Origin: a virus
DNA length: 64,000 nucleotides
Direction: 5' to 3' (one strand)
Virus record (IMG/VR): IMGVR_UViG_2571042447_000001
This document shows positions 1 through 64,000 of the stretch, piece after piece (positions within the stretch are counted from its first letter, which is position 1; each line of letters starts with the position of its first letter). A program made the translations under genes and the position numbers. The notes beneath the pieces are model-generated. The model saw nothing but the letters and a program-made list of their open reading frames with translations. It was not told where the DNA came from and did no database searches.

Positions 1-319
1 CCCCGACGAGGAATGGAGCCGCGTCAGAGATGGCGAGTTCGTGTGTGAACCACGTTTTGGTCGCGTAGAAGCCGGCACGGAGCACCAGGAGGGAGCTGAG
101 TGTGTATGCCTTGTCTGCGCCGTCCTGGAAGTACTCGAAGTATCGTGACCACCCCGAATTGTTTTTGCGCTGAGGTGAATCGACGGACATCCACGCCAAG
201 ATGGTGTCCGTGTAGAGCGGTTTGAGCACCGCGTCAGCAGCACCGCCGAGAGGCGGCACGCCGGGGATCATCGCGGTGAGATCGCCCAGCATCTGGATAG
301 TCGCGGAAAGCAATTCGTT
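1..319 (-). CDS. Minor tail protein, C-terminal part (runs off the window edge)
   Basis: Hand translation 319->1 is open: NELLSATIQMLGDLTAMIPGVPPLGGAADAVLKPLYTDTILAWMSVDSPQRKNNSGWSRYFEYFQDGADKAYTLSSLLVLRAGF. This resembles the C-terminal half of actinophage minor tail proteins and continues the 363-1496 protein in a different frame. Confidence 0.8.
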
Positions 320-371
320 GACGATTGAGATCGTCTAGCCCCACCCGAATCAACGAGTGGGGCTAGACGAC
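320..371 (-). other. Structured coding gap (putative translational bypass element)
   Basis: GTC GTC TAG (371-363), perfect 14-bp inverted repeat 331-344/357-370, matching GTC at 322-320, then the conserved frame resumes at AAC. Confidence 0.6.
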
Positions 372-1496
372 CCCCGGCATCGAGTGTCCGCCCGCGTTTA
401 CTTGAACCGCTGTAGAAGGTGAGTACGTGAAGGTCGACGAGCGTATGCCGGTCTCTTCGCCCTCGCGGTAGATCACGTAGGGCATCGACACGTGTGTCGA
501 CTTGTAGCCGGGCATGAAGTAGTCGCCGGGCACGTCGGCATCGACGATCAGGTCGAGCGTGGAGTCGATGAAGTCGTCGGCGAACTTCGCGACTGCGCGC
601 GTGAGACCGGAGTAGAGGTTGCCGCCGTTGGACGTTCCGGTGTAGTAACCGGACTTGTCGACGATGTCGATGACGAGTGCACCATGGCGGAGGTTCGCTC
701 CTGGCCAAGGCAGCGGGTCGCCTTCGAGGTATCGACGCACGACGACGGTCAGTTCGGCGTCCTCGAGGGGGCGCTTCGCCATGTCGTGCCAGGTCTTCCA
801 CCGCGACGAGACGATCGCCCACAAGGTGCCTGCGTTGAGGTCGTCCATGAAGCTGGTGGGTTTGACGACGACATTCCAGTTGGACATGTCGAGCCCGGAA
901 CCCCACGAGGCGATATTCAAGGGATCGTCGGAAAGTGCCCACGCTGAACGATTTTCACGCTTGATCTGAAGGAACAGACTGAGCTTCAGCGCCCAAATCG
1001 CAGGCCCGGCAAGCATAAATACACGCGGAAACTGCAGTGCGGCTGGCAGATTCGGATTCGACCAAACCTGATACCACTTGAGGTTCTCGTAGTCGTGCAT
1101 CCACCGCACGACGAGGACAACGGTACCGTCCTCGCGTTTCTGGACCGAGAAGTCCTGCATGCGGCCGGACCAGCGGGCACCGTCCTTGTCGACGGTGATG
1201 TGGATGTTTCGCTTCTCGCCGCGCGCCATCCGCGCTTTGACGTCCCAGATCCACATTGCTGCTTCGGAGTCGAACGGGATCTCGGTGGATCCGGTTCCCG
1301 AGTCGTTGTTGATCCACTCGAAGTTCGCCGAGTACTCGCATGCGACGACGTGCTGGAGTTTGTAGTCGCCGTCCCAGAGCCGCAGCAGTGGCGGTTCGAG
1401 GCGACGTTGCGTCTCTTCCCGTTCCTGTTCCGTTGTCGCGGCCCAGATCGCGTTGCACTGCGCGAGAAGGTCCTCGTCGATCAGGGGAGCTGTCAT
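363..1496 (-). CDS. Minor tail protein (Gp37-like/baseplate hub), N-terminal part
   Basis: 377-aa ORF with RLWDGDY, KDGARWSG and NPNLPAALQFPRVF motifs typical of actinophage minor tail proteins; second gene after the tape measure. Confidence 0.8.
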   Translation of the reverse strand: MTAPLIDEDLLAQCNAIWAATTEQEREETQRRLEPPLLRLWDGDYKLQHVVACEYSANFEWINNDSGTGSTEIPFDSEAAMWIWDVKARMARGEKRNIHITVDKDGARWSGRMQDFSVQKREDGTVVLVVRWMHDYENLKWYQVWSNPNLPAALQFPRVFMLAGPAIWALKLSLFLQIKRENRSAWALSDDPLNIASWGSGLDMSNWNVVVKPTSFMDDLNAGTLWAIVSSRWKTWHDMAKRPLEDAELTVVVRRYLEGDPLPWPGANLRHGALVIDIVDKSGYYTGTSNGGNLYSGLTRAVAKFADDFIDSTLDLIVDADVPGDYFMPGYKSTHVSMPYVIYREGEETGIRSSTFTYSPSTAVQVNAGGHSMPGVV

Positions 1497-1512
1497 CGGC
1501 GCACCTCCTGGC

Positions 1513-2433
1513 TCATTCGAGGCCCCAAGGTCGAGACCAGCGGCGGGGCTGACGAAGGACCACTCCCGCCCCGGGTGCCGCGCCGGTCACTGAGACCGGA
1601 AGCAGCGTCTCGGGCGTGTAGGGCGGGATCTTGTGCAGAAAGAACCTGCCGCCCATCCGGCCGAGCAGGTTCGTGTTGTTGACGTCTCGAACCATCAACT
1701 TCATCGGGTCGAGATCGACCGTCGCGCCACCTTCCGACGCCGACAGGGCGGGAAGTTTGACTGTCCGAGTCGGATACTTCCCACCCGGCACGCGTTCGTA
1801 TTTGCGGCCGACCCAGGAGAAATCAGGAAGCGTCCACGTCCCCGGCGCCGTCACGATCCATTTGATGAGCATCGGCTGGTCGGTCGGGTTCGAAATAGTG
1901 ACAGTCCCGGACCCCGACGTGCCGCCCTCCAGCTTCCACCCGTCGAGCTCGTCCTCCTGGAACCACATCGGTTGCCCGGCGATCGCGGTCATCGGCACGG
2001 TGCCGTGACCGGTCAGGCGCGGATCTTTGTCTGACGCGAAGTCCGGGTTCTCGGACAGCTGGAGCAGCAGATCCCGTGAGCCGGACCGTTCGGTGGTGAT
2101 CCGCATCCGAGTCTGAGATCCGTTGGGGTCCCACGGATCGATTTCGTAGTCCCAAGCCTTGCGCCATCGGGAGTCGTTCTCCTCCCATTCCTCGGACGAG
2201 TCTCCGAGAATTTCGACGCCGAACACGACTTCGCGTTGGTTAATGCGTTTGCCTCGGTAGCTGCCGCCGATCTGGAAGGCCGAAGACTTCCAGATCGTCG
2301 ACACCGGTGCGTCGTAAATGCCTCGCGGGTTGGTGGACAGGTACACCCCTTCGGCGCCCTGACCCTCACCCGCGAGGCAGAAGTACGACCCGTCGCAACC
2401 GAAGATTTCCACCTTGGCTGTCGAATCGAACAA
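1513..2433 (-). CDS. Minor tail protein (distal tail-like)
   Basis: 306-aa ORF immediately downstream of the tape measure; C-terminal PRRWSRPWGLE is typical of this family. Confidence 0.8.
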   Translation of the reverse strand: MFDSTAKVEIFGCDGSYFCLAGEGQGAEGVYLSTNPRGIYDAPVSTIWKSSAFQIGGSYRGKRINQREVVFGVEILGDSSEEWEENDSRWRKAWDYEIDPWDPNGSQTRMRITTERSGSRDLLLQLSENPDFASDKDPRLTGHGTVPMTAIAGQPMWFQEDELDGWKLEGGTSGSGTVTISNPTDQPMLIKWIVTAPGTWTLPDFSWVGRKYERVPGGKYPTRTVKLPALSASEGGATVDLDPMKLMVRDVNNTNLLGRMGGRFFLHKIPPYTPETLLPVSVTGAAPGAGVVLRQPRRWSRPWGLE

Positions 2434-5400
2434 CTAACTCCACCTCGCCCCGTGCTGCAGGGCCAGCTGCGCCGCATAGGTTTTCGCTTTCGCGAATGCC
2501 TCTTCGACAGACTGGACCTGAATGTTGATGGTTGTGGACTGGTCGACCGGGGCAGCGCCGTCACCGGCGTAAATCTGGTCCGGTCGATTGGTGGTGCCGA
2601 CGTTGTACTGCGACCCGGCGGTGAGACCGGGAGCAGCACCCGCCGACGGCACTGTGGCCTTCGACGCCTGCTCAAAGGCCTGTCGGTAGTAGCTGTTCGG
2701 ATCGATGGGAGTGCCCTTGAGCCCGAAAATTTCGAGCAGAGCGTCCTGACCGATCTTGCCGACGTCCTTGCCGTATTTATCCAGGCGTGTGTTCATGTAC
2801 GCCTGCGGATCGAACGCCGCCGCACCCGGAACTGGTGCTGCCGGATCACCTGCGAGAGCAGGTGCTACCGACGGCGATTCGGGTGTAGTCAGCGGTTGAC
2901 CTGTCACTGCCGGGATGTACTGCTGCAGCAACCGCCACTGATCGTCCGTGAACACGACTTCGGGCTTTCCGGAGAGGTTGAAACCGAAGGTCTTGTCCTT
3001 GAAGACCCCGCCCTGGTCGTATCCGGCACCGGTCAACGCTGCGACACCTTGCCCACCGAACTTCGGGTCACGAAGCAGGTAGTTCAGCGACGCACGGAGA
3101 TTCGATTCCGGATCCCAGATGTCGTCGAACCCTGGGTCCTTGTACGACTGGAACGTCGGGTCGATGACCTGAGCGAGACCTTTCGATGGGACACCGTTCT
3201 GCGCGTTGACGTCCCAGTCGTTGATCGCGTTCGGGTTACCACCGGATTCCCGTTGGATCTGGTACAGGTACTTGTCGACCAATGACCGGTCGATACCCTT
3301 TTCGTCGAACAGCTTCTCCACGAGGGGTCGCCACTGTTCCGCACCAGAGTTCTTGTCGTACGGGACATCTCCACCACCGGAAGTGGCTGACTTGCCACGG
3401 ACGATCGTCAAAGCCGCGTCCGTCAACTTGTCGTAAACGGCGAGCGGAATCTGCCCGAACATGCCCAATTCCGAGAACTCCGGAATCATCTTCCGCAGTC
3501 CCTTGACCGGAAGCTCGAACAGGTTCGCGGTCTGATTGCGGACCATGTTGAACGCCCCGCTGATCGCTCCCGTGAACCGTTCGAACAGCGACTTCTTTTC
3601 CTCGTCGCTCATTTCGGCCTGCGGGAAATCGTTCGCCCAGTGCACGTGATCCCAGTGACCAGGCAAGTCACCGGCGTACACCTGATTCGAGAGCTGACCC
3701 TGGTCGGTGATCATGTTTCCGCCGACGTTGTAGAGCAACGGTCCAGGACCCCAAATCAGCTGCGCTGATTGCGGATACGCCTGGAAGATCCAGTCCGCGT
3801 AGGCCTGCTTGTTCGGACCGTCGATGTCGACGGCGCCGCCCTTGCCGTGATAGCCGGAATGGCCGGGGCGAAGAGCGGACGTGATCGTCACTTCCGGGAA
3901 CGCGTCCTGGATGACCTGCGCCATCCAAGTGTCGGTGTCGGAACCGAAGATCACACCACCACCGAGCGCGAACTTCGCCGGTCCCTTGTTCTGGACCCGA
4001 CCTCCGTCTCGGTAGTTGCTGGCCAAGGTCTCGCGGCGCATCCGCTCGACCTCGCCGTGACCGCCTGCAGCCATGACTTCTGCTGCTGTCCAGACGTGCT
4101 CGCCGTTCGAGAGCCAGGCGGGAATCTTGTCGTCGCGCGGGCCACCTGCACCGAACACCGCGCCACCGTCGCGACGATGAATCATCTGGTCCGCGATGTT
4201 TCCGCCGGACTTGCCGCCGACTTCACCGATCGGATCGATCGTCGGCCACGGTTCCAGATCGAGCAGTCCCGCGACTGCGTTCCACGCTTTGCCGAGCCCG
4301 TTGTTGAGCACGGTGTCGATGACGAAGTTGATCGGCCCGGCCAGACGCTCCCTCAATCCGTCCCAGATGTCGCCGATCGCAGAGACGATGCCGCCGAAGA
4401 AGTTTCGCAGTTCGTCGAGCGCGCCCCGGAAGCCTGGGAAGTGCTTTTCGACGATATCCGCGATACCGGAACCGATCGCGGATGGAAGGTTCTTCCAGTC
4501 CGTGACGGCTCCGTTGGTGATCTTCGAGAGGAAATCGTTGGCGAGTCCACCGAGGCCTTCGTTGCGTAGGGTGTCCCACGCCGGCCGGATGGTGTTATTC
4601 CAACCGTCGGAGACCCGTGAGCACAGTTCGTCCCACTTGGCCTTCGCCCCGTCTCGTAGACCGGTGATCGCCGATGATCCGATTTCACCGATCCGGGAGC
4701 TGACGTCGCCGAACCACTTCTTGGTGTCCTCGACCTTGTCGCCGACAGAGCCGGTGAATCCGTCCCACGCCTCCTTGGCCGCATTGATCGACTTCTCCCA
4801 CAACGCTGCGGCCGGAGACTGCCCTTCTTCCGCGCCGATCCAGTCCCACGCGCCGCCGCCGACGAAGTCACCGACGCCGCTGAGTCCGCGGTTGATCGCC
4901 CCGCCCCAGCCGCCGTGGTCCTTGTTCCACAGACCACCGTCGTACTCGTCTGTCTCGTTGTTGTAGCCGAAGAACGAGTTGACGCCTCGCGAGGTTTTGC
5001 CCCACCAGCCACCGTCGTTGTCGGCTCCGTCCCACACTTGCCGCAGTGCGCCCGCGCGTTGCGCCTGACCAGGTTCGAGTTGTTCGGGAACCTTGCCGGG
5101 TGCGTCGCCTTGTTCACCGTCGTCACTGCTTCGGGCGGGCCGGAACGTCGCCAACAGCCCTGCGGCCGTGGAGATTATGCCCATGATCGATTCGACGATC
5201 GACTTGACGTCCTCGAAGAACTTCTTGATTTCTTCGCGACCTTCGGGCGTTCCGAGGAATTCGTTCCAGCGGTCGAGGGTGGACTCGATCGAGTCGAGCC
5301 AGGACTCCCCCACCTCATCCGAGCCAGCGAACATGTTGCCCGCGAGTTCGCCGATTCCCTTGATGATGCGCCAGATTTGAGCGAACGTGTCGATCGCTTC

Positions 5401-7250
5401 CTGCATGAAATTGTGCAGTTGCGACTTACCGTTTTCGTCGATGGTGGTGCGCATCGAGTGGATCATTTCGGCGAAATTTCCGGTCCCCTCCTCGAAAGCA
5501 CCGGTGATAGAGGGGAGGAAATCCGATCCGACGGCGGAGAGGTCCAGTAGCGCAGAACCGAGATTGCCGAGACCATCCAGCAATGGCCCCAACGCTTCTG
5601 CCGTGTTGGTGAGGATCTGCGAGATGTCGTCCTTGACACCATCTGTCATCAGCCAATCCATGGCCGATTTCAGTTTGGTGTTCAACACGTCCGCCAGCGC
5701 CGTCAGACCGTCCGTCAGGATCGGCATGTAGGTGCCGCCGAGCTCCGAGAACTTCTGCCCCATCCCGTCGAACAGCGCGTCCTGTACCGAGAACCGGAGT
5801 TCCTTCCAGCGTCGGACATTCCGCGTGTCATCTCGACGAACTGCCGTGCATTCGGCGAGAGGTTCGCGAGCGCCTCGTTGTACTTCTCGAGGGACGGCGA
5901 TCCTGCTGCCATGGTGTCGTTCAGGTTCTGCTGAGCGACCGCCACGTTGTCGAGTGCCCGCTCAATCCCTCTCTGCGACTCAGCGACTCGATCCTGCGCA
6001 TCGACGATCGCTTGCTTCGAGTCGACGACACGGTCATCGGCGTCCACCACTGCCTGTTGAGCAGCGACGACCTGGTCCGCACCTTCGACGCCCTTGGCGT
6101 TGACGTCAGCGACCTCGGCCCGGAGATCCTGGTTCGCCTCGCGGACCTCCGTCAGACGCTGGACCTGCTGGCGGTAGGCGAGATCGGCCCTGCGTAGCTG
6201 GGTCGGGGTCGTATCGCCGGAGCTTCGGGCTTCGACCAGTCGTTCCCAGGACTCCTGAACCCCGAGTAGCGCGTCCTCTTCGTCGAGGGAACTGCGCTTG
6301 AGGGCGAGGTTCATGTCCTCGATCTGCTCGGTTGCGGCCTTGCGCGCCTGCGTGAGCGACTTCTGTGCGAGTTCCGCGTCCGCCACCGCGCGACGGTTGT
6401 TCTTCTCCGCAGACTCGACCTCACGCAGTGCTCGTGTGTGGCCCTTCTCTGCCTGCTCCACCGCGTCGATCGCGTCGGCAAGAGAGCGCTGAGCGGCCTC
6501 GGTCTGCTTCGCTGCGGCTGCCGACTCCTTCGCGGAGTTCTTGGCCGCTTCCTTGCCTGCCTCGAAGGCGTCCTTGATGCCGGTGGCACCGACTGCGATC
6601 GTTGCGAAGGTCGCGGCGGCAGCAGCACCCATCGCGGGGAGCAGTGCAACGACCCCTGCTGCCTGGACGAGTTGGCCGATGAGCGGTACCAACGACACTG
6701 CACCCAACGCGACCAAAGCGACCTTCGCCAGACCTGCACCGGAAGCAATGCCACTGAGAGCTGCTCCGGCACCGCCACCGGCGCCGCCACCTCCACCACC
6801 GGCAGGGATCGGCGGCATGCCACGAATCAGCGCCTCGAGCGCCAATACCTGTGCGGTCAGAGCTGCGACCTGAGTCATCGCCGCACCTGTGTCGATGTCC
6901 AGGTTCATGTGGACGTCTCTGATCGATGCCCGGAACGCCTGCATTTGCGCATGTGCCCTGGTCAGGTCCAGATCGGCGCGAACGGTGACGTCGGCTTCCA
7001 TCCCCTGCAACTGGGTACGTACGCGATTACGCAGCCCCGTGAGATTCGGGGTGATGTCGACCTCGACTGCCGGCATGTTCCGGGTACCGTTCCGCACCCG
7101 CTGGTGGAATCCGGCAAGGTTGGGCTCGACCTGAACAGTTGCGTCGACGCGACGCGAATTGACGAGGAATCGCAGTCGCTCGTGGAAGTTCGCCGATAGC
7201 TCTGGTTCGACAATCAGCCGTGCGGATCCCGCGTTGTAACTGTCGGCCAC
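2434..7250 (-). CDS. Tape measure protein with C-terminal peptidoglycan-hydrolase motifs; apparent 1-nt frameshift near 5803
   Basis: ORFs 5715-7250 and 2434-5763 join if one base is restored (GMSDA-WKELRFSVQDALFDGMG). Long Ala/Gly-rich helical sequence; SLT-like RESGGNPNAINDWD and YHGKGGAVDI...HWDHVH motifs. Confidence 0.9.
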
Positions 7251-7265
7251 AGGTCACCTCGCTAT

Positions 7266-8157
7266 TTAGTTGTTGAGCCCCAATTTCGCGAGAACGCGAT
7301 CGACGGATTTCGTGTCGCGTTCGCGTTCGAGGAGTTCGAGGGCGGTACGTGGCCGTTCGAGAGGCAGCGGCGGCGACCCCTTGTTTCCATGGACTCGCCG
7401 AAGGGTGTAGTCGAGTCCTTGGATGGCTTCGACCGTCGCCATTTGCAGGTAGACCTCGCGGGACATTCCCAGAGGTGTCATCAACGGTGCGGGCGCGTCG
7501 CCCCCAGCGCTGGAGTCTTGGTCGAGGAGGTATTCAGCCAACTCGAAATCCATTGCGCGAGCGGCTTTGTAGTGGGTGTGCTCTGGAAGTCGGTAGAGGA
7601 GCCGATACAGCTTCGGCCACGGGTGTTTGTGACGAAAGAAGTCGAGGAGATCGAGTCCGAACTCGCGTTGAAGGTCGAACTCGATCTCTTCCCCGTAGCG
7701 TCGATGAGCTGAATCAGCCCTGCGATCCCCCCGGGACATCACTCGCCCCGTTGCTCCCCTGCGGCCGTTGCCCGTAGAAGTGCGTCTGCACATCCTGGAG
7801 GAACGCAGCGGTGACCTTGAAGTGCTTGCCTCGCAACAGTTCCGACCACACTCGCTCGTAAGCTTCACCGCATACCGCCATCAGCAGCGGCTGAAAGTCT
7901 TGGGGAGACAGATTCTTGATCCCGTGCTCGAGGAGCATGGTCATCGCGACGATCCGTTCGGTCTCGACCGGCTCGGTGATTACGATGTCGGGCACGATGC
8001 CGTCTTCTTCACCGATCACGTACGGGTCGAGGGGCACGAAGTCCTTGGTGGCTTCGTTGGCGAGGGCGGTGAAGCGGCCGACAACCTTCTTCTCCGGTTC
8101 CTGCACGGGCGCGATGCGGCGGGGCTTGGGGGCGGTGGCCTTGCGGGGGGTAGCCAT
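7266..8157 (-). CDS. Tail assembly chaperone pair (G/GT) with probable programmed -1 frameshift
   Basis: ORF 8157-7714 (MATPRKATAPK...) ends just after a G-run (GTCCCGGGGGGAT, about 7724-7736). The overlapping -1 frame continues to 7266 (RRYGEEIEFDLQREFGLDLLDFF). Position lies between major tail and tape measure. Confidence 0.75.
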
Positions 8158-8182
8158 GGGGGTGTCTCTTTTCGTTCGAGGG

Positions 8183-8434
8183 TCAGGAGGCCGAGCGGGA
8201 GCGCGGCTTGGCGGGCTTGGACGGCTGGGCGTCCTCGGATGGGGTAGCCTCACCGGTCTCAGCGGGTGTCGACGCATCGTTGGCTGCGGTGCTGTCGTCG
8301 GCCAGGTCGGGATCTGGTGCTGCGACACGGAAACCGCGGCCCAGCAGGTTGTGGTACGCGGTTGCGCTGTGAACGGTGACCTTCTCCTCGCCCTTTTCCA
8401 AGACGCGGGGAAGGTCGTACGGGTTGTCGGACAT
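8183..8434 (-). CDS. Hypothetical virion-region protein
   Basis: Short ORF MSDNPYDLPRVLEKGEEKVTV with upstream GGGAGA RBS. Confidence 0.6.
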   Translation of the reverse strand: MSDNPYDLPRVLEKGEEKVTVHSATAYHNLLGRGFRVAAPDPDLADDSTAANDASTPAETGEATPSEDAQPSKPAKPRSRSAS

Positions 8435-8468
8435 GTTCTCTCCCAAAGGTGTTCAGGTTGTGGACGAA

Positions 8469-8504
8469 ACGCCCGCCACACCAGACGGTTGATGTGGCGG
8501 GCGT
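8469..8504 (-). terminator. Hairpin/terminator after the major tail gene
   Basis: Inverted repeat ACGCCCGCCACA / TGTGGCGGGCGT directly downstream of the 8515 stop. Confidence 0.6.
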
Positions 8505-8514
8505 GTTGGATCGA

Positions 8515-9162
8515 TCAGGCGAAGCCGTGCTTGCCGGCGAGGGCCTTCCAGCCCGGACCGCCGAAGAACAGTCGCGAGGAGTACCCGAGGGTCGAGTCGA
8601 CCTTCGCCTTGAGGGTCATCGGGTAGGACAGCGCCTTGTCGGTTCCCCAGTCCTGCGCTGCGACTTCGGAAACCGTTGCGCGGGGCAGGATGCGGCCGAA
8701 GTAGATTTCCTCGCCTTCCGCGCCGTCGATGCCGAGGAAGATCGTTCGGTAGTACCGCGTTGCCGGGGAGGTGGGTTCAGAGAACTGAACTTCACCGGTT
8801 GTCGGGTCGGGCGCCACCTGAGACAGGTCGACGTTGTGGTACATCTCGAGGACCCTGCGGCTGGTCTCGATCGGGGTGTATCCGACGGCGAGTGTGCGCT
8901 TGATGACGTCCTCGCGGACTTCTTCGAGCACACCCCACGCTTCGATGGTCGTGGTCTGGACGTCCGGGGTGAAGCTCGGTGGCGCGTCCTTGGCGATGTG
9001 GCCGACGGACGAGAAGCCGGTGAAATCCACGAGGTCGGCGGTTGCACCGGTCGTGAACTTGACCGGGATGGCCGCAGTCATTGGCGCGATGAGAACCGCG
9101 CCCTTGTTGGGCTTGCGGACCAGTTCTGCCTTGAGGTCGAGCAGGGCATCGTCAAATGCCAT
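8515..9162 (-). CDS. Major tail protein
   Basis: 215 aa with GHIAKD, IEAWG and YYRTIFLGIDG motifs like mycobacteriophage tail tube proteins; GGAGA RBS. Confidence 0.85.
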   Translation of the reverse strand: MAFDDALLDLKAELVRKPNKGAVLIAPMTAAIPVKFTTGATADLVDFTGFSSVGHIAKDAPPSFTPDVQTTTIEAWGVLEEVREDVIKRTLAVGYTPIETSRRVLEMYHNVDLSQVAPDPTTGEVQFSEPTSPATRYYRTIFLGIDGAEGEEIYFGRILPRATVSEVAAQDWGTDKALSYPMTLKAKVDSTLGYSSRLFFGGPGWKALAGKHGFA

Positions 9163-9237
9163 GGGAGGTCTCCTTACGTGGGGTTACGAGTGAGCGACCG
9201 CTGCCCCACCGGGAGCGGAAGCGGCGGCGAGTCGTGG

Positions 9238-9629
9238 TCAGAGCCGCGTACGGCGGAAGCTGAGCTGGTACGTGGCTTGGACCATCCGGTTCAGGGGGTC
9301 GATGTCCGGGAGTTGCGTTACACCGGTGACCTCGCGAGCGGCGTCGACGAGTGCGCCCGCGATCTTGCGGTTGACCGAGTTCAGGACGCTTCGCGGCACT
9401 GTTCGGCGATGCCGGTCGATGTTGATCGTTTCCGGGCGAAGACGGCGACCTGCAGGATCGGGCGGTCGGTGATCTCGTCGCGGCTGCCGCCGTTTCGGGT
9501 GATCCAGATGACCGGCATCTTCGTGACGTCGAAGTCGCCTTTTTGGTCGACTGGTAGATAGGTGCATGCGTGCCCGAATGGTGCGAGCAGGTCGACGAGC
9601 ACCTGTTCAGCGTCGGGAAATGGCCCCAT
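9238..9629 (-). CDS. Tail terminator protein (apparent 1-nt frameshift near 9390)
   Basis: MGPFPDAEQVLVDLL...ILQVAVFAR joins VLNSVNRKIAGALVD...VQATYQLSFRR in the adjacent frame; consistent synteny. Confidence 0.7.
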
Positions 9630-9943
9630 TACGTGGACTCGATCACTGAAATGGCCTGCGCAAGAACCCGTTCTGGCCTGTTGTATCGGGTGCCGTGTTC
9701 ACGGAACCGCGCGTAGTGGCCGAACGCGTAGATCACGCCGACCTGTTTCGTGCCGTTGAGGCCTCCGCGAGTCAGCAGCGTGGTCACGGATTGCGAGTTG
9801 TAGCCGGTTCGCTTGCGAGAGTTCGCCGTCCAGAACGCCGCACCGATCTCACACTTGGTGTGAATGACCTTCGCGAGGTCATCGGATTCACTCAGGTACA
9901 CGTCCAGGTTGTTTCCAGCGGAACTCGTTCTCAGGGAACCCAT
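9629..9943 (-). CDS. Neck/head-tail region protein
   Basis: ORF with AFGHYARFREHGT motif; consistent synteny. Confidence 0.6.
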   Translation of the reverse strand: MGSLRTSSAGNNLDVYLSESDDLAKVIHTKCEIGAAFWTANSRKRTGYNSQSVTTLLTRGGLNGTKQVGVIYAFGHYARFREHGTRYNRPERVLAQAISVIEST

Positions 9944-10265
9944 CACGTCACCTCCGTGAGAGTGAACCGGATGAACGGTGTCCATCCTGTGAACGGGTTG
10001 GTCTGGGGTTCGACGTCCGATGTGATCGACGCGATCGTCCCGTCCGGGAGTTTGATTCGGTCGCTCTTACGAACGTCTGATCCGACCGGAGCGGACACCG
10101 GAATCGTGTTGGTGTCGCGATCCTGTCGGTTCCCCTGGTGACCGCCTGCCATGCGGGGGCTGTCGCACGGCCGATCGACCCGACTTCCTCGTAGTCACCG
10201 TCTCCGTGCACGTCGACATCAGGTGCACGGAGAACGGTGAGCATCGATCCTGCTGGGAACTCCAT
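9943..10265 (-). CDS. Head-to-tail stopper (apparent 1-nt frameshift near 10170)
   Basis: MEFPAGSMLTVLRAPDVDVHGD joins PVGSDVRKSDRIKLPDG...NPFTGW; consistent synteny. Confidence 0.65.
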
Positions 10266-10687
10266 TACAGGTACCTCGGCGCGCGTGTGCCGAGCCCGGC
10301 ATTCGTCAGCACGTCGAACGCGAGTTCCGAAAGCTGAGTTGCCGCTTTCGCGCGCTGTTCGACCGTCGCCTGCCCGGCATAGGTCACCGAACCGCCTGGC
10401 ACCGACTGCGATCCGATCTGAAGGTCTTGCCCGAAGGCACCTTTGTTCGGATCCACCTTCGCCGCGCTCCACTCGGTGACCTGCAGGCACGTCGCATCGC
10501 GGAACGCTTCGGCAACCGTCGGGTCGGACGGCGCTCCTGCCGGTGTTGTGTCGTATCGGTCATGCCTGGTCGCTTTGCTGACCAGGATGCTCGCAGACCG
10601 CAGTAGCGACGCCGCCCCGACGGGGACTGACTCGAACCAGTCCCCGTCGACGAGATCGTCAGGCGTTGCGTGAACCAGAATGCCCAT
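10265..10687 (-). CDS. Head-to-tail adaptor
   Basis: 140 aa with EAFRDATCLQVTEW and QSVPGGSVTY motifs; located after the capsid gene. Confidence 0.7.
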   Translation of the reverse strand: MGILVHATPDDLVDGDWFESVPVGAASLLRSASILVSKATRHDRYDTTPAGAPSDPTVAEAFRDATCLQVTEWSAAKVDPNKGAFGQDLQIGSQSVPGGSVTYAGQATVEQRAKAATQLSELAFDVLTNAGLGTRAPRYL

Positions 10688-10704
10688 CGGTCACCGCCTT
10701 TCGA

Positions 10705-11175
10705 TCACTTGGCCGGCAGGAACCAAGCCGCGATCTTCTTGGTCGACACGCCCTTGACGTCGTCCTCGGTCTTGCCGTGCGCGAGGGCGTAGGCAACCCA
10801 GTCGGATCGTTCTGCGTCGGCTGCCGGGAGTGTGTCCGCGAGTTCGCCGCTGAGTTCCTGGACCTGTGCGGTGGCGTCCTCGTGGGCTTCCTCGAGTGCC
10901 GTCTGTGCGTCCTCGGCTGCGACGGTCGCGTCGGCGACCTTCGCTTCGGCCGATTCGATGGCCGCTTCGGCCGATTCGAGGCCATCGGTGGTTGTCGGTT
11001 CGACGGTGTGACCGCCGACTTCCGAAGTGACATCACTCGACGGGGTGTGCGTCAATTCGGCTGGGGCGCTGAGCCCCTCCTCGATGCGTTCCCAGCGGGC
11101 CAGGTCGGACAGGTGCGACGGATCGTCGTCTACCTGCACAACCTGGCCGCTGTTGCAATTACGGAAGGTGGGCAT
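10705..11175 (-). CDS. Hypothetical capsid-adjacent protein
   Basis: 156-aa Ala/Glu-rich ORF directly downstream of the major capsid gene. Confidence 0.6.
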   Translation of the reverse strand: MPTFRNCNSGQVVQVDDDPSHLSDLARWERIEEGLSAPAELTHTPSSDVTSEVGGHTVEPTTTDGLESAEAAIESAEAKVADATVAAEDAQTALEEAHEDATAQVQELSGELADTLPAADAERSDWVAYALAHGKTEDDVKGVSTKKIAAWFLPAK

Positions 11176-11180
11176 CAGGC

Positions 11181-12103
11181 TCAGGCCTTGTCGGCGCCCT
11201 TGATCAGCACCGCACGGTTCTTGTCGATCGTCTTCACGCCGTACAGCGTGTCGAGCGAGATGACCGACACCTTCTTGTTGATGTCGTAGTCCGAAGCGAT
11301 GCGGATGCTGATGCCCTTGTAGGTTGCGACCTCGGCGTTGCTGCCGGGTGCAATCTCCAGAGGTGCGCTGACGAAGGCGAACGCGGTCGGGTGGAATCCG
11401 ACGCCGACCTCGGTCGTGGGGTCGCCGGCTGCCTGCGCGCCGGGAGCCTTCGGCTGACCGACGTTCTGCGTCTGGTAGACGTCGAAGCCGAACACGTCGC
11501 GGCCGAGAGAGCCGCGGCGCAGTGCCTCGGTGCTGCCCGACTTGTCAGCATGCTTGATGATGTCGGAGTTGAGCCACTGGGCCTTGGTCGTGGGGCCGAT
11601 GACTGCGTGCCGCAGCGTCTCCGGGAGCTTGTTGATGTCGAGGACGCGCCCAACCTCGATCAGCGCCTCGGGCTTGTTCCACTCGAATCCTGCCTGCGCA
11701 GGCAGACCGGCTTCCTGGGTTACGTCGTCCCGCAGGAAAGGATGGCGCGGTCGATCTTCTGCGCAATCGCCTCCATGGCCGGGGTGAGAAGCTGCTCGTC
11801 GAAGTCCTCGATATCGAGCGTGAGCTCTTCCGAGGTCACCTCGAACGAGACGTCTGCGATGCGATCGAGGACCACCGGGATCTGGCCTTCGGTGGCGGAC
11901 TGGATCTCGATGCCGGTTGCTCGGTTGAAATCCTTGGCCTCGAAGACAGCGGGCTTGCGGACGTTGACCGTGTTGCCGACCTTCTGCGCGGTGAACTCGC
12001 GAGAGTGGTCGGTGTGCACGAGTGGCACCATGACCAGCGATTCGTAGAGCGTCGCGAGGGCCTGGCGTGCGATGACGTCGGGGGTGAGGAAGTTGTTTGC
12101 CAC
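11181..12103 (-). CDS. Major capsid protein (P22 coat-like); apparent 1-nt frameshift near 11735
   Basis: MANNFLTPDVIARQAL...KVGNTVNVRKP. Restoring one C gives KIDRAILSLRDDVTQEAG and runs on to ISLDTLYGVKTID; follows the scaffold gene. Confidence 0.85.
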
Positions 12104-12122
12104 GGTGTGGGCTCCTTACGGG

Positions 12123-12884
12123 TCAGCGGGCATCGCGCCGCTTGCGGCGCGAAACTCGGAGGGAATCGATGTCGGTGGCCTTGGGCTCACCGGCGGTGGG
12201 GTCGCCGTTGCCGGCGGAGAGGTCGGCACCCGAACGTGCGGGGCCGTCCTTCTTCGGCTTGCGCAGGCGTGGGTGCTCGGCGATCGCGTTCTCGATCGCG
12301 GTCTTCAGCTGGTCCTCGAGATCCGTTGCGTCCGGGTCGATCGCAGCGATGGTGGTTCGGAACGTGAGGGAGTCGAGCAGTGCGACAGCATCGGCGTCGG
12401 TGTCGTCTGCAGCGCGGTAGAGGGCGAGGTCGCGTCGGGCTTCGGCGGCTGCCTTGGTCTGCGCTGTCGCGCGTGCTTCGGCGTCGTCTGCCTTGGCCTT
12501 CGCCTGGGCGACTACCTCGGCGGGGTCGACTTCGGTCTTGTCCTCTGCGGGGAGAATTCCGAGTTCCTTGCCGAGTCGTTCGGTGAACTCCCGCTGCTGC
12601 TGTTCGGCTGCTGCGCGGGCTTCTTCGCGTGCCTTGTCGGCGGCTTCTTCGGCGGCCTTGGCGATCGCTTCCTGGTTCGCCTGTCGGAGCTGCTGGTTTT
12701 CGCGGCGGAGTTTGCGCGCCTCGGAAACCTTGATGACGGGGTCGTCGTCGTCGGTGGTCGTTGCGCCGCCTTCGTTACCCGTGGTGGGTTCGGTGGTGGT
12801 GGTCTCCTCGACGGTGGTGTCGTTGTCGGTGGGATCACCTGCGGGGCTGTCGGTTTCGACGACTTTGCTGGTGCTGTCGGACAT
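12123..12884 (-). CDS. Capsid scaffolding protein
   Basis: 253 aa with acidic Thr-rich N-terminus, coiled coil and RSGADLSAG tail; precedes the capsid gene. Confidence 0.8.
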   Translation of the reverse strand: MSDSTSKVVETDSPAGDPTDNDTTVEETTTTEPTTGNEGGATTTDDDDPVIKVSEARKLRRENQQLRQANQEAIAKAAEEAADKAREEARAAAEQQQREFTERLGKELGILPAEDKTEVDPAEVVAQAKAKADDAEARATAQTKAAAEARRDLALYRAADDTDADAVALLDSLTFRTTIAAIDPDATDLEDQLKTAIENAIAEHPRLRKPKKDGPARSGADLSAGNGDPTAGEPKATDIDSLRVSRRKRRDAR

Positions 12885-13029
12885 GAGGTGGCCCTTCTTG
12901 CCGCGCCGGGCGGCGGGTAGGCAGACGGCACGACGCCAGGTCGGTACCGCGGGAAATGTGAAAGGAGCCCCGACGCCAGGTCAGAGGCTTGAAGGTCCCG
13001 GTTCTGCCGCCAGGCAGGTACGGGGGACG

Positions 13030-13101
13030 TTGATGCGGCAGGGGTCGAACCTGCGACTCGCCGGTCAGGAACCGGTTGCTCTCCGGGTGAGCTACGCACC
13101 A
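13030..13101 (-). tRNA. tRNA-Arg(CCT)-like gene, no encoded CCA
   Basis: Cloverleaf: acceptor TGGTGCG/CGCATCA, D arm GCTC-ACCCGGA-GAGC, anticodon arm CCGG-TTCCTGA-CCGG, T arm GCAGG-TTCGACC-CCTGC. Confidence 0.6.
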
Positions 13102-13162
13102 TGAACGGCGACAAGCCCGCTACACCGGTGTGGTGTGCGGGCTTGTCGGCTGTTCGGTTGGG

Positions 13163-13387
13163 TTAGACGCCTTGGGGGTGTTCGGCGTGGAACTGCGTCC
13201 AGGCCGCGGCGATCGCGGCAGGTCTGTCAGACGGTGTGGCGGTGATGATGGCTGCGAGTGCGTCGTCGTGCCACTGCCCGAACGGGCTGCAAGAGTTGAC
13301 CTCTCCCTCATCGATCGCGAGGTTGATGTCGTACTCGAATAGTGTTCGCCATTCGGAGTAGCCGGTCGGAGTGCCGTTGGTTCTCAT
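13163..13387 (-). CDS. Small protein downstream of MuF fusion (possible immunity/partner)
   Basis: 74-aa ORF whose ATG overlaps the stop of the upstream gene. Confidence 0.5.
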   Translation of the reverse strand: MRTNGTPTGYSEWRTLFEYDINLAIDEGEVNSCSPFGQWHDDALAAIITATPSDRPAAIAAAWTQFHAEHPQGV

Positions 13388-15217
13388 TGCCTTCTAGCCT
13401 CCGGAACCTGTGCGAGCAGCATCCCGTGGAGTGCGCGCGAGACTTCCGTTGCGTCGTCGCCGTTGAGTTCGACGTCGAGGAACGCTTCGCCGAGAACTTC
13501 GACCGGATCGACGATCATGGGGTTGTCGTGGCGGAACGAGTACCCCGACATCTGACTCTGCAGCCATCGGGTTTGAGTGTCGTTGTCGCCTTTCACCACC
13601 TCAGGATGCCGTGACATGACCTCTGTGACCGTCCGAAGCACTTTCCGGCGCGCCGTGTGATTGCCGAGGTGGTCGATGACGTGCCCGAATTCGTGGACGA
13701 TGACCGACCACATCCCTCTGCGGGCTGAGTTGCGTGGGTGGAAACCGCCTTGCTCGTCCTGTTCGAGTGAAGCCAGCAGGGCTGACCGGTCGCGGAGCAC
13801 TGTCTCCGAAACCGAGAGCCTGCCGACGATCCATCCTCCGGGGTTGTCGGGATCCGGATTGCCGCCCGCGTTCGCCAGGTGCCGCTCGGGGAGGTCTCGT
13901 GTTCGCAAGCGGGGCGCCCGCGCCCACGGATACCGGTGGTGCATGTCGACGACCGCGTCCACCAGTCTCCGAATGTGTCCAGGTCTGCGACCTCGAATCC
14001 GGTCGCCGCGACGTCGATGTCGGTGAGCCGTTGCAGTTGGCGTTGGTATCCGTCGCCGCCATGTGAGCGAGGCGAGTCAGGAGCTGGTGGACCTGGGTTG
14101 CCCGTCACCATCGCCGGGCGCTCAAGCCGTGTGCGGTATCCGAGGTCGATCTGTTCTCGGCGCCGCAAGCGTGGCACGCCGGTCTCTTCGACCAGTTCTC
14201 GGATTTGCTTCTGTGCTGCGCGTACGCGAGTGTTCGCCGTTGCTATTGCAGCGGGGGTGATCGCTGCCGCGCGCATCCGCTTGCTGGCCCGCACCTCTCG
14301 TTCGAGGGCTCGCAACTGTTGCGTGGCCACGTATCCAGCGGGATCAACCGGTGGCACGTTCGGGAGATCGTCGCCGGGCACCCACAGTCGCAAACCGTGG
14401 CGGCAGCCGGGTGGTGCAGTCCGCGTGCGCGTGCCTCGGATAATGACGCCACCACCGGGACTGATCGGCCGGCGTGGATCGCACCGCGTGTGGCGCCAGT
14501 CAGGGACAGGAGCCGACCCTGGAACGGTGCGCATTGTGGTGAGCAATTCGCCACGGTGCTTACACGCACCAGGTCGTAGCCATTCTCGGACAGCAGTGCC
14601 GTGTGCGTATCCATCGCAGCCCGCGCGCATGCTGTGCGGGTTGCCGTTTCGACGTAGTTGACCAGGTTGATCCTGCGACCGCGCCGATCGACGAAGCCGG
14701 TGATTCCGCGTGCTGCGAACCGGTCGAGCATCTGCTGCGCGAGCGCCACCCGACCGGCTTCCCCCTGGATCCGGGAGGATAGGACTCCTGCCATGACCTG
14801 CCGGTAGAGGCCTTCGGTTGAGGCCAGGATGTGCGGATGCATCCGCGACAACGACGGCAACAACCCCGCAGGTGCGCGAACCAGCGTTGCGGCTGATGTG
14901 CGTGGCACGTGCGGTGCTGACTCCCGAAGCCAGCCCGGCGGGAGCTCTTTCATCGCCGCACGCCGGCCTCGATCCGCGGACTCGGCCAGAGCCCGCATTG
15001 CCTCTCTGCGTCCACGGACGTAGGCACCGGCCATCAACTCCCGCGCCGCGCTGCGGAATTCGTTCATGCGGCTCCACCGACGCACGCCGGACCGCGGTTG
15101 GCGGGCATCCTCGGCTACGGCCGCGGCGACACGGCCGATCAGCACTTGCTCGGCTGAGGCGTACACCGCCGACGACGCCCGGATGAGAGCTTCGATCTGC
15201 TCGGGGCCTAACGACAT
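13384..15217 (-). CDS. Minor capsid protein (MuF/minor capsid 2) with C-terminal HEFGH metallopeptidase-like domain; two apparent 1-nt frameshifts (about 14410 and 13960)
   Basis: GITGFVDRRGR, CSPQCAPFQG and GLHHP-CRH motifs; C-terminal VIVHEFGHVIDH; follows the portal gene. Confidence 0.7.
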
Positions 15218-15236
15218 CAGCCGTCACCCCCGAAGA

Positions 15237-16796
15237 TCAGTACTCGCTGTCCGGAACGTCGGGTTCGGCGACGTACGCCAGCTTCGCCTTGCGCTCGACG
15301 TCCTTCCAGATCCGGTCGACCTCGTCGTTGACGTCGTCACTCGACCAGTTCGGGTGCTGTTGGCGAACCATCTGCTCGACCGAGACGCCATTCGCCGCCG
15401 ACAATGTTCCGAGCGTCTGGGCCAACTCGACCGGGCTTTGCTGCGGCCGAATCGGAAACCGGATCTCCGGCATGTCCTTCAGCTCGAGACCTGTTCCGAA
15501 TTGGATGTTGTCGAGTTCGAACCCTGCCCGCGCGAACGGGCGAAGACCGGCCTTGTAGTAGTTGATCTTCTTGTCCCGAGTACGTTCCGACAAACGGTCA
15601 CGGGAGTTGACCTCAGTTGCCGTCGCGGCACCGGTAGAGGCTGTGAGGGAATTGTCCGAGAACGACCCCGCCGACAGGCCAGCGCCTCGCAGGATCGCAT
15701 TCAGAAGTTCCGCGCACGTGTTGGCGTGTTCCTGCCACCGGATCGTGAATTGGTTCGCCTGAACTGGCGCGTTGCCGTTCTGCATCGAACCGAGCCCGGA
15801 TGCCATCGGCGTGAAGATCGATTGCTCACCGTCCCAGGCTGATCCCTTACCGGGACCGAGTGGCTTGAGCATCGATTCGTCGACGAACAGCCGCGCCTTA
15901 CCGAGGTCGATGTCACGCATCCACGAGCTGTAAGACTCGTCGAGCGCATCGAAGAGCGGCTCCAACCCGTCGAAGTCGGACCGGCCGAGCGGAGAGAGCC
16001 CGTGGATCGGTCGCCACTTCCGGTTGGGACGCACATTCGGGATGTACGTTGCCGTCAGCGCGTCGATACCAGTTTCAATGGCACCTTCACTGTCGACTAG
16101 GTCAGCTGCCCACGACGTCGACGAGTGCTCGGTCAGTGGAACGGCTCTGCCCAGACGGCCCCGGTCACCTTCGTAGAGCCCGTGCAGGATTCGTCCCGGC
16201 TCATGACGCTCGAGATGTCGGTAGACCGTGTCGTTGTCGTCGTTCACGACGGTCCAGAACGTCACCCCGGCCAGTTGGTCGTATTTCCATGTCGGGACCG
16301 CTGCGTCGGCGGCGACTGCCCCGAGCTTGACCTTGTCAGCGACTTCCTTGTCCCACCACCAGCGCAGGTACGTGCCACCCAGCGCGGACGCCACTTCAGC
16401 GGACTCCGCCAGTGTCGCGGCGGCATCGTCTTCACCGAAGAGTTTCTGCAGACGGTCCTGCGTTGCCTGATGATCACCGCGCGCGTCGTCCTCTCCGACT
16501 ACGAACATCGGTGGTTGCGCGAACAGCAGGTCTGCCGAAGCTCGGGCGAGGTCGGACGCTGCGGGTACGTGAAGTCGGTGCGACTGCTGGGGGTTTGGCC
16601 GGCCCCAAAAGAATCGAGCCAACTTCCCGACGACTCCCCCGGCGTACTGAGATGGGCGCTGCCGGTTATTTTCCCGGTAGATTTCTTCGAGCACCTCGAC
16701 GTTGCCGGTGTACCAGGCATTCCAGGTGCGCATTTCCTTCTGCGCGCGGTCGAACGGTTTCGGCGGCCATTCGGTGGACTTCTCAGGAAGCGGCAT
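15237..16796 (-). CDS. Portal protein (SPP1 Gp6-like)
   Basis: 519 aa with LHVPAASDLARASADLLF, GRSDFDG and TATEV motifs; follows the terminase gene. Confidence 0.9.
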   Translation of the reverse strand: MPLPEKSTEWPPKPFDRAQKEMRTWNAWYTGNVEVLEEIYRENNRQRPSQYAGGVVGKLARFFWGRPNPQQSHRLHVPAASDLARASADLLFAQPPMFVVGEDDARGDHQATQDRLQKLFGEDDAAATLAESAEVASALGGTYLRWWWDKEVADKVKLGAVAADAAVPTWKYDQLAGVTFWTVVNDDNDTVYRHLERHEPGRILHGLYEGDRGRLGRAVPLTEHSSTSWAADLVDSEGAIETGIDALTATYIPNVRPNRKWRPIHGLSPLGRSDFDGLEPLFDALDESYSSWMRDIDLGKARLFVDESMLKPLGPGKGSAWDGEQSIFTPMASGLGSMQNGNAPVQANQFTIRWQEHANTCAELLNAILRGAGLSAGSFSDNSLTASTGAATATEVNSRDRLSERTRDKKINYYKAGLRPFARAGFELDNIQFGTGLELKDMPEIRFPIRPQQSPVELAQTLGTLSAANGVSVEQMVRQQHPNWSSDDVNDEVDRIWKDVERKAKLAYVAEPDVPDSEY

Positions 16797-18066
16797 ACTC
16801 GCCTCCGTTCACATCGACGTAGCGTCGCCACCGCTTTTCGGTGGTGACGATGGCGTAGCGGGCAGCGTCGAGCGCGTGATCCGCAGACTTGATGGGCTGG
16901 TCGTAGCCCTCGGATGTTGCTTGCGTGTCCCACGAGTAACCGGCGACCTCGGTCATGAAGGTCTTGCAGCGATCAGTGACCTTCAGCTTTCCGGTCGAGA
17001 GCAACGTTGCGATGGTCCGAATTCCGTACAGCACATCGTTTTCGGCCGCGTACGTCGGGAGTTCGTCTTGCAGGAGCTGTACCCGGAATGACGCCGCTGC
17101 GGGGTCGACGATGACCGGTCCGGGAGGCATTCGCGTCGGGTATGGCAGGTGCCCTTCGGCGAGCCAGTCACGCAGGCCGCGGGAGAGCTGAGCGTCGGTC
17201 CAGCGGGTGGCGTCCGATCGTGGCGTGTACGACCATTCGTCGATCAGGTAGAGCACGCCGTCGGCGCCTACGCCGAGCAACAGCGCCACGGTGGGATTCG
17301 TGGTGCCGTAGTCGACTCCGACGCCGAACAGTTCCACCATCTGCGGTAGGTCCTGCCACCGCACGACGTGCTTGGACGGCTCCCACATGTCGTAGACGGC
17401 GCCGTCGGCTGCGACCCAGTGGCCGAGGATGAAGCGGCGGTACCAGAGGCCTGTGTACTCGCGCTTGATCGAGTTCTTGTAGTCCTCGGACAATGCAGGG
17501 TTGTCGTCGAGCGTGAAATGCCAACTGCGCCAGTCTGGAAGCTCGTGCAGTCGGTCGAGGTATTCGGCCTTGAGCCAGTGCATCGGGTTGTCGGGGTTCG
17601 TCGTTCCGAACAACTTCGCGCCGGTGACAGACATACGACCGAGTAGCTGATGGAAGAAGTCCGACCGAATAACGGTGATTTCATCGGCGTAGGCACCGGC
17701 AACGGTGAGCCCTCGAAGGGACTTCTCCGCCTTCGCGTCCGATGCACCGAGCATGTAGACGCGGCGCCCGAGGATCGTCGCAGACGGCGCGCCTGCGACG
17801 TAGTGGACGGTGTCGGCGAATTCCCCGAAGATGTCGGGATCCTGCATCGGAGAGATGACGTTGCGAGCGAGGGATTCGCGGGTACGCCCGACCATGACGA
17901 ACTGCCCGCCCCCTGGCGGGTTCGACAGGAACATCAGCCACCGCATCATCGAGCCGAAGGTCTTTCCGGAACGGATTGCGCCTTCCCAGATGTTGATGCG
18001 GGCTTCGGCCTCAGCTATCGAGTAGAGCTGTTTCCGCGACAGTGGCAGGTCATTGAACGTCGTCAC
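16783..18066 (-). CDS. Terminase large subunit (PBSX-like)
   Basis: Walker A EGAIRSGKT, Walker B AYADE, TTNPD, GVDYG and DHALDAARY motifs; GTG start at 18066. Confidence 0.92.
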   Translation of the reverse strand: MTTFNDLPLSRKQLYSIAEAEARINIWEGAIRSGKTFGSMMRWLMFLSNPPGGGQFVMVGRTRESLARNVISPMQDPDIFGEFADTVHYVAGAPSATILGRRVYMLGASDAKAEKSLRGLTVAGAYADEITVIRSDFFHQLLGRMSVTGAKLFGTTNPDNPMHWLKAEYLDRLHELPDWRSWHFTLDDNPALSEDYKNSIKREYTGLWYRRFILGHWVAADGAVYDMWEPSKHVVRWQDLPQMVELFGVGVDYGTTNPTVALLLGVGADGVLYLIDEWSYTPRSDATRWTDAQLSRGLRDWLAEGHLPYPTRMPPGPVIVDPAAASFRVQLLQDELPTYAAENDVLYGIRTIATLLSTGKLKVTDRCKTFMTEVAGYSWDTQATSEGYDQPIKSADHALDAARYAIVTTEKRWRRYVDVNGGEYAAS

Positions 18067-18687
18067 CCGCCACCTCCTTCTGCTCTGCAGCGGTACCGGC
18101 TTCGTCGTTGACGGGCACTGATGTGTCCGGCGGCGGCGCACCGTTCTTCTTGTCCTCGTCAACGACCGTCTTGATGCGATCGATGAGATTGGCGAGCACG
18201 GACCGCTTGTCCTCGACCGACGAATCGGTAGAGCCCGCAATGAGATCCATGTGGCCTTTGAGCGCGATCTGCAGTGCGGCGTAGCCGTCGCGGGCGTCGC
18301 GAAGTGGCGGCAGCGGCAAGGTCACCGGATCATGGCGTCCTGACCGCGTTCGTAGTAGTTGTGTGGGGACCACAGGCGCTCACGGAGCTTGACGACGTCG
18401 TCGAGAAGTTGCTCGGCGAGGTCGACTCGGCGTGCCTTCATCTTCGCGACGCGAGCGGCCGTCGCTTCGACCGTCGCAGCCTCGTCGAATGAAAGCCCGA
18501 GTTCCTTGGCGACCTTGGTTACCGAGTACGCGGACCGGCCGATTTCGCGCGCTATCTCGTTGCGTCCCTTGCCCTGTGCATGCAACGCAGCGATCTTGTC
18601 GCGTTCAGCCTGTGTGAGGTCCGGCTTCTTCGTGCCCTTCTTCGGGCGAGTTGTCCGCGATCGCGACGCGGGTGGAAGCGGAGCCAT
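18050..18687 (-). CDS. HTH-containing terminase small subunit (apparent frameshift near 18325)
   Basis: GKGRNEIAREIGRSAYSVTKV HTH motif; directly upstream of and overlapping TerL. Confidence 0.65.
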
Positions 18688-18690
18688 GTA

Positions 18691-19041
18691 TCACGCGCCT
18701 CGGAAGCGGCCGGCCCAGAATGCGAGTTTGCGGTCCGCTCGATCACGAACGGCCTGAATCGGGTTCGGAATCGGCATGCCCGATGCAGGGTCGATGATGA
18801 GCAGTCCAGCTTCGGCGATGATGACGGTCGATTCCTGATATTCGGCGATCGCCTCGCAGTAGGCGGCGAATTCGTCGATGTCCGCAGGGGTGAGATTGAA
18901 CAAGGGGGCCAACCGTGCCCACGTCTGTTTGCCGATGTCCGTCAGCCACTCGGGTGTCTCCGGTGGTATGTCCGATGAAGTGGGCTCAGGTGGTTTGTGG
19001 TTGGGGCGCAGGGAAACTACGGAAAGCTCCGGGCTGCTCAT
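18691..19041 (-). CDS. P27-family terminase small subunit-like protein
   Basis: PPETPEWLTDIGKQTWARL...FAAYCEAIAEYQ...IPNPIQ pattern typical of the P27 family. Confidence 0.55.
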   Translation of the reverse strand: MSSPELSVVSLRPNHKPPEPTSSDIPPETPEWLTDIGKQTWARLAPLFNLTPADIDEFAAYCEAIAEYQESTVIIAEAGLLIIDPASGMPIPNPIQAVRDRADRKLAFWAGRFRGA

Positions 19042-19141
19042 GTTGGCCCTCCCGTCAGAGTCGGCTCGATTGTTCAGTTGTGGGGACGGGTTGTGACGTC
19101 GGTCGGTGCACATTTCAAGCACGCGACCAACGTCTGACCTC

Positions 19142-19264
19142 TTAGGTCGAACCGCTGAGAGAACCGGCTGCCGGGCTTGCGGCGGTGCGGTTGCGGTTAC
19201 GGCCAGTGATTCGGTTGAAGACACCGGAGATGCGCTGGCCGAGACGACGGGCTGCGTTACGCAT
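19142..19264 (-). CDS. 40-aa Arg-rich peptide
   Basis: MRNAARRLGQRISGVFNRITGRNRNRTAASPAAGSLSGST with strong AGGAGGG RBS. Confidence 0.65.
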   Translation of the reverse strand: MRNAARRLGQRISGVFNRITGRNRNRTAASPAAGSLSGST

Positions 19265-19297
19265 GGTCACCCCTCCTTTCCTGTGATCCGGGCAGCA

Positions 19298-19333
19298 GAA
19301 AGCCCCGAGACACTTCGGCGACTCGGGGCTTTC
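19298..19333. other. GC-rich hairpin upstream of the peptide gene
   Basis: GAAAGCCCCGAG / CTCGGGGCTTTC 12-bp inverted repeat. Confidence 0.6.
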
Positions 19334-19393
19334 AGCTGCTGGTGGGCTTGTGGTCAACCCGCAACCCGGTTGCCCGGGTGGGGAAGTCGGTGA

Positions 19394-19774
19394 CTACCGG
19401 CCCTCGAATTCGATTCCGAGGATCTCTGCGGCTTTGTGACCGTCGAGGTACTTGTCCCCTAGTTCGAGGACGCCGGCGCTGGCGAGGAAGGCATCTTTCG
19501 CTGCACGGTTCTTGAAGCACAGTGTGACCCAGTACTCGGAGTCGTTCATCTGGCCGAACTGCTCAGCCCACTCTTTCGACGCTCCGGACAAGCCTTTGCC
19601 GAGCGCGTTGAGTTCGGCCTTCGTGTCGTGCTCGATGTCGTCGGTGTATTCGACGTCGGCGAGAGGGTCGGGGTGGGGTTTCGCTTTCAATGCGGAGACG
19701 ACGTCTGCGCGGGAGAACTTCGCGCGGTTGCCTCCGGCTTTGAGCTTTGCTTTCACTTCGTCAGACAGAGCCAT
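19394..19774 (-). CDS. Hypothetical protein coupled to the PP-loop gene
   Basis: 126 aa, overlaps the upstream stop; DSEYWVTLCFKNRAAKDAFL...GDKYLDG. Confidence 0.7.
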   Translation of the reverse strand: MALSDEVKAKLKAGGNRAKFSRADVVSALKAKPHPDPLADVEYTDDIEHDTKAELNALGKGLSGASKEWAEQFGQMNDSEYWVTLCFKNRAAKDAFLASAGVLELGDKYLDGHKAAEILGIEFEGR

Positions 19775-20528
19775 TGATCATGTCCATTCTCATCAGTTCG
19801 AGTTCAGCCAGCGGGAACCAGTGCAGGATGCGCTGGTAGTCGTCGGGGGCGTGGTCGTGGATCGGCTTGAGGAAGTCGTATCGAATTCCGTCGAAGGACC
19901 GACCGTTGCCGTCGAGCCCGCCTTTGTGTCTGGGGTTCACTTTTCCGGCGAGGTATTTGCCGAACCACTCGTAGTCGGGGCCGAGTGTGATGCCGCGGTC
20001 CTTGATCGCCCGTCGCACGTCTGCGATGCCCCAGTCCCAGATGACGGACTGGCGTCGGGTGCGGTGTTTGATCGGGCCGTGGCGCATGATCGCCATTCGC
20101 CTTTGGGCGGAGTCTGTTGCCCGCACGCCGTCGAGGATCCAGGTGTCGTCCTCGGCGAAGTTGTCGCGCATGAGCATGTCCCACTCTTCGCGTGTCGGCG
20201 ACGGGAATCCTGCAGCTTCGATGATCGCGCAGCGTTCGGGCGGCTGGAAGGTGAGGTTGTTGAGCATGCGGTAGAACGCATCTGCCGGCAGGTCGACGAT
20301 ATGTGTTTGAAAATAGTCTTCGTAGCGTTTGAGATCGTCCTCGACGAACTTCAGTCCCGGCACGATCGACTTGTGGATCGGGATGACCTGCATGTTTCGT
20401 CGTTCGAGTTCGATCCAGACGGCGACTGAGTCTTTGCCGCGGGAGAAGTTGAGGATGACGGGTCGACCTTCCGCTGCGAGGTCGTCGAGCATCTGCTTCG
20501 ACGGGGTGATTCCGTCGAGTTCGATCAT
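19761..20528 (-). CDS. PAPS-reductase-like / adenine nucleotide alpha-hydrolase (PP-loop) protein
   Basis: LNFSRGKDS PP-loop, GVRATDSAQRR and IWDW motifs. Confidence 0.75.
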   Translation of the reverse strand: MIELDGITPSKQMLDDLAAEGRPVILNFSRGKDSVAVWIELERRNMQVIPIHKSIVPGLKFVEDDLKRYEDYFQTHIVDLPADAFYRMLNNLTFQPPERCAIIEAAGFPSPTREEWDMLMRDNFAEDDTWILDGVRATDSAQRRMAIMRHGPIKHRTRRQSVIWDWGIADVRRAIKDRGITLGPDYEWFGKYLAGKVNPRHKGGLDGNGRSFDGIRYDFLKPIHDHAPDDYQRILHWFPLAELELMRMDMINGSV

Positions 20529-20839
20529 GTGGTGCTCCGTTCAGTCACAGTCGCGTCGGAATCGCAACCGATGATTCTGGTGTTCGCGGCGTCCTGTGCG
20601 TCGAGGGTCAGCAGTCGCCATGCGTACCAAATCGTTTCTCCGCCACCGAAGTCGACGGTGAAACTTCCGTTATTGTGGTCGCCGGTGCAGGTGAGAGATT
20701 CGTTGGTGAACAGGTATCTGCCGGCGTTCGCACGGATGCTCGGTAGTTCGATGTCAGCCCAGACTCCGTCGTCGAAGTATCTGACTTCACCGTGGTGATC
20801 GGTGTATTCGATGACGGCGACTGTCGTTTGGTCGCTCAT
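20525..20839 (-). CDS. Hypothetical protein
   Basis: 104-aa ORF, 4-bp overlaps with both neighbours. Confidence 0.6.
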   Translation of the reverse strand: MSDQTTVAVIEYTDHHGEVRYFDDGVWADIELPSIRANAGRYLFTNESLTCTGDHNNGSFTVDFGGGETIWYAWRLLTLDAQDAANTRIIGCDSDATVTERSTT

Positions 20840-21027
20840 AGCTCGGTCACGTCAATTACGGTGCGTTCGAGTCCCAGGAATCCGTCGCCGCGCTCGTCTA
20901 CGAGGCTGGCGAGCGCGTTGCTGAGGTCGTATCCTTCTTCGTGTTGTTCGACTGCGAAGTCGTCCGGAACGTCGAACTCCTGCTGGTGTGTGCTGTGCTC
21001 TTCCCAGATGACTCTGATCTTTTTCAT
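20836..21027 (-). CDS. Hypothetical protein
   Basis: 63-aa ORF with GGGGGAG RBS; first gene of the leftward unit from island 1. Confidence 0.6.
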   Translation of the reverse strand: MKKIRVIWEEHSTHQQEFDVPDDFAVEQHEEGYDLSNALASLVDERGDGFLGLERTVIDVTEL

Positions 21028-21178
21028 CGCACTCCCCCGTCTCGCTGGGGGAAGTGTGGGGCCGGCTGGGCTGTGGTGGCATTTGGGTGGTGTTCTCCCA
21101 TGGGTGACCTCACTGGTTTGGGATGTTCCCCTGGGGCACTTGCCCCCTGGGCCAGCTTGACTAGCTGGTGTGTCCCTG

Positions 21179-21208
21179 ACATTAGGTCACTATGCCCCAA
21201 TAGTGCAA
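21179..21208 (-). promoter_or_regulatory. SigA-like promoter (leftward) with operator in the spacer
   Basis: TTGCAC-N18-TAATGT; overlaps CACTAT-N6-ATAGTG (21188-21205). Confidence 0.6.
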
Positions 21209-21445
21209 GCTATGTGCCAACTATTGCAATTAATAGGCCTGAGGGTGACCCTGGGCAATCCTGGGGCCATTCTAGGCACTATGTACCCATAGTGCCTCAT
21301 GGCCCTGAGAATTGATCTCAGGGCCAGGGTCACCCTTCCTGAGGTTGACCAGTGATGCAGTGCAGCCATAGGGGCAGTTCACAACCCTGGGAGGTCTATC
21401 AGGTCCACAGAAATGCCCCTAAAAAATGCACCCCTACCTGCAGAG

Positions 21446-21475
21446 TTGACAGACTATGCCCCCATAGGGCAAACT
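21446..21475 (+). promoter_or_regulatory. SigA-like promoter (rightward) with operator in the spacer
   Basis: TTGACA-N18-CAAACT; the spacer is GACTAT-GCCCCC-ATAGGG. Confidence 0.65.
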
Positions 21476-21750
21476 ATGTCCCAGCAAGCCAGTAGGGGCC
21501 AGCAACACAGGCCAGCTGGCAAGCAATCTGGATACCAGCTCAGAGTCTGGAAAACCTCAGTGTTGGTCTGTCCCAACAACTTCATATCGTCACAAGCCTG
21601 AATGCCGGCTCTTGGGAACCCTGAATAGGCCAGGGAAGAAACCCTCGAGCACATGATCTTTGAGAACTCAATAGCGTGAGACACCCACAACCACAAGGCA
21701 GCAATGCCCAATGGTGTTGCTGCCAATGATCCCTCGGAAAGGGGACCATT

Positions 21751-22350
21751 ATGTCCAGCAAGTCCACCGAAGCGTATGTCCCAGTTTTCAAGACTGAGAC
21801 CCTTCCGGACGACTTCACGAACGTGCTCGGAGCGATGCTCCTCATGGGCTGGAGTTACACCGTCGAACACAGCGTGGTCAACGAGGTGGTTGCGCGGATC
21901 ACCGTCCGCGCACACAAGGTCAAAGCCGACGGATCTCCCGAAGGTAAGGCCCGTGAAATCCAACTCGTATGGGAACACGTCGGTGGTGAATGGTTCTGCA
22001 TCGCAGAACAAACCGGGTACCTCAAGAAGAAGATCGGCGCCGACGGCGCAGCGATCGACTTCAAGAGTTCTGATCTGCTGATCAACTACCTGGGCAATCA
22101 CACCGCTGAATGGATGTTCAATCCGATCGAGCCCCAAAGCCGAAGCGTAAGAGCCGGCAGAAGGCAATCGGTGACGGAAAGAACGCCGGCCAGCAGACCA
22201 TCGACCTCGACGATGACGGCGATGACGCTCCCCAATCGGGAGTCACCGCGGAAGAAGTCATCGAAGAGTGACCATCGTTCGACAGTGGGCTCCGGCGAGC
22301 TGGCACTCGCCGGAGCAAGGGTGGGCACCCGTCCCCGGTGCCCACCCTGA
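21751..22350 (+). CDS. Hypothetical protein (true 3' end uncertain)
   Basis: First long rightward ORF after island 1; GGGGA RBS. Confidence 0.5.
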   Translation: MSSKSTEAYVPVFKTETLPDDFTNVLGAMLLMGWSYTVEHSVVNEVVARITVRAHKVKADGSPEGKAREIQLVWEHVGGEWFCIAEQTGYLKKKIGADGAAIDFKSSDLLINYLGNHTAEWMFNPIEPQSRSVRAGRRQSVTERTPASRPSTSTMTAMTLPNRESPRKKSSKSDHRSTVGSGELALAGARVGTRPRCPP

Positions 22351-22394
22351 CGTTCGGAATTCACCCTCAGTCTCGAAAGGTCAGGACACGCACA

Positions 22395-23147
22395 ATGGTT
22401 GACAACAAGATGCTCAACAGGATCAAGGGTCTGTTCGCAAAGGCGGATTCGGTCGAAGGTACACCCGAGGCTGATACGTTGCGCGAGAAGGCATTCGAAC
22501 TCCTGGCGAAGTACGGCATCGACGAAGCAATGGCCCGTGGTTCTGCCGGTTCCGGCAACGTGGATGGCGACACAATGAAGGCGGTAACGTTCACCTACAC
22601 CGGTGACCGGTTCGGCTACGAGAAGATGTATCTGGTCAATCGCGTATCCAAGTCCCTGCATTGCGACGCCGTTCAACTGCATGGTGAGCATGTGTTGCAG
22701 ATTTTCGGGCTGTCCCGTCATCTCGAGCGCGTGAAGTTCTTGATCCAACTCCTGATGCCGCAGCTGCTTTCGTCTGCAACGCAGGCAATTCCAGCGAATC
22801 CGTTCGCGGGGCGGGATCCGAAGGATTCAGCCCGTATCACGGCAGAACACCGCGCGGAGTTCATGATCGGGTTCGCGGACCGCATCGGTTCCCGTATCCA
22901 AGAGAGCGAGGACAATGCGGCGTCGACGTACGACCGTGAGAACGGCGGCACCGGAGCATCTCTGATGCTCAAGAGCGACTTCGATCGAGCGCAGGCAGCG
23001 ATGTACAAGAAGTACGCCGGAATGATCGGCCAGGGTCGCGGGCGCTCCGTCGGCCGCGGCGAAGGTTACCGAGCCGGCCATGCAGCAGGTGACCGTGCCG
23101 ACGTAGGGAACACCCGCGTCGGCGCCGGAAGGCAGGCCATCGGGTAA
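22395..23147 (+). CDS. DUF2786-domain protein
   Basis: N-terminal RIKGLFAKA...EA...KAFELLAKYGID signature. Confidence 0.75.
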   Translation: MVDNKMLNRIKGLFAKADSVEGTPEADTLREKAFELLAKYGIDEAMARGSAGSGNVDGDTMKAVTFTYTGDRFGYEKMYLVNRVSKSLHCDAVQLHGEHVLQIFGLSRHLERVKFLIQLLMPQLLSSATQAIPANPFAGRDPKDSARITAEHRAEFMIGFADRIGSRIQESEDNAASTYDRENGGTGASLMLKSDFDRAQAAMYKKYAGMIGQGRGRSVGRGEGYRAGHAAGDRADVGNTRVGAGRQAIG

Positions 23148-23155
23148 GTCGATCA

Positions 23156-23187
23156 GGCCCCACACCGGCGAGGTGTGCGGGCCTTTT
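23156..23187 (+). terminator. Intrinsic terminator
   Basis: GGCCC-CACACC...GGTGTG-CGGGCC followed by TTTT, right after the DUF2786 stop. Confidence 0.7.
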
Positions 23188-23443
23188 CGGCTACCCTCAC
23201 GAAGCTGTTGAATGATGCAAGCATCATGCAGCATATCCGCAGGTCAAACCCTTAGAATGCGCTCTCGAGGTGTCGCCGCGGCGAAGGACCCCAAGTCCGA
23301 AGGGTCGGATTTTTCGGTGTCGGCGGCAGGTGGTCTAATTCCACCGGGAGAGACACCTGTGGTTCAGGCCACACCTTCCCTGGGTGCCCGACCTGATGTC
23401 CCCTCAAACAAACGAACACGCGCGATCACGGAGTACCCAACCC

Positions 23444-23725
23444 ATGCGAAACGACACGCATCTGCCCGCAGTTCCGAGCCATCCCCCGTCGGAGGAGGCT
23501 CCCGTCACCGTCCTGAGCACACTCGGGTGTGAAGTGACCGTCACCTCGGATTGCATCGACGAAGCCCCGCTGGTGACCTTGGCCGCGACCATGCCTCACG
23601 GGCTCGTCGACCTGTCCCCCAAAGCCGCGCGCACACTCGCGTCAGCTCTCACACGTCATGCCGACCACTCGGAGCGACTCGTTTCGAAGTCCGCTCCGAC
23701 CGTACGAATATCGACGATCCCATGA
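23444..23725 (+). CDS. Hypothetical protein
   Basis: ORF with upstream GGAG; plausible protein composition. Confidence 0.4.
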   Translation: MRNDTHLPAVPSHPPSEEAPVTVLSTLGCEVTVTSDCIDEAPLVTLAATMPHGLVDLSPKAARTLASALTRHADHSERLVSKSAPTVRISTIP

Positions 23726-23802
23726 GAACATCCACAGCTGCCGCGACTATGGCCCCATCACGAAGATTGCGGCCCCGAAGGATCGTGACTACGATCCCGG
23801 AC

Positions 23803-24672
23803 ATGGTATCGAGGAAGAACATCGACGCATTGACCGCTCTCGGCGAACGCCGGCGGGAGCTGCGTGCGGAACTCGAGGTAGTCGAAGAGAGCATCAACAA
23901 GAGCCTGAAAAAGGTGTACCCGGAAGGGTGGACCTGGGATGAGATCACCGAAGCATCCAGCCTGTCGCTCTACACTCTGAGACTGCGCTTGAACAAGCTC
24001 GGCCTTATCAATTCCGATAAGGCCTCTCCTCGGCCCCGTACCAAAGAGGTCGCACAGGAACGCAAGTCACAGGCGCGGAAGAACCGCATAGAAAAGGCTG
24101 ATCACCGGCCCTCTGGACGAGTGAAGGTTGTGACGATGACTCAGCCCCCGCCGAACGGTGGCTATCCCCATCCAGGAGCAGATCCGCGTCAACCCGGCGT
24201 CAACCCGCCGGTAGGGGCAGATCCGCACGCGCCGTACGGGTACGGACAGCCTTCGGGCGCGTATCCGCAGCAGCCGCAGCAAAACTGGTCGGGACAGCCT
24301 GCCGGCTATCCGGTGCCCCAGCCTCCGAAGAAGAGGAAGCGGTGGCCGTGGATTCTCGGCGGGGTCGTCGTCTTGTTCGTGGCGCTCGTCGTGATCTTCT
24401 CGCTGACGTCTCCGACACGCACGAGTCGGGTCGAGAACGCCGTTCAGGCTTGCCAGGACACTGTTTCTGATCGGTTGTCGGCGCCGGCCTCGGCGAAGTT
24501 CACGGCAGATCCGGCAGTGCGCGAGGATCCGACAGACACGTGGACGATTTCCGGTGGTGTCGACAGTCAGAACGCCCTCGGTGCAGTGTTGCGCGCGAAC
24601 TACGAGTGCAACGTGCAGTTCATGGGCGACTCGAAGTACAGCGTTGAGATCACGTCGATGACTCAGCAGTAG
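23803..24672 (+). CDS. HTH-like N-terminal region in frame with a Pro/Gln-rich single-pass membrane protein (may be two genes; second start at 24136)
   Basis: EGWTWDEITEASSLSLYTL (HTH-like); KKRKRWPWILGGVVVLFVALVVIF transmembrane segment; extracellular ACQDTV...YEC domain. Confidence 0.6.
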   Translation: MVSRKNIDALTALGERRRELRAELEVVEESINKSLKKVYPEGWTWDEITEASSLSLYTLRLRLNKLGLINSDKASPRPRTKEVAQERKSQARKNRIEKADHRPSGRVKVVTMTQPPPNGGYPHPGADPRQPGVNPPVGADPHAPYGYGQPSGAYPQQPQQNWSGQPAGYPVPQPPKKRKRWPWILGGVVVLFVALVVIFSLTSPTRTSRVENAVQACQDTVSDRLSAPASAKFTADPAVREDPTDTWTISGGVDSQNALGAVLRANYECNVQFMGDSKYSVEITSMTQQ

Positions 24673-25696
24673 TCGTCAGCCCGGGCCGACCGGGTTTTTC
24701 CCTTTCCGTTCCCCGACCCACATGCCGAACACCACGCGGTAGTACTTGGAGGCAAGGCCTTTCGCGTGGCGTTCGGACATGTGTTTGCGCAGGTGGGCGA
24801 CCAATCGGGTCCATGCGCCGTCTGGCGTGGAGGCCCACTTTGCGAGGCCTTCTGCGCTGCTGGTCCAGTACTGCAGGAACGGGTCACGACGTGGTGATTG
24901 CATCGTCTCCCCCGTTTCCTTCTTCGGTTGGTTGGCCGGGCAGCAACACCTCACCCATTGAACGGTGGGCATGTCGTGGGTGCGCTTCGCTCCCGGCCCT
25001 GGCTGACTCGTGCCAGGGCCGGGTGACGTTGACAAGCCGATCCTCGAGGTCGAGGGGTTCGGCATCCGGCCAAGTTTGTGCCTTCGCGTGTGTTCGGTCC
25101 GCGAGGAGTGAGTCGATTCTGCGACTGAGTATCTGGTGAAATCGTCGGTCGGGCGCTCGTCGTCGGAGTTCGACTACTCGGCTGAGAAGCCTGTCGATGT
25201 CACCGATGGTTCGGGCGGTCATTGTTCCGCGCCAGGTACTGTCGCATCTGTTCTGCCTGACCAGGCTGCCGACCGAAGGTCAGGATAGGGACTTTCGGCA
25301 CATTAGGTACGTGTCCATAGTCCCGATTCTGAGGTCGCGTTGGTACTGGGTCGAGTCGATAGGCGATGCGTCGCAACCAATTCGAGAGTCTTCGCTTCAT
25401 GCCCACCTCGTCTCGTTTGTGTGCCCCGACCGCATCCCGAGGTAGCGGAAACGTGCGGTCGGGGCGAAGCCCTCGGCGCTGCTGGCTGGCTGCATCCTGA
25501 GGGAGTCTGGGTGCGGCAATGCCCGGACGCCGACCGTGAGTGGCGTCCGGGCATTGCCCGCTATTCGGTTGTGCCCCGGTCTGCATCTACGTTCCGGAGA
25601 GCGTGGCTACAGTGACCCGAATGGCCTAGGGAGTACCGGAGAATTTGGGACCGGATTTTTCGACACGTGTCCCGCGAGAGACAGAGTAGACGCTGT

Positions 25697-26191
25697 CTAC
25701 GCGGGTTGTCTAGTTCGCGCTGGAATGAGTTTGCTGACTCGCGTGACGGCGATCCCTGTCCGCTTGATCAAGCCAGGTCGAGCAAACTCCCCCGCTTCGA
25801 TCAGCGATTCGATTCTCGACCACGGAACGATCTTCCGGAAGGCTGCGCATTGCGAGGAATAGTTCGGTCCCGCCGCCTTTATCGCATCGATTCCCCGCTC
25901 GAGCACAGCGCGCTCCTCACCCAGCGCCTCGGCGAGCCACAGTAGACCTGGGGCGCAGCGTAAATGGTTGTAGGCGAACTTCGCGTCGCGGTCTGTGTGC
26001 TTCCGGTTGTAGGCACCGGGGGTGTTGTACTCGCCCCAGAAGCCGAGCAGGTGCTCTTTCTGCGAGGAGTACCAGACTGTACTGAACCAGCGATACATTT
26101 CGTAGGCGTCCGTCATCGGCTGTGCAGCCTGCAGACCTTCAATGACTTTCAGCAGCTCCGGGATCTTCACATCCGCCTCCGTATGAGTCAA
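25697..26191 (-). CDS. Hypothetical protein
   Basis: 164-aa ORF with protein-like composition (WYSSQKEHLLGFW, LLWLAEALG). Confidence 0.65.
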   Translation of the reverse strand: MTHTEADVKIPELLKVIEGLQAAQPMTDAYEMYRWFSTVWYSSQKEHLLGFWGEYNTPGAYNRKHTDRDAKFAYNHLRCAPGLLWLAEALGEERAVLERGIDAIKAAGPNYSSQCAAFRKIVPWSRIESLIEAGEFARPGLIKRTGIAVTRVSKLIPARTRQPA

Positions 26192-26212
26192 AGTCCTACT
26201 CTACCGTCGGAT

Positions 26213-26968
26213 TTAAGCGTCTACGGCGAGTCTCGCCGCCCACTTGTGGTCGAGCAGGTCGAACGCTGACAGCTGGTGGCCGAAACGGTAAGTTTCCCAG
26301 TTCTCCGGCGACAGGACGGGACCGCCGCCATCGCCTCGTAGCCACTCCATGCCGTGCTTCCACTGCTCATCGTTCGTGAGGTCGTACCACTCGTCTCCGT
26401 CAGCGGACGGCGAGCGCCAGGTCGACGCGGATTGATTCGGAAACTGATCGCACACGCTGTACGACATGACGACGGGTTCGTCGTCGCGCCGTCGGAGCAT
26501 CGCCGCCACTTCTTCCCACCCCACCTGCTGCCGAAGGACGAGTTCCGCGCGCCCGGTCTCGATGATCCCGGCCAACCATGCCCGGTGTTCTCCTTCGACG
26601 CGTGCGTGGATCTCACACTGGGCGTGCAGTCGGGCCAAGAGCCGTAAGGCATCTGTTCCTGCTGCCAGGACCGTGTTGAGTACCAAGTCCCACGAGTCGA
26701 CTGGCACTCCGTCTCTGACGATGATCGGCTTGTCGCCGAGCCAATGCGAAGTCATCTCGCGTCGAAGGTGCTCGCGCCACGTTGCTCGGTTGGTCCCCAG
26801 GTCTTTCAGTGGGTGCGCCGGGTCTATCAGTTCATTGATCCACTTCTCCCCGACGACGGCGAAGAACGTCGAGAAGCCGATCTGGTCGGTAACCACGCCG
26901 GCATAGGCGCGTTCGGTCCCGCGTAGCTCGGCGGTATCGGTGGGCGAGTGAAAGTAGACGCGGCTCAT
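26213..26968 (-). CDS. Hypothetical protein
   Basis: 251-aa ORF, AAGGA RBS, 4-bp overlap with the upstream gene. Confidence 0.7.
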   Translation of the reverse strand: MSRVYFHSPTDTAELRGTERAYAGVVTDQIGFSTFFAVVGEKWINELIDPAHPLKDLGTNRATWREHLRREMTSHWLGDKPIIVRDGVPVDSWDLVLNTVLAAGTDALRLLARLHAQCEIHARVEGEHRAWLAGIIETGRAELVLRQQVGWEEVAAMLRRRDDEPVVMSYSVCDQFPNQSASTWRSPSADGDEWYDLTNDEQWKHGMEWLRGDGGGPVLSPENWETYRFGHQLSAFDLLDHKWAARLAVDA

Positions 26969-27326
26969 TGGATTCCTTGGTTGAGTTCGATCGAGTTGGG
27001 CGGGTGTCGAAGTCCGGGTGTTTGTGGGCGAACTCGAGGAGAGCGAAAGCGTGCCAGGCTACGGCCACCATGTGAGGTGACCCGGTCTCCTCGTCGGTGT
27101 CCTCTCCGTTCCAGAACGCCCAGAGGTGCCGGTTGAGCGCTGCATACGAGAGGTGCCATCCGTAGCCGCGTTCCCAATTTCGCTCCGCGTACTTCTCGGC
27201 CCCACGGCCGTAGTGCCGCGCAAGGAGTCGGAGTGGTTCAGCGGGGATGAGGTCGTAGCGTTCGAGTTTGGAGCCTTTCTCGGCTCCGGTCGACGAGACA
27301 AGTCTCGTCTCGGTGGGGTCGGCCAT
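26965..27326 (-). CDS. dATP/dGTP diphosphohydrolase domain protein (DUF5664-like); probable frameshift near 26997
   Basis: RYDLIP, YGRGAEKYAERNWERG, AALNRHLWAFWNGEDTDEETGSPH..AVAW signature. Confidence 0.8.
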
Positions 27327-27329
27327 TGA

Positions 27330-27965
27330 TCAGTCCTTGGTTCGGCGGTATCGGTACTCGTGGAGGTACGCGGATTTGACGGCGCGGCACGGGGCGCATC
27401 GGCATCCGAAAACTTGGTAGGCGCTGACCTTTCCGTGCGGTGCGGCCTGGTGATACGGGCGTCCGTCCCGGAGGACGCGTTCTCGGTGGCGACGCAGCAT
27501 TCTCAGTCGGTTGCGGATTTGCGGGGTGTACGGCAGCGGCAGCGCCTCGAGGCGTGCAAGTTCCGGTGTCATTTTGCTGCTGTCGAAGCACAACTCGCAG
27601 AGACCGTTTCGGCCGGCGAGGGTGAATGCGCGGCCGAAGGGGATTACGATTCGCGGTTCGCCGCATTCGTCGCACGGGGTTGGGGTGAACTGGTCCGCTG
27701 GTCCGACTGGTCGCGGGTTCACTGGCGCGGGACGAGGGGTCCTCTTCTTCTGCGGTTTGCGCGCGGCCGTCCGTTTCCGCTTCGGCGGCTTGGGTTCCGA
27801 GGTGGATACGCGAGGTCGGGGCGGTGGGGTGTATCCGGCGGGTTCAGCGAGAATCCGGCGCGCGGGTTCCGACAATACGGAAGGCGCGGTCGGTGTTGGC
27901 CGCTGGGAGATTCTGTCCTCCCGTCGGCATGCCGGGCACAGGCCACACAAGCAGGCATCGTTCAT
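27330..27965 (-). CDS. Hypothetical Cys-rich (Zn-binding) protein; start approximate
   Basis: CGLCPAC, CDECG, CELC and HG...Y...GCRCAPC motifs. Confidence 0.5.
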   Translation of the reverse strand: MNDACLCGLCPACRREDRISQRPTPTAPSVLSEPARRILAEPAGYTPPPRPRVSTSEPKPPKRKRTAARKPQKKRTPRPAPVNPRPVGPADQFTPTPCDECGEPRIVIPFGRAFTLAGRNGLCELCFDSSKMTPELARLEALPLPYTPQIRNRLRMLRRHRERVLRDGRPYHQAAPHGKVSAYQVFGCRCAPCRAVKSAYLHEYRYRRTKD

Positions 27966-28059
27966 CTGTTGTCGAATCCTTCGGTGAGCACCACCCACGC
28001 GATGTAGACGAGGGCGGCGAATGTGACGGCGGCTGCCGCGAGTGCCGCGATCATCTGCT

Positions 28060-28595
28060 TCATGCGGCATCAACTTCGGCGAGGATGCGAGCGATGTCAG
28101 GGGCGAAGTAGTTCGGGCCTTTGAGGATCTTGCCGTCGGCGCGGTAGATCGGCTTACCGTCGAGGCCGAGTTTGCTCATGTTCGATGCGTGAACTTCGGT
28201 GAACACGGCAGCGAACGGGATGCCCGCTGTGTCGGCGTGGGTCCGGACCTGGACCTGGATGACGGAGAGCGCGAGGTGTGCTCGATGAGTGTGCGTGCGT
28301 TGCGGTACTTTTCGACTGCGTCGTCGAGAGTTCCGTCGAAGGTTTTGTTCGCCCAGTACGGCAGACCGTGCACCCACATGGTGCCGTGTGCGATGTACGC
28401 GATGTCGGCGAGCGCGTCTGCGATTTCGATGCGGTCGTTTGCGGCCTCGGCTGCTCGTAGTTCGTCGTATTCCTCGAGGAGCAACCGGATGCGGAGTTCG
28501 CGGGTTTTCTGGTCGCGCCAGGTCGGCATCAACGCGACGGGGTGGCCGAAGGCGCGGTGGAACTCGGCGACGAGGAGATGTTGGTCGGCGCTCAT
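28060..28595 (-). CDS. MazG-like nucleotide pyrophosphohydrolase (apparent frameshift near 28280)
   Basis: VAEFHRAFG, LLLEEYDEL, IADALADIAYI, EVHASNMSK and DGKILKGPNY motifs. Confidence 0.8.
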
Positions 28596-29185
28596 GCTGT
28601 TGCTCTTTCTACGATCATGTCGACGACGGTTTCGATGTTGACCGGCGTGAGGTTCCAGGCGTCGAGTCCGACGTGCAGGGAGCGGGGGCCGGTCCACTGC
28701 TCGGTGCAGTGCAGATGGCCGTGTGCGAGGAAGTCGATGCCGTTATCGTGCAGTCGCACTTCCGGGAACCTTTCGATCTGGCCGCGATCGCCAGCTCCGA
28801 AGTATGGAAAGTGGGACAGCCAGAGTCGGTGCCCGGCCGCGCGTCGGTAGGCGAACGGCTGGATCGACGCGAACACTTCTCCGAAGATCCCTTGCCGCGT
28901 GTAGGCCTTCCGGTGCATCGGGTGCACGGAATCGTGGTTCCCTGCAACGAGATGCATTGTGAAGAACGGGGTGAACTGTTGCAGTTGGTCGAGTGCTGAC
29001 CGTTCGGACCCGGAGCCGCCGCTAGAGAGGTCACCGCAAATCCACAGGTGATCGTTTCGGTTGAGTGTGGTGGCGATGTTCGACAGGATTGTTCGGTCGT
29101 GCTCGTCGATGCTGTCGAAGCCGCGGAGTTTCGCGACCTTCGGATGTGCGAGGTGCAGGTCCGCGGTGAGCCAGATGTTGCTCAT
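28592..29185 (-). CDS. Calcineurin-like metallophosphoesterase
   Basis: DLHLAH, GD, GNHD, LSHFP and HGHLH motifs. Confidence 0.9.
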   Translation of the reverse strand: MSNIWLTADLHLAHPKVAKLRGFDSIDEHDRTILSNIATTLNRNDHLWICGDLSSGGSGSERSALDQLQQFTPFFTMHLVAGNHDSVHPMHRKAYTRQGIFGEVFASIQPFAYRRAAGHRLWLSHFPYFGAGDRGQIERFPEVRLHDNGIDFLAHGHLHCTEQWTGPRSLHVGLDAWNLTPVNIETVVDMIVERATA

Positions 29186-29509
29186 CGATAGGTGCTCCTT
29201 TACCGGTAGTGAGTGTGTTGGTCAGTCCCACCAGTCGGCGGGGTCGATGTGTCCGAACCATTCAGCGGTCACTACTCGGCGAAGGGTTCGGCGGATGCGA
29301 CCCCGCCACTGGCTCAACGTGTACCGGAGTCGGTCACGCGTCGGCATCCTGGTTGCTTTCGGGTCCGAGCGCGGTCAGCCAACCGATGAGGATGTTGAAC
29401 AGTCGAGGGTTCGGGAGGACTGTCGAGACGACGAATACGATGGCGAACACTGCCAGGATCGAGTTGCAGACCGATGCGGCGATGATGAAGAGATCGAAGA
29501 GTATCCCGA

Positions 29510-29770
29510 TCATTCGGCTTCCGGTCTCACTCGCGCTTCGATATTCACCTTGCGAACGAACAAAGTGAGCGTCACTTTCGCGACATCATGTCCGGGTACT
29601 TCAACGGAATCGACGGTGATGGACTGATCCACCGGGATCCGAAGGTGGCGGCCGTTGAGCAGGACCGTATTCGGCTTGACGATGCCGAGCGCGTTGACGG
29701 CGTCGAGTTCGTCCTGGTCGCGGACATATTCAATTAACTCGAGGTCGACGGTGCCGTATTGAGTACTCAT
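29510..29770 (-). CDS. Hypothetical protein
   Basis: 86-aa ORF translationally coupled to the TetR gene. Confidence 0.55.
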   Translation of the reverse strand: MSTQYGTVDLELIEYVRDQDELDAVNALGIVKPNTVLLNGRHLRIPVDQSITVDSVEVPGHDVAKVTLTLFVRKVNIEARVRPEAE

Positions 29771-30366
29771 GCTGCTTCTTTCAAGGGTCGGAGTCCGGCG
29801 AGGATCGCGTTGACTATTTCTGCGAAACGGTCAGTGAAGGTGAAGCCGCTGCCGGGGGTGACGAGGAACCCGATCAGCGCTGCGCAGATGCCGTTCCCGG
29901 CAAGCCGCGCGGCGGGAGTGTTGACGAGCTGGCCGGCGTCGACTGCATCGCAGATGCGTTCAGTGACAAGGCTGGTCCACGATTCGTAGCCGGTGTAGCT
30001 GGCGTCGATCTGTGTTTCGGTGCTCAGTTTCAGTCCGGCGCGTAGTTCCGGGTTTTTCGCGGCGGTGTCAGCGAGCTTGCTCACGAGGGTGGTGAGCGCG
30101 TCGAGTGGGTCGCCGTCGATGTCGTTGCTGATGTCTGTTGCGGCGTCGACCCACATGCCGATCAGTGCACCGGCGATCTCTTCCTTGGAGGCGAAGTGGT
30201 AGTAGATCGCACCTTTGGTGAGGAGCCCGGACTCGCAGACATCGTTGATGGTGGTCGCGGCGTAGCCATGGGTGTCGAAGAGGTGTGCTGCCTTGACAAG
30301 GATCTTGGTGCGAGTGCGTGCGGCGCGCTGCTGCCTACGCTTCTCAGTCACTGTTGCCGCGGTCAT
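29767..30366 (-). CDS. TetR-family regulator, ScbR/ArpA (butyrolactone receptor)-like
   Basis: QQRAARTRTKIL..AAHLFDTHGYAATTINDV...TKGAIYYHFASKEEIA HTH; C-terminal LRAGLKL...YESW...AGQL pattern. Confidence 0.8.
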   Translation of the reverse strand: MTAATVTEKRRQQRAARTRTKILVKAAHLFDTHGYAATTINDVCESGLLTKGAIYYHFASKEEIAGALIGMWVDAATDISNDIDGDPLDALTTLVSKLADTAAKNPELRAGLKLSTETQIDASYTGYESWTSLVTERICDAVDAGQLVNTPAARLAGNGICAALIGFLVTPGSGFTFTDRFAEIVNAILAGLRPLKEAA

Positions 30367-30635
30367 GGCAGTTCCGAGACGTGGATGATGTGCCCGGCAC
30401 TGCCGAGGTGGCCGTAGACAACTTCGTTATCGACTGGCAGTCCTGAGAACCCCGCGCGCATACCGTAGTTCATGGCTGCGAAATTGCCGTCAGCGACCAT
30501 CCAGGACATTCCGGCGGCGCGGTCCCACCAGTCTTCGATCCAGTACTCCCCTGCCCCGATCCCGGGGATGTCGATGGTGACGGCGGTCCCGGCTTGGGGG
30601 TGGCGGTCCGGGTGGATCGTTGATGCTGCAGTCAT
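30363..30635 (-). CDS. Hypothetical protein
   Basis: 90-aa ORF (YWIEDWWDR) with coupled overlaps. Confidence 0.65.
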   Translation of the reverse strand: MTAASTIHPDRHPQAGTAVTIDIPGIGAGEYWIEDWWDRAAGMSWMVADGNFAAMNYGMRAGFSGLPVDNEVVYGHLGSAGHIIHVSELP

Positions 30636-31297
30636 GATTCCGTCTTTCCCAGGTAGTAGGGGTCACCGGTGAGCGGGGTCAACCCGGCCGGGAACTGAGT
30701 CAGGTCGGCACCGCCCTCGTGATGGGAGGCAAGGGCTTTCGCGCAGTCCCATTGGTTGCCGGATGCACCGCTCTCCGATGCAAGGGCGTTGGCAGCGTCT
30801 TCGTCGCCGTCGGCGAGAACTGCTGCGAGGCGGCAGATCATCAGTTCGTAGCCCCACCCGTCGAGGTCAAACCGTTCGCCGCCATTCGTGCGGAACCGTG
30901 ACAGTCGTTCGCGTAGCCAGTCCGGCAACGCTGCTTCCTGTTCGGTCCACGTCTCCCGACAGGACTCGAGAGTCCGGCGCCGTTCGTCCTGGAAACCGGC
31001 AACCATCGTGTTGTGCTCGTCGGCGAGCTGTTGATCGGTCTTACGCATGAGCCAGAAGTCCCCGGCGCGGAGTCCGGTGACGGTGGAGCCGAGTACTGTC
31101 TCCAGCTCGTATGTGTGACCGACCATCGGAATTCCCTCGCAGTCTGCGACTTTGAGTCCGAAGACCATGCTGTCTCCGCCGCAGCGAATCCAGCCAGACT
31201 CCGGATCAATGTCTACTGCGTCGAGGGTTACCGGTTGGAGGTCTCGGAGTTTCGCCGACCAGTCCGCGGCGGTCGACATCGCCATCAGAACGGCCAC
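30632..31297 (-). CDS. Hypothetical protein
   Basis: 221-aa ORF directly downstream of the TROVE gene. Confidence 0.65.
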   Translation of the reverse strand: MAVLMAMSTAADWSAKLRDLQPVTLDAVDIDPESGWIRCGGDSMVFGLKVADCEGIPMVGHTYELETVLGSTVTGLRAGDFWLMRKTDQQLADEHNTMVAGFQDERRRTLESCRETWTEQEAALPDWLRERLSRFRTNGGERFDLDGWGYELMICRLAAVLADGDEDAANALASESGASGNQWDCAKALASHHEGGADLTQFPAGLTPLTGDPYYLGKTES

Positions 31298-32892
31298 GAT
31301 GTGTTGGCGCCACGCTCGAGGAGCGGGATCATCGCGAACATCTGGTCGGTCAGACCACCGAAGGTGTACCGATTACGGGTCCCTGACGAGGCATGACCGT
31401 ATCGGTATCCCGCGAGGTTCGCGGTGAACAGCGGCACAGGCTTCGGGAGCAATGCGCCAACGTCGCCATAGCTTGACTGCTCATCCGTGAGGATGACGAC
31501 GCGGTCGTGCCCGTCGAAGTGCCGTTTGATCGCGCCCGCCGTGTCGGTGCCACCGTTGAGGAAGTAGCCGTCCTTGCGCCAACGCTCGATGCTGCGGAGC
31601 ACCGATTCTCCTGCGCGCTGGGGGAACACCTTCGTCGGCACTCCGTAGTAATTGGACGAGAATGAGACGACGTCGGCGTCTGCCGCGCGGGCAGCGAGAG
31701 AAAGCCCGAAGACCACGGCCGCGTCCCACCGCATGAGGGAACCGTCCTTCGAGAAACCAGAGTTCATCGAACCCGAGGTGTCGACCAGAACCAATGTTCG
31801 GCCGGGAAGCTCAGGGATCGACGAGAGCGACGCGTCGAGGGCCTTCTCGAGCGACCATCCCCATCGCAGAGACGGTGCTGCGTTGTAGGCAGAGAGGAAG
31901 CGCATCGGGAGTTGGCGGGATTTCGCGACCTGCTCGGGGTCGGCGAGGCGCGCGCAGATGCCGGCGGCGACTTCATCGGAGACCCCGGCCTGGTCGAAGT
32001 TGCGGAGGTTCCGCAGCAGCGCCATGTACCCCATCGACGGGATGATCGCTTCCCACATCGCGGCCGTCCACGGTCCGTTGATCAGGGACGGGATCTGCTC
32101 CCAGGTCATTCCTGCAGCGGCGAGCGCGGTGGATGCGTTGTCGGTGATGTCGTTCGGGGTGAAGAGGAGGTCGACGGCCTGCTTCGGGGTCAGCGCCTTC
32201 ATGGCTGCGTTTTCTCGCAGCATGAGTAGCGACTCGGGGATCGTGAGGTCTTCGACGCCGAGTCGGGCGCCGACGAGGTGGGTGAAGAGGTCGCTCTGCC
32301 ATTCGGCTTTGGGGGCGGCGTGAGTCAGACGGATGACGTCGGCGAAGCGGACACTGTGAGATGCGGTGTCGTACTTGATGGCAGACCGCTCGGTGTAGAG
32401 GCGCGTGGCGGCGTCGCCGACACCGCGCTTGACCGGCTGCGGGAGGTTGCGGCCATAGTTCGTGTGCCAGTATGCGAGGAATTCGCCTGGTTCGTCCGCG
32501 CGCTGCAGCACGGAATTGATGATCTGCCTGTTGCCACCGGCCAGGCCGGCTGCGAGGCGGGCGTGGACGACTTCTGCCGCGAGGACGAGGGAGGCTGAAC
32601 GCATGTTCGCGGAGTTGCGGAGCCATCCGGCGAAGCGTGTGAGCCAGAGGTCGGGGTCCGGTTGCGCGGCGAGTGTGCGGATCAGTTCGCCGAAGCGGTT
32701 ATCGCGTGAGGCGGCGGATTCGTAGAACGTCTTCTCACCGACCATGTTGGTCACTGCGAGGAGGAACAGTTCGGACTGGGTGTCACGCGCGTATCCGGCT
32801 GCGCCTTCGTGGGTCCGCCCGGATGGGTGGCGGTCGGTGGTGATCGGATGTCGTCCGGTTGCTCGTGTTCCGGGGGTGTTGAACTTGGTCAT
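31285..32892 (-). CDS. rsr: Ro60/TROVE-domain RNA-binding protein with C-terminal vWA domain
   Basis: SELFLLAV, MRSASLV, RADEPGEFLAYW, MTWE, MGYMALLRNLRN and PMRFLSAY motifs; vWA DTSGSM MIDAS and GGTD, ILTDEQ. Real start is ATG 32892 (GGAGA RBS); the ORF-track extension overlaps the ncRNA array. Confidence 0.92.
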   Translation of the reverse strand: MTKFNTPGTRATGRHPITTDRHPSGRTHEGAAGYARDTQSELFLLAVTNMVGEKTFYESAASRDNRFGELIRTLAAQPDPDLWLTRFAGWLRNSANMRSASLVLAAEVVHARLAAGLAGGNRQIINSVLQRADEPGEFLAYWHTNYGRNLPQPVKRGVGDAATRLYTERSAIKYDTASHSVRFADVIRLTHAAPKAEWQSDLFTHLVGARLGVEDLTIPESLLMLRENAAMKALTPKQAVDLLFTPNDITDNASTALAAAGMTWEQIPSLINGPWTAAMWEAIIPSMGYMALLRNLRNFDQAGVSDEVAAGICARLADPEQVAKSRQLPMRFLSAYNAAPSLRWGWSLEKALDASLSSIPELPGRTLVLVDTSGSMNSGFSKDGSLMRWDAAVVFGLSLAARAADADVVSFSSNYYGVPTKVFPQRAGESVLRSIERWRKDGYFLNGGTDTAGAIKRHFDGHDRVVILTDEQSSYGDVGALLPKPVPLFTANLAGYRYGHASSGTRNRYTFGGLTDQMFAMIPLLERGANTSWPF

Positions 32893-32929
32893 GGTGTTCT
32901 CCGTGTTCAATTCGGAGGAAGCCACCACG

Positions 32930-33073
32930 AGAGTTGATGCCGAGTAATGAGGTTGGGGTGCCGCTGAGGGGTCCGTTACTCTGCCAGTTGAGCTACAGCA
33001 GCCGGGGCTGCTGACGGGATTTGAACCCGCAACACACGAAGTAGCGGTACTCCTTCGCACCGGCATCAACTCT
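32930..33073 (-). ncRNA. Y RNA (YrlA-like) unit A with permuted tRNA-like domain
   Basis: Terminal stem AGAGTTGATGCCG; 5' CCGGUGCGAA...UACUUC; T arm GCGGG-UUCAAAU-CCCGU; closed stem CAGCAGC/GCUGCUG; D arm GCUC...GAGU; 3' CUCGG. Confidence 0.8.
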
Positions 33074-33085
33074 GTGAAGTTGTGG

Positions 33086-33222
33086 CTCCCGAGGATGGGG
33101 TGGGACGCAGGACGTGATGCACTAGGCCGCTTGTGCGTACCAGTCGAATCATGTTCGGCTGGGAGGGATTTGAACCCCCGTCTTCTGATAGAAGAAGTAT
33201 CCGCATCCCTTCGCACCGGGAG
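33086..33222 (-). ncRNA. Y RNA (YrlA-like) unit B with permuted tRNA-like domain
   Basis: Stem CTCCCG/CGGGAG; same 5' and 3' motifs; T arm GGGGG-UUCAAAU-CCCUC; D-like GCAC-AAGCGGCCUA-GUGC. Confidence 0.75.
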
Positions 33223-33236
33223 GTGTGAAGTGTGTG

Positions 33237-33309
33237 GCTCCCGAGGAAATGGGCTCGGTGTCGGCAGATTTCACCCAAAGAAGTAGCCGGACCGATTCGC
33301 ACCGGGAGC
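33237..33309 (-). ncRNA. Short Y RNA unit C (no tRNA-like domain)
   Basis: Stem GCTCCCG/CGGGAGC; CCGGUGCGAA...UACUUC and CUCGG are conserved. Confidence 0.65.
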
Positions 33310-33323
33310 GCGAAAGTTGTTGT

Positions 33324-33468
33324 GAGTTCCGAGTAATGGTTGCGGTGAGGGTGACGTAGGCGCTCTAGCCAACTGAGCTACACCGGATGCAGATCCGGTG
33401 ACGGGATTCGAACCCGCGACATCCCCATTAACAGTGGAAGTAACCCTCGGTGCTTCGCACCGGAACTC
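33324..33468 (-). ncRNA. Y RNA (YrlA-like) unit D with permuted tRNA-Asn-like domain
   Basis: Stem GAGTTCCG/CGGAACTC; CUGUUAA...GUCGCGGG-UUCGAAU-CCCGU; closed stem CACCGGA/UCCGGUG; UAGCUCAGUUGGCUAGAGC. Confidence 0.8.
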
Positions 33469-33492
33469 TATTGAGTTGTAAGAAAAGTTGTG

Positions 33493-33564
33493 ACACCGAG
33501 TAAAAATGCCGGGCGACAGTGTATTTCGAAGAGGAAGTAACTGCCTGTGGGCTCGCACCGGTGT
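33493..33564 (-). ncRNA. Short Y RNA unit E (no tRNA-like domain)
   Basis: Stem ACACCG/CGGTGT; CCGGUGCGAG...UUACUUC and CUCGG. Confidence 0.6.
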
Positions 33565-33600
33565 GGTGACGTGATCGAGACTAACCGATGAATGTCTCGA

Positions 33601-33621
33601 TGTCTAGCGTCGCACTAGATA
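33601..33621. promoter_or_regulatory. Palindromic site TGTCTAG-N7-CTAGATA upstream of the Y RNA array
   Basis: One of six or seven copies of TRTCTAN-N7-NTAGAYA in the window. Confidence 0.55.
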
Positions 33622-33629
33622 CCCAACAC

Positions 33630-34295
33630 TTAGCGGATGATTGTGGCTACACCTGGGTCGATTCCGTCCAGCGGGTCGCAACCCAACGTGCGGGCAAGCC
33701 ACATCAGGCGGTCCAAACCCCACTCGTGCCCGCAAGCGACGCATGAAGCACCTGAACGCGATACCTGCAGGACCGGTACCCGAACGTGCTCACCGTCCGA
33801 ATCGGTCCTCGTGACATGCGTTTCACCGCAGGCCGGGCACGCCGCCGCCAACGTGAAGCGGTTGCGCCCCGCGATCAGTTCTTCCGCACTCTCGACCCAT
33901 GTACGGATCTCCATCGCCGCAGCCTGCAACCACACCGCATCCTGCGGGCGCCATGACCAGTCCGCCAGATAGGCGAGCCGCGTCGCGGTGCCGCCGTCCG
34001 AGCCCGGCGCCCACGCTGTGACAGTGTTGTCCACCAGGACAATCCAGTCCAAGCCGTCGACCCAGACTGGTGGGAGTGAGCGGGCCACTCCCCCGTGAGC
34101 TGTGCCCTGCTGTCCTGCAAGGTTTTCGGTCATTTCTGCGTACAGGGAACCCGATGTGCAGACGATCCGGTTTCCGTTGTCGTCGTTTTTGATGTCGATG
34201 CGGGGTCCGGTGAGTAGTTGCACTGCGTCGTCGAATGCGCGCCTGGCGGCGTGCAGGCTTTCGTCGTCAGTGCGGTGGTTCGGTGTGGTCGCCAT
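33630..34295 (-). CDS. Conserved actinophage hypothetical protein with C-terminal CxxC...CxxC
   Basis: CPACG...CVACGHEW; family often found at the early/late boundary. Confidence 0.7.
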   Translation of the reverse strand: MATTPNHRTDDESLHAARRAFDDAVQLLTGPRIDIKNDDNGNRIVCTSGSLYAEMTENLAGQQGTAHGGVARSLPPVWVDGLDWIVLVDNTVTAWAPGSDGGTATRLAYLADWSWRPQDAVWLQAAAMEIRTWVESAEELIAGRNRFTLAAACPACGETHVTRTDSDGEHVRVPVLQVSRSGASCVACGHEWGLDRLMWLARTLGCDPLDGIDPGVATIIR

Positions 34296-34547
34296 GGTCA
34301 AGAGAGCTCCCTTGGTCGTGCGGTTGCTGCGCGGCAGTGATGTGTTTCAGGAGGGCAAGGGTCGCTCCGATGTTCAGGTCGGGGCATTGTCGGTTCTGGT
34401 GTGCGAGTCGGACGCAGACGAGAACTTCACCGCGGGGACTTCGGACGCATTCGTCGGGGTGCAGGATGAGCGGTCGAGTCGCGGTGGCGGTGGTGATCAG
34501 GCCACCGACGCCGTAGGGCTGTTCGGTCATGGTGGGTGTGCGAGGTG

Positions 34548-34781
34548 TCAGACGCGTGGTGGCCAGTTCCAGTGTCCTGGTTTGGGTTCGGGTGAGAATG
34601 GGACCGAGGGGTTGAAGAACTGTCCGGTGGGGTTGAAGATGACGAGGGAGAGGGTGCCGTTGTAGTCGTCGGGTACTGCGGTGACGATCGCGGCGCGGGG
34701 TTCGGGGAGGTACTCGCCGTTCGGGGTGCCGTACGACTGGTAGTGGACGTTTCGTCCGACTGTGGGTAGCTGCTCGGACAT
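34548..34781 (-). CDS. Small phage hypothetical protein
   Basis: PTVGRNVHY...RAAIVT...HWNWPPRV pattern common in phages. Confidence 0.7.
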   Translation of the reverse strand: MSEQLPTVGRNVHYQSYGTPNGEYLPEPRAAIVTAVPDDYNGTLSLVIFNPTGQFFNPSVPFSPEPKPGHWNWPPRV

Positions 34782-34782
34782 T

Positions 34783-35148
34783 TCAGTTCTCCTCGATGTA
34801 GGGCGCGAGCGCGTTGACGATGGCACCGAACAGTGCGTCCTTGGCCTTCTGCTCCGGCGGTAGGTCGGCGTACGGCACGAGGCACGGATGCGTCTTGGCA
34901 TCAGCATCTTTCACCGGCCCGTACACCCAACCGTCAGCGCGCTTGAAGGCTGACCAGTTCTCATGGGACGCCTCGGGAGCATTGCCTCCGAGAACACCCG
35001 CGACGCCGTCGATCACGCTTGCGGAGGTGTGCTCGTCCAGTTCATCCCACGGCAGCGACACGGCGATGCCGGGATCCTGCTGGATCTGTTGGATAGCGCG
35101 GTTCGCTTCGTGTGCAATGCGGGCGACATCTTCGATATGGAAGGTCAT
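34783..35148 (-). CDS. RyR-domain (ryanodine receptor repeat) protein
   Basis: ASHENW...ADGWVYGPVKDADAKTHPCLVPYADLPPEQKAKD signature. Confidence 0.85.
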   Translation of the reverse strand: MTFHIEDVARIAHEANRAIQQIQQDPGIAVSLPWDELDEHTSASVIDGVAGVLGGNAPEASHENWSAFKRADGWVYGPVKDADAKTHPCLVPYADLPPEQKAKDALFGAIVNALAPYIEEN

Positions 35149-35927
35149 GTGTTCACCGTTTCTGTGAGGAGTTGCGCGAGTCGTTCGGTGTAAGTCGGTC
35201 CCCCGACGTACATCTGGGTCTTGTCGTAGGCGGTGTGCTGTCCGCCGGCAGGGTTGAGGATCGAGACGGGCAGGTACCCGGCGAGTTCGAGACCAGCACG
35301 GCGGACGCGGTCACGCTGATACGGTGCATCCCACCAACGCTTGGCGAGCCAGAGGTTCTGCCACGATCGCTCTTTCAACAGCCGTTGAATGTCGAACGCC
35401 CACGCCGAGAAGTCCGGCCCCATCATGCGGGTCAGGTCGGCGACATCGCGTATGAGGGAGTCCGGGTCCGCGTTGGTGATCATGTCGTCGGGGTTCGCGA
35501 AGTCGTACACCTTGTGTGCCACTGCGCCGTAAGAGCCGTGTTGTCCCGCGACGCCCCAACCTGTGAACTCTCCAGTCTCGTGGCGCATGGGGTTCGCGAC
35601 GAGGCCAGCTGCGAGCAGTCTGTCGCGGCCGTCCAGGAGGCCGCTGCCGAGGTCCTGAGCCACGCGGCCGGCGATGTCCGCGCCTTGGCTGTATCCGATG
35701 ATCGCGAATGGCTCTGTGGTGCTGAGGATTCGTTCCCGGAGTCGCGATTCGGCGTGATGGACGGAATTTGCGTAGGAGAATCCGATGCCGTAGGCCGCGG
35801 GGTAGTCGACCCAGTGGATCGTGAATCGGGTTCCGACGCGGCGTGTGGTGTCGGTCAAGAGTCCGTGTGGCAGCCGTGCGGTGGGTTTTTCGCCGGTGCC
35901 GCCGACGACGTAGAGGGTCGCAGTCAT
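35145..35927 (-). CDS. Serine alpha/beta hydrolase (LysB/PE-PPE/cutinase-like)
   Basis: YPAAYG, IIGYSQGA (GxSxG), LVANPMR, D...D and GGQHTAY catalytic pattern. Confidence 0.8.
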   Translation of the reverse strand: MTATLYVVGGTGEKPTARLPHGLLTDTTRRVGTRFTIHWVDYPAAYGIGFSYANSVHHAESRLRERILSTTEPFAIIGYSQGADIAGRVAQDLGSGLLDGRDRLLAAGLVANPMRHETGEFTGWGVAGQHGSYGAVAHKVYDFANPDDMITNADPDSLIRDVADLTRMMGPDFSAWAFDIQRLLKERSWQNLWLAKRWWDAPYQRDRVRRAGLELAGYLPVSILNPAGGQHTAYDKTQMYVGGPTYTERLAQLLTETVNT

Positions 35928-36133
35928 CGACCGGACTTTTTGAAGAACTGGTCGCCGATCATGCTGCCGACACGTTCGAGGGTGTCACTGACCAGGTCGT
36001 TGACGCCGGTGGTGACGTTGATGGTGTTGTCGACCTTTGGTGGCGATTGGAGTGCGTCTGCGATCCGTTCGAGCTGGTCGGCGATCTTCTGCATTACTTC
36101 GAGGTTCGCGGTGACCATCTGTTCGTAGTTCAT
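35924..36133 (-). CDS. Hypothetical protein
   Basis: Coupled short ORF. Confidence 0.5.
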   Translation of the reverse strand: MNYEQMVTANLEVMQKIADQLERIADALQSPPKVDNTINVTTGVNDLVSDTLERVGSMIGDQFFKKSGR

Positions 36134-36381
36134 CGGTCGTCTCCGATCAGATATTGGATTTGGAGGGCTGGGGTCGAGTCCGGGTCGATCGACAGTGCAG
36201 CGATGTCCGTTTCTCCTCCGAGGGCTTTCACGATGGCGTCGAGAATGCTGATGGCGTGCTCGGCGGTGATGATCGGACGCCTTCCGGCAGGAATCGTGAC
36301 GGCGTCTTGGATGATGCGGCCACGCCAGTAGTTGGTGGTGATCGCTGCGATCTTGTTTCGGCGTTCGGGTGAGTCGTTCAT
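36130..36381 (-). CDS. Hypothetical protein
   Basis: Coupled short ORF. Confidence 0.5.
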   Translation of the reverse strand: MNDSPERRNKIAAITTNYWRGRIIQDAVTIPAGRRPIITAEHAISILDAIVKALGGETDIAALSIDPDSTPALQIQYLIGDDR

Positions 36382-36811
36382 GCGCTTCGGCTCTCGTGGG
36401 TGGTGTCTTGCCGGTAGGTCACGTGCACGCCGGTCGGTTCGTCTGAACTGGCAAGGCGTTTGGTGACTTTGAGGTCGGTGACTTGGTTGTCGTCCTTGTA
36501 GATCACGCCGGAGAGGGAGTCGAGGACGGCGCGTGTCAGTTTGTCGATGTCGGGGCGTTTGACGGCGGGGAGAGGTTTCCCGATGGCGTACTTCGGGCGG
36601 GGCATTACGAACTCGAGGTGGATGGCCGCGGCTTGCGTGGGGAATAGGGCTGCGTCGCGTGTGACGTTGACGGCTGCGGTTTCACGTACGGTGCGGCGCC
36701 ACTTCGGGAGGGCTTTGGATGATTCGGCAAGTACCGGTTTGCCGCCACGGAAACCTTTGAAGGACTTCGACCTTGGGGTGCGGGGATTCCGGGGACGAAG
36801 AACGTGGTCAT
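36378..36811 (-). CDS. rusA: RusA-like Holliday junction resolvase (apparent frameshift near 36771)
   Basis: FFVPGIPAPQG-SK... and KRPDIDKLTRAVLDSLSGVIYKDDNQV signature. Confidence 0.85.
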
Positions 36812-36927
36812 GCCTCGCGACCTTTCGTGCGTGAGCGGTGGGCTACCTCCCACCTCGCTGTCTACTATCGCACTAGATAGTAGATAGCCTGGAGTCGAGG
36901 ATAGCCCACCGTGTCACGAGTGGACGG

Positions 36928-37850
36928 CTACTTCCGCCTCCGCGCCTTAGCGCGTGCTTCTCTTTCGCGTCCCATGCGCCTGAAGCGTTCAGCGTTGGCT
37001 GCGTACTCTTCAGCCAGCCGCGCGGCGCGCGCTTCGGCCTCAGTCGAGGACCGGACGGCACTCATGTACGCCTTCGCGAGTGCGCTCGAAGCATCGCCGC
37101 GGTCGCGCGGTCGCTCCTCCCAGATCGTCCAGCCGATCCCGTCGACAATTCCGCCCGCGATTGCGACGACCTTGTATCCCTCGGCCGGCGTAGGTCGCCG
37201 CCCATTGGGGAGGTACCAGCGGCGGGGTCCTCCGGGGTATGCGGTGTACGCGCGCGGTGAAATTCGTGCGGCGTTCGAGATTGCATCGTCGCCCGTCGGC
37301 ATCAATTCGGTTGCCGACGGCAGCGGGTCTGTGCGGACCGGTTCAACCCTCCCCCACGCCGTGACGGTGATGTGCTCACTGTCGGCGTCACTTCGCCGGT
37401 CTGGCGCGGATTGCAGAGCCGGTGCCTTGTCTTCGGGCTTCTCCGGCTCGAGTAGTTCCCGCCGCAGCGAGGCAAGGTTGCAGAGGAACTGCTCAGGTGC
37501 AGACAGTTCGCGGTTGACGCGCGCGATCAGCTCCGGCGTGGGGTTCTCCGCGTCGAAGAGAGCTTGGACGAGCGCGGTGCGGGCTTCGGTTTTCGCATCC
37601 GACATCGAGTCGCCAACCAGATACTGGGAGTGCTCGCGGTCGGCCCGGGCGGACAGTTCTGCTCTCCGATCGGATTCCAGTTGACGCGCCTCGTGGGCGC
37701 GCCGGTGGGTGAGCATGCGCGAGTGAGTGACGTTCCCGGCGGCGACTGCGAGCAGAATCGCTGGCAGTAGCGCGTTCCCCGCGACGATGAGCATGACTGC
37801 CAGGGTCGACAGTGCGATGCTCAGACCGAGGGCGTAACGGTTCACGGGGA
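36928..37850 (-). CDS. Hypothetical membrane-anchored protein; start approximate
   Basis: N-terminal hydrophobic hairpin (ALGLSIALSTLAVMLIVAGNALLPAILLAVA). Confidence 0.5.
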
Positions 37851-38033
37851 GTGCTCCTTTCCGCATTCGGTGCAGGTCAACGGCAGGAGGTAGCCGGTGA
37901 CCTCCCTGCCTGTGAGGACGACGGAAGCGTTGAACCATTCACTGCCACAATCGCACTGGTAGTTCGCGGGTGTGAGGCGGTGGCCGGTCAACTGGATGAC
38001 GTTGCTGTAGTCGTTTGGGATGTCATCGGCCAT
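37842..38033 (-). CDS. Small Zn-ribbon protein
   Basis: CDCGSEW...CTECG. Confidence 0.6.
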   Translation of the reverse strand: MADDIPNDYSNVIQLTGHRLTPANYQCDCGSEWFNASVVLTGREVTGYLLPLTCTECGKEHSP

Positions 38034-38592
38034 GGCGTACCCGCCGGTTGTGTCGGCGCGTGATCGGCGCTGCCCACATCGGCGGTGTGGGCGATGGACG
38101 TGGAAGCGCCCTCTCCTGCGGTGTTCGGGGGTCCGGCTCCGGCTCCGGCTCCGGCGCGAATGTCGTCGGAATTTGCTGAAACAGACCTGTGGCCGGCCGC
38201 TGCTGAAGCAGGCCGATGCCGAGATCGACCTCCAGCCCTAGGAGCGCGTCCCGAAGTATCTCCCCCAGGAGTTCCGTCACCGACACCGGAGGGACGAGCA
38301 GGTCGATCAAGTTGATTGCATGTGTTCTCGGAACGATGGACCGGGTTGGTCCGATGAAACCGGAACCGGGACAGAGAACTTCACTGTCATCGTCTGCGTA
38401 GCGATAGTCCTCGTCGTAGGCGACCTGCGCAGCCATCCTTTCCATGCGCGCCGTGATCTTCAGTCCATGCCATTCTCGGCCGCAGTGCCAGCACCGTTCT
38501 TGGTTGACGTTGTGGTCGTATCCGGACCTGCTGTCGTAGGCGCTGAGTTGTTCGTCGACGAGTGCATCGATTTCGTCGATGATGTCGCTCAT
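38023..38592 (-). CDS. Hypothetical protein
   Basis: MSDIIDEIDALVDEQL...CWHCGREWHG; coupled start. Confidence 0.55.
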   Translation of the reverse strand: MSDIIDEIDALVDEQLSAYDSRSGYDHNVNQERCWHCGREWHGLKITARMERMAAQVAYDEDYRYADDDSEVLCPGSGFIGPTRSIVPRTHAINLIDLLVPPVSVTELLGEILRDALLGLEVDLGIGLLQQRPATGLFQQIPTTFAPEPEPEPDPRTPQERALPRPSPTPPMWAAPITRRHNRRVRHGR

Positions 38593-39368
38593 TTCGTGTC
38601 CCACCATTCTCGGTAGGTCGATACGAGCCACGAGTCGATCTGTGCGCGGTCTGGCTGCTTCGGGTAGTCGGCGGTTCGCGATAGTTGCATCAACTGCGAT
38701 TCGAGTTCCGCTGCCCGGTCGAGCGCTTCGAACTGTGTGTGTCCACCGTTGCGGAGTTCGGTCAACCATGCGCGGTCGCCAGCGGGCATCGGTAGCGTGA
38801 TTTTGCCTTCGGTCAACAGTTGCACGCCCTGAATGCCAAGCCTGACCATGTGATACGCGAATTTGGTGTCGAATCCGTAGACGTCGATCAGTTCGGGTCG
38901 GTTCGTGTGCTTCTTGCCTCGGAGGCCGAGCATCTGTTCACGCTGCGACTTCAGATATCCGGCGAAGCGGAAGGCTGACTGCCGTGAGACGAACCGTTCG
39001 GGGTGCGCCTGCAAGTCCTCGCCGACGTACGTGTTCAGGACCAGTTCGTGCGGTGGGATGAACATGAGCAGTAGCACGGTCGGATTCCCCGCCTCGGCTA
39101 GTCGCGCCCACTTGCGAAGTGAGTACACGACCAAGTCGAGATCACCGGCACCTGATCGGACACCCTCGGGCTGGGTTCGGTACTGGTATTGCTCGAACTT
39201 GCTGACGCCGATGACGAACTCGGGCGGTTCGATGCAAACACCCATCTCGTCTCTGTCGTCGTTGCCGGTCGTGACGCCGTGGAGTCCTGACCCGACTTGG
39301 CCTCGCAGGACTGTGTTGGAATCGGCGATCGCCTTGAATTTCGGTTCACTGTGAGCGATTTCAGCCAT
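38589..39368 (-). CDS. Pol-beta-superfamily nucleotidyltransferase (RlaP/Nuc-transf-like)
   Basis: VGSGLHG...DDRDEMGV, DLDLVVYSLRKW, GNPTVL and DTKFAYHMVRL motifs. Confidence 0.85.
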   Translation of the reverse strand: MAEIAHSEPKFKAIADSNTVLRGQVGSGLHGVTTGNDDRDEMGVCIEPPEFVIGVSKFEQYQYRTQPEGVRSGAGDLDLVVYSLRKWARLAEAGNPTVLLLMFIPPHELVLNTYVGEDLQAHPERFVSRQSAFRFAGYLKSQREQMLGLRGKKHTNRPELIDVYGFDTKFAYHMVRLGIQGVQLLTEGKITLPMPAGDRAWLTELRNGGHTQFEALDRAAELESQLMQLSRTADYPKQPDRAQIDSWLVSTYREWWDTK

Positions 39369-39369
39369 T

Positions 39370-39999
39370 TCACACGCACCCGACCTGTCGGATGGCGTCG
39401 TAGCAGGCTTTGAGATGCCTGGCGTCGGCGAGCGCGTTATGCGCTCCGCTTTCCTGCACCGGCAACGCCAACGACTGCGTGGAACGTGCGACGACGTGTC
39501 CGACGAGCTGCTGTAAATCGTTCGTGAACATCGGAATTCCGTGCGGGAGCGCGATCATCGGACCGAAAAGCTGCGCCAGCGCGACGTGGTCGTAGGCGGC
39601 GTAGTCTGCCCAGAGTTCGACGTCGGCACGTACCTCGTCCCCTGAGGGTTGAAGGATAAAATCCCGCACTTCGTCCGCGATGACCGTCTTGTGTTTGACT
39701 TCCGGCGCTTCGGTGTCGATCGCTCCGAGTCGGTAGTACAGATCCGTTGCCAGTGGCGCTTGCGCTGGTGGCCTGAATTGCCTGGCACCGAGGATGAGTT
39801 CCTCGTGCTGTGTCAGGGCACGGGTGGGTAGCGACGGCCAAACGTTGTCCCGGAGCCACGTCGATTGCAGTATCCGATCTTGCGATACGTCTTGATTGAC
39901 TGCGTAGTACTCGCGGCCGTCGTCGGCGACGATGCCGATCGAGATCAGTTCGATGATGTGGCCGTCGTCGATGAATTCGGTGTCGTAGAAGTACTTCAC
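39370..39999 (-). CDS. 3'-5' exoribonuclease, DEDDh DUF5051/Rv2179c-like
   Basis: MKYFYDTEF...LISIGIV..DGREYYAV, LWADYAAYD and HNALADARH motifs. Confidence 0.88.
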   Translation of the reverse strand: MKYFYDTEFIDDGHIIELISIGIVADDGREYYAVNQDVSQDRILQSTWLRDNVWPSLPTRALTQHEELILGARQFRPPAQAPLATDLYYRLGAIDTEAPEVKHKTVIADEVRDFILQPSGDEVRADVELWADYAAYDHVALAQLFGPMIALPHGIPMFTNDLQQLVGHVVARSTQSLALPVQESGAHNALADARHLKACYDAIRQVGCV

Positions 40000-40376
40000 G
40001 TGTGAACCTCCTTGGTGGCCAGAAGGATGAGGCGGGATTTCGGTATCCGGTTTGCGCAGCGGATTTCGTTGGGCGCGGTTCCGTAGAACGGGAGTACGAA
40101 GATTTCGTCGCTGCGATCGAGTCGGACTTGCCAAAGATCCCACGACGGAATGTGTTTCATCCATCGCATGCCAGCGGAGTACCGCCAGGCGGTCGCGGCG
40201 TCCGCGCTCATGCACACCATCGGTCTGGCGTCACCGGCCCCGGCTTCGTCGAGGCCACCGACTGTGATCCCGGATCCGACTGTCGGTTTGGAGCCGGGAC
40301 GTAGGCCGTGGCGTGTGATGGATTTGCGTCGGTCGGTCGGCGCCCAGTGGTAGAGGTCCGGCAGATGCAGTGTCAT
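39996..40376 (-). CDS. Small ADP-ribosyltransferase/Tpt1-like fold protein
   Basis: LYHWAP...SITRHGLRP, VCMS and NEIRCANRIP resemble the H-S-E/H-H-h ART strand pattern. Confidence 0.5.
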   Translation of the reverse strand: MTLHLPDLYHWAPTDRRKSITRHGLRPGSKPTVGSGITVGGLDEAGAGDARPMVCMSADAATAWRYSAGMRWMKHIPSWDLWQVRLDRSDEIFVLPFYGTAPNEIRCANRIPKSRLILLATKEVHT

Positions 40377-40633
40377 TCGTCTTCGTCCGAACCGGCCAGC
40401 TCGCCCCAGTATTCATCGGATTCGATGAGCAATCCGCGGTTGACGTGCGGCAGAACGCTCGTCGAGAAATGCCCGTAGTGGCCGAGATGTTCGGCTTGAT
40501 CAGTCATCGGCATGCTGTGAACGCACAGCACGAAGTCCCCTGCCCGGTAGTCTTCGCCGAGTACCGACATCGCGAGGTTCGACACGGCTTGCTCGACGGC
40601 GCGCCATTCGTCACTGTCCCGGTAGGTTGCCAT
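40373..40633 (-). CDS. Hypothetical protein
   Basis: 86-aa coupled ORF. Confidence 0.55.
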   Translation of the reverse strand: MATYRDSDEWRAVEQAVSNLAMSVLGEDYRAGDFVLCVHSMPMTDQAEHLGHYGHFSTSVLPHVNRGLLIESDEYWGELAGSDEDE

Positions 40634-40756
40634 CGGTTTCCTTCTCTCTCATCGCTGCCCGGTATCCGGTGTCGTAGCCGTCGTTGAAGATGTGTGCGCG
40701 TAGTTCGTCGATGTCGCGTTGCATTGCCGGATCGAGCGGCGGGATTTTGGCGGCCA

Positions 40757-41352
40757 TCACTCGCTCTTGCTCGGAGTGAGGGTGGAGCCGGCCGGGGCGG
40801 TGACCTCGAGGAGCGTCGAGTAGTGCTCTCCCCTATCGTGCCGCTGGCTGACCGAGGTCGGCCACTTCGGGAGCGGTGTTGCTTCGTCGACCTGTCCGAT
40901 GGCGAAGTTCCAGCAGCCGTTGTCGGCGTACCAGCCGGAGACCAACATCTTCTGTTTGCCGTCGGGTGCGGTGATGGTCGCAGTCCACATCGAGTTGAAC
41001 TGGCTGAACTCCTCGCGCACGGCGCCGTCGACTTCGATGCAATCGTCGGATTCGCCCCAGAACAGGAATGTCGCGGTGGGCTTTTCGGACGCCGGTCGCA
41101 CTTCGATGATGTTCGGTCGATCGGTTCGGGCGGTCAGTCCGACTGCCTCGTCGAACGTGACCCGGAATTCGTCTTCGGGTTCATCGCCGCGGAACGGGAT
41201 CGAGTTGTGATGCGAATGCACCGACGCGTACGCGGCCATCGTCTGCAGGTAGGTGAGCAGGTACTCGGCGTCGTCGGTTCGGCCGTCGAGTCGGAGTTCC
41301 CGGACTCGTTGGAAGGCGAAGTCGATGCCGTTGGTGTGGGTGACGATCTTCA
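40757..41352 (-). CDS. Hypothetical protein
   Basis: MKIVTHTNGIDFAFQR...FWGESDDCIEVDG...YADNGCW. Confidence 0.6.
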
Positions 41353-41523
41353 TTGGTTGTCTCCGGGGAGGATTCCCAGCATGGCGAGCATGGTGGTGGC
41401 GTCGTCTGCGTGATCGGCTGCGGCGCAGACCGCGAGGCGCGCTTTGTGGATGGTCTCGTCTGACAGCGGTTGGGCGAGGAGGAATCCGTCGCCCAACCGT
41501 GTCTCTTCGGGATGGCTCATGGC

Positions 41524-42090
41524 CTACTTCGGTAGGTCCTCGATGCGGGTGTTGCCGAGGGGTTGGACATCCTGTCGTGCGAGCGGCGCGTCGTAGAGCA
41601 GGACGTTGATACCGAGGCCTGCGGTGTATTCGATGTATGCGCCGCTGGTGGCGTCCTTGCCGTAGTAGGCGTTGCAGCCGCCGCTGCCCGATGACCAGGT
41701 GCCGTCCATGCTGGGTCGGGGTACGACGACCTTGCCGTTTTCGCTGCTGTTGATTTCGTACGTCGGAACGAGGCTCGTGCAGTAGTTGACGGGCAGTCCT
41801 TCGAGTACGTAGTAGCCGAGCAGCTTCCCGTCGGCGGACTGCAGGTAGACGTAGGACAGTTTGCCGGGGTTCTTTCCCCAGGTGTCGATCCAGAAGTTCT
41901 TCGTCGCGCGGGTCGGCGAGAAATCCATGCTGTGTGCGGGCTGGTTCGCGACGAGCTTGTCGTAGGTGTTGTCGACAGTGGCGCGTTCGGAGTTGCGGGA
42001 GTCCGATTCGTTCGGTCCGCATCCGGCGAGGAGTGCGATGGAGGTGATGCCGGCGGCGCACGTGGCGGCGAGTCGAGTCATTTTGCGCAT
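41524..42090 (-). CDS. Phage lipoprotein
   Basis: Signal peptide with lipobox IALLAGC. Confidence 0.75.
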   Translation of the reverse strand: MRKMTRLAATCAAGITSIALLAGCGPNESDSRNSERATVDNTYDKLVANQPAHSMDFSPTRATKNFWIDTWGKNPGKLSYVYLQSADGKLLGYYVLEGLPVNYCTSLVPTYEINSSENGKVVVPRPSMDGTWSSGSGGCNAYYGKDATSGAYIEYTAGLGINVLLYDAPLARQDVQPLGNTRIEDLPK

Positions 42091-42533
42091 GTTGTGTGGT
42101 CCTGTGTCGGGTCGATGGCGTACGGGAGGCTGCTGGCCAGGAAGTTCGCGAGTGTGTCGGTCTTGGCGGCGTCGGCGTTGTAGCGGGCGATGTCGGCGGC
42201 GCGTCCGGCACGAACAGCGGTGAGGGTGGAGTTGATCTGTGCGACGCGTTCAGGGGTCGCGTCTTTCGCTTCGGTGGTCAGGAACGCGATAGTCGCTTCC
42301 TTGCTTTGGATTTCGGCGCACCGGTTGAAGAACTGGTCGTACGCGGCGATGCGGTATGCACCGTTGGCGTGGACTTGTTCGGTGGCGGCGACTCCGCCTC
42401 GGAAGTCGGCGGTTTCTTTCTTGAAGAGTCCGATGCCGAGTGTTGCCATGCCTCCGACGACGAGGACGACGACGAAAAGAAGTACTCCGGCGAAGATGAA
42501 GGCGCGGTAGTCGCGCCAGTCGTTGTGGTTCAT
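42078..42533 (-). CDS. Membrane protein, partner of the lipoprotein
   Basis: N-terminal transmembrane segment AFIFAGVLLFVVVLVVGG; overlaps the lipoprotein start. Confidence 0.7.
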   Translation of the reverse strand: MNHNDWRDYRAFIFAGVLLFVVVLVVGGMATLGIGLFKKETADFRGGVAATEQVHANGAYRIAAYDQFFNRCAEIQSKEATIAFLTTEAKDATPERVAQINSTLTAVRAGRAADIARYNADAAKTDTLANFLASSLPYAIDPTQDHTTCAK

Positions 42534-42789
42534 CGGCGGTTCTTCCTCCGGGAATTGCGGGCGGCACGGTTCTTGGCGCGGCGTTCGGCTTTCGTTGCGG
42601 CGTCGAGGCTTCCGCTGTAGACGTGCTTGCGGGGGTCCTGCAGGCCGCGGAGGATCTGGTTGCTCATGCTCAGCCGATGCCGCTCGGGTGCGGGTGTTTC
42701 GTCCATGGGTTCTCGGTTTCTGTGTGGCCCAGGCCGGGGCGAGGTGTCTTCCTCACCCGCCCCGGCCGGGCGTCATGGGGTGGAGCGGA

Positions 42790-43653
42790 TCAGATCGCGG
42801 TGACCGACTGCGGCGCTTTGCCTTGCAGCAGCAGATGCCCTTCGCCGAGGTCGGTGCCGATCTGGCTCAGGACGGTGGCGAATGCGGCTCGCACGACTTC
42901 GTCGGGGTTGTCGAGTCGGTACCCGAGGCCGAGTCCGTCCTTGTCTGCGTTGTAGCGGAGGTCGGCGCCCAACTTGAATGCGGTACCGCCGAGGAACACT
43001 GGGAGGTTCAGCTCGAAGCGTTCGGGGATCTCGATGTTCCCCTTCACTCCGGCTCCGGCTTTGGTCTCTTCGTGGTAGGTGAATTGGACGTCTCCGGACT
43101 GCAGGCGGACTCCCGATTCGTAGGAGACGTTGCGCTTGGCTTTGAAGGTCTGTGCGATCTCCATGAGCGTTGCGGCGTCCGGGGACAGGATCGAGCGGCG
43201 CCCGTCGGAGAGGTGCTGCGCGAAGGTCGACTGCGTGACGAGTTTGTTGTCGAGGGATTTCCACAGCAGCCATTCGGGGCTTCGCTGCATGGCGAGGCTG
43301 ACGCGGTGGTCCTTCCAGTCGTCGAAGTTGAGGATTGCGGTGACGTTGAACTGGTCGACGTCGGCGAAGATGACGGCCTGTTCTGGTGTGGACCAGCGTC
43401 GGGTCTGTGCTGCGACGAGTTGGATGAACGATTCGGTGTCGGTGACCGTGGTTGTTCCTCGTTGACGGCGCGGCGCAGGGAGGTACTGCTCGAACGAGCT
43501 GGTGACCACCTTTTCGCCGCCGTAGCCTTCGGCGATCGTGAAGGTGTGGATGTCGATCGGGTCCGGGGTGACGGCTTGGCCTCGGTCGACGGACTGCTTT
43601 GCCAGGTTGGCGACTACTTCATTTTCTCTAGTGTCGCGATCTGCATTAGACAT
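42790..43653 (-). CDS. DUF2303-family protein
   Basis: DTESFI, AILN...W..HR, W..LDNKLVTQ..FA and IPERFEL.LPVF motifs. Confidence 0.75.
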   Translation of the reverse strand: MSNADRDTRENEVVANLAKQSVDRGQAVTPDPIDIHTFTIAEGYGGEKVVTSSFEQYLPAPRRQRGTTTVTDTESFIQLVAAQTRRWSTPEQAVIFADVDQFNVTAILNFDDWKDHRVSLAMQRSPEWLLWKSLDNKLVTQSTFAQHLSDGRRSILSPDAATLMEIAQTFKAKRNVSYESGVRLQSGDVQFTYHEETKAGAGVKGNIEIPERFELNLPVFLGGTAFKLGADLRYNADKDGLGLGYRLDNPDEVVRAAFATVLSQIGTDLGEGHLLLQGKAPQSVTAI

Positions 43654-43658
43654 CTTGG

Positions 43659-44027
43659 TCAGGCTTCTTTCTTCTCGGTGGGGTCGGGTACTGCGGCCAT
43701 TCGGTTCTCGTTCGCTTCCCACATCGCCAGCTGGTGCGGATCCTGGCGGGTCGGGTTGCCTTCCTTGTCGACGAAGAACAGCGTTTCGGCGCGCTCGGCC
43801 TGCGGGAGCTTCGCGGTGACGTTCGTCGAGAACCGAAGCATGTCGGTCTTGTTGTCCGGTGTGATCTTGATCGAGAGGTTCAGTGCGCCACCCTTGCCGG
43901 TGCTGCGCGCCGCTGCGATCAGTTCGTGGAGGCGGTCGGTGAGCTCGTTGTGCACTCTGCCTTTGTCGAGTTCTTGCAGTGTCGCTGCGAATGCGCGCGC
44001 AACCTGCTCGTCGGTGGTGTCACTCAT
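43659..44027 (-). CDS. Conserved hypothetical partner of DUF2303
   Basis: FAATLQELDKGRVHNELT...TGKGG.L.L.I...K pattern. Confidence 0.7.
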   Translation of the reverse strand: MSDTTDEQVARAFAATLQELDKGRVHNELTDRLHELIAAARSTGKGGALNLSIKITPDNKTDMLRFSTNVTAKLPQAERAETLFFVDKEGNPTRQDPHQLAMWEANENRMAAVPDPTEKKEA

Positions 44028-44350
44028 CGGTGGTGCTCTTTCCTGTCGGCGATGTATGCCCGCGCGGCTGCGAGGGCGTCGGACTTGCTGTCTGCGATGA
44101 AGATGTCGTTGGCGGTGGCCCGGTCCAATTTGAGGAGTTGGCGGGCCAGGTCGTAGATCCCGATGTCTTCGTCGTGGTACGTGGCCCATGTTTTGAAACC
44201 GGTCCCGTTGATGGCGGCGCCGGCAAAAATGCAGAGCCATCCGGCGATGCCGCCGACTGTTCCGTCGTGCCAGTGGCATTCGGTGTGCTTGTCGGGGTTC
44301 TCTTCCAGGTAGAGAACTGTCGCTTCGAGTAGTTGCAGGGGGTTGCGCAA
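44024..44350 (-). CDS. Hypothetical protein (paralog of 46165-46512)
   Basis: TTG start after GAAAGG; YLEENPDKH...W...GT..GIAG. Confidence 0.55.
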   Translation of the reverse strand: MRNPLQLLEATVLYLEENPDKHTECHWHDGTVGGIAGWLCIFAGAAINGTGFKTWATYHDEDIGIYDLARQLLKLDRATANDIFIADSKSDALAAARAYIADRKEHHR

Positions 44351-44384
44351 CGGTCGGGCCTTTCGGGGATGTGCCGGTTGGCGG

Positions 44385-44837
44385 CTAGAACGGTGGTTCG
44401 TCGCTACTCGCGCCGCTGTACCCGTTGCTGGTGCCGCCGCCGTAGGTTCCCTGTCCTCCCCCGTCGTTTTTCGCGGTGCGAGTTGCTTTGGCGGTGGCGT
44501 TCTTGAGGTTCGGGCCGATCGCATAGATGGCGAGCGTGACCGAGAAGCCTTGGCCGGTGCCGTCGCGTTTGTCGTAGGTGTCGGTGTCGAGTTCGCCGGA
44601 GACGATCACTTCGTCGCCTTTGCTCAGCGATTCGGCGATGTTCTCGGCGAACTGTTCCCAGGCGGTGCCTTTGACGAACAGCGTCGGTCCGTCTTTCCAT
44701 TCCTGGGTGGCACGGTCCTTGATTCTCTTGTTGAACGCGAGGTCGAGGTTGACGACGGCTTTGCCGCCGCCGGTGAATCGGATCTCGGGATCACGGGTGA
44801 GGCGGGCGGTTTCACCTCGGATGACTGGTAGTGCCAT
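44385..44837 (-). CDS. ssb: Single-stranded DNA-binding protein
   Basis: LTRDPEIRFT.GG.AV, AENIAESLSKGDEVIVSG and acidic DEPPF tail. Confidence 0.92.
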   Translation of the reverse strand: MALPVIRGETARLTRDPEIRFTGGGKAVVNLDLAFNKRIKDRATQEWKDGPTLFVKGTAWEQFAENIAESLSKGDEVIVSGELDTDTYDKRDGTGQGFSVTLAIYAIGPNLKNATAKATRTAKNDGGGQGTYGGGTSNGYSGASSDEPPF

Positions 44838-44839
44838 GG

Positions 44840-45160
44840 TCAGTCTGCTTTCTTCTTGTTGTGCCATTCGGTGACGTGCCGGGCGACGAGTTTCAGTGTC
44901 GGGTCGCGCACCCAGCGTTTGGCTTCGTCGAGGGTGCACGGGACGATGAGTCCGTCGGGCCAGCGGAGTCCGTATTCGATGGTCGGTTCTGGCGCTGTTT
45001 GGCCGAGTGGTGCTGTCGCGATGGTCTTTTCGAGTTGGTCCGCGAAGTTCGCGTACTGCGTCGCTTCGCGGGTTCGGCCGCGGTGGTAGAGCTTGCGGGC
45101 GGTGACCTTCCAGTGCTCTGCGAGTGCCTGGAACTCGGCGAGAGCGTCGCGGGCGGGCAT
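44840..45160 (-). CDS. Hypothetical protein
   Basis: 106-aa ORF with RBS. Confidence 0.5.
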   Translation of the reverse strand: MPARDALAEFQALAEHWKVTARKLYHRGRTREATQYANFADQLEKTIATAPLGQTAPEPTIEYGLRWPDGLIVPCTLDEAKRWVRDPTLKLVARHVTEWHNKKKAD

Positions 45161-46164
45161 GCTCAGCTCATTCCTCTCGTTGGTTTGCCGTCGATGTCGG
45201 TCAGTGGACCGGTTCGAGCTGTTTGGTTTCCAGGGCTGCGACGACGGCGGGGATCAGGTCGGTTGCGGCCGATTTCAGGTCGGCGGGCAGGTCCGGCCAG
45301 TCCGGGTCGCCGGGCTCGCGGTCGAGGTCGTAGGCCTGCCGGATCAGGTGTTCGGCGTGTTCCTCGAGGGTCATCGGACCCACCCTGCTGGTTGGCGAGG
45401 ACGTCGGCGATGGCGCGGGCTTCGTCGGGGGTGAGTCGTGTGCCGGTGGCGAAGCGGGCGCAGACGCGCAGGTCGTAGGCCAGGTCCGTGATCATTTCCT
45501 CGTGCTGGGCGACGGTGGGACCGCAGACGTGGACGGCGTTCGGGGTGCGGCCGGGCGTTTCGGTCATCGGGGCACGCTCGCGGTGAGTGCGATGAGGAGG
45601 CCGAAGATGCCGGCGATGCCGACAGCGAGGGCTGCGGTGAGCGGGAGTGCGCTGCCGAGATCCATGAGTGATGCGGCGGTGAGTGCGGCGCCGATGGTCG
45701 CGATGGCGGTCGCGGCTGTGAGTTTGGCGTTCATGCGCTGGCCTGTTCTGTGGTGGCTTCCCAGAGGATGTAGCCGAGGGTGGATTTTCCTGCCCTGCGG
45801 ATGCGCCCCTGTTTGTGTGCGAGTCGGACTAGTGAGTTGGTGGCGTATTTGCTGTCGCCTTCGGGGAGCGATTCACAGGTGAACGGCTGCCGTGTGGCGA
45901 TGAGTCGGTCGATGGTGCGTTGTACGTGGAGGTTCCGGCCGAGCAGCGGTGGTTGGTAGTTGGCTGTCCGGAGGTGTTTGCGAAGGGTCTCCCGGTCGAG
46001 GCCGAGCCGTTCGGCGATGACGTCTTCGGGGTGGCCAGTGATGTGGAGCCAGTGGTAGTTGTCGGCCACGATGTGGGGGTCATGGCCGACGGTGCGTGGT
46101 GGGGCTTTGGGTGCGGGTACGAGGTCGTCGAAGCTGATGTCGGCTTCTACCTCGAAGGTGGTGC

Positions 46165-46512
46165 TCATAGCTGGACGAGGGCTGCGTCGCGTTCGTCTTC
46201 GGCGCGGTCGATGTATTCGCGGAAGAGGAGCAGCGCTGCCTCGTTGTCGGGGCAGTGAAACAGTCGGTCGGCTTCCCAAGCGGTGAGTCCGAGCAGTTTG
46301 CGGGCTTTGCGGGCGATCGCCCCGGTGAGACCGAAAGCAGGGATGATCTCGTATCCGGCGAGGTGGCAGGCGGTTCCGGCGATGCATCGGACGGTGCCGC
46401 ATGGCGTGGTCTTCGTCCACTGCCCTTGGTTGTGTTCGTCGGGGTGATCGATGAGGTACTGGTAGACCTCTTCGGCGAATTCGATGTTGAGGGTGCAGGT
46501 TTCGGGACTCAT
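46165..46512 (-). CDS. Hypothetical protein (paralog of 44024-44350)
   Basis: YLIDHPDEHNQGQW....CGTVRCIAG. Confidence 0.6.
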   Translation of the reverse strand: MSPETCTLNIEFAEEVYQYLIDHPDEHNQGQWTKTTPCGTVRCIAGTACHLAGYEIIPAFGLTGAIARKARKLLGLTAWEADRLFHCPDNEAALLLFREYIDRAEDERDAALVQL

Positions 46513-47473
46513 GACAGGTGCCCGTTGATCCAGAGGTGCCAGCGGCAGATTTCGATAGACAGTCCGGCTTCCCGGTTGAACTCGGGGTCGTCGGTGATTG
46601 CCTGGATGCGCTCGGGCAGTTCGTCGAGAGTGCCGCTGTCGTCGCGATCGGTGTGGTCGGTGCCGGTGTGCCAATCGGCGATCCATGCGTGTGGCTCGGT
46701 GAGGTTGAGCCAGGACGTGTCGGCGGTGATGGTGATGGCGACGTCGCGTTGGTTGGTGTCGATGCCGAGTTCGGTGAGCGCGGCTCGTTCGTTGTCGGTG
46801 AGGTGGACGTTGCGGACGAGTGCGGTGGTCACAGTTTCAGCTCCTTGCCTGCGGCGATCATGCTGCGCCGTGCTTCGGCGTGGATCATGGCGCGCTGGTC
46901 GGCTTTGAATGACTGCAACGGCGTTTCGCGGTGGATGCGGTTCGCGAGGGTTTCGACAGCGATGGGTTCGCGGTTGTCGGTGGGCCGGAATGTGTGCCGG
47001 GCTCTGCGGTTTTTGGGGGTGTTCATTGTGGGTGTCCTCTCGGATTGTTCGCCCTGCCAGGGGCATTGCCATTCTATCCGGTTTCTGTGTGTTGTGTTGG
47101 ATAGTAGACGACCGGATGTCGCGATGGATAGTAGACACCTGATTCAGGCGTCTACCGGGTCGTTCTCGTACCATTCGGGTCGACGCGGGGTGTTGCCGAA
47201 CGGGTTGTCGGCGGCGTTCCAGAACGGGTTGTGAGTGTCCGGATAGTCGCCGTAGTGGGCGCGTTCGATTTCGGCGCGGGCAACGGCGTCGAGTTGGGCC
47301 TCGTATCTCGGGCCTTCGTCGGCGCGGAGTTTGTCGAGTTGGGTTCGCGCGTCGGCGAGGTCTCGGATCGCTTGGTAGGCCTGGATCGCGTGGGCGTGTC
47401 GGCTTTCCGGGTGTTGTTTGATTGTCATTGGTTCACCTCCCTTGTGTTGTGGGACAGCTGGTTTCATGCACTG

Positions 47474-47503
47474 AGGTAACACTATGGGGGCATAGTGTGT
47501 CAA
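47474..47503 (-). promoter_or_regulatory. SigA-like promoter (leftward) with operator in the spacer
   Basis: TTGACA-N18-TTACCT; the spacer is CACTAT-GCCCCC-ATAGTG. Confidence 0.55.
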
Positions 47504-47737
47504 GTCCTCAGGGCCAATTCTGACTATTTGGTCATAGTGCCCCCTATTTGCCCTCAGGGGGCCAGAAAGTGCCATCCTGCCCCCTTGGGCACCCCAAGGG
47601 GCAATTGAGCCCCCAGGGGCCACCAGGGGGCCACCAGTGCAGTGTCCAGACTGACCACCAATCAGGGGGTAGCCACTCCCCTAGCTCCCACCTGGAGGCA
47701 TGACAAACCACCCTTGACCTGGGATCTAACCCAAGTG

Positions 47738-47767
47738 TTGACAGACTATGCACCCATAGTGCAAACT
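47738..47767 (+). promoter_or_regulatory. SigA-like promoter (rightward) with operator in the spacer
   Basis: TTGACA-GACTAT-GCACCC-ATAGTG-CAAACT, nearly identical to 21446-21475. Confidence 0.65.
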
Positions 47768-47984
47768 ATGGTCATGCCAGTGAGTGACAGTCACTGACAA
47801 GGCCACTGGAAGCCGGCAACGAAAGCCCGCCGGCAAGGCCGTAAGTCCCCCCAGTCTCAGCTGGGGTGCGGACACCGAATCTGGTCGGGTGAAATCCGCT
47901 CCCCCATGATCCTTGAGAACTCCACAGTGTGAGCACATTCGTGCACCCCATAGGACCACCCTCCACTCACGGAAGGTCACCCCT

Positions 47985-48227
47985 ATGCGAACAACCGCAA
48001 CCCTGGCAGAAAAAGCCCGTGAGCGCAACGCTCATCTCACCCCAGAACAGTTGCTTCACAACAAGATCCAGCGCGGCAAAATCCGGGTACACAGCACCCT
48101 CCGGGAACGACAGTTCCGGGACGGACTGGCCCTGCCGTCGGCATATCAGCAGCTCCTCGCACAACACGAACCGGCACTTCTCGGACAGTACGTCGCGAGA
48201 ATGCGGGAGTGGGGCGTCAAGCCCTAG
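47985..48227 (+). CDS. Hypothetical protein
   Basis: MRTTATLAEKARERN with upstream GGAAGG. Confidence 0.5.
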   Translation: MRTTATLAEKARERNAHLTPEQLLHNKIQRGKIRVHSTLRERQFRDGLALPSAYQQLLAQHEPALLGQYVARMREWGVKP

Positions 48228-48327
48228 CCCCGCCCATCACCGGCGGGTGGCCCCATAGGGTGCACGAAAAGCAGACATGAGCAGCCTTTAAGGGTTGTCG
48301 GCACGTCACCCCCACACAGGAGGAAAC

Positions 48328-48627
48328 ATGCCCACATCTCAGATCGCGAATCTCTTTGGCGCAGTAGCGGCACTCATGCTCATCACCGAACCGGACACCG
48401 CATTCGACATCGTGCCCGCTCGGTGCGACGAGCATGAGCAGTTCTACCTCGTTCAGATCCTCCAGGGCCACACGCCGCGATGGAAGGACCTTCCGTCCGG
48501 CATGTTCCCCGGGCAGCACCACCAGCACGTAAAGGCACGCAACCGCGCATGCGAACGTGCCAGCGTCGAGTACGTCCACGACGGCGACTGGCAAGTCGTC
48601 GAGGCGTTCGCAGCGTTCCACTACTGA
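48328..48627 (+). CDS. Hypothetical protein
   Basis: AGGAGG RBS before MPTSQIANLF. Confidence 0.6.
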   Translation: MPTSQIANLFGAVAALMLITEPDTAFDIVPARCDEHEQFYLVQILQGHTPRWKDLPSGMFPGQHHQHVKARNRACERASVEYVHDGDWQVVEAFAAFHY

Positions 48628-48734
48628 TCCACCCGCTCGACACCCCCTCTCCGGCCGGCAGCCCTTGATGGTTGCTCATGTCCCGTGTTGTGAACGGCTT
48701 TTTGGGCTCGTCGTCATCCCCTTAGGAGAACGAT

Positions 48735-48938
48735 ATGTCCGACTTCCGTGAAGATTTCGCTGCACTGTCCCACGTCCGGGCTCTCGAGGATCAGCTTCGC
48801 AAGCTGGTCACCGATCCTGTTTTGTGTGTACATTCTGCGTTGCTGCTCGATGCGTGTGAATCGCTCGACAGTCTCGCTCAGAACTTGATCGACAGTTCCG
48901 ACTCTCTCCAGCGCGCCCGTCTGCTCGTGGGCGCCTGA
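48735..48938 (+). CDS. Hypothetical protein
   Basis: AGGAG RBS; helical 67-aa ORF. Confidence 0.55.
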   Translation: MSDFREDFAALSHVRALEDQLRKLVTDPVLCVHSALLLDACESLDSLAQNLIDSSDSLQRARLLVGA

Positions 48939-49042
48939 CTCCCCTGTTTCGTCGTCCGGCGAGCCCTGATGGCTGTTCACAAGCCCCTACCGCCCGAGCT
49001 TCGGGTCGTAGGTCATCCCCCGAGTGGAGAGGAAACCCGATC

Positions 49043-49399
49043 ATGGGTGTTCAGGCAGTACGGATTGACACTGACGGCGCAGCGACGCTGGTAGACCTCG
49101 GCGACGACACGTTGAAGGGCTTCTATCGTGAGATCGATTGCAGGTCAGTGGATGTGGTGCGGCTCGTTCCCGACGAGGTCGACATGTGGATCGACGACGA
49201 AGGTCTGTGCGTCGCCGAGCCGGAAGTCAACCTGTTGGCAACGGCTCTTGCGCGGACCTTCGGGTACACGTGGCAGGCGTACTACGGGATCGTGGTGTTC
49301 ACGGCCACCGACGGTGAAGGCGAGACTGTCTCGTTGCCGGTTGTGTGGCAGGAACGGCTGCTGAGGATCGCGGCGCAGTTCGACGCGTCACCTGTGTGA
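49043..49399 (+). CDS. DUF3846-domain protein
   Basis: IDCRSVDVV...DMWIDDEG...VNLLAT...YGIVVFT pattern. Confidence 0.75.
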   Translation: MGVQAVRIDTDGAATLVDLGDDTLKGFYREIDCRSVDVVRLVPDEVDMWIDDEGLCVAEPEVNLLATALARTFGYTWQAYYGIVVFTATDGEGETVSLPVVWQERLLRIAAQFDASPV

Positions 49400-50293
49400 G
49401 TTCGGCGGGAGGAGCCCTGACGCAAGCGACGCGCCAGGGTTCGTCCCGTCGGTCACCTTTTCACACCGGCGCGACAGGTCGTCGGTGAACCCCGAGGAAG
49501 GAATCGAGCATGAATGAATGCGTCGTTGAGCCGAGTGTCCGCTCGCATGTGCGGCTGTCGCAGCCCTACTGCGATTACTTCGAGTGCGTGGCTACGCCGA
49601 CCGTCACCAACGGTGAGGCGGTGATGTGTCGGGGCCACGAGCCCGACGCGTACCGCACGCCGCCGTGGAGTCCGTGGCGTCCGATCGTCGAGGTTGCAGC
49701 CGGCCCGGTGCCGGGCGCGTGGCCGCATTGGGTTGCGTATTTCTGAGGTTGAAACCCCCTGCTGGGGGCGCTGGTTGCTCGTATCGGATGGGGATGCGAG
49801 ACGAGCAGCCTGCACTTCCAGCACGGAAGTTGTTACGAAGGAACGGAGAAAAGTTGTGAGTCTCGAGATAGTTTCGTCGGATTCGGAGCGCATTGTCGTG
49901 TCGATTGACCCGACAGGAACCGGCGATGTCAGTAAGCGGGTCGATGTGAGTCTGTACGTGCACGAGACGGGTGTCGTGACGATCGACATGGACGCTGGTT
50001 CGAAGGCGGACATCGATGTCGATGTGTACGACTTCACGGCGTTGATCGTGCGCAACGGAGAGGTCGCGGACCAGTGAAGTACTACGCAGAATTGGCGCGG
50101 TGGCACTACTTGCGCGTGAAGCAGCGGGCGCGGGGCCGGGTGATGCTGTGGGCGCTGGCGTACGACGCTCGCTGCATTCGTCGGGATCGTGAGCGCGCGG
50201 TTAAGCCTTGAGTGAATCGACAAGCGGCGCTGCACACCTCCGGTGTCTAGTGTCGAGGTAGATAACCATCAACTACGACGGACAGAGTACGAA

Positions 50294-51250
50294 ATGACTG
50301 AGAGTCGAATCGAGAAGTTCACAAGGATCAGCCAGGAGATGGCAGCCGCAGTCTCCGAGATGCGTGCCGATGCAGCTGATGTCACCACGCATGCCCCTGA
50401 AACTGCAGCCCTCGTCGAAGAGCTCTCCGTGACATGCGATCGGTGGTCGCAATGGGAGGAGGTGGCCGCGGTTGTTCTTGCGCATCTCACCGCTGCTGGC
50501 CGTCTCATCCCTGCTGGCGGTATGGCACTCACCGCCGAACAGTGGGCGCACTACCAGCGCATGGCAGCCGAGCCGCGTTTCACCGAATTGTCGCGGGAAG
50601 CGCTCGGAGTCATGAAGTGGCCCGAGAATCCGCTACTGCCACCCGCTAAACCTCCCGTCAAGCCCGCCACTGAACGGACGGAGGCTGAAAGACAGTACAT
50701 CGACATCGTGTTCGACGGACCTCCCGATGCCGAGCCCGGTCGGTTCGTGGAAGTCGAGAACCACTTGGGCGCAAGTATCAAAGTTGGAGAGTGGATCGAA
50801 CGCGGCGACGGATTCTGGGCACTGCGCATCCTCGACGGACTGGTCGACTGCCAGGAGGGGCACATCCTCACCGCAGAGGACATGGAAGACGTGCGGACGC
50901 TGTTCATGAAGGGATCGACCGTCGATCCGGAGTTTCATCGGGCGAAGGAAAGGCTCCGGCCCGTGCTGTTCCCGGCAACCGAACCCGCCGACGAGGAGCG
51001 TTGCGACTTCTATGCGGAAACCGAGAGCGGCGACGCTCGTCAATGCACGCGCCGAGATGGGCACACTGCACATCACCACATTGAGCCCGTCTGCGCTGAG
51101 CCCACTGAGGCGGAGGCCCGTGCGGGTCGTGAGTTCCCGGCAGATGCCTTTGGTGAGGTGGTCCGAATCGGTTGGGCCACACACTACTTCGGCGCGGACA
51201 ATGAATGGCATAACGCTCGGACTGGCGCGATCGAGACTCGCGAAGCCTGA
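50294..51250 (+). CDS. Hypothetical protein (mosaic); start approximate
   Basis: Long rightward ORF; FDGPPDAEPGRFVEVE..G.S and C...H motifs. Confidence 0.55.
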   Translation: MTESRIEKFTRISQEMAAAVSEMRADAADVTTHAPETAALVEELSVTCDRWSQWEEVAAVVLAHLTAAGRLIPAGGMALTAEQWAHYQRMAAEPRFTELSREALGVMKWPENPLLPPAKPPVKPATERTEAERQYIDIVFDGPPDAEPGRFVEVENHLGASIKVGEWIERGDGFWALRILDGLVDCQEGHILTAEDMEDVRTLFMKGSTVDPEFHRAKERLRPVLFPATEPADEERCDFYAETESGDARQCTRRDGHTAHHHIEPVCAEPTEAEARAGREFPADAFGEVVRIGWATHYFGADNEWHNARTGAIETREA

Positions 51251-52384
51251 TCAAGGAGGCACGCAGTGCGAATGGGGATTGGTATCGGCTTGTCCCCGAT
51301 ACTGATTCGCCGACCAACTCCGCTCCTGCTGAACCGCCGCCACGTTACTGCCCAGCCTGCAAGCTGAACGTGCCACCCGCCCCGTACTGCACGAATTGCG
51401 GAGGTGACACTATCCCGCGTTCCTCCAACGAAACCGAATGGCAGCGCTTGAACGACGTGCCGCCGACCGTGCGGAAGGTCAAAGACGTCCAGGGGTTCCA
51501 GTGGGTGCGTCGCGCGGATAACTCGGAGTGGCTGGGCTGTGACGGGTCATACGCCGTCTGTCGCATAGGGCATCCCAACCTCGCCCCGTTCGTTGCGGCC
51601 GAGGAGGGGTGAGCATGAGCCATTACCGAGTCAACCTCACCCAAACGGCGAACCACACACTCGACGTGGAGGCCGCTGATCCACGCACGGCGAAGCTGGT
51701 GGCGGAGAACATGGCCTACGCCGGACTGTGCCACGAATGCTCCCACGAGATCGACCTCGACCCCAGCGGTTGGGAAGCGGGTTCAGTCGAGGAAGTGGCG
51801 TCGTGAGCGCATCCGATCCGGGGACCAACACCTATTTGGTCGCCTCGTCCTCGCTGATCGAGTGCCACGACTGCTCCTGTCAGATCAGCCCACCCTGCAG
51901 CGAATGCGTCGACTGCAAAGTCTGCAACCCCTGCTGGACCTGCGACGAGATCCACGACGCACCGCGCGACGAAAACTGCCCCACACGTGCAACCACATCG
52001 GAGACAAGGCCATGAGTGTCGAAAAGAACCTCGCGAGAACCCCATCTGCCACTAAGCCCGTCTACTGCGGTGTCGGGTCGTGCGACAACACACCAGGCCA
52101 TGACGGAATCCACAGGTGCCGTTGCGGAAAGCCCGTCAACGAACCCGCCCCGCACTGCGCATGGCACCGAGCATCCGAGGTGTCGTCGTGAACGCTACTG
52201 ACGCCGGCGGGGAATCGATCGATCGTATTCTGATTCGCGAGGCTGAGCGCGAGACTGGCTTTCCTTGCGAAATCATCGACAAGGATTGGTGCATCGCAGC
52301 GCCGATCATCACGCCCGCCTACATCGATCACGTCATCGGACAGATCGCCGATGAGCTGGGCATTGAACTTCCCGAGGCGTCATC

Positions 52385-52963
52385 GTGACCGCGGCTGATC
52401 CGGGGTTGACCGACCTCATCGCAGCGGCATTGGTGCGAAGTAGCCCGAACAGCATCGACACGTTCGACCTTCTCCCGTACCACCGGCAGGAGGCATGGCG
52501 CGTCCGAGCTCGAGAAGTGGCGTTGGTGGTGGAGCAGCACGCCAACGGGCTGCACGGCTGGCCGAAGACGACTCCGACTGGCTTCACCTACGAACGGCCC
52601 ACAACGTACGCCGCGCTGGAACACATGATCGGCCACATGGCACAGTCCGAGATCGAATGCTGGGACGAAGCGGAACGGCCACCCGAGCCGGTGTGGGAAA
52701 TGGTCGGCGTCGCTCAGCAGGAAGTCCAACGTTTGATCGTTCGGGTAGCGGAACTCGAAGCCGAGCGTGATGTCCCGAGCCGATTGGTGATTGAGGATCT
52801 TCGGCGAGCGCTGGCGGTCCAAGATGCCGCACTTGCTACTGCGCAGGCCACGATCGCCAGGGTGGAAGCGCTGAAAGGTGACCTATTCCTGCGCGGCGGA
52901 AATCTCATAGCGCAATGGGGAGCAGCACGACTCATCGGCGCAGCTTTGGACGGGGAATCATGA
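52385..52963 (+). CDS. Hypothetical protein
   Basis: 192-aa ORF in a coupled rightward gene string. Confidence 0.5.
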   Translation: MTAADPGLTDLIAAALVRSSPNSIDTFDLLPYHRQEAWRVRAREVALVVEQHANGLHGWPKTTPTGFTYERPTTYAALEHMIGHMAQSEIECWDEAERPPEPVWEMVGVAQQEVQRLIVRVAELEAERDVPSRLVIEDLRRALAVQDAALATAQATIARVEALKGDLFLRGGNLIAQWGAARLIGAALDGES

Positions 52964-53565
52964 GCGACTACACCGACAGCCAGGCTCAGCTACTGGTGAA
53001 TATCCTGCAGAGAATCACCGACAGCCACGAGCAGTGGAAAGCGAAGTGGGGGCCGAATCTTCGGATCACGGTCGGTAAGGGCAACCCGCTCCGAGACTTT
53101 GGCATCGAGAAGATTAACGGCATCGAAGTCGAAGCCATTTATGACAGCAGCATCCTGCACGAGGACGGCACCGAAACCAAGATCGAAGGCGTGCACTTCA
53201 CCGTCACACCGATCCCGGACTGCGAACTCGAAGAGGGTGATTGGTGATGAACGAGAAGACGATTCATGTCCGGGCTAGGTACGGCGACAACCTGGCCTGC
53301 CCTGGCTGCGGCGAAACGCTGACCCTCGACCAGATGGACGGCTGGAGAAACAGCAACGGACTCACCTGTGTTGGTCGCACAACGCACTCAGACCACATCA
53401 CCACGGAGTTGCGATGAGCGTCCTGGTAAGCATCGTGATCGGGATAGCGGTTCCGCCGATCTTTCTGCTGGTCGTCCAGTTCCTCGTGGGTGACCCGAAC
53501 ATGCTCAAAGACGCGTGGGAGTGCAGGCGTCGACCATTCAACCGCAAGCCTTCTGAGGAGTCGTT

Positions 53566-54198
53566 GTGAGTGACATTGACCGTGTACGCCAAGTGGTGGC
53601 GATGCGCCAGGCGGAACTCCAGAAGCTGGAAATCAATCGAGGGAATGAAAGAGAACTCTCCGACGAGAAAATGCGTGAATACATCACAAGATGGAAAAAC
53701 GGTACCCAGAAGAACATTGACGACCAGCTCGAGGCTGGGGCCGTTTTCGTTATCACTCGTGCAACCAAGTGGGTTCATACACGGGAATGTCCAACAATTC
53801 AGCAACGGCTGAATGTGGAACGTTTGTGGCCGTTTTCGGAGGGATTCGAAACCAGGGAGATCGGAGGTCACCTGGCAGGTGGTGGTTATCCCTGGATGCC
53901 GCTACTAGCCACCGGCCCTGAGGTCAATGACGCGGGCTGTTACACACGTTGCCGAGTCTGCGCCCCCGACGTGGCAGAAAAACGCCCGCGCGTGCGCGAG
54001 ATACCGTCGACAGCGGCCCGCAATCTGCGCAGGACCCACATCGGCCGAACCGTCGAAGGGCAAGCAGTCCGTGCCATTCTGCTCGTCAGCGAGGGCGTTG
54101 AACTCATCTGCGAAGACGGCACCACGCTGCGATATGCGATGAATGACCGAATCTATTTTGACCCGCCGACAAAGCCGAATCAGGCAGCTGAATCGTAG
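53566..54198 (+). CDS. Hypothetical protein
   Basis: 210-aa ORF with VHTRECP and CRVCAP motifs. Confidence 0.6.
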   Translation: MSDIDRVRQVVAMRQAELQKLEINRGNERELSDEKMREYITRWKNGTQKNIDDQLEAGAVFVITRATKWVHTRECPTIQQRLNVERLWPFSEGFETREIGGHLAGGGYPWMPLLATGPEVNDAGCYTRCRVCAPDVAEKRPRVREIPSTAARNLRRTHIGRTVEGQAVRAILLVSEGVELICEDGTTLRYAMNDRIYFDPPTKPNQAAES

Positions 54199-54267
54199 TG
54201 GTGGCACTCGTGTCGCGAAGCCGCACACGCCGCCCGACCTGCAATTACTTGCTTTTATGGACCATAG

Positions 54268-54297
54268 TGGTACCGAATTAGGTACTAGTTTGGTACA
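54268..54297. promoter_or_regulatory. Probable YefM-YoeB operator region
   Basis: Three GGTAC cores (GGTACC, GGTACT, GGTACA) in an AT-rich stretch upstream of yefM; the E. coli YefM operator core is TGTACA. Confidence 0.4.
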
Positions 54298-54370
54298 CTA
54301 GGTAGCAACAGTGGCGAGGAAACCAAAAACTGAAATTATCATCGACGCGAGCTGCTGTTCAGGAGGTCAC

Positions 54371-54622
54371 ATGTCCACTGCCATCACCGCCACGGACGCC
54401 AGGAAGTCACTGTTCCCGCTCATTGAGCAGGTCAACGACGACCACACGACGATCGAAATCGTTTCGAAGAAGGGGAACGCCGTTCTCCTCTCGAAGGACG
54501 ACTACGACTCTATCGTCGAGACCGCGCACCTGCTGTCATCGCCCGCAAACGCGATGCGCCTGATCCGCAGTCTGGAGGCAACCCGACGTGGCGAATACAC
54601 CGAAAGAGAGCTTCTCGAGTGA
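54371..54622 (+). CDS. yefM: Phd/YefM antitoxin
   Basis: ITATDARKSLFPLIEQV...GNAVLLSKDDYDSIVETAHLLSSPANAMRL; AGGAGG RBS. Confidence 0.92.
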   Translation: MSTAITATDARKSLFPLIEQVNDDHTTIEIVSKKGNAVLLSKDDYDSIVETAHLLSSPANAMRLIRSLEATRRGEYTERELLE

Positions 54623-54873
54623 ATATCGCCTTCACGGACGACGCATGGGATGACTACACCCACTGGTCCGTCGCAGACCGCAAGATGCTCAAAAAGATCA
54701 ACGATCTGATCAAGGACATCAAGCGGAATCCCTTCACCGGGACCGGTAAACCCGAACCTCTGCGATACAGCGACTTGAACGCCTGGTCTCGTCGCATCGA
54801 CCGCGAGCATCGCCTCGTCTACGTCGTCAAAGATGACATCATCGTCATCCAGCAGGCACGGCGACACTACTGA
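54619..54873 (+). CDS. yoeB: Txe/YoeB toxin
   Basis: FTDDAWDDY..W, KINDLIKDIKRNPFTGTGKPEPL, WSRRIDREHRLVY and RRHY motifs. Confidence 0.93.
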   Translation: MNIAFTDDAWDDYTHWSVADRKMLKKINDLIKDIKRNPFTGTGKPEPLRYSDLNAWSRRIDREHRLVYVVKDDIIVIQQARRHY

Positions 54874-54877
54874 AAGC

Positions 54878-54914
54878 AACAGCCCCGGTGCGCAACTCGC
54901 ACACCGGGGCTGTT
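54878..54914. terminator. Bidirectional terminator hairpin
   Basis: AACAGCCCCGGTG / CACCGGGGCTGTT between convergent genes. Confidence 0.75.
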
Positions 54915-54921
54915 TTCTCTC

Positions 54922-56052
54922 TTATGGTCGCCGGAACGCAACGACATTGCTCGTCGCCGCCATCGACTCTTGTTCCTCTGTGGACGATTGGTCGCCGGTC
55001 CAACGCAAGATCAGCCCAGGGTCGATCCCGTGTTCGTCTGATGCACGCGTCACGAAGTGCCGGCCGTACACCTTCGACAGAGCCTGTCCGAACAATCGTG
55101 GCGTTTCCTGCGCTACGTCGACCGGCTCGTTTGTTCGCCATCCTTGCGAGGACAGCTGAATGCTCAGACTTCGATAGCGCTCCGGCGAGATCACGCCGAT
55201 ATCCTTTGCGCGCCTGGCGATAGCCCCCACCGAGATCCCATAGTCCGCCTTGATCCGGAGATAACCGTGCAGCGACAGGCTCTCCGTGACTCGAGCGCGG
55301 ACTACTCGTTCAGGGAGCAGCAGTGCGCCGCCGAAACGAAACGCGCGCGCTTCCTCCGGACAACGTGTGCTCCCCAACGGGGACGCGAGCCGTCGATCGA
55401 AGATCCAGTGAGCGGCCTCGTGCCCCAAACTGAGACGCTGGACCGCACCAGGCAGTTGACTCGTGAGCGCTACGAGGGGTCGTTCGGTTCCAAGGTTCGG
55501 ACGGGAGACGCCCACGTGATCCGATGCGCCTTCAAAGCTGTCATCCAAATCGTTGACGACACCGACGCCGTGACGTTCCAGCAGTCGAGTGACGTTCTTG
55601 ACCGGATCTTCTGGTCCTAGACCTGCGGATCGTCGGAGGGCTTCGGCACATTCCTCGGGGTCGTTGTTGAACTCGGCAGGGTCAGGTAGTTCGCTCGTCC
55701 TGAATTCCGACGCTGCGGAGATGGCGTTGAACAGACGAGCGGCTTCGGAGTAGAGACGCTTCACACGGCGTTCGTCACGAGCGCTCGCGCGGGCGCGCTT
55801 ACGGAAGGTGAACTGGCCGGCGTCTGTCTCCCCGTCTGGCATTTGGAAGAAGCTGAGCGGGAGCGAATAGGTTTGGGAGAGTTTGACCGCGAGGGACTCG
55901 GGCAATGGTCGTGAACCCTTCTGCACCAACGACAAAAAGCTCTGCGATACCTCCGCGGAGGTCGCGAGCTCTTGCTGTGTCAGGCCTTTGAGGTCACGAA
56001 GGGCCAGCAGTCGGGGTCCGAGCAGCTCTCGGTCAGTGTTGTTGTCAATCAT
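54922..56052 (-). CDS. XRE-HTH + ImmA/IrrE (peptidase M78) fusion
   Basis: RDLKGLTQQELA...SQSFLSLVQKG HTH; RLSLGHEAAHW (HExxH) and EARAFRFGGALLLP. Confidence 0.88.
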   Translation of the reverse strand: MIDNNTDRELLGPRLLALRDLKGLTQQELATSAEVSQSFLSLVQKGSRPLPESLAVKLSQTYSLPLSFFQMPDGETDAGQFTFRKRARASARDERRVKRLYSEAARLFNAISAASEFRTSELPDPAEFNNDPEECAEALRRSAGLGPEDPVKNVTRLLERHGVGVVNDLDDSFEGASDHVGVSRPNLGTERPLVALTSQLPGAVQRLSLGHEAAHWIFDRRLASPLGSTRCPEEARAFRFGGALLLPERVVRARVTESLSLHGYLRIKADYGISVGAIARRAKDIGVISPERYRSLSIQLSSQGWRTNEPVDVAQETPRLFGQALSKVYGRHFVTRASDEHGIDPGLILRWTGDQSSTEEQESMAATSNVVAFRRP

Positions 56053-56699
56053 TCTTCGTTTTCTGCGCGTTCGATATTTGCCTCGCCGAAGAAGTCCTCA
56101 TCGTCCGAGTCTCCGGAGAAGGTCATGTCGGTAAAGATGGTGCCGTCGGGCCGGACGGCGATGTCGAGATCGTAGGGCACTGCCTGGCCGTAGACGCCCG
56201 CGGCGAGCGGCCGTACGATCCGTAGCGTGAATCCTTCTGCGACGCTTTCCTTTTTGGCGTAGTCCCACAGCAGAAGCAGTTCGCTCATCGTCTGAGTCTG
56301 CTGAACGGGAACAGTGGGCCGGGGGAACAATCCGCCTTGCTGCCAGGCTTCCCGGCGCGCCCGGTTCTGTCCCGCGACGGGTACGCCGCTCGGGTACGTC
56401 TTGCGTCGCTCCTTCAGGAACCGCAGTTTCAGACCGAGGGTGGGTGCGGTCAGATAGAGCTGTCCCATCAATTTCGGATTGCCGCCCAGCCGCCATTCGG
56501 CCGGCAGCGTTTCGCTTTCGAGGTACTCGCGGAATGCGATGCGGGCCATCATGGGCCGAATGTGCGGGTACTTCTCGCTTTTGTACCCACGTGTTCGGGT
56601 GTTGGCGTCAGCCAGGGCCGAGGCGACACCTTCGTACATACGTGGCGCGAGGATGCCGGATTGCGTCATCACGAGGCGCTGCATTTCATTGGGCGTCAT
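56049..56699 (-). CDS. Hypothetical protein coupled to the XRE-ImmA gene
   Basis: 216-aa ORF from MTPNEMQ; 4-bp overlap with the downstream gene. Confidence 0.7.
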   Translation of the reverse strand: MTPNEMQRLVMTQSGILAPRMYEGVASALADANTRTRGYKSEKYPHIRPMMARIAFREYLESETLPAEWRLGGNPKLMGQLYLTAPTLGLKLRFLKERRKTYPSGVPVAGQNRARREAWQQGGLFPRPTVPVQQTQTMSELLLLWDYAKKESVAEGFTLRIVRPLAAGVYGQAVPYDLDIAVRPDGTIFTDMTFSGDSDDEDFFGEANIERAENEE

Positions 56700-56879
56700 A
56701 TTATGACCTCTCGGTTGGCTGAAGTCATAATATGACAAGGAATGAAAGATTGCCAGTCGGTGTTCCCCAACCCCCGACCACGACCACGACCACGACCAAC
56801 CAATCCCCCACGACCCACCACGCGCGCACTCACGCGCACGCGACACTCCGACCGGGTGCACGGCTGCTGCTCGATGTCT

Positions 56880-58164
56880 TTATCCGATGCGTTGTTGGTA
56901 GCGCGCCATGGGAGTTGGAGTTGGCCGGTTTTGCCTGCTCGGTTTTTGGCGATGATGAGGGTGATGTAGCCGGTTGGTTGTCCTGTGGGGTCGGTTTCGT
57001 GGTGGAGGAGGATGACGGTGTCGGCGTCTTGTTCGATTGCGCCGCTTTCTCGTAGGTCGGTGAGTGCGGGTGGGCGGTTAAGTGTTGTTGGGCCGCGGTT
57101 GAGTTGGCAGGCGGTGACAGTGGGGATTTTGAGTTCTTTGGCGAGGATTTTGATGTTGCGGCTGATGTAGGCGACTTGTTCTTGTCGGGGGGTGTCGGTG
57201 TGGGCGGCGGTGACGAGTTGCAGGTAGTCGATGACGGCGAGGTCGAGGTTGCCGGTGTTTTTGCGGGTGTGGGCTTCGGTGGTGATTTGGTCGATGGTGA
57301 TGTTGGCGCGGTCGTTGATGGTGAGGGGTAGGGCTGGGTAGCGTCGGTGTAGGCGGCGAGGAGGTTTTGGTTGTGTTGGTCGAGTTGGTGTTTGGTGATT
57401 TGGCTGTATTCGGCGCGGGCTCCGTTGGCGAGGATGCGTGACATGACTTCGAGGGTGGGCATTTCGAGGGACCAGAGGCTGGTGTGTTTGTTGTTTTCTG
57501 TTGCGTGTCCGGCGATGTTGAGTGCGGCGACTGATTTTCCGGCGCCTGGTCGGCCGGCGAGGATGTAGCTGCGTCCGGGGTGGAGTCCGCCGTTGAGCAT
57601 GTCGTTGAGTTCGGGCCAGGGGGTGGGGATGACGTTGGTGAGGTCGAGGGGTTGGAGTGTGTCGGTCCACCAGTCTTCGAGGGTGTTTTCGTAGGTGGTG
57701 GTGTGGTTGGTTTCGGGGTTGGTGTTGTTGAGTGCGGTGGTGGCGGTGCGTGCTGCGGTGGCGAGGTCTTCGGGGTTGTTGTTGTGGATGGCTTCGGTGG
57801 TGCGGTGGAGGAGGGTTTGTGCGGTGGTGATGAGGGTGCGGGCTGTGTGGAGTTGGTGGAGTCTGCGCGCGTGGTAGGGGATGGATTCGCCGTAACCGGT
57901 GCCGACGAGTTGGGTGACGAGTTGGTGGAGGTTGCGGGTGTTGGGGGTGGTGTGGTTTCGGGTGGAGGCGAGGATGGTGGTGGGGTCGAGGGGGTCGCCG
58001 TTGAGGACCATGGTGGTGATGGCGGTGTGGAGGTCTTGGTGGGCGGGTGCGTAGAAGTGTTCGCGGGGGATGTCGAGTAGTTGTTTGGCGTAGTGGGGTT
58101 CGGTGATGACGGCGCCGAGGATGGCGCGTTCGGCGTCGAGGTCGCAGGTGGGTTCGTCGGTCAT
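56880..58164 (-). CDS. dnaB: DnaB-like replicative helicase (apparent frameshifts near 57340 and 56905)
   Basis: AERAILGA, LAGRPGAGKS, SLEM, IDYLQL, SRNIKILAKEL, QLNR, DLRESGAIEQDAD and AKNRAG motifs. Confidence 0.9.
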
Positions 58165-58217
58165 GGTGGGGGTGCTCTTCTCGGGCGCTACGGGCGTTGT
58201 GGGTGTCTAGGCAGGGT

Positions 58218-58721
58218 TTAGACACCCGTGGGGCCGTTTGAGCGCTCTATCGCGCTCTGGGGCCTCGTTTTGCCGCGTATGGCGTCGGCGATGCGGTGCC
58301 GGTTTTCGCGGATCCAGTCGCGGTGTCGGTCTTTGGCCCAGGTGTCTGCGTGTGTGGGGTCGAGTTCGGCGGGTGGTTCCCAGTGGGGTGTCGGGATGCC
58401 GCTGATGGCTTCGATGGTTCGGGCGTGGGGTTTGTCGATCCAGCGGAGGAGCCAGCGGTTGATGCGTTCGTCGGAGCTGGTGGGTCCGAGGGGTTGCTCC
58501 CGGACGGTGGCGAGGACGTCGCCGGGCATGATCGCGAACGGGTTCGGTTTGCGGTAGTGCGTCAGCACGGCGTCGAGGGCTTCGGTGTGTCCGATGTCCT
58601 CGCCGGTGAAGCATTCGGCCCAGGCGAGGATCTGGGGGTCGTCGGCGGTGATGCGGTGGTCGAGGAGTGCGGCTTTGGCGAGGGTGAGTCCTGCGATCTC
58701 GATGTCAGTCGAGCTGGGCAT
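58218..58721 (-). CDS. Putative helicase loader / hypothetical
   Basis: LAKAALLDHR...AW...ALDAVLTHY...IMPGDV; located between initiator and DnaB. Confidence 0.55.
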   Translation of the reverse strand: MPSSTDIEIAGLTLAKAALLDHRITADDPQILAWAECFTGEDIGHTEALDAVLTHYRKPNPFAIMPGDVLATVREQPLGPTSSDERINRWLLRWIDKPHARTIEAISGIPTPHWEPPAELDPTHADTWAKDRHRDWIRENRHRIADAIRGKTRPQSAIERSNGPTGV

Positions 58722-59997
58722 GGGAGGCCTCCGTGGTCGCGGTGAGTCGGTTGGTGCGGTCGAGGATCGATTGGGCGCGGTCGGCGCCGCCGGGCTTGGT
58801 GTTGCCGGTTGCGCCGTTCCGGCGTTTGAGGACTTCGGAGACGATCACGGGGAGCGCTCGGGGTCCAAGGGTCGGCTTCTTGAGCCAGAGGGTCAGCGAG
58901 TCTTTGATGACGTCGGGTGCGGTCCCGGACTTCTGGAGTGTCGAGACCTGGAGGGCGAGTTCGGTCCGGACGGTCTGGGGTTGTTCGGCGGGGATGACTT
59001 CGCGGATCACTGCCCACGCGTTCGGTGGCACGGGCGGTCCGGCGGGTTGGTCGTCACGGTTTTCGCGCTCGCGGTCTGTAGTCGAGTTACCAACGGAAGC
59101 AGCACCGGTGCCTGGTGATAGGTGATTGGTGCTAGGTGATTGGTGCCGCACGCGTGCGCGCGCGCGAGGATGCCCTGCGCCACGGGGTGGCTCACGCCGT
59201 GAGACCTGCGAAAACACCTGTTCCGGGTCCAGGTCGTCCGGTTCGGTTGCCATGTCCCCCGCGTCGGGTCCACCCGAGTTGTCGCCCCATCCTGAGGACG
59301 GGGTCGTGACGGCATCGTCACGGGATGGCTCACGGTGTGGCTCACGCCGTGCAGCCTGCGGATATACCGAAAACGCCTGGTCGCTGAAAGCATCCGGATC
59401 GCCCTCGGGGCCGACGGCGCCATCGAATGCCTCGTCATACCGTGCTGCACGGGGTAGCTCACGCCGTGCAGCCTGCGACGATGCACCGGACGGGAGCTGC
59501 TGGCCAGGGTCGGCGTCGAGCAGCAACAACGTGTGCGCCAACGCCTCACGAACAGCCTCCGGCTTGTCCCGCTTGCCTTCGGTGATCTGGTCGACCGGCA
59601 GTCGCCGCAACTCCTCGGCGAGCACGAAACGCAGCCGCGGAGACTGAACCTCGGCCGCGGAATTAAGCGCGATCATCAGCATCCGCGCCTGCTTCCACAG
59701 TCCGTCGTTACGGATCAATGACCGCACCAGAACCTCTTCGGTATCCCAGTCGACGACAACGAAGTACGCCATGTGAAGTTCCTCGAGGGCGCGCGTCACG
59801 TCGGCGGGTGTCGTGTCGCAGGCCAGGTTCGACCACCGCCTGATCGTTAAGTCGAGGACTCCGGCGTAGTTCATGGACGACTGCGAGATCAACAACTCGT
59901 AGAGCCACTGAGCGTCCCTCGAGAGGGCTCGCCAATCTGTGTCGTTCCAGATGGACTTGAGCAGTTGCGCGTATTTGCGCCCGCCCTGAGTGACCAT
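58705..59997 (-). CDS. Replication initiator protein
   Basis: YAQLLKSIWNDTDWRALSRDAQWLY...YAGVL N-terminus, low-complexity linker with repeats, helical C-terminus. Confidence 0.7.
   Translation of the reverse strand: MVTQGGRKYAQLLKSIWNDTDWRALSRDAQWLYELLISQSSMNYAGVLDLTIRRWSNLACDTTPADVTRALEELHMAYFVVVDWDTEEVLVRSLIRNDGLWKQARMLMIALNSAAEVQSPRLRFVLAEELRRLPVDQITEGKRDKPEAVREALAHTLLLLDADPGQQLPSGASSQAARRELPRAARYDEAFDGAVGPEGDPDAFSDQAFSVYPQAARREPHREPSRDDAVTTPSSGWGDNSGGPDAGDMATEPDDLDPEQVFSQVSRREPPRGAGHPRARARVRHQSPSTNHLSPGTGAASVGNSTTDRERENRDDQPAGPPVPPNAWAVIREVIPAEQPQTVRTELALQVSTLQKSGTAPDVIKDSLTLWLKKPTLGPRALPVIVSEVLKRRNGATGNTKPGGADRAQSILDRTNRLTATTEASHAQLD
59190..59477 (+). repeat. Iteron-like direct repeats inside the initiator gene
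   Basis: GCTCACGCCGTGCAGCCTGCG at 59340 and 59457; 18/21 variant at 59190; partial copy at 59328. Confidence 0.6.
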
Positions 59998-60143
59998 GTG
60001 GGTGTCCTTCCGGGGGTGAAACGTGCGCCGGATCGGGCGCGAATCGATGGGTGTCGCTAGGTGAAGCTGAACCCCTGCCAGAGGGTTATCTAGTCATCAA
60101 TTAGACACTAGACACCTATGACAGGGGCATCGGCAACCGTCGT

Positions 60144-60647
60144 CTACAGGTGGTGCCAGGGCACCGGATCTACCCCAATATCCGGTATGCGATCACGACG
60201 CCTCGAGGAGCGCGTCGACTGTCGCTCTCCCCCACATCTGCTCGGCTTTCTCCCACGCCGGCAGCGGCGCGTTCTGCAGCAGCTCGGCGAGGAACTCTCT
60301 CGGAACTTTGATGCCGGCTTGGGTGCCGGTGCGGATCGCTGCGCGCGTTTCGTGCGAGAGAAGTGGTCCCGGCATTCCTGACACGGCGGTTCCATGTGCG
60401 ACCGGTGCCGGGAGTAGCCGCCGTCGGTGCCGTGCTTGATGTTGCTCGGCCACACGAACAGGTCGTCGGAGACGACGGTCGCCTCGTGGCATACCGCGGA
60501 CGGCGAGTGCCCGTCCATGTCGAGGCACACTCGCAGTCCCCCACCGTCGGCGCCGGACAGGATCTTCACGACCCAACCCGGCTGGTAGATGCCCCACTGG
60601 GTCTCGATCGGGCGAATCAACGGCAATTCGCGTCCCCGAACGATCAT
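60144..60647 (-). CDS. Hypothetical protein
   Basis: HGTDGGYSRH....PPCQEC motif; coupled to the methylase stop. Confidence 0.5.
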   Translation of the reverse strand: MIVRGRELPLIRPIETQWGIYQPGWVVKILSGADGGGLRVCLDMDGHSPSAVCHEATVVSDDLFVWPSNIKHGTDGGYSRHRSHMEPPCQECRDHFSRTKRAQRSAPAPKPASKFRESSSPSCCRTRRCRRGRKPSRCGGERQSTRSSRRRDRIPDIGVDPVPWHHL

Positions 60648-62082
60648 GCCGCCACCCCCAACGATTCTGCGACGGCCGCGATCAGGTCACGTGCGGCCGG
60701 TGGCGTCACGGCGTTTCCGGCCTGCCGCACCTGTTCGCGTTTGTTGCCGAGGATCGTGTAGTCCGACGGGAAGGCCATTCCTGCTGCGATCTCGTGCGGT
60801 TCGAGCATCCGGAACAAGCAATCGTCGACGGACAGCGACTCGGCGCTGGCCAGACCGTGATGCAGTCCGTTCGCTGCGAACGTATCGAGCGGATCGGTGA
60901 TCGATTTCACGGTGTTGTTGTTCCGCATCGGCACGACGAATGCGTGATGGATTCCGCCTGCCGACACCGTCGAAATCGGTTCGTCAACATGATGATTCTT
61001 CGACTGCCCGCGCATCACCGACAGGAAAGCGACGGCAGTTTCGTTTCGTGCTGTCATCGTCCGAAGCGGGTCGACTGCGGACCGTGCTTGCTTCCCGTCA
61101 CGACCCTCCACTGGCACGAGCAGCGCTGGCACGGTTGATGCCGTCAACGTCGGCAAGTGGCGTCAGTGCTCGTCGACATCTGCGCAAGGTTGCTTCGCGG
61201 CGTGTACGCGCGTTGCACGAATGGTGCCGCATACTTTGCCAAGCCGGCCTCGATCCGGGCCAACGTCTTCGGCGCCAACGGCTTGGCTCGGTCCCCGATT
61301 CGCTCCCCGATGATCGACCAATCGATCGCCGACGCAGCGGGGAGCCAACGGGGCTCGACAATCGAGTTGCGGCAGGCCACGTTCGGGCACCGCCAGTGGT
61401 ACTGCGAGCGGTAGCGCCCCCACTGGGTTGACTTCTTCCAGCCCTGGATTGCCGTCACGGTGGCATCGCAGGTCGAGCAGTGCGCCTCCGGTCGGGTCCA
61501 CTTGTCGAGGTCCGGGGCGCGGTTGCCCTTGAGCCAGAACACGACATACATCCTGTCTCTTGATTGCGGAGCTGGAAGTCCGCCGATCTGGGCGTGCATC
61601 GAGTTCATGTAGACGATCCGGTGGTTGTATCCGAGGAGGTCCATCGCTTGGAGCCACGCGGGGAACATGATCCACTTCGCGGCGTCGACGACGTTCTCGG
61701 TGATGATCGCTTCGTATCGGTGATGTTCGGCGAACCGCGGAATGTCCCACATCGTTGCGCGGGACCGTTCGGCAGCCGCGTCGGGCAACGTCTCCCCGAA
61801 CAAGTCCGGCGTCGAGTCGAGGTTTCGTTTGACGCCCTTCGCCTGAGAATGGTTCGTGCATTCGGGCGAACCCCACAGGATCGTCGTTCGAGGGAACCGC
61901 CGAGGATCGACCTGCGACAGATCGGCGCACTGGTGATCAGTGTTCGGATGGTTCGTGTTGTGGGTTTCGATCGCAAGTTCCCAGTGGTTCGCCGCCATAC
62001 GTACCGTGACGCCGGGCACTTGCGTCGCGCCGGTGCTCGATCCACCTGCGCCACAGAACAGGTCGGTGACCGTGATCGTCAT
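60644..62082 (-). CDS. DNA (cytosine-5) methyltransferase (apparent frameshift near 61160)
   Basis: DLFCGAGG (motif I), GSPEC (IV), ENV (VI), PQSRDR (VIII) and QAGNAV (X). Confidence 0.88.
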
Positions 62083-62300
62083 TGCGAGACCTCTTCCCAT
62101 TCCGTGACGGTCCGCGTCACGACCGCGAAGCTTCGCTCGCTGGATCGGGCTGCGGCTTGGGCTTCCTCGAGGGTGCTGAACAGCATCGGGAAGATCGAGC
62201 CGACCTCGGTTCGGAGTGCGAACTCTGTCCGAGTTGAGTCCATAGTTGTCTACTTTCGTCCTAGATACTCGACATCTGAGTGAATGAAAAGTGCTTGCTG

Positions 62301-62558
62301 TCAGGTGATTCCGAGCGCTTTGCCGATGGCGACGACCGTCGGGCAGTCCCGTTTGCGCCGCCGCCACATGCACGCCCGGCAGCCGTTTCGTTTCACGAAG
62401 GCCCGTTCACTGGGCTCAGGCCATGGTTCATGCAGTGCCATAACATCTTTCAGCGCTGTTACGGCTTGTTCGGCTTGCGTGTCCCAGGGGTCCATGCGTT
62501 CGAGACGCGCGAGGATGCGGAGGCGAAGGTCGGACCATTCGTGCCGACTGTCACTCAC
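62301..62558 (-). CDS. Hypothetical protein
   Basis: 85 aa; CRAC...CPT. Confidence 0.55.
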   Translation of the reverse strand: MSDSRHEWSDLRLRILARLERMDPWDTQAEQAVTALKDVMALHEPWPEPSERAFVKRNGCRACMWRRRKRDCPTVVAIGKALGIT

Positions 62559-62895
62559 GGTGCCTCAACACCCGGGTTCGCTATCTCGAGCAGGACGTCG
62601 GCATGACACGACTGATCAAGAGGACACCAACATGCCAGATCCTTCCCAGCGAGTTCAGTGCGGATCTGCGCCCAGGACATCGGAGATGTAGCGCAGTGAT
62701 GTGTAAGCGAAATAGGTCGACCGCTAAGCGTGAGGTGATCGGTTCTTCGATGCCGAACACTGGCATGTCGCCGATCCACGCTGATTCGTCACCTTCTCGG
62801 TACGGGTTTCCCCACTTGGTTGGCCGTCCGACGTACACGGCGCCTTCCGGCATCCGCCAACCGCGGGTCCGTCGGCGTTGAATACGTGTTGGCAC
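62555..62895 (-). CDS. DUF4326-domain protein (apparent frameshift near 62690)
   Basis: RIQRRRTRGWRMPEGAVYVGRPTKWGNPY...LAGKDLACWCP...CHADVL. Confidence 0.85.
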
Positions 62896-63144
62896 CTAAA
62901 TTCCTTCCTCGGCCGCTGCTGGATTCCGGCCGCGCCACCATGTGCGGGCGCCGTACGCGTAAGTCGCGCCATAGCCAATTGCCATAACGATGAATCCGTA
63001 TTGCTGAGTGGTGATTCCGAATGCAAACCAGAACAATTGCGCAAACAAGTTGAGCATCCAGCCCCACCAAACTCCACGGATCGCGAGAACAAGTCCTGTG
63101 ATTCCGAATGCCGCGAGTACGAAACTCCACACCATGTTGCTCAC
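62896..63144 (-). CDS. Small membrane protein
   Basis: Three hydrophobic segments. Confidence 0.65.
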   Translation of the reverse strand: MSNMVWSFVLAAFGITGLVLAIRGVWWGWMLNLFAQLFWFAFGITTQQYGFIVMAIGYGATYAYGARTWWRGRNPAAAEEGI

Positions 63145-64000
63145 GTCGCATCACCCGGGTAGCCGTCCCAGGTGCGGCCGTCGAGCTCGCGGCCAGTGGC
63201 CTTCTTGCCAACCCTCGTCATCTGGTTCACGCCGGGCCGGTAACGGTGGGCGTAGTGAGTGCCCTTTCCATTGGCAGCGTCGAGGTAAACGGTGTCACGT
63301 CCGACCTCGTCGGGTCCGATCGGCGTCCATTCGCCCCACTGTTTGAACAGGAACGGTACTTCGGCTGTTACGCACTGGTCACGCAACGATGTCGCCCACT
63401 CGGGATGCATCGGACGAGCGTTGCGGCCGGACTCGCCACCGACGATCACCCAGTCGATCCCCCGTCTTGGGAGGTGCAAGTCGTTCGGGCATTCGGCGGC
63501 CGGGCGGCCATGCCCGAGGCACCAGAACGGTGGTGCACCGACCTCTGCGAGATCGATGGGTCCGAGTAGCGGTTCAGCGCTGATGAACCGGACCGCCGCC
63601 GGCGTCTCAAGAAGCGCGGGGATTCTGATGTCTGCCCACTTCTGATCCTCCGTCGAGACGCCCAGCCAGACGTTCGGAAGTGGCCAGCAGTTTCCTTGCA
63701 TCAAATAGTCATGGCACGAATCGGAACGCCGATCATCAGTGAACTGCGCGGCTGCCAACGCAATTCGTGCGCGCACGTCGGGGTCGGAGAGGTATGAACG
63801 CATACGGCCATGACGCTTGGTGAGCAGCTGAAAAGTGTGCGTCGGACGATCGTGCACGAGATTTGCTGCCATCACCCCGAAGACCTGGTCGATGAAGTCC
63901 GTTGGAACGTCCGTGTGGAACAAGTCGCTCATCGAGTTCACGAACACTCGACGTGCGCGAGTCCAGCGCAGCGGTTGGTCGAGTTTGTCCGGCCGGAGCT
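63141..64000 (-). CDS. Phage Gp37/Gp68 (DUF5131) family protein, 5' end outside the window
   Basis: VFVNSMSDLFH, FQLLTKR, NVWLGVSTE, RFISAEPLLG, WVIVGGESG and PFLFKQWG motifs. Confidence 0.9.
   Translation of the reverse strand, partial: LRPDKLDQPLRWTRARRVFVNSMSDLFHTDVPTDFIDQVFGVMAANLVHDRPTHTFQLLTKRHGRMRSYLSDPDVRARIALAAAQFTDDRRSDSCHDYLMQGNCWPLPNVWLGVSTEDQKWADIRIPALLETPAAVRFISAEPLLGPIDLAEVGAPPFWCLGHGRPAAECPNDLHLPRRGIDWVIVGGESGRNARPMHPEWATSLRDQCVTAEVPFLFKQWGEWTPIGPDEVGRDTVYLDAANGKGTHYAHRYRPGVNQMTRVGKKATGRELDGRTWDGYPGDAT

What the first reader, a model, noticed from the sequence alone, without database searches (positions are those of the whole stretch)
317..380. T4 gene-60-like translational bypass element in an essential minor tail gene
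Seen in sequence (minus strand): ATG CCG GGG GTC GTC TAG CCCCACTCGTTGATTCGGGTGGGGCTAGAC GATCTCAATC GTC AAC GAA TTG. The UAG lies in the 5' arm of a hairpin with a 14-bp perfect stem, extendable to about 21 bp with G-U pairs. A matching GUC codon (322-320) sits exactly where the conserved frame resumes, giving a 46-nt gap. The resumed frame is closed by a TAG 15 nt upstream, so a simple frameshift cannot join the halves. Removing the insert restores MPGV-NE, which I recall as conserved in this family. Established: T4 gene 60 uses take-off codon + UAG in a hairpin (UAGCC...GGCUA, as here) + matched landing codon across 50 nt. Inference: programmed ribosome hopping makes the full tail protein, possibly throttling virion output. 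Alternative: a 49-nt GTC-flanked mini-insertion that inactivates the gene. Either way it differs from the 1-nt deletions elsewhere in the window.
Basis: partly seen in the sequence, partly recalled or inferred. Interest (0 to 1): 0.9.

Follow-up and report, generated by a model that had tools for sequence, protein, structure and literature searches.

The report
Ribosome-skipped hairpin gap in tail gene
A 49-base hairpin that breaks an essential phage tail gene belongs to a previously undescribed family of mobile hairpin inserts, also present in plaque-forming mycobacteriophages, that does not kill the gene and that ribosomes most likely hop over, as in the classic phage T4 gene 60 case.

Summary
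A 49-nt insert (window 320-368, minus strand) splits a Gp37-like minor tail gene between SMPGV and NE. It has GTC-GTC-TAG, a 21-bp hairpin, a second TAG closing the resumed frame, and a GTC before the resumption.

It is not an error or a dead gene. The identical insert is in two other assemblies. Both halves evolve under purifying selection (C part: 19 synonymous, 0 non-synonymous differences).

I found 21 sequence-distinct versions at the same codon in Rhodococcus, Nocardia and Mycobacterium prophages. They have strong stem covariation, occur in all three frames, and 7 cannot be rescued by one frameshift. Homologous hairpins sit at two other conserved motifs of the gene.

They also sit at the equivalent site in at least 13 cultured mycobacteriophages, including Che9c, Spartacus and Pollywog. 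On the gene tree the insert needs at least 14 gains or losses, and near-identical genes differ only by it, so it is mobile. It is confined to this gene, so it is not a dispersed repeat.

The triplet before the resumption resembles the take-off codon at every site (Val, Phe, Val, Trp/UGA). Programmed translational bypass is the best explanation (about 0.6), but it is unproven. Earlier AI notes of this scan report similar hairpin gaps in phage terminase genes.

The parts
363..1496 (-). N-terminal part (377 codons plus TAG) of the Gp37-like minor tail protein gene. It ends ...GGHSMPGVV*.
   Evidence: PF14594 profile 2-249; PHROG 110 31-399. Against L001 there are 32 synonymous and 1 non-synonymous codon differences.
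320..368 (-). The 49-nt insert (coding gap). It consists of a second GTC, TAG, the rest of the hairpin, a 4-nt tail AATC and the GTC landing triplet.
   Evidence: It is absent from about 85% of homologues. It matches the covariance model R1 at 53 bits, E = 2e-11, and is the only copy in the window.
327..374 (-). Hairpin of 21 contiguous base pairs, with its loop at 348-353. Its base is formed by the exon codons GGG GTC.
   Evidence: In 21 variants the 19-pair consensus is 97% paired, 13 pairs carry compensatory changes, and 0 of 500 shuffles do as well.
366..371 (-). Two GTC (Val) codons, the candidate take-off codons. The first is the conserved Val of MPGV.
   Evidence: The third base of the Val codon covaries with its 3' partner in the stem (UA 8, GC 7, CG 5).
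363..365 (-). TAG stop of the upstream frame, inside the 5' arm of the hairpin.
335..337 (-). TAG that closes the resumed frame 15 nt before the landing triplet. Because of it, one frameshift cannot join the halves.
   Evidence: the open frames fail to overlap by 31 nt.
320..322 (-). GTC landing triplet, directly before the AAC GAA (N E) at which the conserved frame resumes.
1..319 (-). C-terminal part of the same gene (NELLSATIQ...). It runs off the window start. The full 186 codons are seen in L001 2682-3242.
   Evidence: PF14594 profile 249-370. There are 19 synonymous and 0 non-synonymous differences against L001 and L039.
381..392 (-). Upstream flank GGC GGA CAC TCG. It is part of a synonymous-codon signature that accompanies the insert (purine-rich GGA/GGR Gly codons and invariant TCG).
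   Evidence: At codon -8, GGA is used in 52% of insert-bearing alleles against 4% of others. Codon -7 is GGR in 100% against 47%. Codon -5 is TCG in 100% against 50%. Codon +2 is GAA in 100% against 30%.

Best explanation
The insert is one member of a family of about 45-60-nt GC-rich hairpin cassettes. These cassettes enter a few highly conserved motifs of the Gp37-like minor tail protein gene of phages and prophages of Mycobacteriales.

The gene stays functional because a fraction of ribosomes bypass the cassette. Peptidyl-tRNA(Val) leaves the mRNA at GTC, where the next codon is TAG inside the hairpin. The ribosome slides over about 43-46 nt without decoding. The tRNA re-pairs at the GTC triplet at 322-320 and decoding resumes at AAC. 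The product is one full-length protein reading ...MPGV(V)NELL...

Shown here:
- The cassette is conserved, structured and mobile.
- It is confined to this gene.
- It is compatible with continued selection on both gene halves and with phage viability.

Inferred:
- The hop itself, its exact take-off codon and its efficiency.
- How the cassette spreads. The likeliest route is gene conversion between co-infecting phages, because flanking synonymous sites change together with the insert.
For: 1. The gene is not dead.
- The C part differs from L001 and L039 by 19 synonymous and 0 non-synonymous codons.
- In a Nocardia clade where all five members carry the hairpin, the C half has dN/dS 0.08-0.16 at dS 0.19-0.68, the same as the N half.
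- All 33 insert-bearing loci keep a C frame of 182-186 codons.

2. No initiation route is available.
- The 9 conserved codons between the junction and the first ATG are kept, with synonymous changes.
- In L056, L058, L200, L208 and L254 the resumed frame opens only 1-4 non-start codons before the junction.

3. The mechanism is frame-independent.
- Among the 21 site-1 variants the length modulo 3 is 0 in 4, 1 in 7 and 2 in 10. Seven variants have stops that exclude a single frameshift.
- Close relatives differ by 52 against 53 nt.
- Cultured phages have 53, 54 (in frame, ending in TGA) and 55 nt.

4. The hairpin is a selected sense-strand structure.
- 97% of cells are paired, 87 double-change cells are seen against 28 expected, and 0 of 500 shuffles match this. 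Slid controls reach about 50%.
- G.U pairs are common, and the plus-strand model score is always above the minus-strand score.

5. The landing triplet tracks the junction residue.
- Window: GTC/GTC.
- L192: GCC-TAG...GCC.
- Site 2: TTT/TTC, seen twice.
- Site 3: GTT/GTT.
- Mycobacteriophages: TGG/TGA in three lengths.
- 16-nt insert: TCT/TCC.

6. Viable phages carry the element.
- Spartacus, LunaBlu, Sabbb, Guppsters, MadMen, Pollywog, Kersh, Renaud18, ThetaBob, Cornie, Che9c, Sbash and Mycofy1 have it. About 490 relatives, such as Bobi gp18, have one uninterrupted gene.
- Che9c has no ATG near the junction, yet keeps an intact 190-codon C frame.
Against: - No protein, ribosome-profiling or reporter data exist.
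- Take-off and landing matching is imperfect at site 1. Against early zero-frame codons it is exact in 9 of 21 variants, synonymous in 7 and absent in 5 (ttc three times, ttg, and one gcg).
- Only 3 of 21 variants have a stop directly after a matched codon, and 13 have no stop inside the insert.
- There is no Shine-Dalgarno-like element in the gap and no shared nascent peptide among the three sites.
- A 20-bp GC stem is far larger than the gene 60 take-off stem-loop.
- In Spartacus-type phages the zero-frame stop overlaps an ATG five codons after the junction (TAATG). Two translationally coupled polypeptides are therefore possible there.
- The variants L200 and L208 carry A-AAA-AAG just before the junction, a classical -1 slippery site.
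Confidence: 0.6

Rival explanations
1. Split gene. The cassette divides the protein into an N fragment, which terminates in or after the hairpin, and a separately initiated or re-initiated C fragment. The two assemble non-covalently.
For: In Spartacus, ThetaBob and Pollywog the annotated gp16/gp17 pair has a stop overlapping or lying close to an ATG five codons after the junction. Database annotators call two genes.
Against: - In the window the only candidate start near the junction is the TTG at the third codon after it, with no Shine-Dalgarno sequence; the first ATG is 10 codons in. The zero-frame stop lies 50 nt upstream.
- Thirteen of 21 variants terminate 40-100 codons downstream in the wrong frame.
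- Five variants have no possible start in the open part of the resumed frame.
- Che9c has Ile instead of Met at that position.
- Codons before the first ATG are kept by purifying selection.
Confidence: 0.15
2. The insert is translated. Ribosomes read the hairpin as codons and then frameshift (+1 or -1) or read through a stop near its 3' end, which adds about 17-20 residues to the protein.
For: Ten variants have long overlaps of the two open frames. L200 and L208 have A-AAA-AAG at the junction. Pollywog-type inserts are in frame with a single terminal UGA.
Against: - It is impossible for the window (stops in both frames, -31 nt overlap) and for 6 other variants.
- It would need +1, -1 and readthrough mechanisms in close relatives.
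- The stem evolves by compensatory changes with no conservation of the encoded peptide.
Confidence: 0.07
3. RNA-level removal. The hairpin is cut out of the mRNA and the ends are joined, either as a mini-intron or by nuclease plus ligase.
For: It would be frame-independent. Earlier notes of this scan proposed core-less mini group I introns for some phage gaps (e1-3409714).
Against: - No group I or II intron, nor any other Rfam family apart from one tRNA, is found in the 64-kb window.
- There is no conserved U at the 5' boundary or G at the 3' boundary.
- One RNA-library contig spans the insert intact, and no skipping joints appear in four metatranscriptomes, although depth is low.
- Splicing does not explain why the last triplet resembles the take-off codon.
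Confidence: 0.06
4. Inactivating insertion. The prophage tail gene is broken and the prophage is defective, or function returns only after rare precise deletion of the palindrome at the DNA level.
For: Palindromes flanked by short repeats are prone to deletion. Near-identical genes with and without the insert exist.
Against: - Both halves are under purifying selection in lineages that keep the insert.
- The stem shows compensatory evolution.
- At least 13 plaque-forming phages carry the element.
- Differences between carrier and non-carrier alleles include a recoded 22-27-nt flank, not just a deletion.
Confidence: 0.05

Closest known systems
Phage T4 gene 60 50-nt translational bypass with the MobA homing-endonuclease cassette (reviewed in PMC5009743; Manning and Atkins, bioRxiv 10.1101/2022.08.31.505936)
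   Same: - An insert of about 50 nt sits inside a conserved phage gene.
- The take-off codon is followed by UAG inside a stem-loop, and in the window the landing triplet matches it.
- The insert recurs at one site in related phages and behaves as mobile DNA.
- The gene remains functional.
   Different: - There is no sequence relation. The host gene is a tail protein, not a topoisomerase subunit.
- The hosts are high-GC actinobacterial phages.
- The stem is about 20 bp and spans nearly the whole gap.
- There is no Shine-Dalgarno-like element in the gap. A purine-rich GGAGG-like codon pair lies about 20 nt upstream instead.
- No endonuclease gene lies next to the insert.
- The stop codon after take-off is not conserved across the family.
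byp elements of Magnusiomyces capitatus mitochondria (Lang et al. 2014, as summarised in PMC5009743 and cited in PMC10732093)
   Same: - Short (27-55 nt), GC-rich, hairpin-forming mobile inserts lie in coding sequence in any frame.
- Take-off and landing triplets are usually but not always matched.
- They are tolerated because ribosomes jump over them.
   Different: - byps are scattered over many mitochondrial genes. This family is confined to three motifs of one phage gene.
- The setting is a bacterial ribosome in a high-GC background rather than an AT-rich mitochondrial genome.
Candidate bypassing at UUA in the terminase genes of Streptomyces phage Hau3 and relatives (PMC10732093)
   Same: It is a recoding event in an actinobacterial phage in which two ORFs of one structural or packaging gene are joined by hopping.
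   Different: The Hau3 gap is short and depends on the rare UUA codon. It has no long hairpin, is not a 50-nt cassette, and sits in a different gene.
Hairpin gaps in phage terminase (terL) genes noted earlier in this scan (e1-4366333, e1-3262620, e1-3258212; AI notes, unpublished)
   Same: They are hairpin inserts of about 43-45 nt inside a conserved motif of an essential phage gene, flanked by matched codons, and were read as mobile bypass cassettes.
   Different: The gene, hosts and sequences differ. Those notes link the cassettes to endonuclease genes, and no such link was seen here.

Membership tests
Programmed translational bypass element (T4 gene 60 type) | A non-coding gap of tens of nt separates two parts of one conserved protein-coding gene. 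| tested here: met
   Profile coordinates abut, and uninterrupted homologues read MPGVNE.
Programmed translational bypass element (T4 gene 60 type) | [quoted passage not shown] | tested here: met
   The window has GTC/GTC. In the family, the match at site 1 is exact in 9 of 21, synonymous in 7 and absent in 5. Elsewhere: site 2 TTT/TTC, site 3 GTT/GTT, mycobacteriophages TGG/TGA.
Programmed translational bypass element (T4 gene 60 type) | A stop or slow codon in the A site at take-off. | tested here: inconclusive
   The window, L264 and L192 have TAG directly after the matched codon. Five more variants have a stop within six codons. Thirteen have none in the insert.
Programmed translational bypass element (T4 gene 60 type) | A stem-loop that includes the take-off codon. 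| tested here: met
   The third base of the Val codon covaries with its partner. The stem is much longer than in gene 60.
Programmed translational bypass element (T4 gene 60 type) | A Shine-Dalgarno-like element inside the gap, 5' of the landing site. | tested here: not met
   The tails are A/C-rich and lack a GAG or GGAGG motif. A GGA-GGR codon pair is enriched about 20 nt upstream of the insert instead.
Programmed translational bypass element (T4 gene 60 type) | A nascent-peptide signal and a full-length protein made by hopping. | not testable with these tools
   This needs mass spectrometry or reporter assays. The three insertion sites have different upstream peptides.
Programmed translational bypass element (T4 gene 60 type) | Part of a homing-endonuclease (MobA) cassette. 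| tested here: not met
   No endonuclease ORF lies next to the split gene in the window, L001, L031 or Spartacus. L035 has a 374-aa gene with a faint Mrr-like hit nearby.
Dispersed MITE / REP-type repeat | Many copies at unrelated, mostly intergenic sites of a genome. | tested here: not met
   There is one copy in the window. There is one strong copy, in the tail gene, in a 9.7-Mb Nocardia genome, and none in two genomes with uninterrupted alleles. All hits in 234 loci lie inside this gene.
Group I / II intron or mini-intron | A ribozyme core or conserved splice-site nucleotides, and spliced RNA. | tested here: not met
   There is no Rfam intron in the window. The boundary nucleotides vary. 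An RNA-library contig keeps the insert and no joints are seen (low depth).
Sipho_Gp37 (PF14594) / PHROG 110 minor tail protein (the host gene) | A profile match over the whole protein. | tested here: met
   The N part matches at E = 3e-77 and the C part at 9e-30. PHROG 110 gives 1e-129 and 4e-60.

The most novel reading that the evidence does not exclude
A third natural family of long-range (about 45-55 nt) translational bypass elements exists. It consists of mobile hairpin cassettes that home into conserved motifs of an essential actinophage tail gene. Bacterial ribosomes skip them regardless of frame. The family includes laboratory mycobacteriophages (Che9c, Spartacus, Pollywog), in which peptidyl-tRNA(Trp) would land on UGA.
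Probability: 0.55. Interest if true: 0.9.

Novelty: new variant of a known kind. Interest (0 to 1): 0.82.

Why it matters
Efficient long-range ribosome hopping in bacteria rests on essentially one studied case, T4 gene 60 and its homologues. How general it is, and how such inserts arise, remain open questions.

This family offers dozens of natural variants. They differ in length, frame, stop codons, junction residue and stem sequence. Several are in phages that grow on Mycobacterium smegmatis, so the mechanism can be tested directly.

There are practical consequences too.
- Annotation is affected. The Che9c 'gp18' in RefSeq reads on in the wrong frame, and other phages list two 'minor tail proteins' where there is one gene.
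- Synthetic or engineered mycobacteriophages are affected, because recoding 'synonymous' sites near the insert could destroy function.

The recoded flanks and the neighbouring inteins mark this motif as a hot spot for selfish elements in tail genes.

Tried and rejected
- **Assembly error.** Rejected. The insert is identical in independent records (12 member sequences on 11 contigs).
- **Dispersed repeat.** Rejected.
- **Ancient vertical insert.** Rejected. The tree needs at least 14 changes, and L204 and L218 are 99.6% and 97% identical apart from the insert.
- **Conserved outer helix joining the flanks.** Not found.
- **Known RNA family.** None.
- **Suppressor tRNA in the prophage.** None. 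Only tRNA-Arg(CCT) and tRNA-Asn(GTT) are present.
- **Megablast of the gene against cultured phages.** No match.
- **tblastn with two read-through peptides.** No cultured carriers found. They were found only by blastn with the hairpin itself.
- **RNA evidence.** Four soil metatranscriptomes cover the gene thinly. One contig spans the insert, three runs break on both sides of it, and no joints are seen. This is too shallow to settle splicing or expression.
- **Literature.** Searches found no description of this element.
- **dN/dS of some N halves.** Several values are artefacts of short loci and were ignored.
Full report
**1. What is in the window**

On the minus strand the window begins inside a prophage tail module. 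The tape measure gene is at 5763..2434. A PHROG 106 minor tail gene is at 2433..1513. A Gp37-like minor tail gene (Pfam PF14594, PHROG 110) follows.

The Gp37-like gene is broken. The upstream ORF (1496..363) ends ...GGHSMPGVV-TAG. The conserved frame resumes at AAC GAA TTG (319 downward) in the +1 frame. Between the two lie 49 nt (368-320):
- a second GTC;
- TAG;
- a hairpin whose 5' arm starts in the exon (374-354; loop 353-348; 3' arm 347-327);
- the tail AATC;
- a GTC triplet at 322-320.

A TAG at 337-335 closes the resumed frame, so the two open frames do not overlap. The fold is extreme for its composition: -57.9 kcal/mol, z = -7.9. Pfam and PHROG profile coordinates of the two halves abut to the residue. 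About 85 uninterrupted homologues read GGHSMPGVNE.

**2. The insert is real and the gene is alive**

The window's own assembly is not held. An IMG/VR provirus (L001, 97% identical) and a 2.8-kb contig filed under a Streptomyces assembly (L002/L039, 98%) carry the identical insert. The truncated 377-aa product has 12 member sequences on 11 contigs. At least 13 DNA runs from several organisms hold the gene.

Across these copies the C part shows 19 synonymous and no non-synonymous codon differences. The N part shows 32 against 1.

**3. A family of inserts at the same codon**

I searched with the two halves. I then fetched 234 loci from genome, virus and metagenome collections. This gave 21 sequence-distinct inserts of 49-59 nt, all exactly between SMPGV and (N/D)E. 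They come from prophages of Rhodococcus, Nocardia and Mycobacterium-like hosts and from soil metagenomes.

Each insert has a 19-22-bp stem whose base includes the exon Gly-Val codons, followed by an unpaired A/C-rich tail of 5-16 nt.

The stem sequences differ widely but the pairing is kept:
- 19 consensus pairs, 97% of cells paired;
- 13 pairs with compensatory changes;
- 87 double-change cells against 28 in shuffles, 0 of 500 shuffles as good;
- about 50% pairing when the register is slid.

The wobble base of the exon Val codon covaries with its partner (UA 8, GC 7, CG 5). G.U pairs are frequent. A covariance model always scores the sense strand higher. This points to a structure in the mRNA.

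**4. The C half is translated with the insert in place**

All insert-bearing loci keep a C frame of 182-186 codons. A Nocardia clade whose five members all carry the hairpin has dN/dS 0.08-0.16 in the C half at dS up to 0.68, equal to the N half.

The nine codons between the junction and the first in-frame ATG are conserved with synonymous change. In five variants the resumed frame opens only one to four non-start codons before the junction. Ribosomes must therefore arrive from upstream.

**5. No single frameshift rule fits**

Insert lengths fall in all three classes modulo 3 (4, 7 and 10 variants). Seven variants, including the window, have stops that leave no overlap between the frames. Close relatives differ by one nucleotide in length, 52 against 53 nt.

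**6. The element is mobile but site-specific**

On a tree of 193 junction-flanking protein sequences, the 19 hairpin rows need 15 changes of state, of which at least 14 are forced by well-supported branches. L204 and L218 are 99.6% identical upstream and 97% downstream. They differ by the 59-nt insert plus six synonymous changes within the 22 nt before it.

Insert-bearing alleles as a group have a distinct synonymous signature:

| Codon | Insert-bearing alleles | Other alleles |
|---|---|---|
| -8 GGA | 52% | 4% |
| -7 GGR | 100% | 47% |
| -5 TCG | 100% | 50% |
| -3 CCC | 0% | 39% |
| -2 GGG | 74% | 9% |
| +2 GAA | 100% | 30% |

Either the flanks are co-converted with the insert or they are needed for its function. 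I cannot separate these.

The model R1 finds no second copy in the window, only the tail-gene copy in a 9.7-Mb Nocardia genome, and nothing outside this gene in 1.15 Mb of flanks. It is therefore not a dispersed MITE or REP.

**7. Other sites in the same gene**

Homologous hairpins interrupt two further conserved motifs.
- NPF|LP in L246 and L254: TTT before the insert, TTC as last triplet, and a stem that includes the exon CCC TTT.
- GPSV|W in L247: GTT and GTT.

Short stop-containing inserts also occur. One of 16 nt sits after VWS with TCT...TCC in three related contigs. Others of 5 and 8 nt sit after HL.

Mini-inteins sit six and nine residues after the main junction and at two other places. 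These motifs are a hot spot for selfish inserts.

**8. Cultured phages carry the element**

A blastn with one metagenomic hairpin hit the minor tail gene of Mycobacterium phage Spartacus at 94% identity over the hairpin alone, although the genes are only distantly related.

About 490 relatives, for example Bobi gp18, have one uninterrupted gene reading ...GGRSPKWLNDLMNATF.... The carriers are:
- Spartacus, LunaBlu, Sabbb, Guppsters, Renaud18, ThetaBob and Cornie: 53 nt between W and L where aligned (Spartacus, ThetaBob; the other five by 93-100% identity to Spartacus over the junction);
- MadMen, Pollywog and Kersh: 54 nt (checked in Pollywog), in frame, ending in TGA;
- Che9c, Sbash and Mycofy1: 55 nt (checked in Che9c).

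R1 recognises the four carriers I fetched (Spartacus, ThetaBob, Pollywog, Che9c) and not Bobi. All four end with TGA directly before the Leu codon. TGA is the near-cognate of the Trp take-off codon TGG.

Che9c has Ile where the others have Met, so it has no nearby start codon. It nevertheless keeps an intact, homologous 190-codon C frame. The RefSeq gp18 reads on in the wrong frame.

Spartacus is identical to Bobi for about 75 nt and then differs at seven synonymous positions in the last 27 nt (GGA GGA CGA TCG...), the same flank signature as above.

These phages form plaques, so the interrupted gene works.

**9. Mechanism**

The simplest account that covers all variants is frame-independent bypass. 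Peptidyl-tRNA disengages at or just after the junction codon at the base of the stem and re-pairs at the last triplet of the insert.

Across five junction classes the last triplet shares at least two of three bases with the junction codon:
- Val at site 1;
- Phe at site 2;
- Val at site 3;
- Trp in the mycobacteriophages;
- Ser in the short insert.

At site 1 its third base follows the Val codon: GTG with NNG in 7 of 7, and GTY with NNC or NNT in 14 of 14. These cases share ancestry in part.

For the window the product would be ...MPGV(V)NELL... A minor tail protein is needed in few copies, so low efficiency could suffice (inference).

Weak points:
- The matching is imperfect. Five site-1 variants have no matched early codon.
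- The stop after take-off is not conserved.
- There is no internal Shine-Dalgarno element.
- There is no common nascent peptide.
- The stem is far larger than in gene 60.

Alternatives are scored separately in the report: two coupled polypeptides (plausible for Spartacus-type phages), translation of the insert with a terminal shift (possible for some variants), RNA-level removal, and inactivation. Four soil metatranscriptomes gave one contig spanning the insert and no skipping joints, at very low depth. No intron-like RNA is present.

**10. Novelty**

Full-text searches found gene 60 and its homologues, the yeast mitochondrial byps and the Streptomyces phage UUA candidates, but nothing on this element.

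Earlier AI notes of this scan describe comparable hairpin gaps in terminase genes of other phages. The kind has therefore been seen before in the scan, on other DNA and in another gene.

I rate this a new variant of a known kind. The existence, conservation, mobility and harmlessness of the cassette are well supported (about 0.9). Bypass as the mechanism is at about 0.6.

Noticed in passing
L047, L049, L055, L057, L142, L143, L149 (about 3600-4100); L221 and L261: Mini-inteins of about 155-160 aa (C...HN followed by T or S) are inserted in the same tail protein. They lie 6 or 9 residues after the hairpin site (NELISA|C..., NELISAAIQ|C...) and at two further sites (NKAY|C..., RPLY|C...).
   Followed up: partly
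L290 (Mycobacterium phage Che9c, NC_004683.1 15832-17493): The RefSeq CDS 'Che9cp18 minor tail protein' continues in the wrong frame after the 55-nt hairpin, giving an Arg/Pro/His-rich tail. The real 190-codon C part (locus 1617-2189) is not annotated.
   Followed up: yes
L204, L213, L218 (about 886-905); L208 and L221 (about 880-895); L210 (about 1090): Very short frame-breaking inserts lie at other conserved motifs of the gene. One is 16 nt after VWS (TCT AGA ... TCC, with rare AGA and an overlapping TAG). One is 5 nt (TTG TAG TG). One is 8 nt (CTT TGA CACCC). There is also an indel in L210. They may be short hops, frameshift sites or metagenome errors.
   Followed up: partly
window 381-392 and the equivalent flanks in all carriers (A4; L287 2480-2500): Insert-bearing alleles use purine-rich Gly codons (GGA GGR, Shine-Dalgarno-like) about 20 nt upstream, always TCG for Ser and always GAA for Glu after the junction. 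This holds even in the distantly related mycobacteriophage gene. Whether the cause is co-conversion or function is unresolved.
   Followed up: partly
window 13029-13101 (-) and 33392-33464 (-): A tRNA-Arg(CCT) gene lies inside the prophage. A tRNA-Asn(GTT) gene lies at about 33.4 kb and may mark the integration site.
   Followed up: no
L002/L039 (NZ_JBEOXI010000506.1, 2.8 kb): The nearest 'genome' is a Streptomyces sp. assembly with 1340 contigs and 6% contamination. All other relatives of this gene are from Rhodococcus, Nocardia or Mycobacterium, so this small contig is probably a contaminant.
   Followed up: no
L035 3179-4303 (Nocardia pseudovaccinii): A 374-aa gene on the opposite strand, with a faint Mrr-like nuclease hit, is inserted just after the split tail gene. 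It could be an unrelated island or a nuclease linked to the cassette.
   Followed up: no
window 25515-25558, 19292-19339, 8469-8504: Other strong GC-rich inverted repeats (15-18 bp arms) occur in the prophage. They score near chance with the cassette model (at most 12 bits) and look like ordinary terminator-type hairpins.
   Followed up: partly

What the first reader, a model, noticed from the sequence alone, without database searches (positions are those of the whole stretch)
21065..21587. CG-dinucleotide-free island 1 (523 bp)
Seen: no CG between 21065 and 21587 by manual scan, although the stretch is still G+C-rich (many GGCC, CCC, GGG) and CG is among the commonest dinucleotides elsewhere in the window. 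The island marks a switch in transcription direction and contains divergent promoters. Inference: strong selection against CG in control DNA. Possible causes are avoiding methylation (the phage encodes a C5 methyltransferase), avoiding a CG-recognising restriction or sensing system, or a structural requirement for ssDNA/RNA.
Basis: partly seen in the sequence, partly recalled or inferred. Interest (0 to 1): 0.75.

Follow-up and report, generated by a model that had tools for sequence, protein, structure and literature searches.

The report
CG-free control region of a prophage
A 523-base stretch of non-coding control DNA in a soil-actinobacterium prophage contains not one CG dinucleotide where about 39 are expected; related phages keep the same gap by natural selection, and the cause is unknown and apparently unreported.

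Summary
No CG occurs between the CGs at 21063 and 21588 (0 against 39 expected). With a second stretch at 47410-47813, this is by far the longest CG gap in the window; the next is 76 bases.

The stretch is the non-coding junction between the leftward virion-gene operon and a rightward operon of a temperate prophage related to Gordonia phages VanLee, Cafasso and Morgana. It carries back-to-back TTGACA-type promoters whose 18-base spacers are filled by the palindrome CACTATG-N4-CATAGTG, plus a third copy between them.

Base composition, tandem repeats and hidden genes do not explain the CG absence. The stretch diverges about ten times faster than its flanks, yet no variant carries a CG. Changes that would create CG are missing, while other changes at the same sites occur normally.

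The syntenic junction in four other lineages cannot be aligned but is also CG-free or nearly so. About 50 more distant relatives and other non-coding DNA are normal.

The phage's C5 methylase is not the cause, because relatives with the same gap lack it.

I conclude that selection acts against CG itself in a fast-evolving control hub. What reads the CG is unknown. The scan noted island 2 and the operators in this window before, and comparable local dinucleotide bans in E. coli phages.

The parts
21065..21587 (.). CG-free island 1: the non-coding control hub between the leftward late (virion) operon and a rightward operon
   Evidence: 0 CG against 39.1 expected. It holds no conserved ORF: 1-2 base indels between haplotypes break every ORF inside it. 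It has no tandem repeats.
21179..21208 (-). Leftward promoter P_L1: TTGCAC (21208-21203), 18-base spacer, TAATGT (21184-21179)
   Evidence: Read from the sequence; positions checked. The same layout occurs at three other sites. It is a motif match only; no transcription start was mapped, and the consensus scan did not list it.
21188..21205 (.). Operator O1, an 18-base palindrome of the type CACTATG-N4-CATAGTG (1 mismatch)
   Evidence: ACTATG/CATAGT is about 107-fold enriched in the two islands.
21277..21294 (.). Operator O2, a perfect palindrome midway between the two promoters
   Evidence: It lies within nested inverted repeats at 21241-21336 (fold z-score -5.0 and -3.5).
21446..21475 (+). 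Rightward promoter P_R1: TTGACA (21446-21451), 18-base spacer that is operator O3 (21452-21469), then CAAACT (21470-21475)
   Evidence: It matches 47736-47769 of island 2 at 33 of 34 positions.
21652..21669 (+). Conserved leader element CATGATCTTTGAGAACTC, outside the CG-free zone, in the 5' leader of the rightward operon
   Evidence: It aligns with 47905-47922. It is also present in the corresponding leader of Cafasso, Morgana and L050.
21751..22350 (+). First gene of the rightward operon (199 aa, no known family), followed by a DUF2786/DUF7168 gene at 22338-23147
   Evidence: Both are conserved next to the hub in VanLee, Cafasso, Morgana and L050.
20836..21027 (-). First gene of the leftward operon (63 aa). 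It is followed by a 104-aa gene, a PAPS-reductase-like gene (19761-20528), then the terminase and virion genes
   Evidence: Synteny with VanLee genes 164-165 and 1-4.
47410..47813 (.). CG-free island 2, a paralogous control hub. Operators at 47480-47497, 47522-47539 and 47744-47761; P_L2 at 47503-47474 (minus strand); P_R2 at 47738-47767 (plus strand)
   Evidence: 0 CG against 31.6 expected.
60644..62373 (-). C5 cytosine methylase gene, split by a frameshift near 61144-61156 in this copy
   Evidence: PF00145 match and an intact 587-aa open frame in the near-identical record G002. There are two ORFs in the window, which are collinear in one frame in G002.

Best explanation
The stretch is one of two master control hubs of a temperate actinobacteriophage. 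It holds two outward-facing host-type (TTGACA) promoters. The 18-base spacer of each is occupied by the palindromic operator CACTATG-N4-CATAGTG, and a third operator lies between them. One dimeric repressor could therefore shut both directions and loop the DNA. This much is shown by sequence architecture; binding itself is inferred.

The rest of the hub is fast-evolving spacer DNA. The total lack of CG is kept by purifying selection against the dinucleotide itself. It is not a result of base composition, repeats, coding, or constraint on binding motifs. This is shown by polymorphism and comparative tests.

The reason is inferred, and I put it at roughly 30%. CG is the handle of some DNA-reading activity in these hosts or phages, either a cytosine or guanine modification in CG context or a CG-dependent binder or nuclease. 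The switch DNA is kept invisible to that activity so that repressor and RNA polymerase binding do not depend on it. The agent is not the phage's own C5 methylase.
For: Observed count is 0 against 39 and 32 expected CG, and these are the two longest gaps by far.

Island 1 differs from G002 at 48 of 523 sites (9.2%), against 18 of 1999 in the flanks. None of these changes makes a CG. Simulation with the same substitution spectrum expects 9.5 new CG, and 0 of 20000 runs gave none.

Four further haplotypes read from public runs are also CG-free, with identical boundaries.

CG-creating transitions number 1 of 185 possible, and that one is neutralised by a neighbouring change. Other transitions number 47 of 742 (P=3e-4). 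Transversions at the same TG/CA sites are normal: 4/185 against 7/230.

The syntenic hub is flanked by the same genes on both sides in the relatives. It is CG-free or nearly so in VanLee (340 bases), Cafasso (719 bases with 3 CG), Morgana and IMG/VR record G003 (372 bases, 0 against 24 expected). These hubs gave no BLAST match to the window's islands and use partly different motifs.

About 50 TerL-related loci have no gap above 110 bases.

Other large non-coding regions, including other divergent junctions of Cafasso, have normal CG.

Against: No CG-specific reader is known in actinobacteria, and none was identified here.

Sites of other cytosine methylases are present or enriched in the hub: GGCC (7 against 2.9 expected), CCWGG (6 against 1.3), AGCT and CTGCAG. 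General avoidance of methylation therefore does not fit; only a reader of CG as such would.

Promoters and operators are motif inferences. The consensus scanner did not list them, and no start sites are mapped.

In VanLee most of the gap is a 9-base tandem array, which is trivially CG-free.

The polymorphism tests rest on about five haplotypes of one lineage.
Confidence: 0.5

Rival explanations
1. By-product of motif packing. The hub is a dense array of protein-binding words (operators, CCACCAGG, GGCCCTGAG, C-run/W/G-run words) that happen to lack CG and partly arose by local duplication. The gap then reflects constraint on those words, not on CG.
For: Shared short words are strongly enriched in the hubs of several lineages. 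VanLee's gap is mostly a GGCCACCAG tandem array. IMG/VR contigs L190 and L176 have arrays of runs of about five G in the equivalent place. The other long CG gaps in Cafasso (64-178 bases) and in Sleepyhead (94 and 76 bases) are intergenic, as expected of ordinary promoters.
Against: Island 1 has no tandem repeats. It evolves about ten times faster than its flanks, so most positions are not constrained. TG/CA sites accept transversions at the normal rate and lack only the transitions that would give CG. The hubs of different lineages share only part of their word sets, and the operator palindrome is absent from G003 and VanLee, yet all lack CG.
Confidence: 0.18
2. Mutational decay without selection. 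Cytosines in CG are methylated and deaminate to T, and in this unselected, non-transcribed DNA the process has run to completion.
For: The CG deficit equals the CA+TG excess in both islands. Restoring those changes would bring G+C back to the genome mean. The phage encodes a C5 methylase.
Against: Zero CG in about 10 island copies with 185 convertible sites needs CG loss several hundred times faster than gain. Yet across the aligned part of the window outside the two islands (about 56 kb), CG transitions are only 1.1-1.5 times as frequent as other transitions. Other non-coding DNA and other divergent junctions keep normal CG. Relatives with the gap have no such methylase. The boundaries are identical in all haplotypes.
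Confidence: 0.07
3. Avoidance of the phage's own C5 methylase. The control DNA lacks the methylase's target so that methylated virion DNA and unmethylated prophage DNA are regulated alike.
For: The methylase gene is present in the phage and intact in G002. The logic fits a temperate life cycle.
Against: There is no homologue in VanLee or Cafasso, which have the gap. The closest homologue's phage, Sleepyhead, has no large gap, and neither does the part of SkinnyPete that was fetched. The gene is frameshifted in this window. A 4-6 base target would not require loss of every CG. The target remains unknown: there is no match to any solved structure.
Confidence: 0.07
4. Bulk physical requirement. 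The DNA between divergent promoters must have a particular flexibility, melting behaviour or non-B structure (looping between three operators, G/C-run A-like or quadruplex-prone DNA), and CG steps disturb it.
For: CC/GG steps are enriched 1.35-1.45 fold and CA/TG steps 1.5-1.7 fold, and GGGG/CCCC runs 4-fold. AT-dinucleotide periodicity is near 10.5-11 bases. Nested inverted repeats give a fold z-score of -5. L190 and L176 carry G-run arrays.
Against: No known physical parameter separates CG from CA/TG sharply enough for an absolute ban. GC steps, equally stable, are not depleted in island 1 (0.97). The periodicity is largely that of the operator half-sites. The inverted repeats are not conserved in G002.
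Confidence: 0.13

Closest known systems
Lambda-type immunity regions (three operators with divergent promoters, such as OR with PR/PRM)
   Same: Back-to-back promoters; three palindromic operators per region that overlap the promoter elements; and two such regions per genome that share one operator type.
   Different: The flanking genes have no recognisable repressor or Cro fold. The regions are 400-520 bases long rather than about 80. Most of the DNA is fast-evolving spacer. No complete dinucleotide ban is reported for lambda, to my knowledge.
Restriction-site and palindrome avoidance in phage genomes, and the site-poor first-entering DNA of T5 and T7 (from my own knowledge of the literature)
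   Same: Selection removes short words from phage DNA. In T5 and T7 the effect is local and concerns early control DNA.
   Different: Here a dinucleotide, not a 4-6 base site, is removed. Removal is complete, limited to internal non-coding hubs of a temperate phage related to phages whose records start at the small terminase gene, and non-CG palindromes are not avoided.
CpG depletion with TpG/CpA excess in vertebrate genomes and in viruses of vertebrates
   Same: The arithmetic signature is the same: the CG deficit equals the TG+CA excess.
   Different: The setting is bacterial, with no known CG methylation. The depletion is absolute and strictly local. CG is over-represented (1.25) across the window as a whole. 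The polymorphism data indicate selection rather than decay.
CA/TG-free early-gene islands in E. coli phages, found earlier in this scan (e1-179886 and related notes)
   Same: A local, selection-maintained ban on one dinucleotide in promoter-rich phage DNA, shared by related phages, with cause unknown.
   Different: The dinucleotide differs (there CA/TG is lost; here it is in excess). There the DNA is coding and sits at a genome end of virulent phages; here it is non-coding and internal in a temperate actinophage. I did not re-examine those cases.

Membership tests
Divergent promoter-operator control region of a temperate phage | Lies between oppositely transcribed gene blocks | tested here: met
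   Minus-strand genes run up to 21027 and plus-strand genes start at 21751. The same holds at 47428 and 47985.
Divergent promoter-operator control region of a temperate phage | Outward-facing promoters with -35 and -10 elements at proper spacing | tested here: inconclusive
   There are four units of TTGACA or TTGCAC, 18 bases, then xAxxxT, two of them near-identical. The E. coli-type consensus scan did not list them, and no start sites are mapped.
Divergent promoter-operator control region of a temperate phage | Repeated palindromic operators overlapping the promoters | tested here: met
   There are six copies of CACTATG-N4-CATAGTG with 2 or fewer mismatches, all inside the two islands. Four of them fill promoter spacers.
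Divergent promoter-operator control region of a temperate phage | Repressor and Cro-type genes next to it | tested here: not met
   The flanking small proteins have no Pfam or PHROGs match. The only clear regulator found is a 376-aa protein at 54922-56052.
Methylation-driven CpG decay | CG deficit balanced by TG+CA excess | tested here: met
   Deficits of 39 and 32 against excesses of 37 and 33.
Methylation-driven CpG decay | CG sites hypermutable genome-wide | tested here: not met
   Transition rates at CG-capable sites are 1.9-2.2%, against 1.5-1.7% elsewhere.
Methylation-driven CpG decay | Affects unselected DNA in general | tested here: not met
   Other non-coding segments have CG observed/expected of 0.8-1.7.
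Avoidance of the phage's own methylase target | The gap co-occurs with the methylase across relatives | tested here: not met
   VanLee and Cafasso have the gap but no methylase. Sleepyhead and the fetched part of SkinnyPete have the methylase but no gap.
Avoidance of the phage's own methylase target | The methylase target contains CG | not testable with these tools
   No match to a solved methylase. Methylome data are needed.
Low-complexity or tandem-repeat DNA | Made of head-to-tail copies of a CG-free unit | tested here: not met
   No array in island 1 and only a two-copy 11-base unit in island 2. The feature is met in VanLee.

The most novel reading that the evidence does not exclude
These phages keep their master switch as an 'inverse CpG island'. 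A CG-reading activity not yet described in actinobacteria or their phages acts on CG throughout the genome. It could be a CG-context base modification, a CG-dependent silencer or binder, or a defence nuclease. Only the control hubs are kept blind to it. The few CG that Cafasso and Morgana tolerate all sit in operator centres, where a bound regulator would cover them.
Probability: 0.3. Interest if true: 0.8.

Novelty: new variant of a known kind. Interest (0 to 1): 0.66.

Why it matters
Local, absolute bans on a dinucleotide are rare, and they are a direct footprint of something that reads DNA. Here the ban sits in non-coding switch DNA, is maintained by measurable selection, and recurs in hubs of related phages that gave no BLAST match to this one. 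Together these features point to an unrecognised interaction between CG and the regulation or survival of temperate actinophages.

Several of the relatives (VanLee, Cafasso, Morgana) are plaque-forming phages of a harmless laboratory host, so the question is directly testable by recoding and methylome sequencing.

Practically, long CG gaps are a simple, annotation-free marker of master control regions in high-G+C phage genomes.

Tried and rejected
BLAST of both islands against GenBank phages found no match.

The pattern scans for the promoter-operator unit in IMG/VR and in G003 used a wrong spacer (N5 instead of N4), and their results are void. The corrected scans found only the near-identical record G002 plus chance single hits, and no operator of this type in G003 or VanLee.

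Searches for more relatives found little. The PAPS-reductase-like protein gave only G002 and one Streptomyces-labelled contig. The 199-aa hub-side protein gave two IMG/VR records, no metagenome contig, and 1 of 401 genomes of the class.

A link between the PAPS-reductase-like gene and the gap is rejected. Cutibacterium phage CA1NRNZ has the gene, but its 1.5-kb non-coding region holds 51 CG against 66 expected.

Transcription-coupled repair as the cause of locality is rejected, because other divergent junctions in Cafasso have normal CG.

Rfam found no family in the island; the best hit was E=0.8.

The Protein Atlas gave no usable hit for the 199-aa protein. The methylase matched no solved structure.

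RNA-library contigs of two soil metatranscriptomes span the island. Because they are contigs and may derive from DNA, they show neither transcription nor its absence.

Literature searches found no description of CG-free regions in actinophages.

I considered CpG-specific natural products of soil actinomycetes (mitomycin, echinomycin, anthracyclines; from my own knowledge) as the selective agent. I set this aside because removing 40-70 of about 10000 CG barely changes the genome's target size.

Full report
**Observation.** The window (64 kb, 62.2% G+C) has 7660 CG, one every 8.4 bases, and CG is the commonest dinucleotide (observed/expected 1.25). Between the CG at 21063 and the next at 21588 there is none. 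This is the longest gap in the window. The second is 47408-47814 (406 bases) and the third is only 76. The stretch 21065-21587 is 54.7% G+C, so 39.1 CG are expected from its own base composition; island 2 expects 31.6. No other dinucleotide is nearly as deviant. The missing CG are matched almost exactly by extra CA+TG (+37 and +33). Tandem Repeats Finder finds nothing in island 1 and only a two-copy 11-base unit in island 2. Every other uncalled segment of 90 bases or more in the window has CG observed/expected between 0.8 and 1.7.

**What the DNA is.** The window belongs to a temperate siphovirus-type prophage. Its terminase, portal and capsid genes match Gordonia phages Morgana, Aleemily, ObLaDi, Cafasso and VanLee (84-88 kb) at 65-70% DNA identity. 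Near-identical copies are an 84-kb IMG/VR provirus (G002, 97%) and short contigs of an assembly labelled Streptomyces sp. (G001). Public runs show the prophage in isolates of at least five organism labels and in soil, wastewater and biofilm samples.

Genes to the left of island 1 are on the minus strand. In order away from the island they are a 63-aa and a 104-aa gene, a PAPS-reductase-like gene, the terminase genes, portal and so on. Genes to the right are on the plus strand: a 199-aa protein of no known family, then a DUF2786/DUF7168 protein. Both flanks are conserved in the relatives, so the junction is syntenic.

Inside the island every ORF is broken by 1-2 base indels in one or another haplotype. 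The island is therefore non-coding.

**Anatomy.**
- An 18-base palindrome, CACTATG-N4-CATAGTG, occurs six times with two or fewer mismatches, three times in each island and nowhere else in the window.
- In three cases it exactly fills the 18-base spacer between a TTGACA box and an xAxxxT box. These are P_R1 (21446-21475), P_R2 (47738-47767) and P_L2 (47503-47474).
- In the fourth case it overlaps the spacer and the -35 box of P_L1 (TTGCAC-18-TAATGT, 21208-21179).
- The two rightward units match at 33 of 34 positions. Each is followed, 140-180 bases downstream and outside the CG-free zone, by a shared leader element CATGATCYTTGAGAACTC.
- A third operator lies between the promoters of each island.

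This is the layout of a repressor-controlled divergent switch. The promoters remain motif inferences: the E. coli-consensus scanner did not list them, and no start sites are mapped. The middle of island 1 (21241-21336) holds nested inverted repeats (z-score -5.0 and -3.5), but their arms are not conserved in G002. Rfam finds nothing.

**Is CG itself selected against?**
- Island 1 differs from G002 at 48 of 523 positions (9.2%), while 2 kb of flanks differ at 18 of 1999 (0.9%). Island 2 shows 11 of 404 against 13 of 1999. The islands are thus the fastest-evolving DNA in the neighbourhood, which argues against dense constraint.
- Even so, G002, G001 and three further haplotypes read from public runs all have zero CG, with the same two boundary CGs.
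- Placing the 48 observed substitutions at random positions of matching base gives 9.5 new CG on average and never zero in 20000 trials.
- Pooling 72 polymorphic sites, transitions that would create CG occur at 1 of 185 possible sites, and that one is neutralised by an adjacent insertion. Other transitions occur at 47 of 742 (P=3e-4).
- Transversions at the very same T-of-TG and A-of-CA sites are as frequent as at other T/A sites (4/185 against 7/230). The constraint is therefore on making CG, not on keeping TG/CA words.

**Mutation pressure alone is not sufficient.** Across the aligned part of the window outside the two islands (about 56 kb), CG-type transitions are only 1.1-1.5 times as frequent as others. 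Zero CG across all copies would need loss several hundred times faster than gain.

**Comparative evidence.** The same junction is CG-free or nearly so in lineages whose hub sequences gave no BLAST match to the window's islands.
- VanLee has a 340-base gap, mostly a GGCCACCAG tandem array wrongly annotated as a membrane protein.
- Cafasso has 719 bases with three CG, and Morgana is alike.
- IMG/VR provirus G003 has 372 bases with 0 against 24 expected, plus a 97-base second site sharing a TG-rich word.
- In Cafasso all three tolerated CG lie in the 4-base centres of operator-type palindromes. Morgana's two are in the same places.

As controls, about 50 other loci with a related large terminase have no gap above 110 bases. 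Cafasso's other large non-coding regions, including two other divergent junctions, have normal CG. The trait thus belongs to a particular regulatory module of one phage lineage, not to non-coding or non-transcribed DNA in general. The module is rare: two IMG/VR records, no metagenome contig, and 1 of 401 sampled genomes of the class.

A C5 methylase gene exists at 60644-62373 on the minus strand. It is intact in G002 but frameshifted in this window. It is not the cause, for three reasons:
- VanLee and Cafasso have no homologue.
- Sleepyhead carries an 80% identical enzyme and has no gap longer than 94 bases; the fetched part of SkinnyPete likewise has none.
- General avoidance of cytosine methylation does not fit, because GGCC, CCWGG, AGCT and CTGCAG are present or enriched in the hub.

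The adjacent PAPS-reductase-like gene is also not linked to such gaps in a Cutibacterium phage. A bulk physical need has hints in its favour: CC/GG and CA/TG enrichment, G and C runs, and a periodicity near 10.5-11 bases that largely reflects operator half-sites. However, I know of no property that singles out CG so absolutely, and GC steps are not depleted in island 1.

**Conclusion.** Three things are shown: a real, statistically extreme CG-free stretch; its identity as a non-coding divergent junction carrying a repeated promoter-operator design; and continuing selection against the CG dinucleotide in a lineage-specific, otherwise fast-evolving hub. Two things are inferred: one repressor closes both promoters, and CG is avoided because some activity reads it. 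I rate a CG-directed modification or binder at about 30%, motif packing at 18%, a physical requirement at 13%, and mutational decay and own-methylase avoidance at 7% each.

I found no published description. Earlier notes of this scan flagged island 2 and the operators in this window, and described selection-maintained CA/TG-free islands in E. coli phages. Those are a parallel, not independent support.

Noticed in passing
window 60644-62373 (-): The C5 cytosine methylase is split into two overlapping ORFs by a frameshift near 61144-61156. The 97%-identical record G002 has one open 587-aa frame. This is either a recent pseudogene or a sequencing error.
   Followed up: partly
window 21652-21669 and 47905-47922; Cafasso L018 about 36140-36170; L050 about 7180-7197; L176 4870-4890 and 5250-5270; L190 6355-6371: A conserved leader word, CATGATCYTTGAGAACTC, lies downstream of hub promoters in this phage and its relatives. 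It also occurs, sometimes in several copies, in other high-G+C IMG/VR phage contigs. Its function is unknown.
   Followed up: partly
L190 6671-6960; L176 5600-5870: Two unrelated IMG/VR actinophage contigs carry, between divergent units next to that leader word, 230-300 bases made of G-run arrays (words such as GGGGGTA and GGGGGCA) with few or no CG. These arrays are candidates for quadruplex formation.
   Followed up: no
VanLee record 82424-82726 (L013 37424-37726): Annotated gene 163, 'membrane protein', lies on a tandem array of about 24 copies of GGCCACCAG. It is probably not a gene.
   Followed up: no
window 21065-21587 against flanks: The island is a hot spot of divergence: 9.2% against 0.9% between the window and G002. 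Several 1-2 base indels are also present.
   Followed up: yes
Cafasso record 81260, 81337, 81726: The only three CG inside Cafasso's 719-base hub each sit in the centre of an operator-type palindrome. Morgana's two CG are at the corresponding places.
   Followed up: partly
window 21751-23147 (+): A 199-aa protein of no family (its conserved part is residues 13-127) and a DUF2786/DUF7168 protein form the first two genes on the leader side of the hub. This holds in every lineage that has the hub.
   Followed up: partly
window 54922-56052 (-): A 376-aa protein matches phage transcriptional regulators (phrog_2439, E=5e-54). It is a candidate for the operator-binding repressor, although it lies 7 kb from island 2.
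   Followed up: no
   Followed up: no
window 20985-21805: An 821-base contig from a soil metatranscriptome library spans the whole island. It may derive from DNA in the library, so it does not show transcription.
   Followed up: partly

What the first reader, a model, noticed from the sequence alone, without database searches (positions are those of the whole stretch)
32930..33564. Five-unit tandem Y-RNA array feeding a phage Ro60/Rsr gene
Seen: five consecutive stem-closed units directly upstream of, and co-oriented with, the TROVE-vWA gene. Each has 5' CCGGUGCGA(A/G)..UACUUC and 3' CUCGG and ends next to a CACAAC/CACAC-UU(U)C-like spacer (unit A has CAUCAACUC). Units A, B and D (137-145 nt) carry a circularly permuted tRNA-like domain (T arm, loop-closed acceptor-like stem, D arm); D retains a tRNA-Asn-like CUGUUAA. 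Units C and E (about 72 nt) lack this domain. Established: bacterial Rsr binds Y RNAs, and YrlA RNAs mimic tRNA. Inference: a diversified, processed polycistronic set of tRNA decoys or adaptors in a phage. They could absorb host anticodon nucleases or tether different RNA enzymes to Ro. This copy number and long/short mix seems unusual.
Basis: partly seen in the sequence, partly recalled or inferred. Interest (0 to 1): 0.82.

Follow-up and report, generated by a model that had tools for sequence, protein, structure and literature searches.

The report
Five Y RNAs before prophage Ro60
A prophage of a soil actinobacterium carries five small "Y RNA" genes, three of them tRNA mimics, directly in front of its Ro60 (Rsr) gene; this is a real but ordinary example of a known RNA-protein pairing, since related phages carry similar arrays of one to six units.

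Summary
On the minus strand, 33564-32934, five head-to-tail units lie 41 nt upstream of a TROVE+vWA (Rsr/Ro60) gene. Each unit has GGUGCGA(A)G, then UACUUC, then a 3' CUC. A unit-specific stem closes each unit.

- **Long units:** A, B and D (136-145 nt) contain a T arm, a closed acceptor-like stem and a D arm. This is the YrlA layout.
- **Short units:** C and E (72-73 nt) lack that domain.
- **Rfam:** YrlA scores only 36-38 bits against a cut-off of 69.
- **Comparative support:** 56 distinct units from 19 related loci keep the motifs invariant while the stems covary.

The claim that the copy number and the long/short mix are unusual fails. My motif-and-stem scan found 1-6 such units upstream of rsr in every related locus examined, usually 3-4. 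Three cultured actinophages carry 4-5, unannotated or mis-annotated. Earlier notes of this scan report such arrays on other DNA, up to ten units.

One feature deserves follow-up. The hairpin after UACUUC looks like an anticodon loop (CU-NNN-AA). Six of the 12 substitutions separating this array from a 98%-identical relative fall in two such loops.

The decoy idea remains untested. Verdict: new member of a known kind, modest interest.

The parts
33493..33564 (-). Unit E: short Y RNA (72 nt), first in the array. The 5' motif reads GGUGCGAG, a 1-nt deletion against GCGAAG in relatives.
   Evidence: Motifs and fold. Deletion seen against G001 and G002 and RNA-run contig X11.
33324..33468 (-). Unit D: long YrlA-type Y RNA (145 nt). 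It has an anticodon-like hairpin UUCCA-CUGUUAA-UGGGG, a T arm, a 7-bp closed acceptor-like stem and a D arm.
   Evidence: Rfam YrlA 38.2 bits, E 1.9e-6, below the cut-off of 69. ARAGORN calls tRNA-Asn(gtt) at 33392-33464. tRNA model 28.0 bits against a cut-off of 29. Consensus fold.
33237..33309 (-). Unit C: short Y RNA (73 nt), GGUGCGAAU ... CUACUUC ... CCUC.
   Evidence: closing stem recovered by RNAalifold on 18 short units.
33086..33222 (-). Unit B: long Y RNA (137 nt) with a divergent tRNA-like domain (T arm with a G-U pair, 9-bp closed stem, atypical D arm) and the hairpin UCUU-CUAUCAG-AAGA.
   Evidence: No Rfam YrlA hit, even at E<=10.
32934..33069 (-). Unit A: long YrlA-type Y RNA (136 nt), last before rsr. 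It has no anticodon-like hairpin and a 7-bp closed acceptor-like stem.
   Evidence: Rfam YrlA full-length match, 35.8 bits, E 9.6e-6.
31285..32892 (-). rsr: Ro60/Rsr-like RNA-binding protein, 535 aa, with TROVE and vWA domains.
   Evidence: Pfam TROVE 3.6e-18 and VWA_2 9.4e-6. 39-48% identity over the full length to 'Ro-like RNA binding protein' of Streptomyces, Gordonia and Arthrobacter phages. Best solved structure is Thermus phage phiLo Ro60, 9KOP/9L5Y, E 1e-26.
33428..33434 (-). 7-nt anticodon-like loop of unit D (CUGUUAA). It reads AUCGCAA in the 98%-identical relative G002.
33185..33191 (-). 7-nt loop of the unit B hairpin (CUAUCAG). It reads CCAUGAG in G002.
33070..33085 (-). Spacer B-A (CCACAACUUCACAGAG), one of four inter-unit spacers; the others are 33469-33492, 33310-33323 and 33223-33236. 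They carry a CACAAC(U)UUC-type word that also follows units in distant relatives. It is possibly a processing signal.
   Evidence: 'next' columns. Function is inferred only.
33565..33629 (-). Intergenic leader upstream of unit E with two inverted repeats (33619-33603 and 33600-33575). Possible promoter, operator or upstream terminator.
   Evidence: Read from the sequence. No sigma-70-type promoter or intrinsic terminator was found. In RNA runs the X11 contig ends at 33598, those of X17 and X18 end inside unit E (33543, 33547), and a separate X16 contig starts at 33568.

Best explanation
The region encodes five Y RNAs of a prophage Ro60/Rsr ribonucleoprotein system: three YrlA-type tRNA mimics (A, B, D) and two short YrlB-like RNAs (C, E).

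The proposed mechanism has four steps, all inferred. First, the array is transcribed in the same direction as rsr, probably as one precursor. Second, the precursor is cut in the conserved CACAAC-type spacers into separate RNAs. Third, each RNA docks on the phage Rsr ring through the shared helix formed by its 5' GGUGCGAAG and 3' (UUA)CUC plus a unit-specific outer stem. Fourth, the variable 'heads' decide what Rsr is coupled to or kept from. These heads are a tRNA elbow made of T and D arms, and/or an anticodon-like hairpin. By analogy, the partners would be host PNPase or another tRNA- or RNA-handling enzyme, so that the phage redirects host RNA decay or surveillance during infection.

Shown here: the motifs, the covarying structure, the linkage to rsr across many loci, and presence in RNA libraries. 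Inferred: transcription as one unit, processing, Rsr binding and the effector.
For: 1. Five motif-defined units against 0.01 expected by chance. All fold with a closing stem.
2. In 56 distinct units from 19 loci, GGUG(C)G and CUC are invariant. Outer stem positions show 4-6 different Watson-Crick pair types. Position 6, which was not used for selection, pairs in 49 of 56 units. With shuffled partners, 4.0 of 6 positions pair against 5.9 observed.
3. RNAalifold recovers the closing stem on 18 short units, with 5 of 8 pairs compensatory. On 27 long units it recovers the full YrlA layout: closing stem, connecting stem, T arm, closed acceptor-like stem and D arm, with 25 of 33 pairs compensatory.
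4. Sub-threshold Rfam YrlA matches fall on A and D, and upstream of rsr on the same strand in nearly all relatives.
5. Published precedent:
   - M. smegmatis YrlA and YrlB lie upstream of rsr, are processed from one precursor and are bound by Rsr (PMC4201824).
   - Thermus phage phiLo Ro60 binds two upstream Yrls and forms a complex with host PNPase (PMC12135203).
   - phiLo Ro60 is also the best solved-structure match of this Rsr.
6. The array is held in at least 12 soil metatranscriptome runs. In run X17, a 630-nt contig bounded by adapters covers 32939-33543 at depth 245, against 0-32 for flanking phage DNA.
Against: - No unit reaches the Rfam YrlA gathering score. B, C and E get no YrlA match at all.
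- The strict published motif GNCGAA has U in place of the first G.
- No promoter or terminator was recognised.
- In three other RNA runs the whole phage region is covered at similar low depth, so DNA carry-over or general lytic transcription cannot be excluded. The X17 peak could be a PCR jackpot.
- Rsr binding, processing and the effector are untested here.
- Unit E carries a 1-nt deletion in the docking motif and may be impaired.
Confidence: 0.78

Rival explanations
1. The RNAs are baits for enzymes that read tRNA anticodon loops, such as host anticodon nucleases, toxin RNases or tRNA-modifying enzymes. The hairpin after UACUUC displays a copy of an anticodon loop. Rsr holds or protects the bait, or brings a nuclease to what it catches. 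This is a special case of the Y RNA reading, not an alternative to their identity.
For: - In 42 of 56 units a hairpin with a 7-nt loop follows UACUUC. About 19 of these loops read CU-NNN-A(A/G/C), where under 1 is expected by chance: CUGUUAA four times, CUUCCAA twice, CUCUCAA twice, and others.
- Orthologous D-type units share the same stem, the spacer between hairpin and T arm, and the T arm. They differ only in the loop triplet, GUU, UGU, GGU or CGC, with U33 and A37-A38 kept.
- 6 of the 12 substitutions between this array and its 98%-identical relative lie in two 7-nt loops, which make up 14 of 631 nt (binomial 1e-7).
- The published M. smegmatis YrlA probe implies a CUUCUAA loop at the same place.
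Against: - No anticodon nuclease, RtcB, Rnl-type ligase or Tpt1 was found in the near-complete related provirus.
- The four adjacent changes in D may be one replacement event, so the statistic overstates independence.
- Unit A and several relatives lack the hairpin.
- In the published YrlA model this hairpin sits at the variable-arm position, not the anticodon position (PMC4201824; 10.1101/312249).
- No experiment bears on it.
Confidence: 0.17
2. The array is mainly a cis-acting structured leader of the rsr mRNA. Rsr binds its own leader to set its own translation or stability, and free small RNAs are by-products.
For: The array and rsr are co-oriented, and only 41 nt separate unit A from the ATG. 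No terminator is recognised between them. RNA-run contigs bridge unit A and the start of rsr.
Against: - Five to six diversified units with conserved tRNA-like heads are far more than a leader needs.
- In M. smegmatis the homologous RNAs are processed and stably bound by Rsr (PMC4201824).
- In X17 the array contig is about 8 times deeper than the rsr 5' contig.
- Contigs cannot show single transcripts.
Confidence: 0.08
3. The units are decayed or rearranged tRNA genes, the remnant of a phage tRNA cluster, without a function of their own.
For: ARAGORN calls a tRNA-Asn in unit D. The tRNA model scores 28 bits there. In cultured actinophages, rsr sits inside tRNA clusters.
Against: - The non-tRNA motifs (GGUGCG, UACUUC, CUC) are invariant, and the closing stems covary, over loci whose Rsr proteins are only 45-60% identical.
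- The order of T arm, closed stem and D arm is permuted relative to tRNA.
- The D-arm region does not align in the tRNA match.
- Two units have no tRNA parts at all.
Confidence: 0.02

Closest known systems
Mycobacterium smegmatis YrlA and YrlB (Chen et al. 2014, PMC4201824)
   Same: It is an actinobacterial system. The RNAs lie upstream of rsr on the same strand. There is a long tRNA-like RNA of about 147 nt plus a short one, processed from one precursor and both bound by Rsr. A YUAY word is followed by a hairpin with an anticodon-like loop, and the acceptor-like stem has 7 bp (as in units A and D here).
   Different: There are five units here instead of two, in a prophage rather than a chromosome. 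The docking word is GGUGCGAAG rather than GNCGAA. [quoted passage not shown]
Thermus phage phiLo Ro60 with Yrl1 and Yrl2 (PMC12135203; PDB 9KOP, 9L5Y)
   Same: It is a phage-encoded Ro60 with Y RNA-like genes directly upstream. There is a CGAA-containing docking region in a 5'-3' stem. It is the best solved-structure match of this Rsr (E 1e-26).
   Different: There are two units there, and no tRNA-like domain is reported. The host phylum is different. The proteins align over only part of their length.
YrlA, Rfam RF02553 (S. Typhimurium YrlA; structure in bioRxiv 10.1101/312249)
   Same: Both have the T arm, closed acceptor-like stem and D arm in the same order. Both have a connecting stem that leads to the Ro-binding helix. 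Both have a conserved UA after the 5' strand.
   Different: Scores here are 36-38 bits against a cut-off of 69. S. Typhimurium YrlA is said to lack an anticodon loop, while units B and D here carry a 7-nt-loop hairpin before the T arm. The Salmonella genes belong to the rsr-yrlBA-rtcBA repair operon, and no RtcB was found in the related provirus.
Deinococcus radiodurans Yrn1/Yrn2 and metazoan Y RNAs
   Same: The 5' and 3' ends pair into a bulged helix that carries a GGU-N-CGA word: GGUCCGA in animals, GGUGCGA here. Several different Y RNAs serve one Ro protein.
   Different: The order of the tRNA-like parts differs. Those genes are dispersed or differently arranged, and are not a tight tandem array in a phage.

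Membership tests
Bacterial/phage Y RNA (YrlA/YrlB class) | Encoded within about 4 kb of a Ro60/Rsr (TROVE) gene, on the same strand | tested here: met
   The array ends 41 nt upstream of the TROVE+vWA ORF on the same strand. Units of the same build lie upstream of rsr in every related locus examined.
Bacterial/phage Y RNA (YrlA/YrlB class) | 5' and 3' ends pair into a stem that carries the Ro-binding word (GNCGAAN0-1G; core CGAA) | tested here: met
   All five units close by a stem. Four have UGCGAA(G/U), and E has UGCGAG. The CGAA core is present in four of five. The first G of the strict motif is U. The stem is supported by covariation in 56 units.
YrlA (Rfam RF02553) | Score at or above the Rfam gathering threshold (69 bits) | tested here: not met
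   There is no match at gathering. D scores 38.2 bits and A 35.8 bits, with E around 1e-6 to 1e-5 for the 1.5-kb search. B, C and E have no match. Relatives score 31-54 bits.
YrlA (Rfam RF02553) | tRNA-like domain in the order T arm, loop-closed acceptor-like stem, UA, D arm, joined to the Ro helix by a connecting stem | tested here: met
   Met for A, B and D. The RNAalifold consensus on 27 long units has 33 pairs, 25 of them with compensatory changes. Not met for C and E, which are YrlB-like.
YrlA (Rfam RF02553) | Conserved YUAY word after the 5' strand | tested here: met
   (C/U/A)UACUUC is present in all five units and in most units of relatives.
Bacterial/phage Y RNA (YrlA/YrlB class) | Stable small RNA bound by Rsr in vivo | not testable with these tools
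   The only indication is that the array is held in at least 12 metatranscriptome runs. One contig covers exactly the array at 8- to 80-fold the depth of the flanks. No binding data exist.
tRNA (RF00005) | Cloverleaf with D arm, score at or above 29 bits | tested here: not met
   Unit D scores 28.0 bits with the D-arm region unaligned. ARAGORN's tRNA-Asn call uses the Y RNA 5' strand as the acceptor strand.
Ro60/Rsr protein | TROVE (HEAT-repeat ring) domain followed by a vWA domain | tested here: met
   TROVE 66 bits and VWA_2 26.7 bits, the latter just under its cut-off of 27. Full-length similarity to annotated phage Ro-like proteins. PDB 9KOP at E 1e-26. The NCBIfam Rsr equivalog scores only 19 bits against a cut-off of 900, so it is a distant member.

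The most novel reading that the evidence does not exclude
The hairpin after UACUUC is a displayed copy of a tRNA anticodon loop (Y-U-NNN-A-A). Its triplet is swapped between otherwise near-identical phages. The array would then be a set of exchangeable baits or specificity tags, held on Ro60, aimed at enzymes that read anticodon loops. Examples of such enzymes are host anticodon nucleases, toxin RNases and modification enzymes. That would give phage Ro60 particles a role in the tRNA-centred arms race between phages and hosts.
Probability: 0.18. Interest if true: 0.75.

Novelty: new member of a known kind. Interest (0 to 1): 0.3.

Why it matters
Ro60-Y RNA particles are studied in human autoimmunity and in bacterial RNA decay, but what phage-encoded ones do is open. 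This locus adds little on its own, because multi-unit Y RNA arrays in front of rsr are the rule in actinobacterial (pro)phages.

It does make three practical points:
- The standard Rfam model misses these RNAs. Genome annotations call them tRNAs or small hypothetical proteins.
- The family has a clear, covariation-supported consensus from which a proper model could be built.
- The anticodon-like loops change faster than the rest of the RNA. That is a concrete, testable lead to what the variable heads recognise.

Tried and rejected
- **Near-identity DNA search of phage records.** Nothing was found. The distant mode gave only short matches to tRNA-like parts.
- **The window's own genome.** It is not held. 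I used a 99% copy on a 5.7-kb contig of a Streptomyces sp. assembly and a 95% provirus record instead.
- **Promoter and terminator scan.** Nothing was found.
- **Supplementary tables of Chen et al. 2014.** These would list copy numbers per species, but they are not held. The Annual Review on bacterial Ro60 is not held either. I therefore could not check what maximum copy number is in print.
- **Metagenome scan for more alleles of unit D.** No match. The viral scan gave six.
- **RNA runs.** All are kept as contigs, so RNA ends, strand and level could not be read. Three of four runs show no enrichment of the array over the rest of the phage.
- **RNA-repair context.** RlaP and an RNase AS-like exoribonuclease lie 5-7 kb upstream, and a metallophosphoesterase lies downstream. 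RtcB, Rnl-type ligase and Tpt1 are absent from the related provirus. I therefore do not claim a repair operon.
- **The gene just downstream of rsr (30632-31297).** It is not conserved beside rsr beyond the closest relative, so it is not treated as a partner.
- **Enrichment of U at the third 'anticodon' position.** I considered this as a t6A-type signature. The counts are about equal for U and C, so I dropped it.

Full report
**What is there.** The feature lies on the minus strand. Read 5' to 3' from 33564 down to 32934, the sequence holds five units in tandem. An ATG at 32892 follows 41 nt later and opens a 535-aa ORF. The ORF has a TROVE domain (E 3.6e-18) and a vWA domain. It is 39-48% identical over its full length to proteins annotated 'Ro-like RNA binding protein' in Streptomyces, Gordonia and Arthrobacter phages. 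Its best match among solved structures is the Ro60 of Thermus phage phiLo (9KOP/9L5Y, E 1e-26). The window is phage DNA: large terminase, portal, tape measure and endolysin are all recognised. The nearest records are a 99% copy on a small contig of a Streptomyces sp. assembly and a 95% copy in an 84-kb provirus record.

- The pattern CCGGTGCGA-N10-25-TACTTC occurs five times in 64 kb, all in the array, against 0.01 expected.
- Five CTCGG words alternate with them.
- Each unit folds so that its two ends pair.
- The unit limits are E 33564-33493 (72 nt), D 33468-33324 (145), C 33309-33237 (73), B 33222-33086 (137) and A 33069-32934 (136).
- The outer part of the closing stem differs in each unit, and the changes are compensatory.
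- A, B and D contain a T arm, a loop-closed stem of 7-9 bp and a D arm, in that order. C and E do not.
- Unit D has the loop CUGUUAA, and ARAGORN calls a tRNA-Asn there. The tRNA model reaches only 28 bits and leaves the D-arm region unaligned. That call borrows the Y RNA 5' strand as an acceptor strand, so unit D is not a tRNA gene.
G001 and G002 and the one RNA-run contig that covers the site (X11) read GCGAAG.

**What it is.** Rfam finds nothing at its curated thresholds. With relaxed thresholds the YrlA model matches unit D (38.2 bits) and unit A (35.8 bits, full length). The cut-off is 69. That would be thin evidence alone, so I collected relatives of the Rsr protein from viral and genomic contigs. 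These are 45-60% identical in protein and come from IMG/VR phages and from Micromonospora, Nocardia, Actinomadura, Nonomuraea, Actinocrispum and Amycolatopsis genomes. Nearly all have sub-threshold YrlA matches just upstream of rsr on the same strand.

A simple search asked for GGUG(C/U)G followed within 200 nt by CU(C/U), with at least five pairs between the flanks. It found units of the same build in every locus examined, 56 distinct ones in all. Across them:
- GGUG-G and CUC never change.
- The outer stem positions show four to six different Watson-Crick pair types.
- The sixth position, which played no part in the selection, pairs in 49 of 56 units.
- Pairing each 5' arm with another unit's 3' arm gives 4.0 instead of 5.9 pairs out of 6.

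RNAalifold, run without any structural hint, returns the closing stem for 18 short units, with 5 of 8 pairs showing double changes. For 27 long units it returns the complete YrlA architecture: closing stem, connecting stem, T arm, closed acceptor-like stem and D arm, with 25 of 33 pairs showing double changes. The units are therefore Y RNAs of the YrlA kind (A, B, D) and of the short YrlB-like kind (C, E). They are not decayed tRNA genes.

**Is the array unusual?** No. The motif-and-stem scan gives these unit counts upstream of rsr:

| Locus or group | Units |
|---|---|
| This window | 5 |
| Its two close relatives (G001, G002) | 5 each |
| L020 (Micromonospora) | 6 |
| L013 | 4 (6 raw hits; two dropped as spurious or nested) |
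| L008, L015, L023, L026 | 4 each |
| L009, L011, L012, L021, L022, L032, L033, L035, L037 | 3 each (beside rsr) |
| L014, L025 | 2 each |
| L017, L018, L024, L027 | 1 each found by this strict scan |

Long and short units are mixed in most of the arrays. The four single-unit counts are probably underestimates: three of those loci carry an additional UACUUC mark or a YrlA match elsewhere upstream.

Cultured phages have the same arrangement with a slightly different docking word, GAUGCG or GCCCRG. Streptomyces phage GiJojo has five UACUUC marks and four recognisable units. Gordonia phages VanLee and Neville have four each. In VanLee one unit is annotated as tRNA-Arg(tct). In Neville the array is covered by five small 'hypothetical protein' genes. 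Earlier notes of this scan report the same kind of array on other DNA in more than a hundred genomes, with up to nine and ten units. My own counts agree that five is within the normal range.

**What is known.**
- Chen et al. (2014, PMC4201824) found YrlA-like sequences next to Ro60 genes in 254 bacteria and 22 phages.
- The same paper showed that M. smegmatis YrlA (about 147 nt) and YrlB lie upstream of rsr, come from one precursor and are bound by Rsr. YrlA there has a 7-bp acceptor-like stem, is cut by RNase P and receives CCA.
- The crystal structure of the Salmonella YrlA head is a close tRNA mimic (10.1101/312249).
- In 2025 the Ro60 of Thermus phage phiLo was shown to bind two Y RNA-like RNAs encoded just upstream and to form a complex with host PNPase that damps its activity (PMC12135203).

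The present locus is a further member of this kind. Units A and D have exactly 7-bp closed stems followed by UA and a D arm. An RNase P nick as in M. smegmatis is therefore plausible, but that is inference.

**Expression.** The array is held in contigs of at least 12 soil metatranscriptome runs from many studies. In run X17 a 630-nt contig bounded by adapter sequence covers 32939-33543, almost exactly the array. Its depth is 245, while flanking phage contigs have depth 0-32. In three other runs the whole 19-kb region is covered evenly at low depth, so there the signal may be phage DNA or general lytic transcription. Contigs cannot show RNA ends, and the X17 peak may be a PCR artefact. I count this as weak support for a stable RNA.

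**A feature worth following.** In 42 of 56 units the conserved UACUUC runs into a hairpin with a 7-nt loop. About 19 of these loops read CU-NNN-A(A/G/C), the pattern of a tRNA anticodon loop. The published probe for M. smegmatis YrlA implies CUUCUAA at the same place.

Units orthologous to D in six other phage contigs keep the stem (CCA/UGG), the five-base spacer and the T arm. Their loops read CUGUUAA (two contigs, plus this window), CUUGUAA (two), UUGGUAA and AUCGCAA. Only position 32 and the triplet change.

Between this window and its 98%-identical relative, 6 of the 12 substitutions in the 631-nt array fall in the two 7-nt loops of D and B. The binomial probability is 1e-7, but the four adjacent changes in D may be one event. 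RNA-run contigs show the same two alleles of the D loop.

It does not show what reads the loops. In the published YrlA model this hairpin occupies the variable-arm position.

**Context.** RlaP (a nucleotidyltransferase of RNA-repair neighbourhoods) and an RNase AS-like 3' exoribonuclease lie 5-7 kb upstream. A metallophosphoesterase and a TetR regulator lie downstream. The near-complete related provirus has no RtcB, no Rnl-type RNA ligase and no Tpt1. A repair operon of the Salmonella type is therefore not present.

**Verdict.** The identification as Y RNAs feeding a phage Rsr is supported. The claim of unusual copy number is not. The decoy function is untested, though the variable anticodon-like loops give it a concrete handle. 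This is a new member of a known kind. Interest is modest (0.3). The bolder bait reading has a probability of roughly one in five or six.

Noticed in passing
L028:1204-1275 (Gordonia phage VanLee); L030:473-1286 (Gordonia phage Neville): Public annotations overlie Y RNA units. In VanLee, 'tRNA-Arg(tct)' sits on a unit whose hairpin loop is CUUCUAA. In Neville, five small 'hypothetical protein' CDSs (gp86-90) cover the four-unit array upstream of the Ro-like gene.
   Followed up: partly
L024:2024-2115 (Actinomadura roseirufa contig): A 69.9-bit match to the tRNA-Sec model (cut-off 47) lies upstream of an rsr homologue, next to a Y RNA unit at 2316-2451. It could be a real tRNA-Sec or a long-arm tRNA-like Y RNA.
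   Followed up: no
window 33550-33556 (minus strand, unit E): The docking word reads GCGAG here, but GCGAAG in both close relatives and in the RNA-run contig that covers the site. This is a 1-nt deletion in the most conserved motif. It may be a real mutation that weakens unit E, or an assembly error.
   Followed up: partly
window 33469-33492, 33310-33323, 33223-33236, 33070-33085; same places in L008-L037: The word (C)ACAACUUCA(G) follows the closing stem of most units even in distant relatives, where the stems themselves have changed completely. It looks like a conserved processing or recognition signal.
   Followed up: partly
window 33575-33619 (minus strand): Two inverted repeats, TCTAG-N7-CTAGA and TCGAGAC-N12-GTCTCGA, lie between the upstream gene and unit E. 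They may be an operator or the upstream gene's terminator. No consensus promoter was found.
   Followed up: no
window 38589-39368, 39370-40215, 28592-29185 (all minus strand): An RlaP-family nucleotidyltransferase (E 5e-40), an RNase AS/Rv2179c-like 3' exoribonuclease domain protein and a metallophosphoesterase lie in the same transcription direction as the array. The related provirus has no RtcB, Rnl ligase or Tpt1.
   Followed up: partly
window 33630-34301 (minus strand); L028:206-853: The gene just upstream of the array (DUF7341+DUF7340) has a 30%-identical homologue in the same position upstream of the VanLee array, where it is annotated as a ribbon-helix-helix DNA-binding protein.
   Followed up: partly
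L004/L005 (G001 contig C15, about 6327-7119): The Streptomyces sp. assembly that holds the 99% copy also holds a second, diverged rsr locus (66-68% DNA identity over parts of the gene). Its upstream region was not examined.
   Followed up: no
window 1-64000; L016: G+C is about 62% throughout. This is low for Streptomyces, and the only near-identical genomic copy is a 5.7-kb contig in a 1340-contig assembly with 6% contamination. The host named by that record is therefore doubtful.
   Followed up: no
window 13030-13101 (minus strand): A good tRNA-Arg(CCT) gene (51.9 bits) lies among the head and packaging genes, far from the Y RNA array.
   Followed up: no

What the first reader, a model, noticed from the sequence alone, without database searches (positions are those of the whole stretch)
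47410..47813. CG-free island 2 (404 bp): a second copy of the same control architecture
Seen: no CG from 47410 to 47813. It is again located at a leftward/rightward switch, with divergent TTGACA promoters, three operators, recurring CCTCAGG/CCTGAGG words and a hairpin (47581-47601). Similarity to island 1 appears limited to the promoter-operator core, so CG loss seems to be maintained independently. Inference: the phage has two parallel early divergent units built on one design rule.
Basis: partly seen in the sequence, partly recalled or inferred. Interest (0 to 1): 0.68.

Follow-up and report, generated by a model that had tools for sequence, protein, structure and literature searches.

The report
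CG-free promoter hub in prophage
A 404-base stretch of control DNA between two oppositely read gene blocks of a soil-actinobacterium prophage contains no CG dinucleotide where about 32 are expected. Related phages keep the same rule, the cause is unknown, and I found no report of it.

Summary
No CG occurs from 47410 to 47813 (GC 56%, 31.6 expected). Only one other gap in the window is comparable, island 1 at 21065-21587; the next largest gap is 76 bp.

Island 2 lies in the 556-bp intergenic region between a leftward operon (small genes, SSB, RusA, Ro60) and a rightward operon (small orphan genes, an AAA ATPase). It holds two inverted promoter-operator modules and a third operator. All six operators of the window lie in the two islands.

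The islands are not a duplication. They share only the operator/promoter core and a leader element. That element matches the boxA region of the host's own rRNA leader.

New here: the outer operators are exactly 264 bp apart in both islands, although the DNA between them does not align.

CG exclusion is actively maintained. The most diverged relative differs by 43 substitutions and gained 1 CG where about 8 are expected. Gordonia phages Cafasso and VanLee and a metagenomic relative also have CG-poor hubs at divergent switches. Streptomyces phage Hiyaa has none. A phage methyltransferase is not the common cause.

The scan had already flagged island 1 in this genome. "Early" is unproven, and why CG is excluded remains unknown.

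The parts
47410..47813 (.). CG-free island 2 (404 bp; 0 CG against 31.6 expected)
47429..47984 (.). Whole intergenic control region between the divergent operons. Its right-hand 171 bp (47814-47984) contain CG.
47144..47428 (-). First gene of the leftward operon: a 94-aa orphan with no Pfam family. SSB, YfdP, DUF2303, RlaP, RusA, TROVE/Ro60 and TetR genes lie downstream.
47985..48227 (+). First gene of the rightward operon: an 80-aa orphan. Small genes, DUF3846 and a 413-aa AAA ATPase lie downstream.
47480..47497 (.). Operator O1, an 18-bp palindrome. It fills the spacer of the leftward promoter.
47522..47539 (.). Operator O2, 42 bp from O1. Its left half-site is degenerate in relatives.
47744..47761 (.). 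Operator O3. It fills the spacer of the rightward promoter and starts exactly 264 bp from O1.
47498..47503 (-). TTGACA -35 hexamer of the putative leftward promoter. The candidate -10 (TTACCT or TACCTC) is weak.
   Evidence: not called by the consensus scan
47738..47743 (+). TTGACA -35 hexamer of the putative rightward promoter. The candidate -10 (CAAACT, 18-nt spacer) is weak. The core is 94% identical to 21445-21478.
47465..47503 (.). Left arm of the 39-nt inverted repeat (77% complementary) formed by the two promoter-operator modules. The right arm is 47738-47776.
47582..47602 (.). Perfect 9-bp stem palindrome. It is one of four CCC-N1-3-GGG words clustered at 47551-47620. It is not conserved in L015.
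47618..47637 (+). Two copies of GGCCACCAG, 11 bp apart. The same word forms a roughly 25-copy array in the Gordonia phage VanLee hub and recurs in the Cafasso hub.
47908..47931 (+). boxA-like leader element. Its core is the same as in the host rRNA leader about 190 nt upstream of the 16S gene, and as at 21652-21669. A hairpin at 47868-47899 precedes it.
21065..21587 (.). Island 1, the sister hub: same operators, same 264-bp O1-O3 spacing, same boxA leader, and otherwise unalignable.

Best explanation
Island 2 is the core of a regulatory hub that drives two divergent non-structural operons of a temperate, roughly 84-kb actinobacterial prophage.

Shown by sequence:
- Two inverted promoter-operator modules face outward. 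Each has a TTGACA hexamer with an 18-bp palindromic operator in the promoter spacer.
- A third operator lies 42 bp from the first.
- The same operator word occurs only here and in island 1.
- The outer operators are 264 bp apart (about 25 helical turns) in both hubs.
- The rightward leader carries a hairpin followed by the host's rRNA-type boxA word.

Inferred:
- One still unidentified dimeric regulator occupies the operators.
- It probably bridges O1 and O3 by a DNA loop and shuts both promoters of both hubs together.
- Once transcription fires, rightward transcription is made termination-resistant through the Nus factors.

Shown by comparison: the whole hub, from a few tens of bases downstream of one presumed start site to a few tens beyond the other, is kept free of CG by purifying selection. 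Neither common descent nor base composition explains it.

Inferred with low confidence: the selecting agent is something that reads CG on DNA and would disturb initiation or its control if it acted inside the hub. It could be a binding, modifying or cutting factor of the host or the phage. It would be harmless in coding DNA, where CG is abundant.
For: Statistics:
- 0 CG against 31.6 expected. The window's only gaps over 76 bp are the two hubs.
- 150-bp windows with CG observed/expected below 0.25 occur only at such hubs: 2 in the window, 2 in the full 84-kb provirus, 1 in VanLee, 2 in Cafasso and 0 in the control phage Hiyaa.
- Six hubs from four lineages together hold 6 CG against about 234 expected.

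Maintenance:
- Window versus L015: 43 substitutions and compensating indels, 7.8-8.5 new CG expected, 1 and 0 seen (P about 0.001).
- The central 160 bp is about 22% diverged, while the flanks are nearly identical, and it is still CG-free.
- The excess of CA, TG, CC and GG is what erasing CG one mutation at a time would leave.

Architecture:
- Operators are exclusive to the hubs.
- The two modules form a 39-nt inverted repeat.
- The 264-bp spacing holds in both islands and in relatives, and L015 keeps it through a -1/+1 indel pair.
- Cafasso's hub has four perfect TTGACA-N16-19-TANNNT promoters with related operators in their spacers, and they are the only such matches in the 47 kb of Cafasso scanned.

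boxA:
- The same core sits about 190 nt upstream of the 16S gene in host-family genomes.
- It is also in both phage leaders and in the metagenomic relative L080.

Not a duplication: only 34 bp plus short words align. Ungapped identity between the operators is 28.9%, against 25.7 +/- 4% at other offsets.

Expression: RNA-library contigs from four soil metatranscriptomes cover 46350-47740. Their depth is about 2.5-3 times that of contigs over the right-hand genes. This is weak evidence, because contigs show neither strand nor transcript ends.
Against: - No transcription start is mapped.
- The -10 hexamers of island 2 are poor, and a consensus scan finds no promoter there.
- No regulator is identified. 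The flanking proteins are orphans without a DNA-binding family. The only clear repressor (HTH_3) sits next to the integrase, and that region carries different repeated words.
- Looping is inferred from spacing alone. One near relative has 265 bp, and the island-1-type hub of L080 has about 240 bp.
- No CG-reading factor is known or found. CG-containing palindromes are not avoided genome-wide.
- A C5 methyltransferase exists only in this lineage, not in VanLee or Cafasso.
- In VanLee most of the gap is a tandem 9-mer array, which is CG-free by construction.
- One CG is tolerated in L015 and two in Cafasso's large hub.
Confidence: 0.55

Rival explanations
1. The CG gap is a by-product, with no direct selection on CG. 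The hub would be densely packed with binding words that happen to lack CG: operators, promoter hexamers, CCACCAGGG-type and CCC-N-GGG words. These words would be renewed by slippage or duplication, so CG rarely arises and is lost with motif-breaking mutations.
For: - VanLee's gap is mostly a roughly 25-copy array of one 9-mer.
- CACCAG and CCAGGG(G) occur in all six hubs examined.
- CCC-N1-3-GGG words are five-fold over dinucleotide-matched expectation in both islands.
Against: - Island 2 has only two copies of the 9-mer.
- Its central 160 bp diverges about 22% by point substitution between relatives, so it is not tightly constrained. It still gains no CG.
- The non-repeat part of VanLee's gap, both Cafasso hubs and L080 are CG-poor without arrays.
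Confidence: 0.18
2. The gap is linked to methylation. Cytosines in CG-containing sites would be methylated by a host or phage enzyme. The hub is then CG-free for one of two reasons. Either its protein-DNA contacts stay the same in methylated virion DNA and unmethylated prophage DNA, or methyl-C deamination has erased CG wherever no coding constraint restores it.
For: - The CA/TG excess is the classical deamination signature.
- This lineage encodes a PF00145 C5 methyltransferase in the neighbouring operon.
Against: - CG is over-represented genome-wide (1.24), which must include many synonymous sites.
- No CG-containing 4-mer palindrome is depleted.
- VanLee and Cafasso have hubs but no PF00145 or PF01555 enzyme.
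- The window's own copy of the methyltransferase gene is frameshifted.
- An observed/expected ratio below about 0.04 would need a far stronger bias than vertebrate CpG decay gives. This last point rests on general knowledge, not on a tool result.
Confidence: 0.15
3. The constraint acts on RNA. The island would be transcribed as a long leader or a non-coding RNA, and CG would be excluded from that RNA, for example to escape a ribonuclease or to serve as a protein sponge.
For: Metatranscriptome contigs run through the whole island at the depth of the left operon, and one run has a separate 239-nt contig at 47415-47652.
Against: - Contigs give no strand or ends, and the libraries may contain DNA.
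- There is no Rfam match.
- Folding is not better than shuffles (z -1.1 and -1.9).
- The hairpin is not conserved.
- The downstream mRNA is full of CG.
Confidence: 0.08
4. The island is a replication origin or a partition (centromere-like) site made of iterons.
For: Short repeated words occur, and there is a long 9-bp array in VanLee. Iteron arrays at promoters are known for ParR- and omega-type proteins (general knowledge).
Against: - The phages carry integrases.
- No ParA or ParB gene was seen among the genes that were called and scanned near the hubs.
- The initiator and DnaB genes lie more than 9 kb away.
- The region has the anatomy of promoters with operators.
Confidence: 0.04

Closest known systems
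Lambda-type operator regions (OR/OL with PR/PRM, three operators, cooperative long-range looping by CI)
   Same: Three palindromic operators overlap divergent promoters. A second operator set lies elsewhere in the genome. The spacing is compatible with looping.
   Different: No repressor gene flanks the hub. The integrase, HTH_3 repressor and cro-like module are elsewhere, and their intergenic region carries other repeated words. Both hubs have the same 264-bp spacing, and the whole region is CG-free.
rRNA-operon and lambda nut antitermination sites (boxB hairpin, boxA; NusB/NusE loading)
   Same: A hairpin followed by a boxA word lies in the leader, downstream of the promoter. The core is the same as in the host's own rRNA leader.
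   Different: No N-like protein is identified and no binding has been tested. In the window, the element was found only in the two rightward leaders.
Short-word avoidance in phage genomes (restriction-site avoidance; GATC avoidance or clustering tied to Dam and SeqA)
   Same: A short self-complementary word is excluded by selection.
   Different: Here the word is a dinucleotide. It is excluded only locally, from promoter hubs, and is over-represented in the rest of the genome.
Vertebrate CpG depletion and CpG islands
   Same: CG is replaced by TG/CA, with a sharp regional contrast at promoters.
   Different: The polarity is reversed: the promoters are the CG deserts. No CG methylase is implicated, and the organism is a bacteriophage.
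Iteron arrays bound by ribbon-helix-helix proteins at promoters (ParR/parC, omega repressor heptads)
   Same: Short tandem words lie between divergent promoters. VanLee has about 25 copies of 9- or 12-bp units.
   Different: Island 2 has only two copies, and no partner protein has been shown.

Membership tests
Repressor-controlled divergent promoter region (lambda OR type) | Palindromic operators overlap the -35/-10 region of divergent promoters | tested here: met
   O1 and O3 fill the 18-nt spacers next to outward-facing TTGACA hexamers. The six operator sites occur only in the hubs.
Repressor-controlled divergent promoter region (lambda OR type) | The repressor gene is adjacent to its operators and transcribed from one of the promoters | tested here: not met
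   The flanking genes are orphans without a DNA-binding family. The HTH_3 repressor lies beside the integrase, outside the window.
Sigma-70/HrdB-type promoter | A -35 TTGACA-like hexamer and a -10 TANNNT hexamer, 16-19 bp apart | tested here: inconclusive
   The -35 hexamers are perfect. The -10 candidates (CAAACT, TTACCT) fail the consensus. The homologous Cafasso modules do meet it.
rRNA/nut-type boxA antitermination site | boxA word matches the host rRNA leader and lies in a transcribed leader | tested here: met
   CTTGAGAACTC plus flanking bases is shared with leaders about 190 nt upstream of the 16S gene in host-family genomes. Its position downstream of the promoter is inferred.
rRNA/nut-type boxA antitermination site | NusB/NusE binding and read-through of terminators | not testable with these tools
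   Needs binding and read-through assays.
Recent segmental duplication of island 1 | The two islands align along their length | tested here: not met
   Only 34 bp plus short words align. Identity between the operators is 28.9%, which is background level.
CpG depletion by methylation and deamination | A CG methylase is present and depletion extends to unconstrained sites genome-wide | tested here: not met
   Genome CG observed/expected is 1.24. Relatives with hubs have no C5 or N4/N6 methyltransferase family.
Known RNA family | Match to an Rfam model, or a significant fold | tested here: not met
   There is no credible Rfam match. Fold z-scores are -1.1 to -1.9.

The most novel reading that the evidence does not exclude
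These phages keep 'CG deserts' around their main promoter hubs because an unknown factor acts on CG-containing DNA, which means nearly all host DNA and phage coding DNA. The factor could be a host defence or silencing protein, or a phage host-shutoff protein. It would block initiation or its control wherever it binds. The hubs would then be the only initiation-competent DNA once it acts, and the boxA-modified polymerase would run through the coated coding DNA. This would be a bacterial-virus counterpart of promoter CpG islands with the sign reversed, and it would imply a new class of dinucleotide-reading DNA factor.
Probability: 0.2. Interest if true: 0.88.

Novelty: new variant of a known kind. 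Interest (0 to 1): 0.62.

Why it matters
An operator-controlled divergent promoter region is ordinary. Excluding one dinucleotide from it is not. The exclusion holds over 400-700 bp. It persists through sequence turnover, in at least four phage lineages and under two host labels (Streptomyces and Gordonia). Full-text searches found no description of it.

Island 2 is an independent replicate of island 1 within one genome. That makes chance or common descent untenable, and it fixes the rule to the hub rather than to one locus.

The exact 264-bp operator spacing and the host-type boxA give concrete handles for experiments on looping and antitermination. The CG rule gives a simple test: add CGs and see what breaks. 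That test could reveal an unknown DNA-reading activity in actinobacteria or their phages.

Tried and rejected
- Flanking-gene families: my first Pfam, PHROG and locus searches of the left gene used 47144-47429, one base off frame. I repeated the homologue and Pfam searches with 47144-47428. It is still an orphan.
- Near and distant DNA searches of the phage collection found nothing.
- A 400-genome family search found only the near-identical prophage.
- Protein-seeded locus searches in viral and genome collections returned only the same provirus or strain.
- The strict promoter-operator pattern found nothing in metagenomes. The loose pattern gave 120 mostly chance hits. After filtering, L080 (relative) and L131 (near-identical) were useful. 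L091 has an unrelated tandem array.
- Rfam gave no credible family. RNA folds of the leader and of the island on both strands are not significant.
- Helical periodicity: GGG and CCC runs show a period of about 10 bp in island 2 only, not in island 1 or Cafasso. I dropped this.
- CCWGG, GGCC and CAG/CTG are not enriched beyond dinucleotide-matched shuffles.
- Genome-wide avoidance of CG-containing palindromes: none.
- Phage-encoded methyltransferase as a common cause: rejected.
- Regulator hunt by genes shared with Cafasso, which has related operators, but not with VanLee: no convincing candidate. Protein-atlas look-ups of the 80-aa and 199-aa hub-adjacent proteins gave no usable lead.
- Metatranscriptome contigs: contig ends at 47737-47770 coincide with the 34-bp repeat shared with island 1, so they are assembly breaks, not RNA ends. 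The uncovered stretch around 48857-49030 proves nothing.
- Literature searches for CG-free phage regions, for boxA in actinophages and for Gordonia phage repeats returned nothing relevant.

Full report
OBSERVATION. The window has GC 62% and CG at 1.24 times expectation, yet no CG occurs between 47408/9 and 47814/5. The stated interval 47410-47813 has GC 55.9% and 31.6 CG expected from its own composition. None of 5000 shuffles gave fewer than 19. Only island 1 (21065-21587) is comparable, and the third-longest CG gap is 76 bp. CA and TG stand at 1.67 times expectation and CC/GG at about 1.4, while GA, TC and TA are low. The over-represented dinucleotides are those one mutation away from CG. 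The sequence therefore reads like ordinary DNA from which CG has been erased.

SETTING. Near-identical contigs with gene calls and the 84-kb provirus G002 give the map.
- The left gene (47144-47428, minus strand, 94 aa) opens a leftward operon. It continues through SSB, YfdP, DUF2303, RlaP, RusA, the Ro60/TROVE gene and a TetR gene.
- The right gene (47985-48227, plus strand, 80 aa) opens a rightward operon of small orphan genes, DUF3846 and a 413-aa AAA ATPase.
- Both flanking proteins are orphans.
- The classical lysogeny module lies outside the window, at the end of G002. It consists of an integrase, an HTH_3 repressor and a divergent cro-like gene. Their intergenic region carries GTGGACA and TCTAGA-type words.
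- G002 has exactly two CG-poor regions, the two islands.
- A 100%-identical contig is titled Streptomyces sp., and the 16S leader of related genomes looks Streptomyces-like.

ANATOMY.
- The word SACTAT-N6-ATAGKG occurs at six places in 64 kb against 0.13 matches expected, three per island.
- In island 2, O1 (47480) and O3 (47744) each sit beside a TTGACA hexamer that faces outward. The two modules form a 39-nt inverted repeat 234 nt apart. O2 lies 42 bp from O1.
- The -10 candidates are weak, and a consensus scan does not call these promoters.
- In Gordonia phage Cafasso the homologous modules are perfect TTGACA-N16-19-TANNNT promoters with related operators in their spacers. I therefore accept them as promoters, pending mapping.
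- Between the modules lie four CCC-N1-3-GGG words, about five-fold over dinucleotide-matched expectation.
- Two copies of GGCCACCAG also lie there.
- The hairpin is lost in relative L015.

RELATION TO ISLAND 1. Only a 34-bp promoter-operator core (94% identical), the operator copies and an 18-bp leader element align. When the islands are anchored on the operators, the DNA between them is 28.9% identical, which is background level.

Two shared design features are new.
- The distance from O1 to O3 is exactly 264 bp in both islands. It is 264 in G001, G002 and L012-L015. In L015 a 1-bp deletion is compensated by a 1-bp insertion. One near relative has 265 bp. 264 bp is about 25 helical turns, which suggests that one regulator bridges the two promoter-proximal operators by a loop.
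- Both rightward leaders carry a hairpin followed by GATCYTTGAGAACTC.... The same core lies about 190 nt upstream of the 16S gene in genomes of the host family. This is the position of the rRNA leader boxA, an assignment that rests on general knowledge of rrn leaders. The metagenomic relative L080 has it too. I read this as a Nus-dependent antitermination site. That reading is an inference.

IS CG ABSENCE SELECTED?
- Within island 2, the window and L015 differ by 43 substitutions. Placing the same substitution types at random creates 7.8-8.5 CGs, but L015 has 1 and the window 0 (P about 0.001). The closer relatives add 5-17 substitutions each and no CG. The variant in soil metatranscriptomes adds about a dozen changes inside the island, and reading their sequence context shows that none creates a CG.
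- The central 160 bp is about 22% diverged while the promoter modules are nearly identical. The fastest-evolving part is therefore still CG-free.
- Across lineages, portal-protein relatives show the same trait.
  - Cafasso (GC 67%) has a 672-bp stretch with two CGs, both inside operator spacers, at one divergent switch. It has a 178-bp CG-free stretch at a second switch.
  - VanLee has a 340-bp gap at the switch that is syntenic with island 1.
  - L080, whose flanking genes are 74% identical to those beside island 1, has a 411-bp gap.
  - Together, six hubs hold 6 CG against about 234 expected.
- Streptomyces phage Hiyaa, a more distant portal relative with many long intergenic regions, has no CG gap over 53 bp in the 50 kb examined. 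The host rRNA promoter region is full of CG. High-GC non-coding DNA is therefore not CG-free by default.

WHAT EXCLUDES CG? This is unresolved.
- A phage methyltransferase is not the common factor. The window lineage has a PF00145 enzyme, frameshifted in the window itself. VanLee and Cafasso have neither PF00145 nor PF01555.
- Deamination decay cannot explain a local observed/expected ratio near zero in a genome where CG is in excess and no CG-containing palindrome is depleted.
- Dense CG-free motifs explain VanLee's array but not the freely diverging centre of island 2.
- An RNA-level constraint is possible. RNA-library contigs cover the whole island at 2.5-3 times the depth of the right-hand genes. 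However, there is no Rfam match, no significant fold and no conserved hairpin.
- Because coding DNA keeps its CGs, the agent must matter only locally, that is, for initiation or its control. My best guess, with low confidence, is a CG-reading DNA factor of host or phage.

VERDICT. The 'same design, independently maintained' reading is supported and extended. 'Early', the hairpin, and any origin or partition role are unsupported. The scan had already reported island 1 of this genome as a CG-free control region of unknown cause (e1-5352818). Island 2 is an independent replicate. This work adds the 264-bp spacing, the boxA leader, additional lineages and the exclusion of a phage methylase as the common cause.

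Noticed in passing
window 47938-47964/48242-48268; 48274-48302/48654-48682; 48688-48713/48957-48982: Each of the first three small genes of the rightward operon is bracketed by a 26-29-nt long-range inverted repeat (77-85% complementary). Duplex z-scores are -6.1 and -3.6 for two of the pairs. With the boxA leader, this resembles the leader-trailer helices that bracket rRNAs. The arms are invariant in relatives, so there is no covariation test. Island 1's rightward operon lacks such repeats.
   Followed up: partly
window 47908-47931 and 21652-21675; L026 1497-1525: Both rightward leaders of the hubs carry the boxA core of the host's rRNA leader, preceded by a hairpin whose stems differ between the two leaders in a compensatory way.
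   Followed up: partly
L011 32424-32726 (Gordonia phage VanLee, record 82424-82726, gene 163): The annotated 'membrane protein' gene coincides with a tandem array of about 25 GGCCACCAG units of 9 or 12 bp between divergent genes. It is probably an annotation artefact of a stop-free repeat.
   Followed up: partly
window 60647-62082 (minus strand): The C5 DNA methyltransferase (PF00145, 479 aa in GCA_000454285.1) is split by a frameshift near 61159 in the window. It is also split in one Logan assembly.
   Followed up: partly
whole window: AGATCT (0 seen, 11 expected) and GGGCCC (0 seen, 7.5 expected) are absent, and TATA occurs once against 10.6 expected. This suggests pressure from restriction enzymes that cut AGATCT and GGGCCC (BglII- and ApaI-type sites). 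No CG-containing 4-mer palindrome is avoided.
   Followed up: no
G002 (L021) 1-2090, outside the window: This is the classical lysogeny module: an integrase, a 124-aa HTH_3 repressor and a divergent cro-like gene. Their intergenic region is rich in GTGGACA/TGTCCAC and TCTAGA-type words, which differ from the hub operators.
   Followed up: partly
window 57080-58600: Unusually long gaps occur for AA (814 bp), AC, CA and CC, which points to strongly biased composition over the DnaB gene region.
   Followed up: no
L091 4790-5060 (metagenome contig LKMJ01003677.1): An unrelated 52%-GC contig carries about 27 tandem 10-bp units (GGACCATGCA/GGACTATGCA). The array is CG-free by construction and contains the ACTATG half-site word. 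This is probably coincidence.
   Followed up: no
L019 2181-2731 (Cafasso, record 42181-42731): This is a third long divergent intergenic region in Cafasso, with a 98-bp CG gap. The gene to its right has a homologue in the window's phage lineage but not in VanLee.
   Followed up: no
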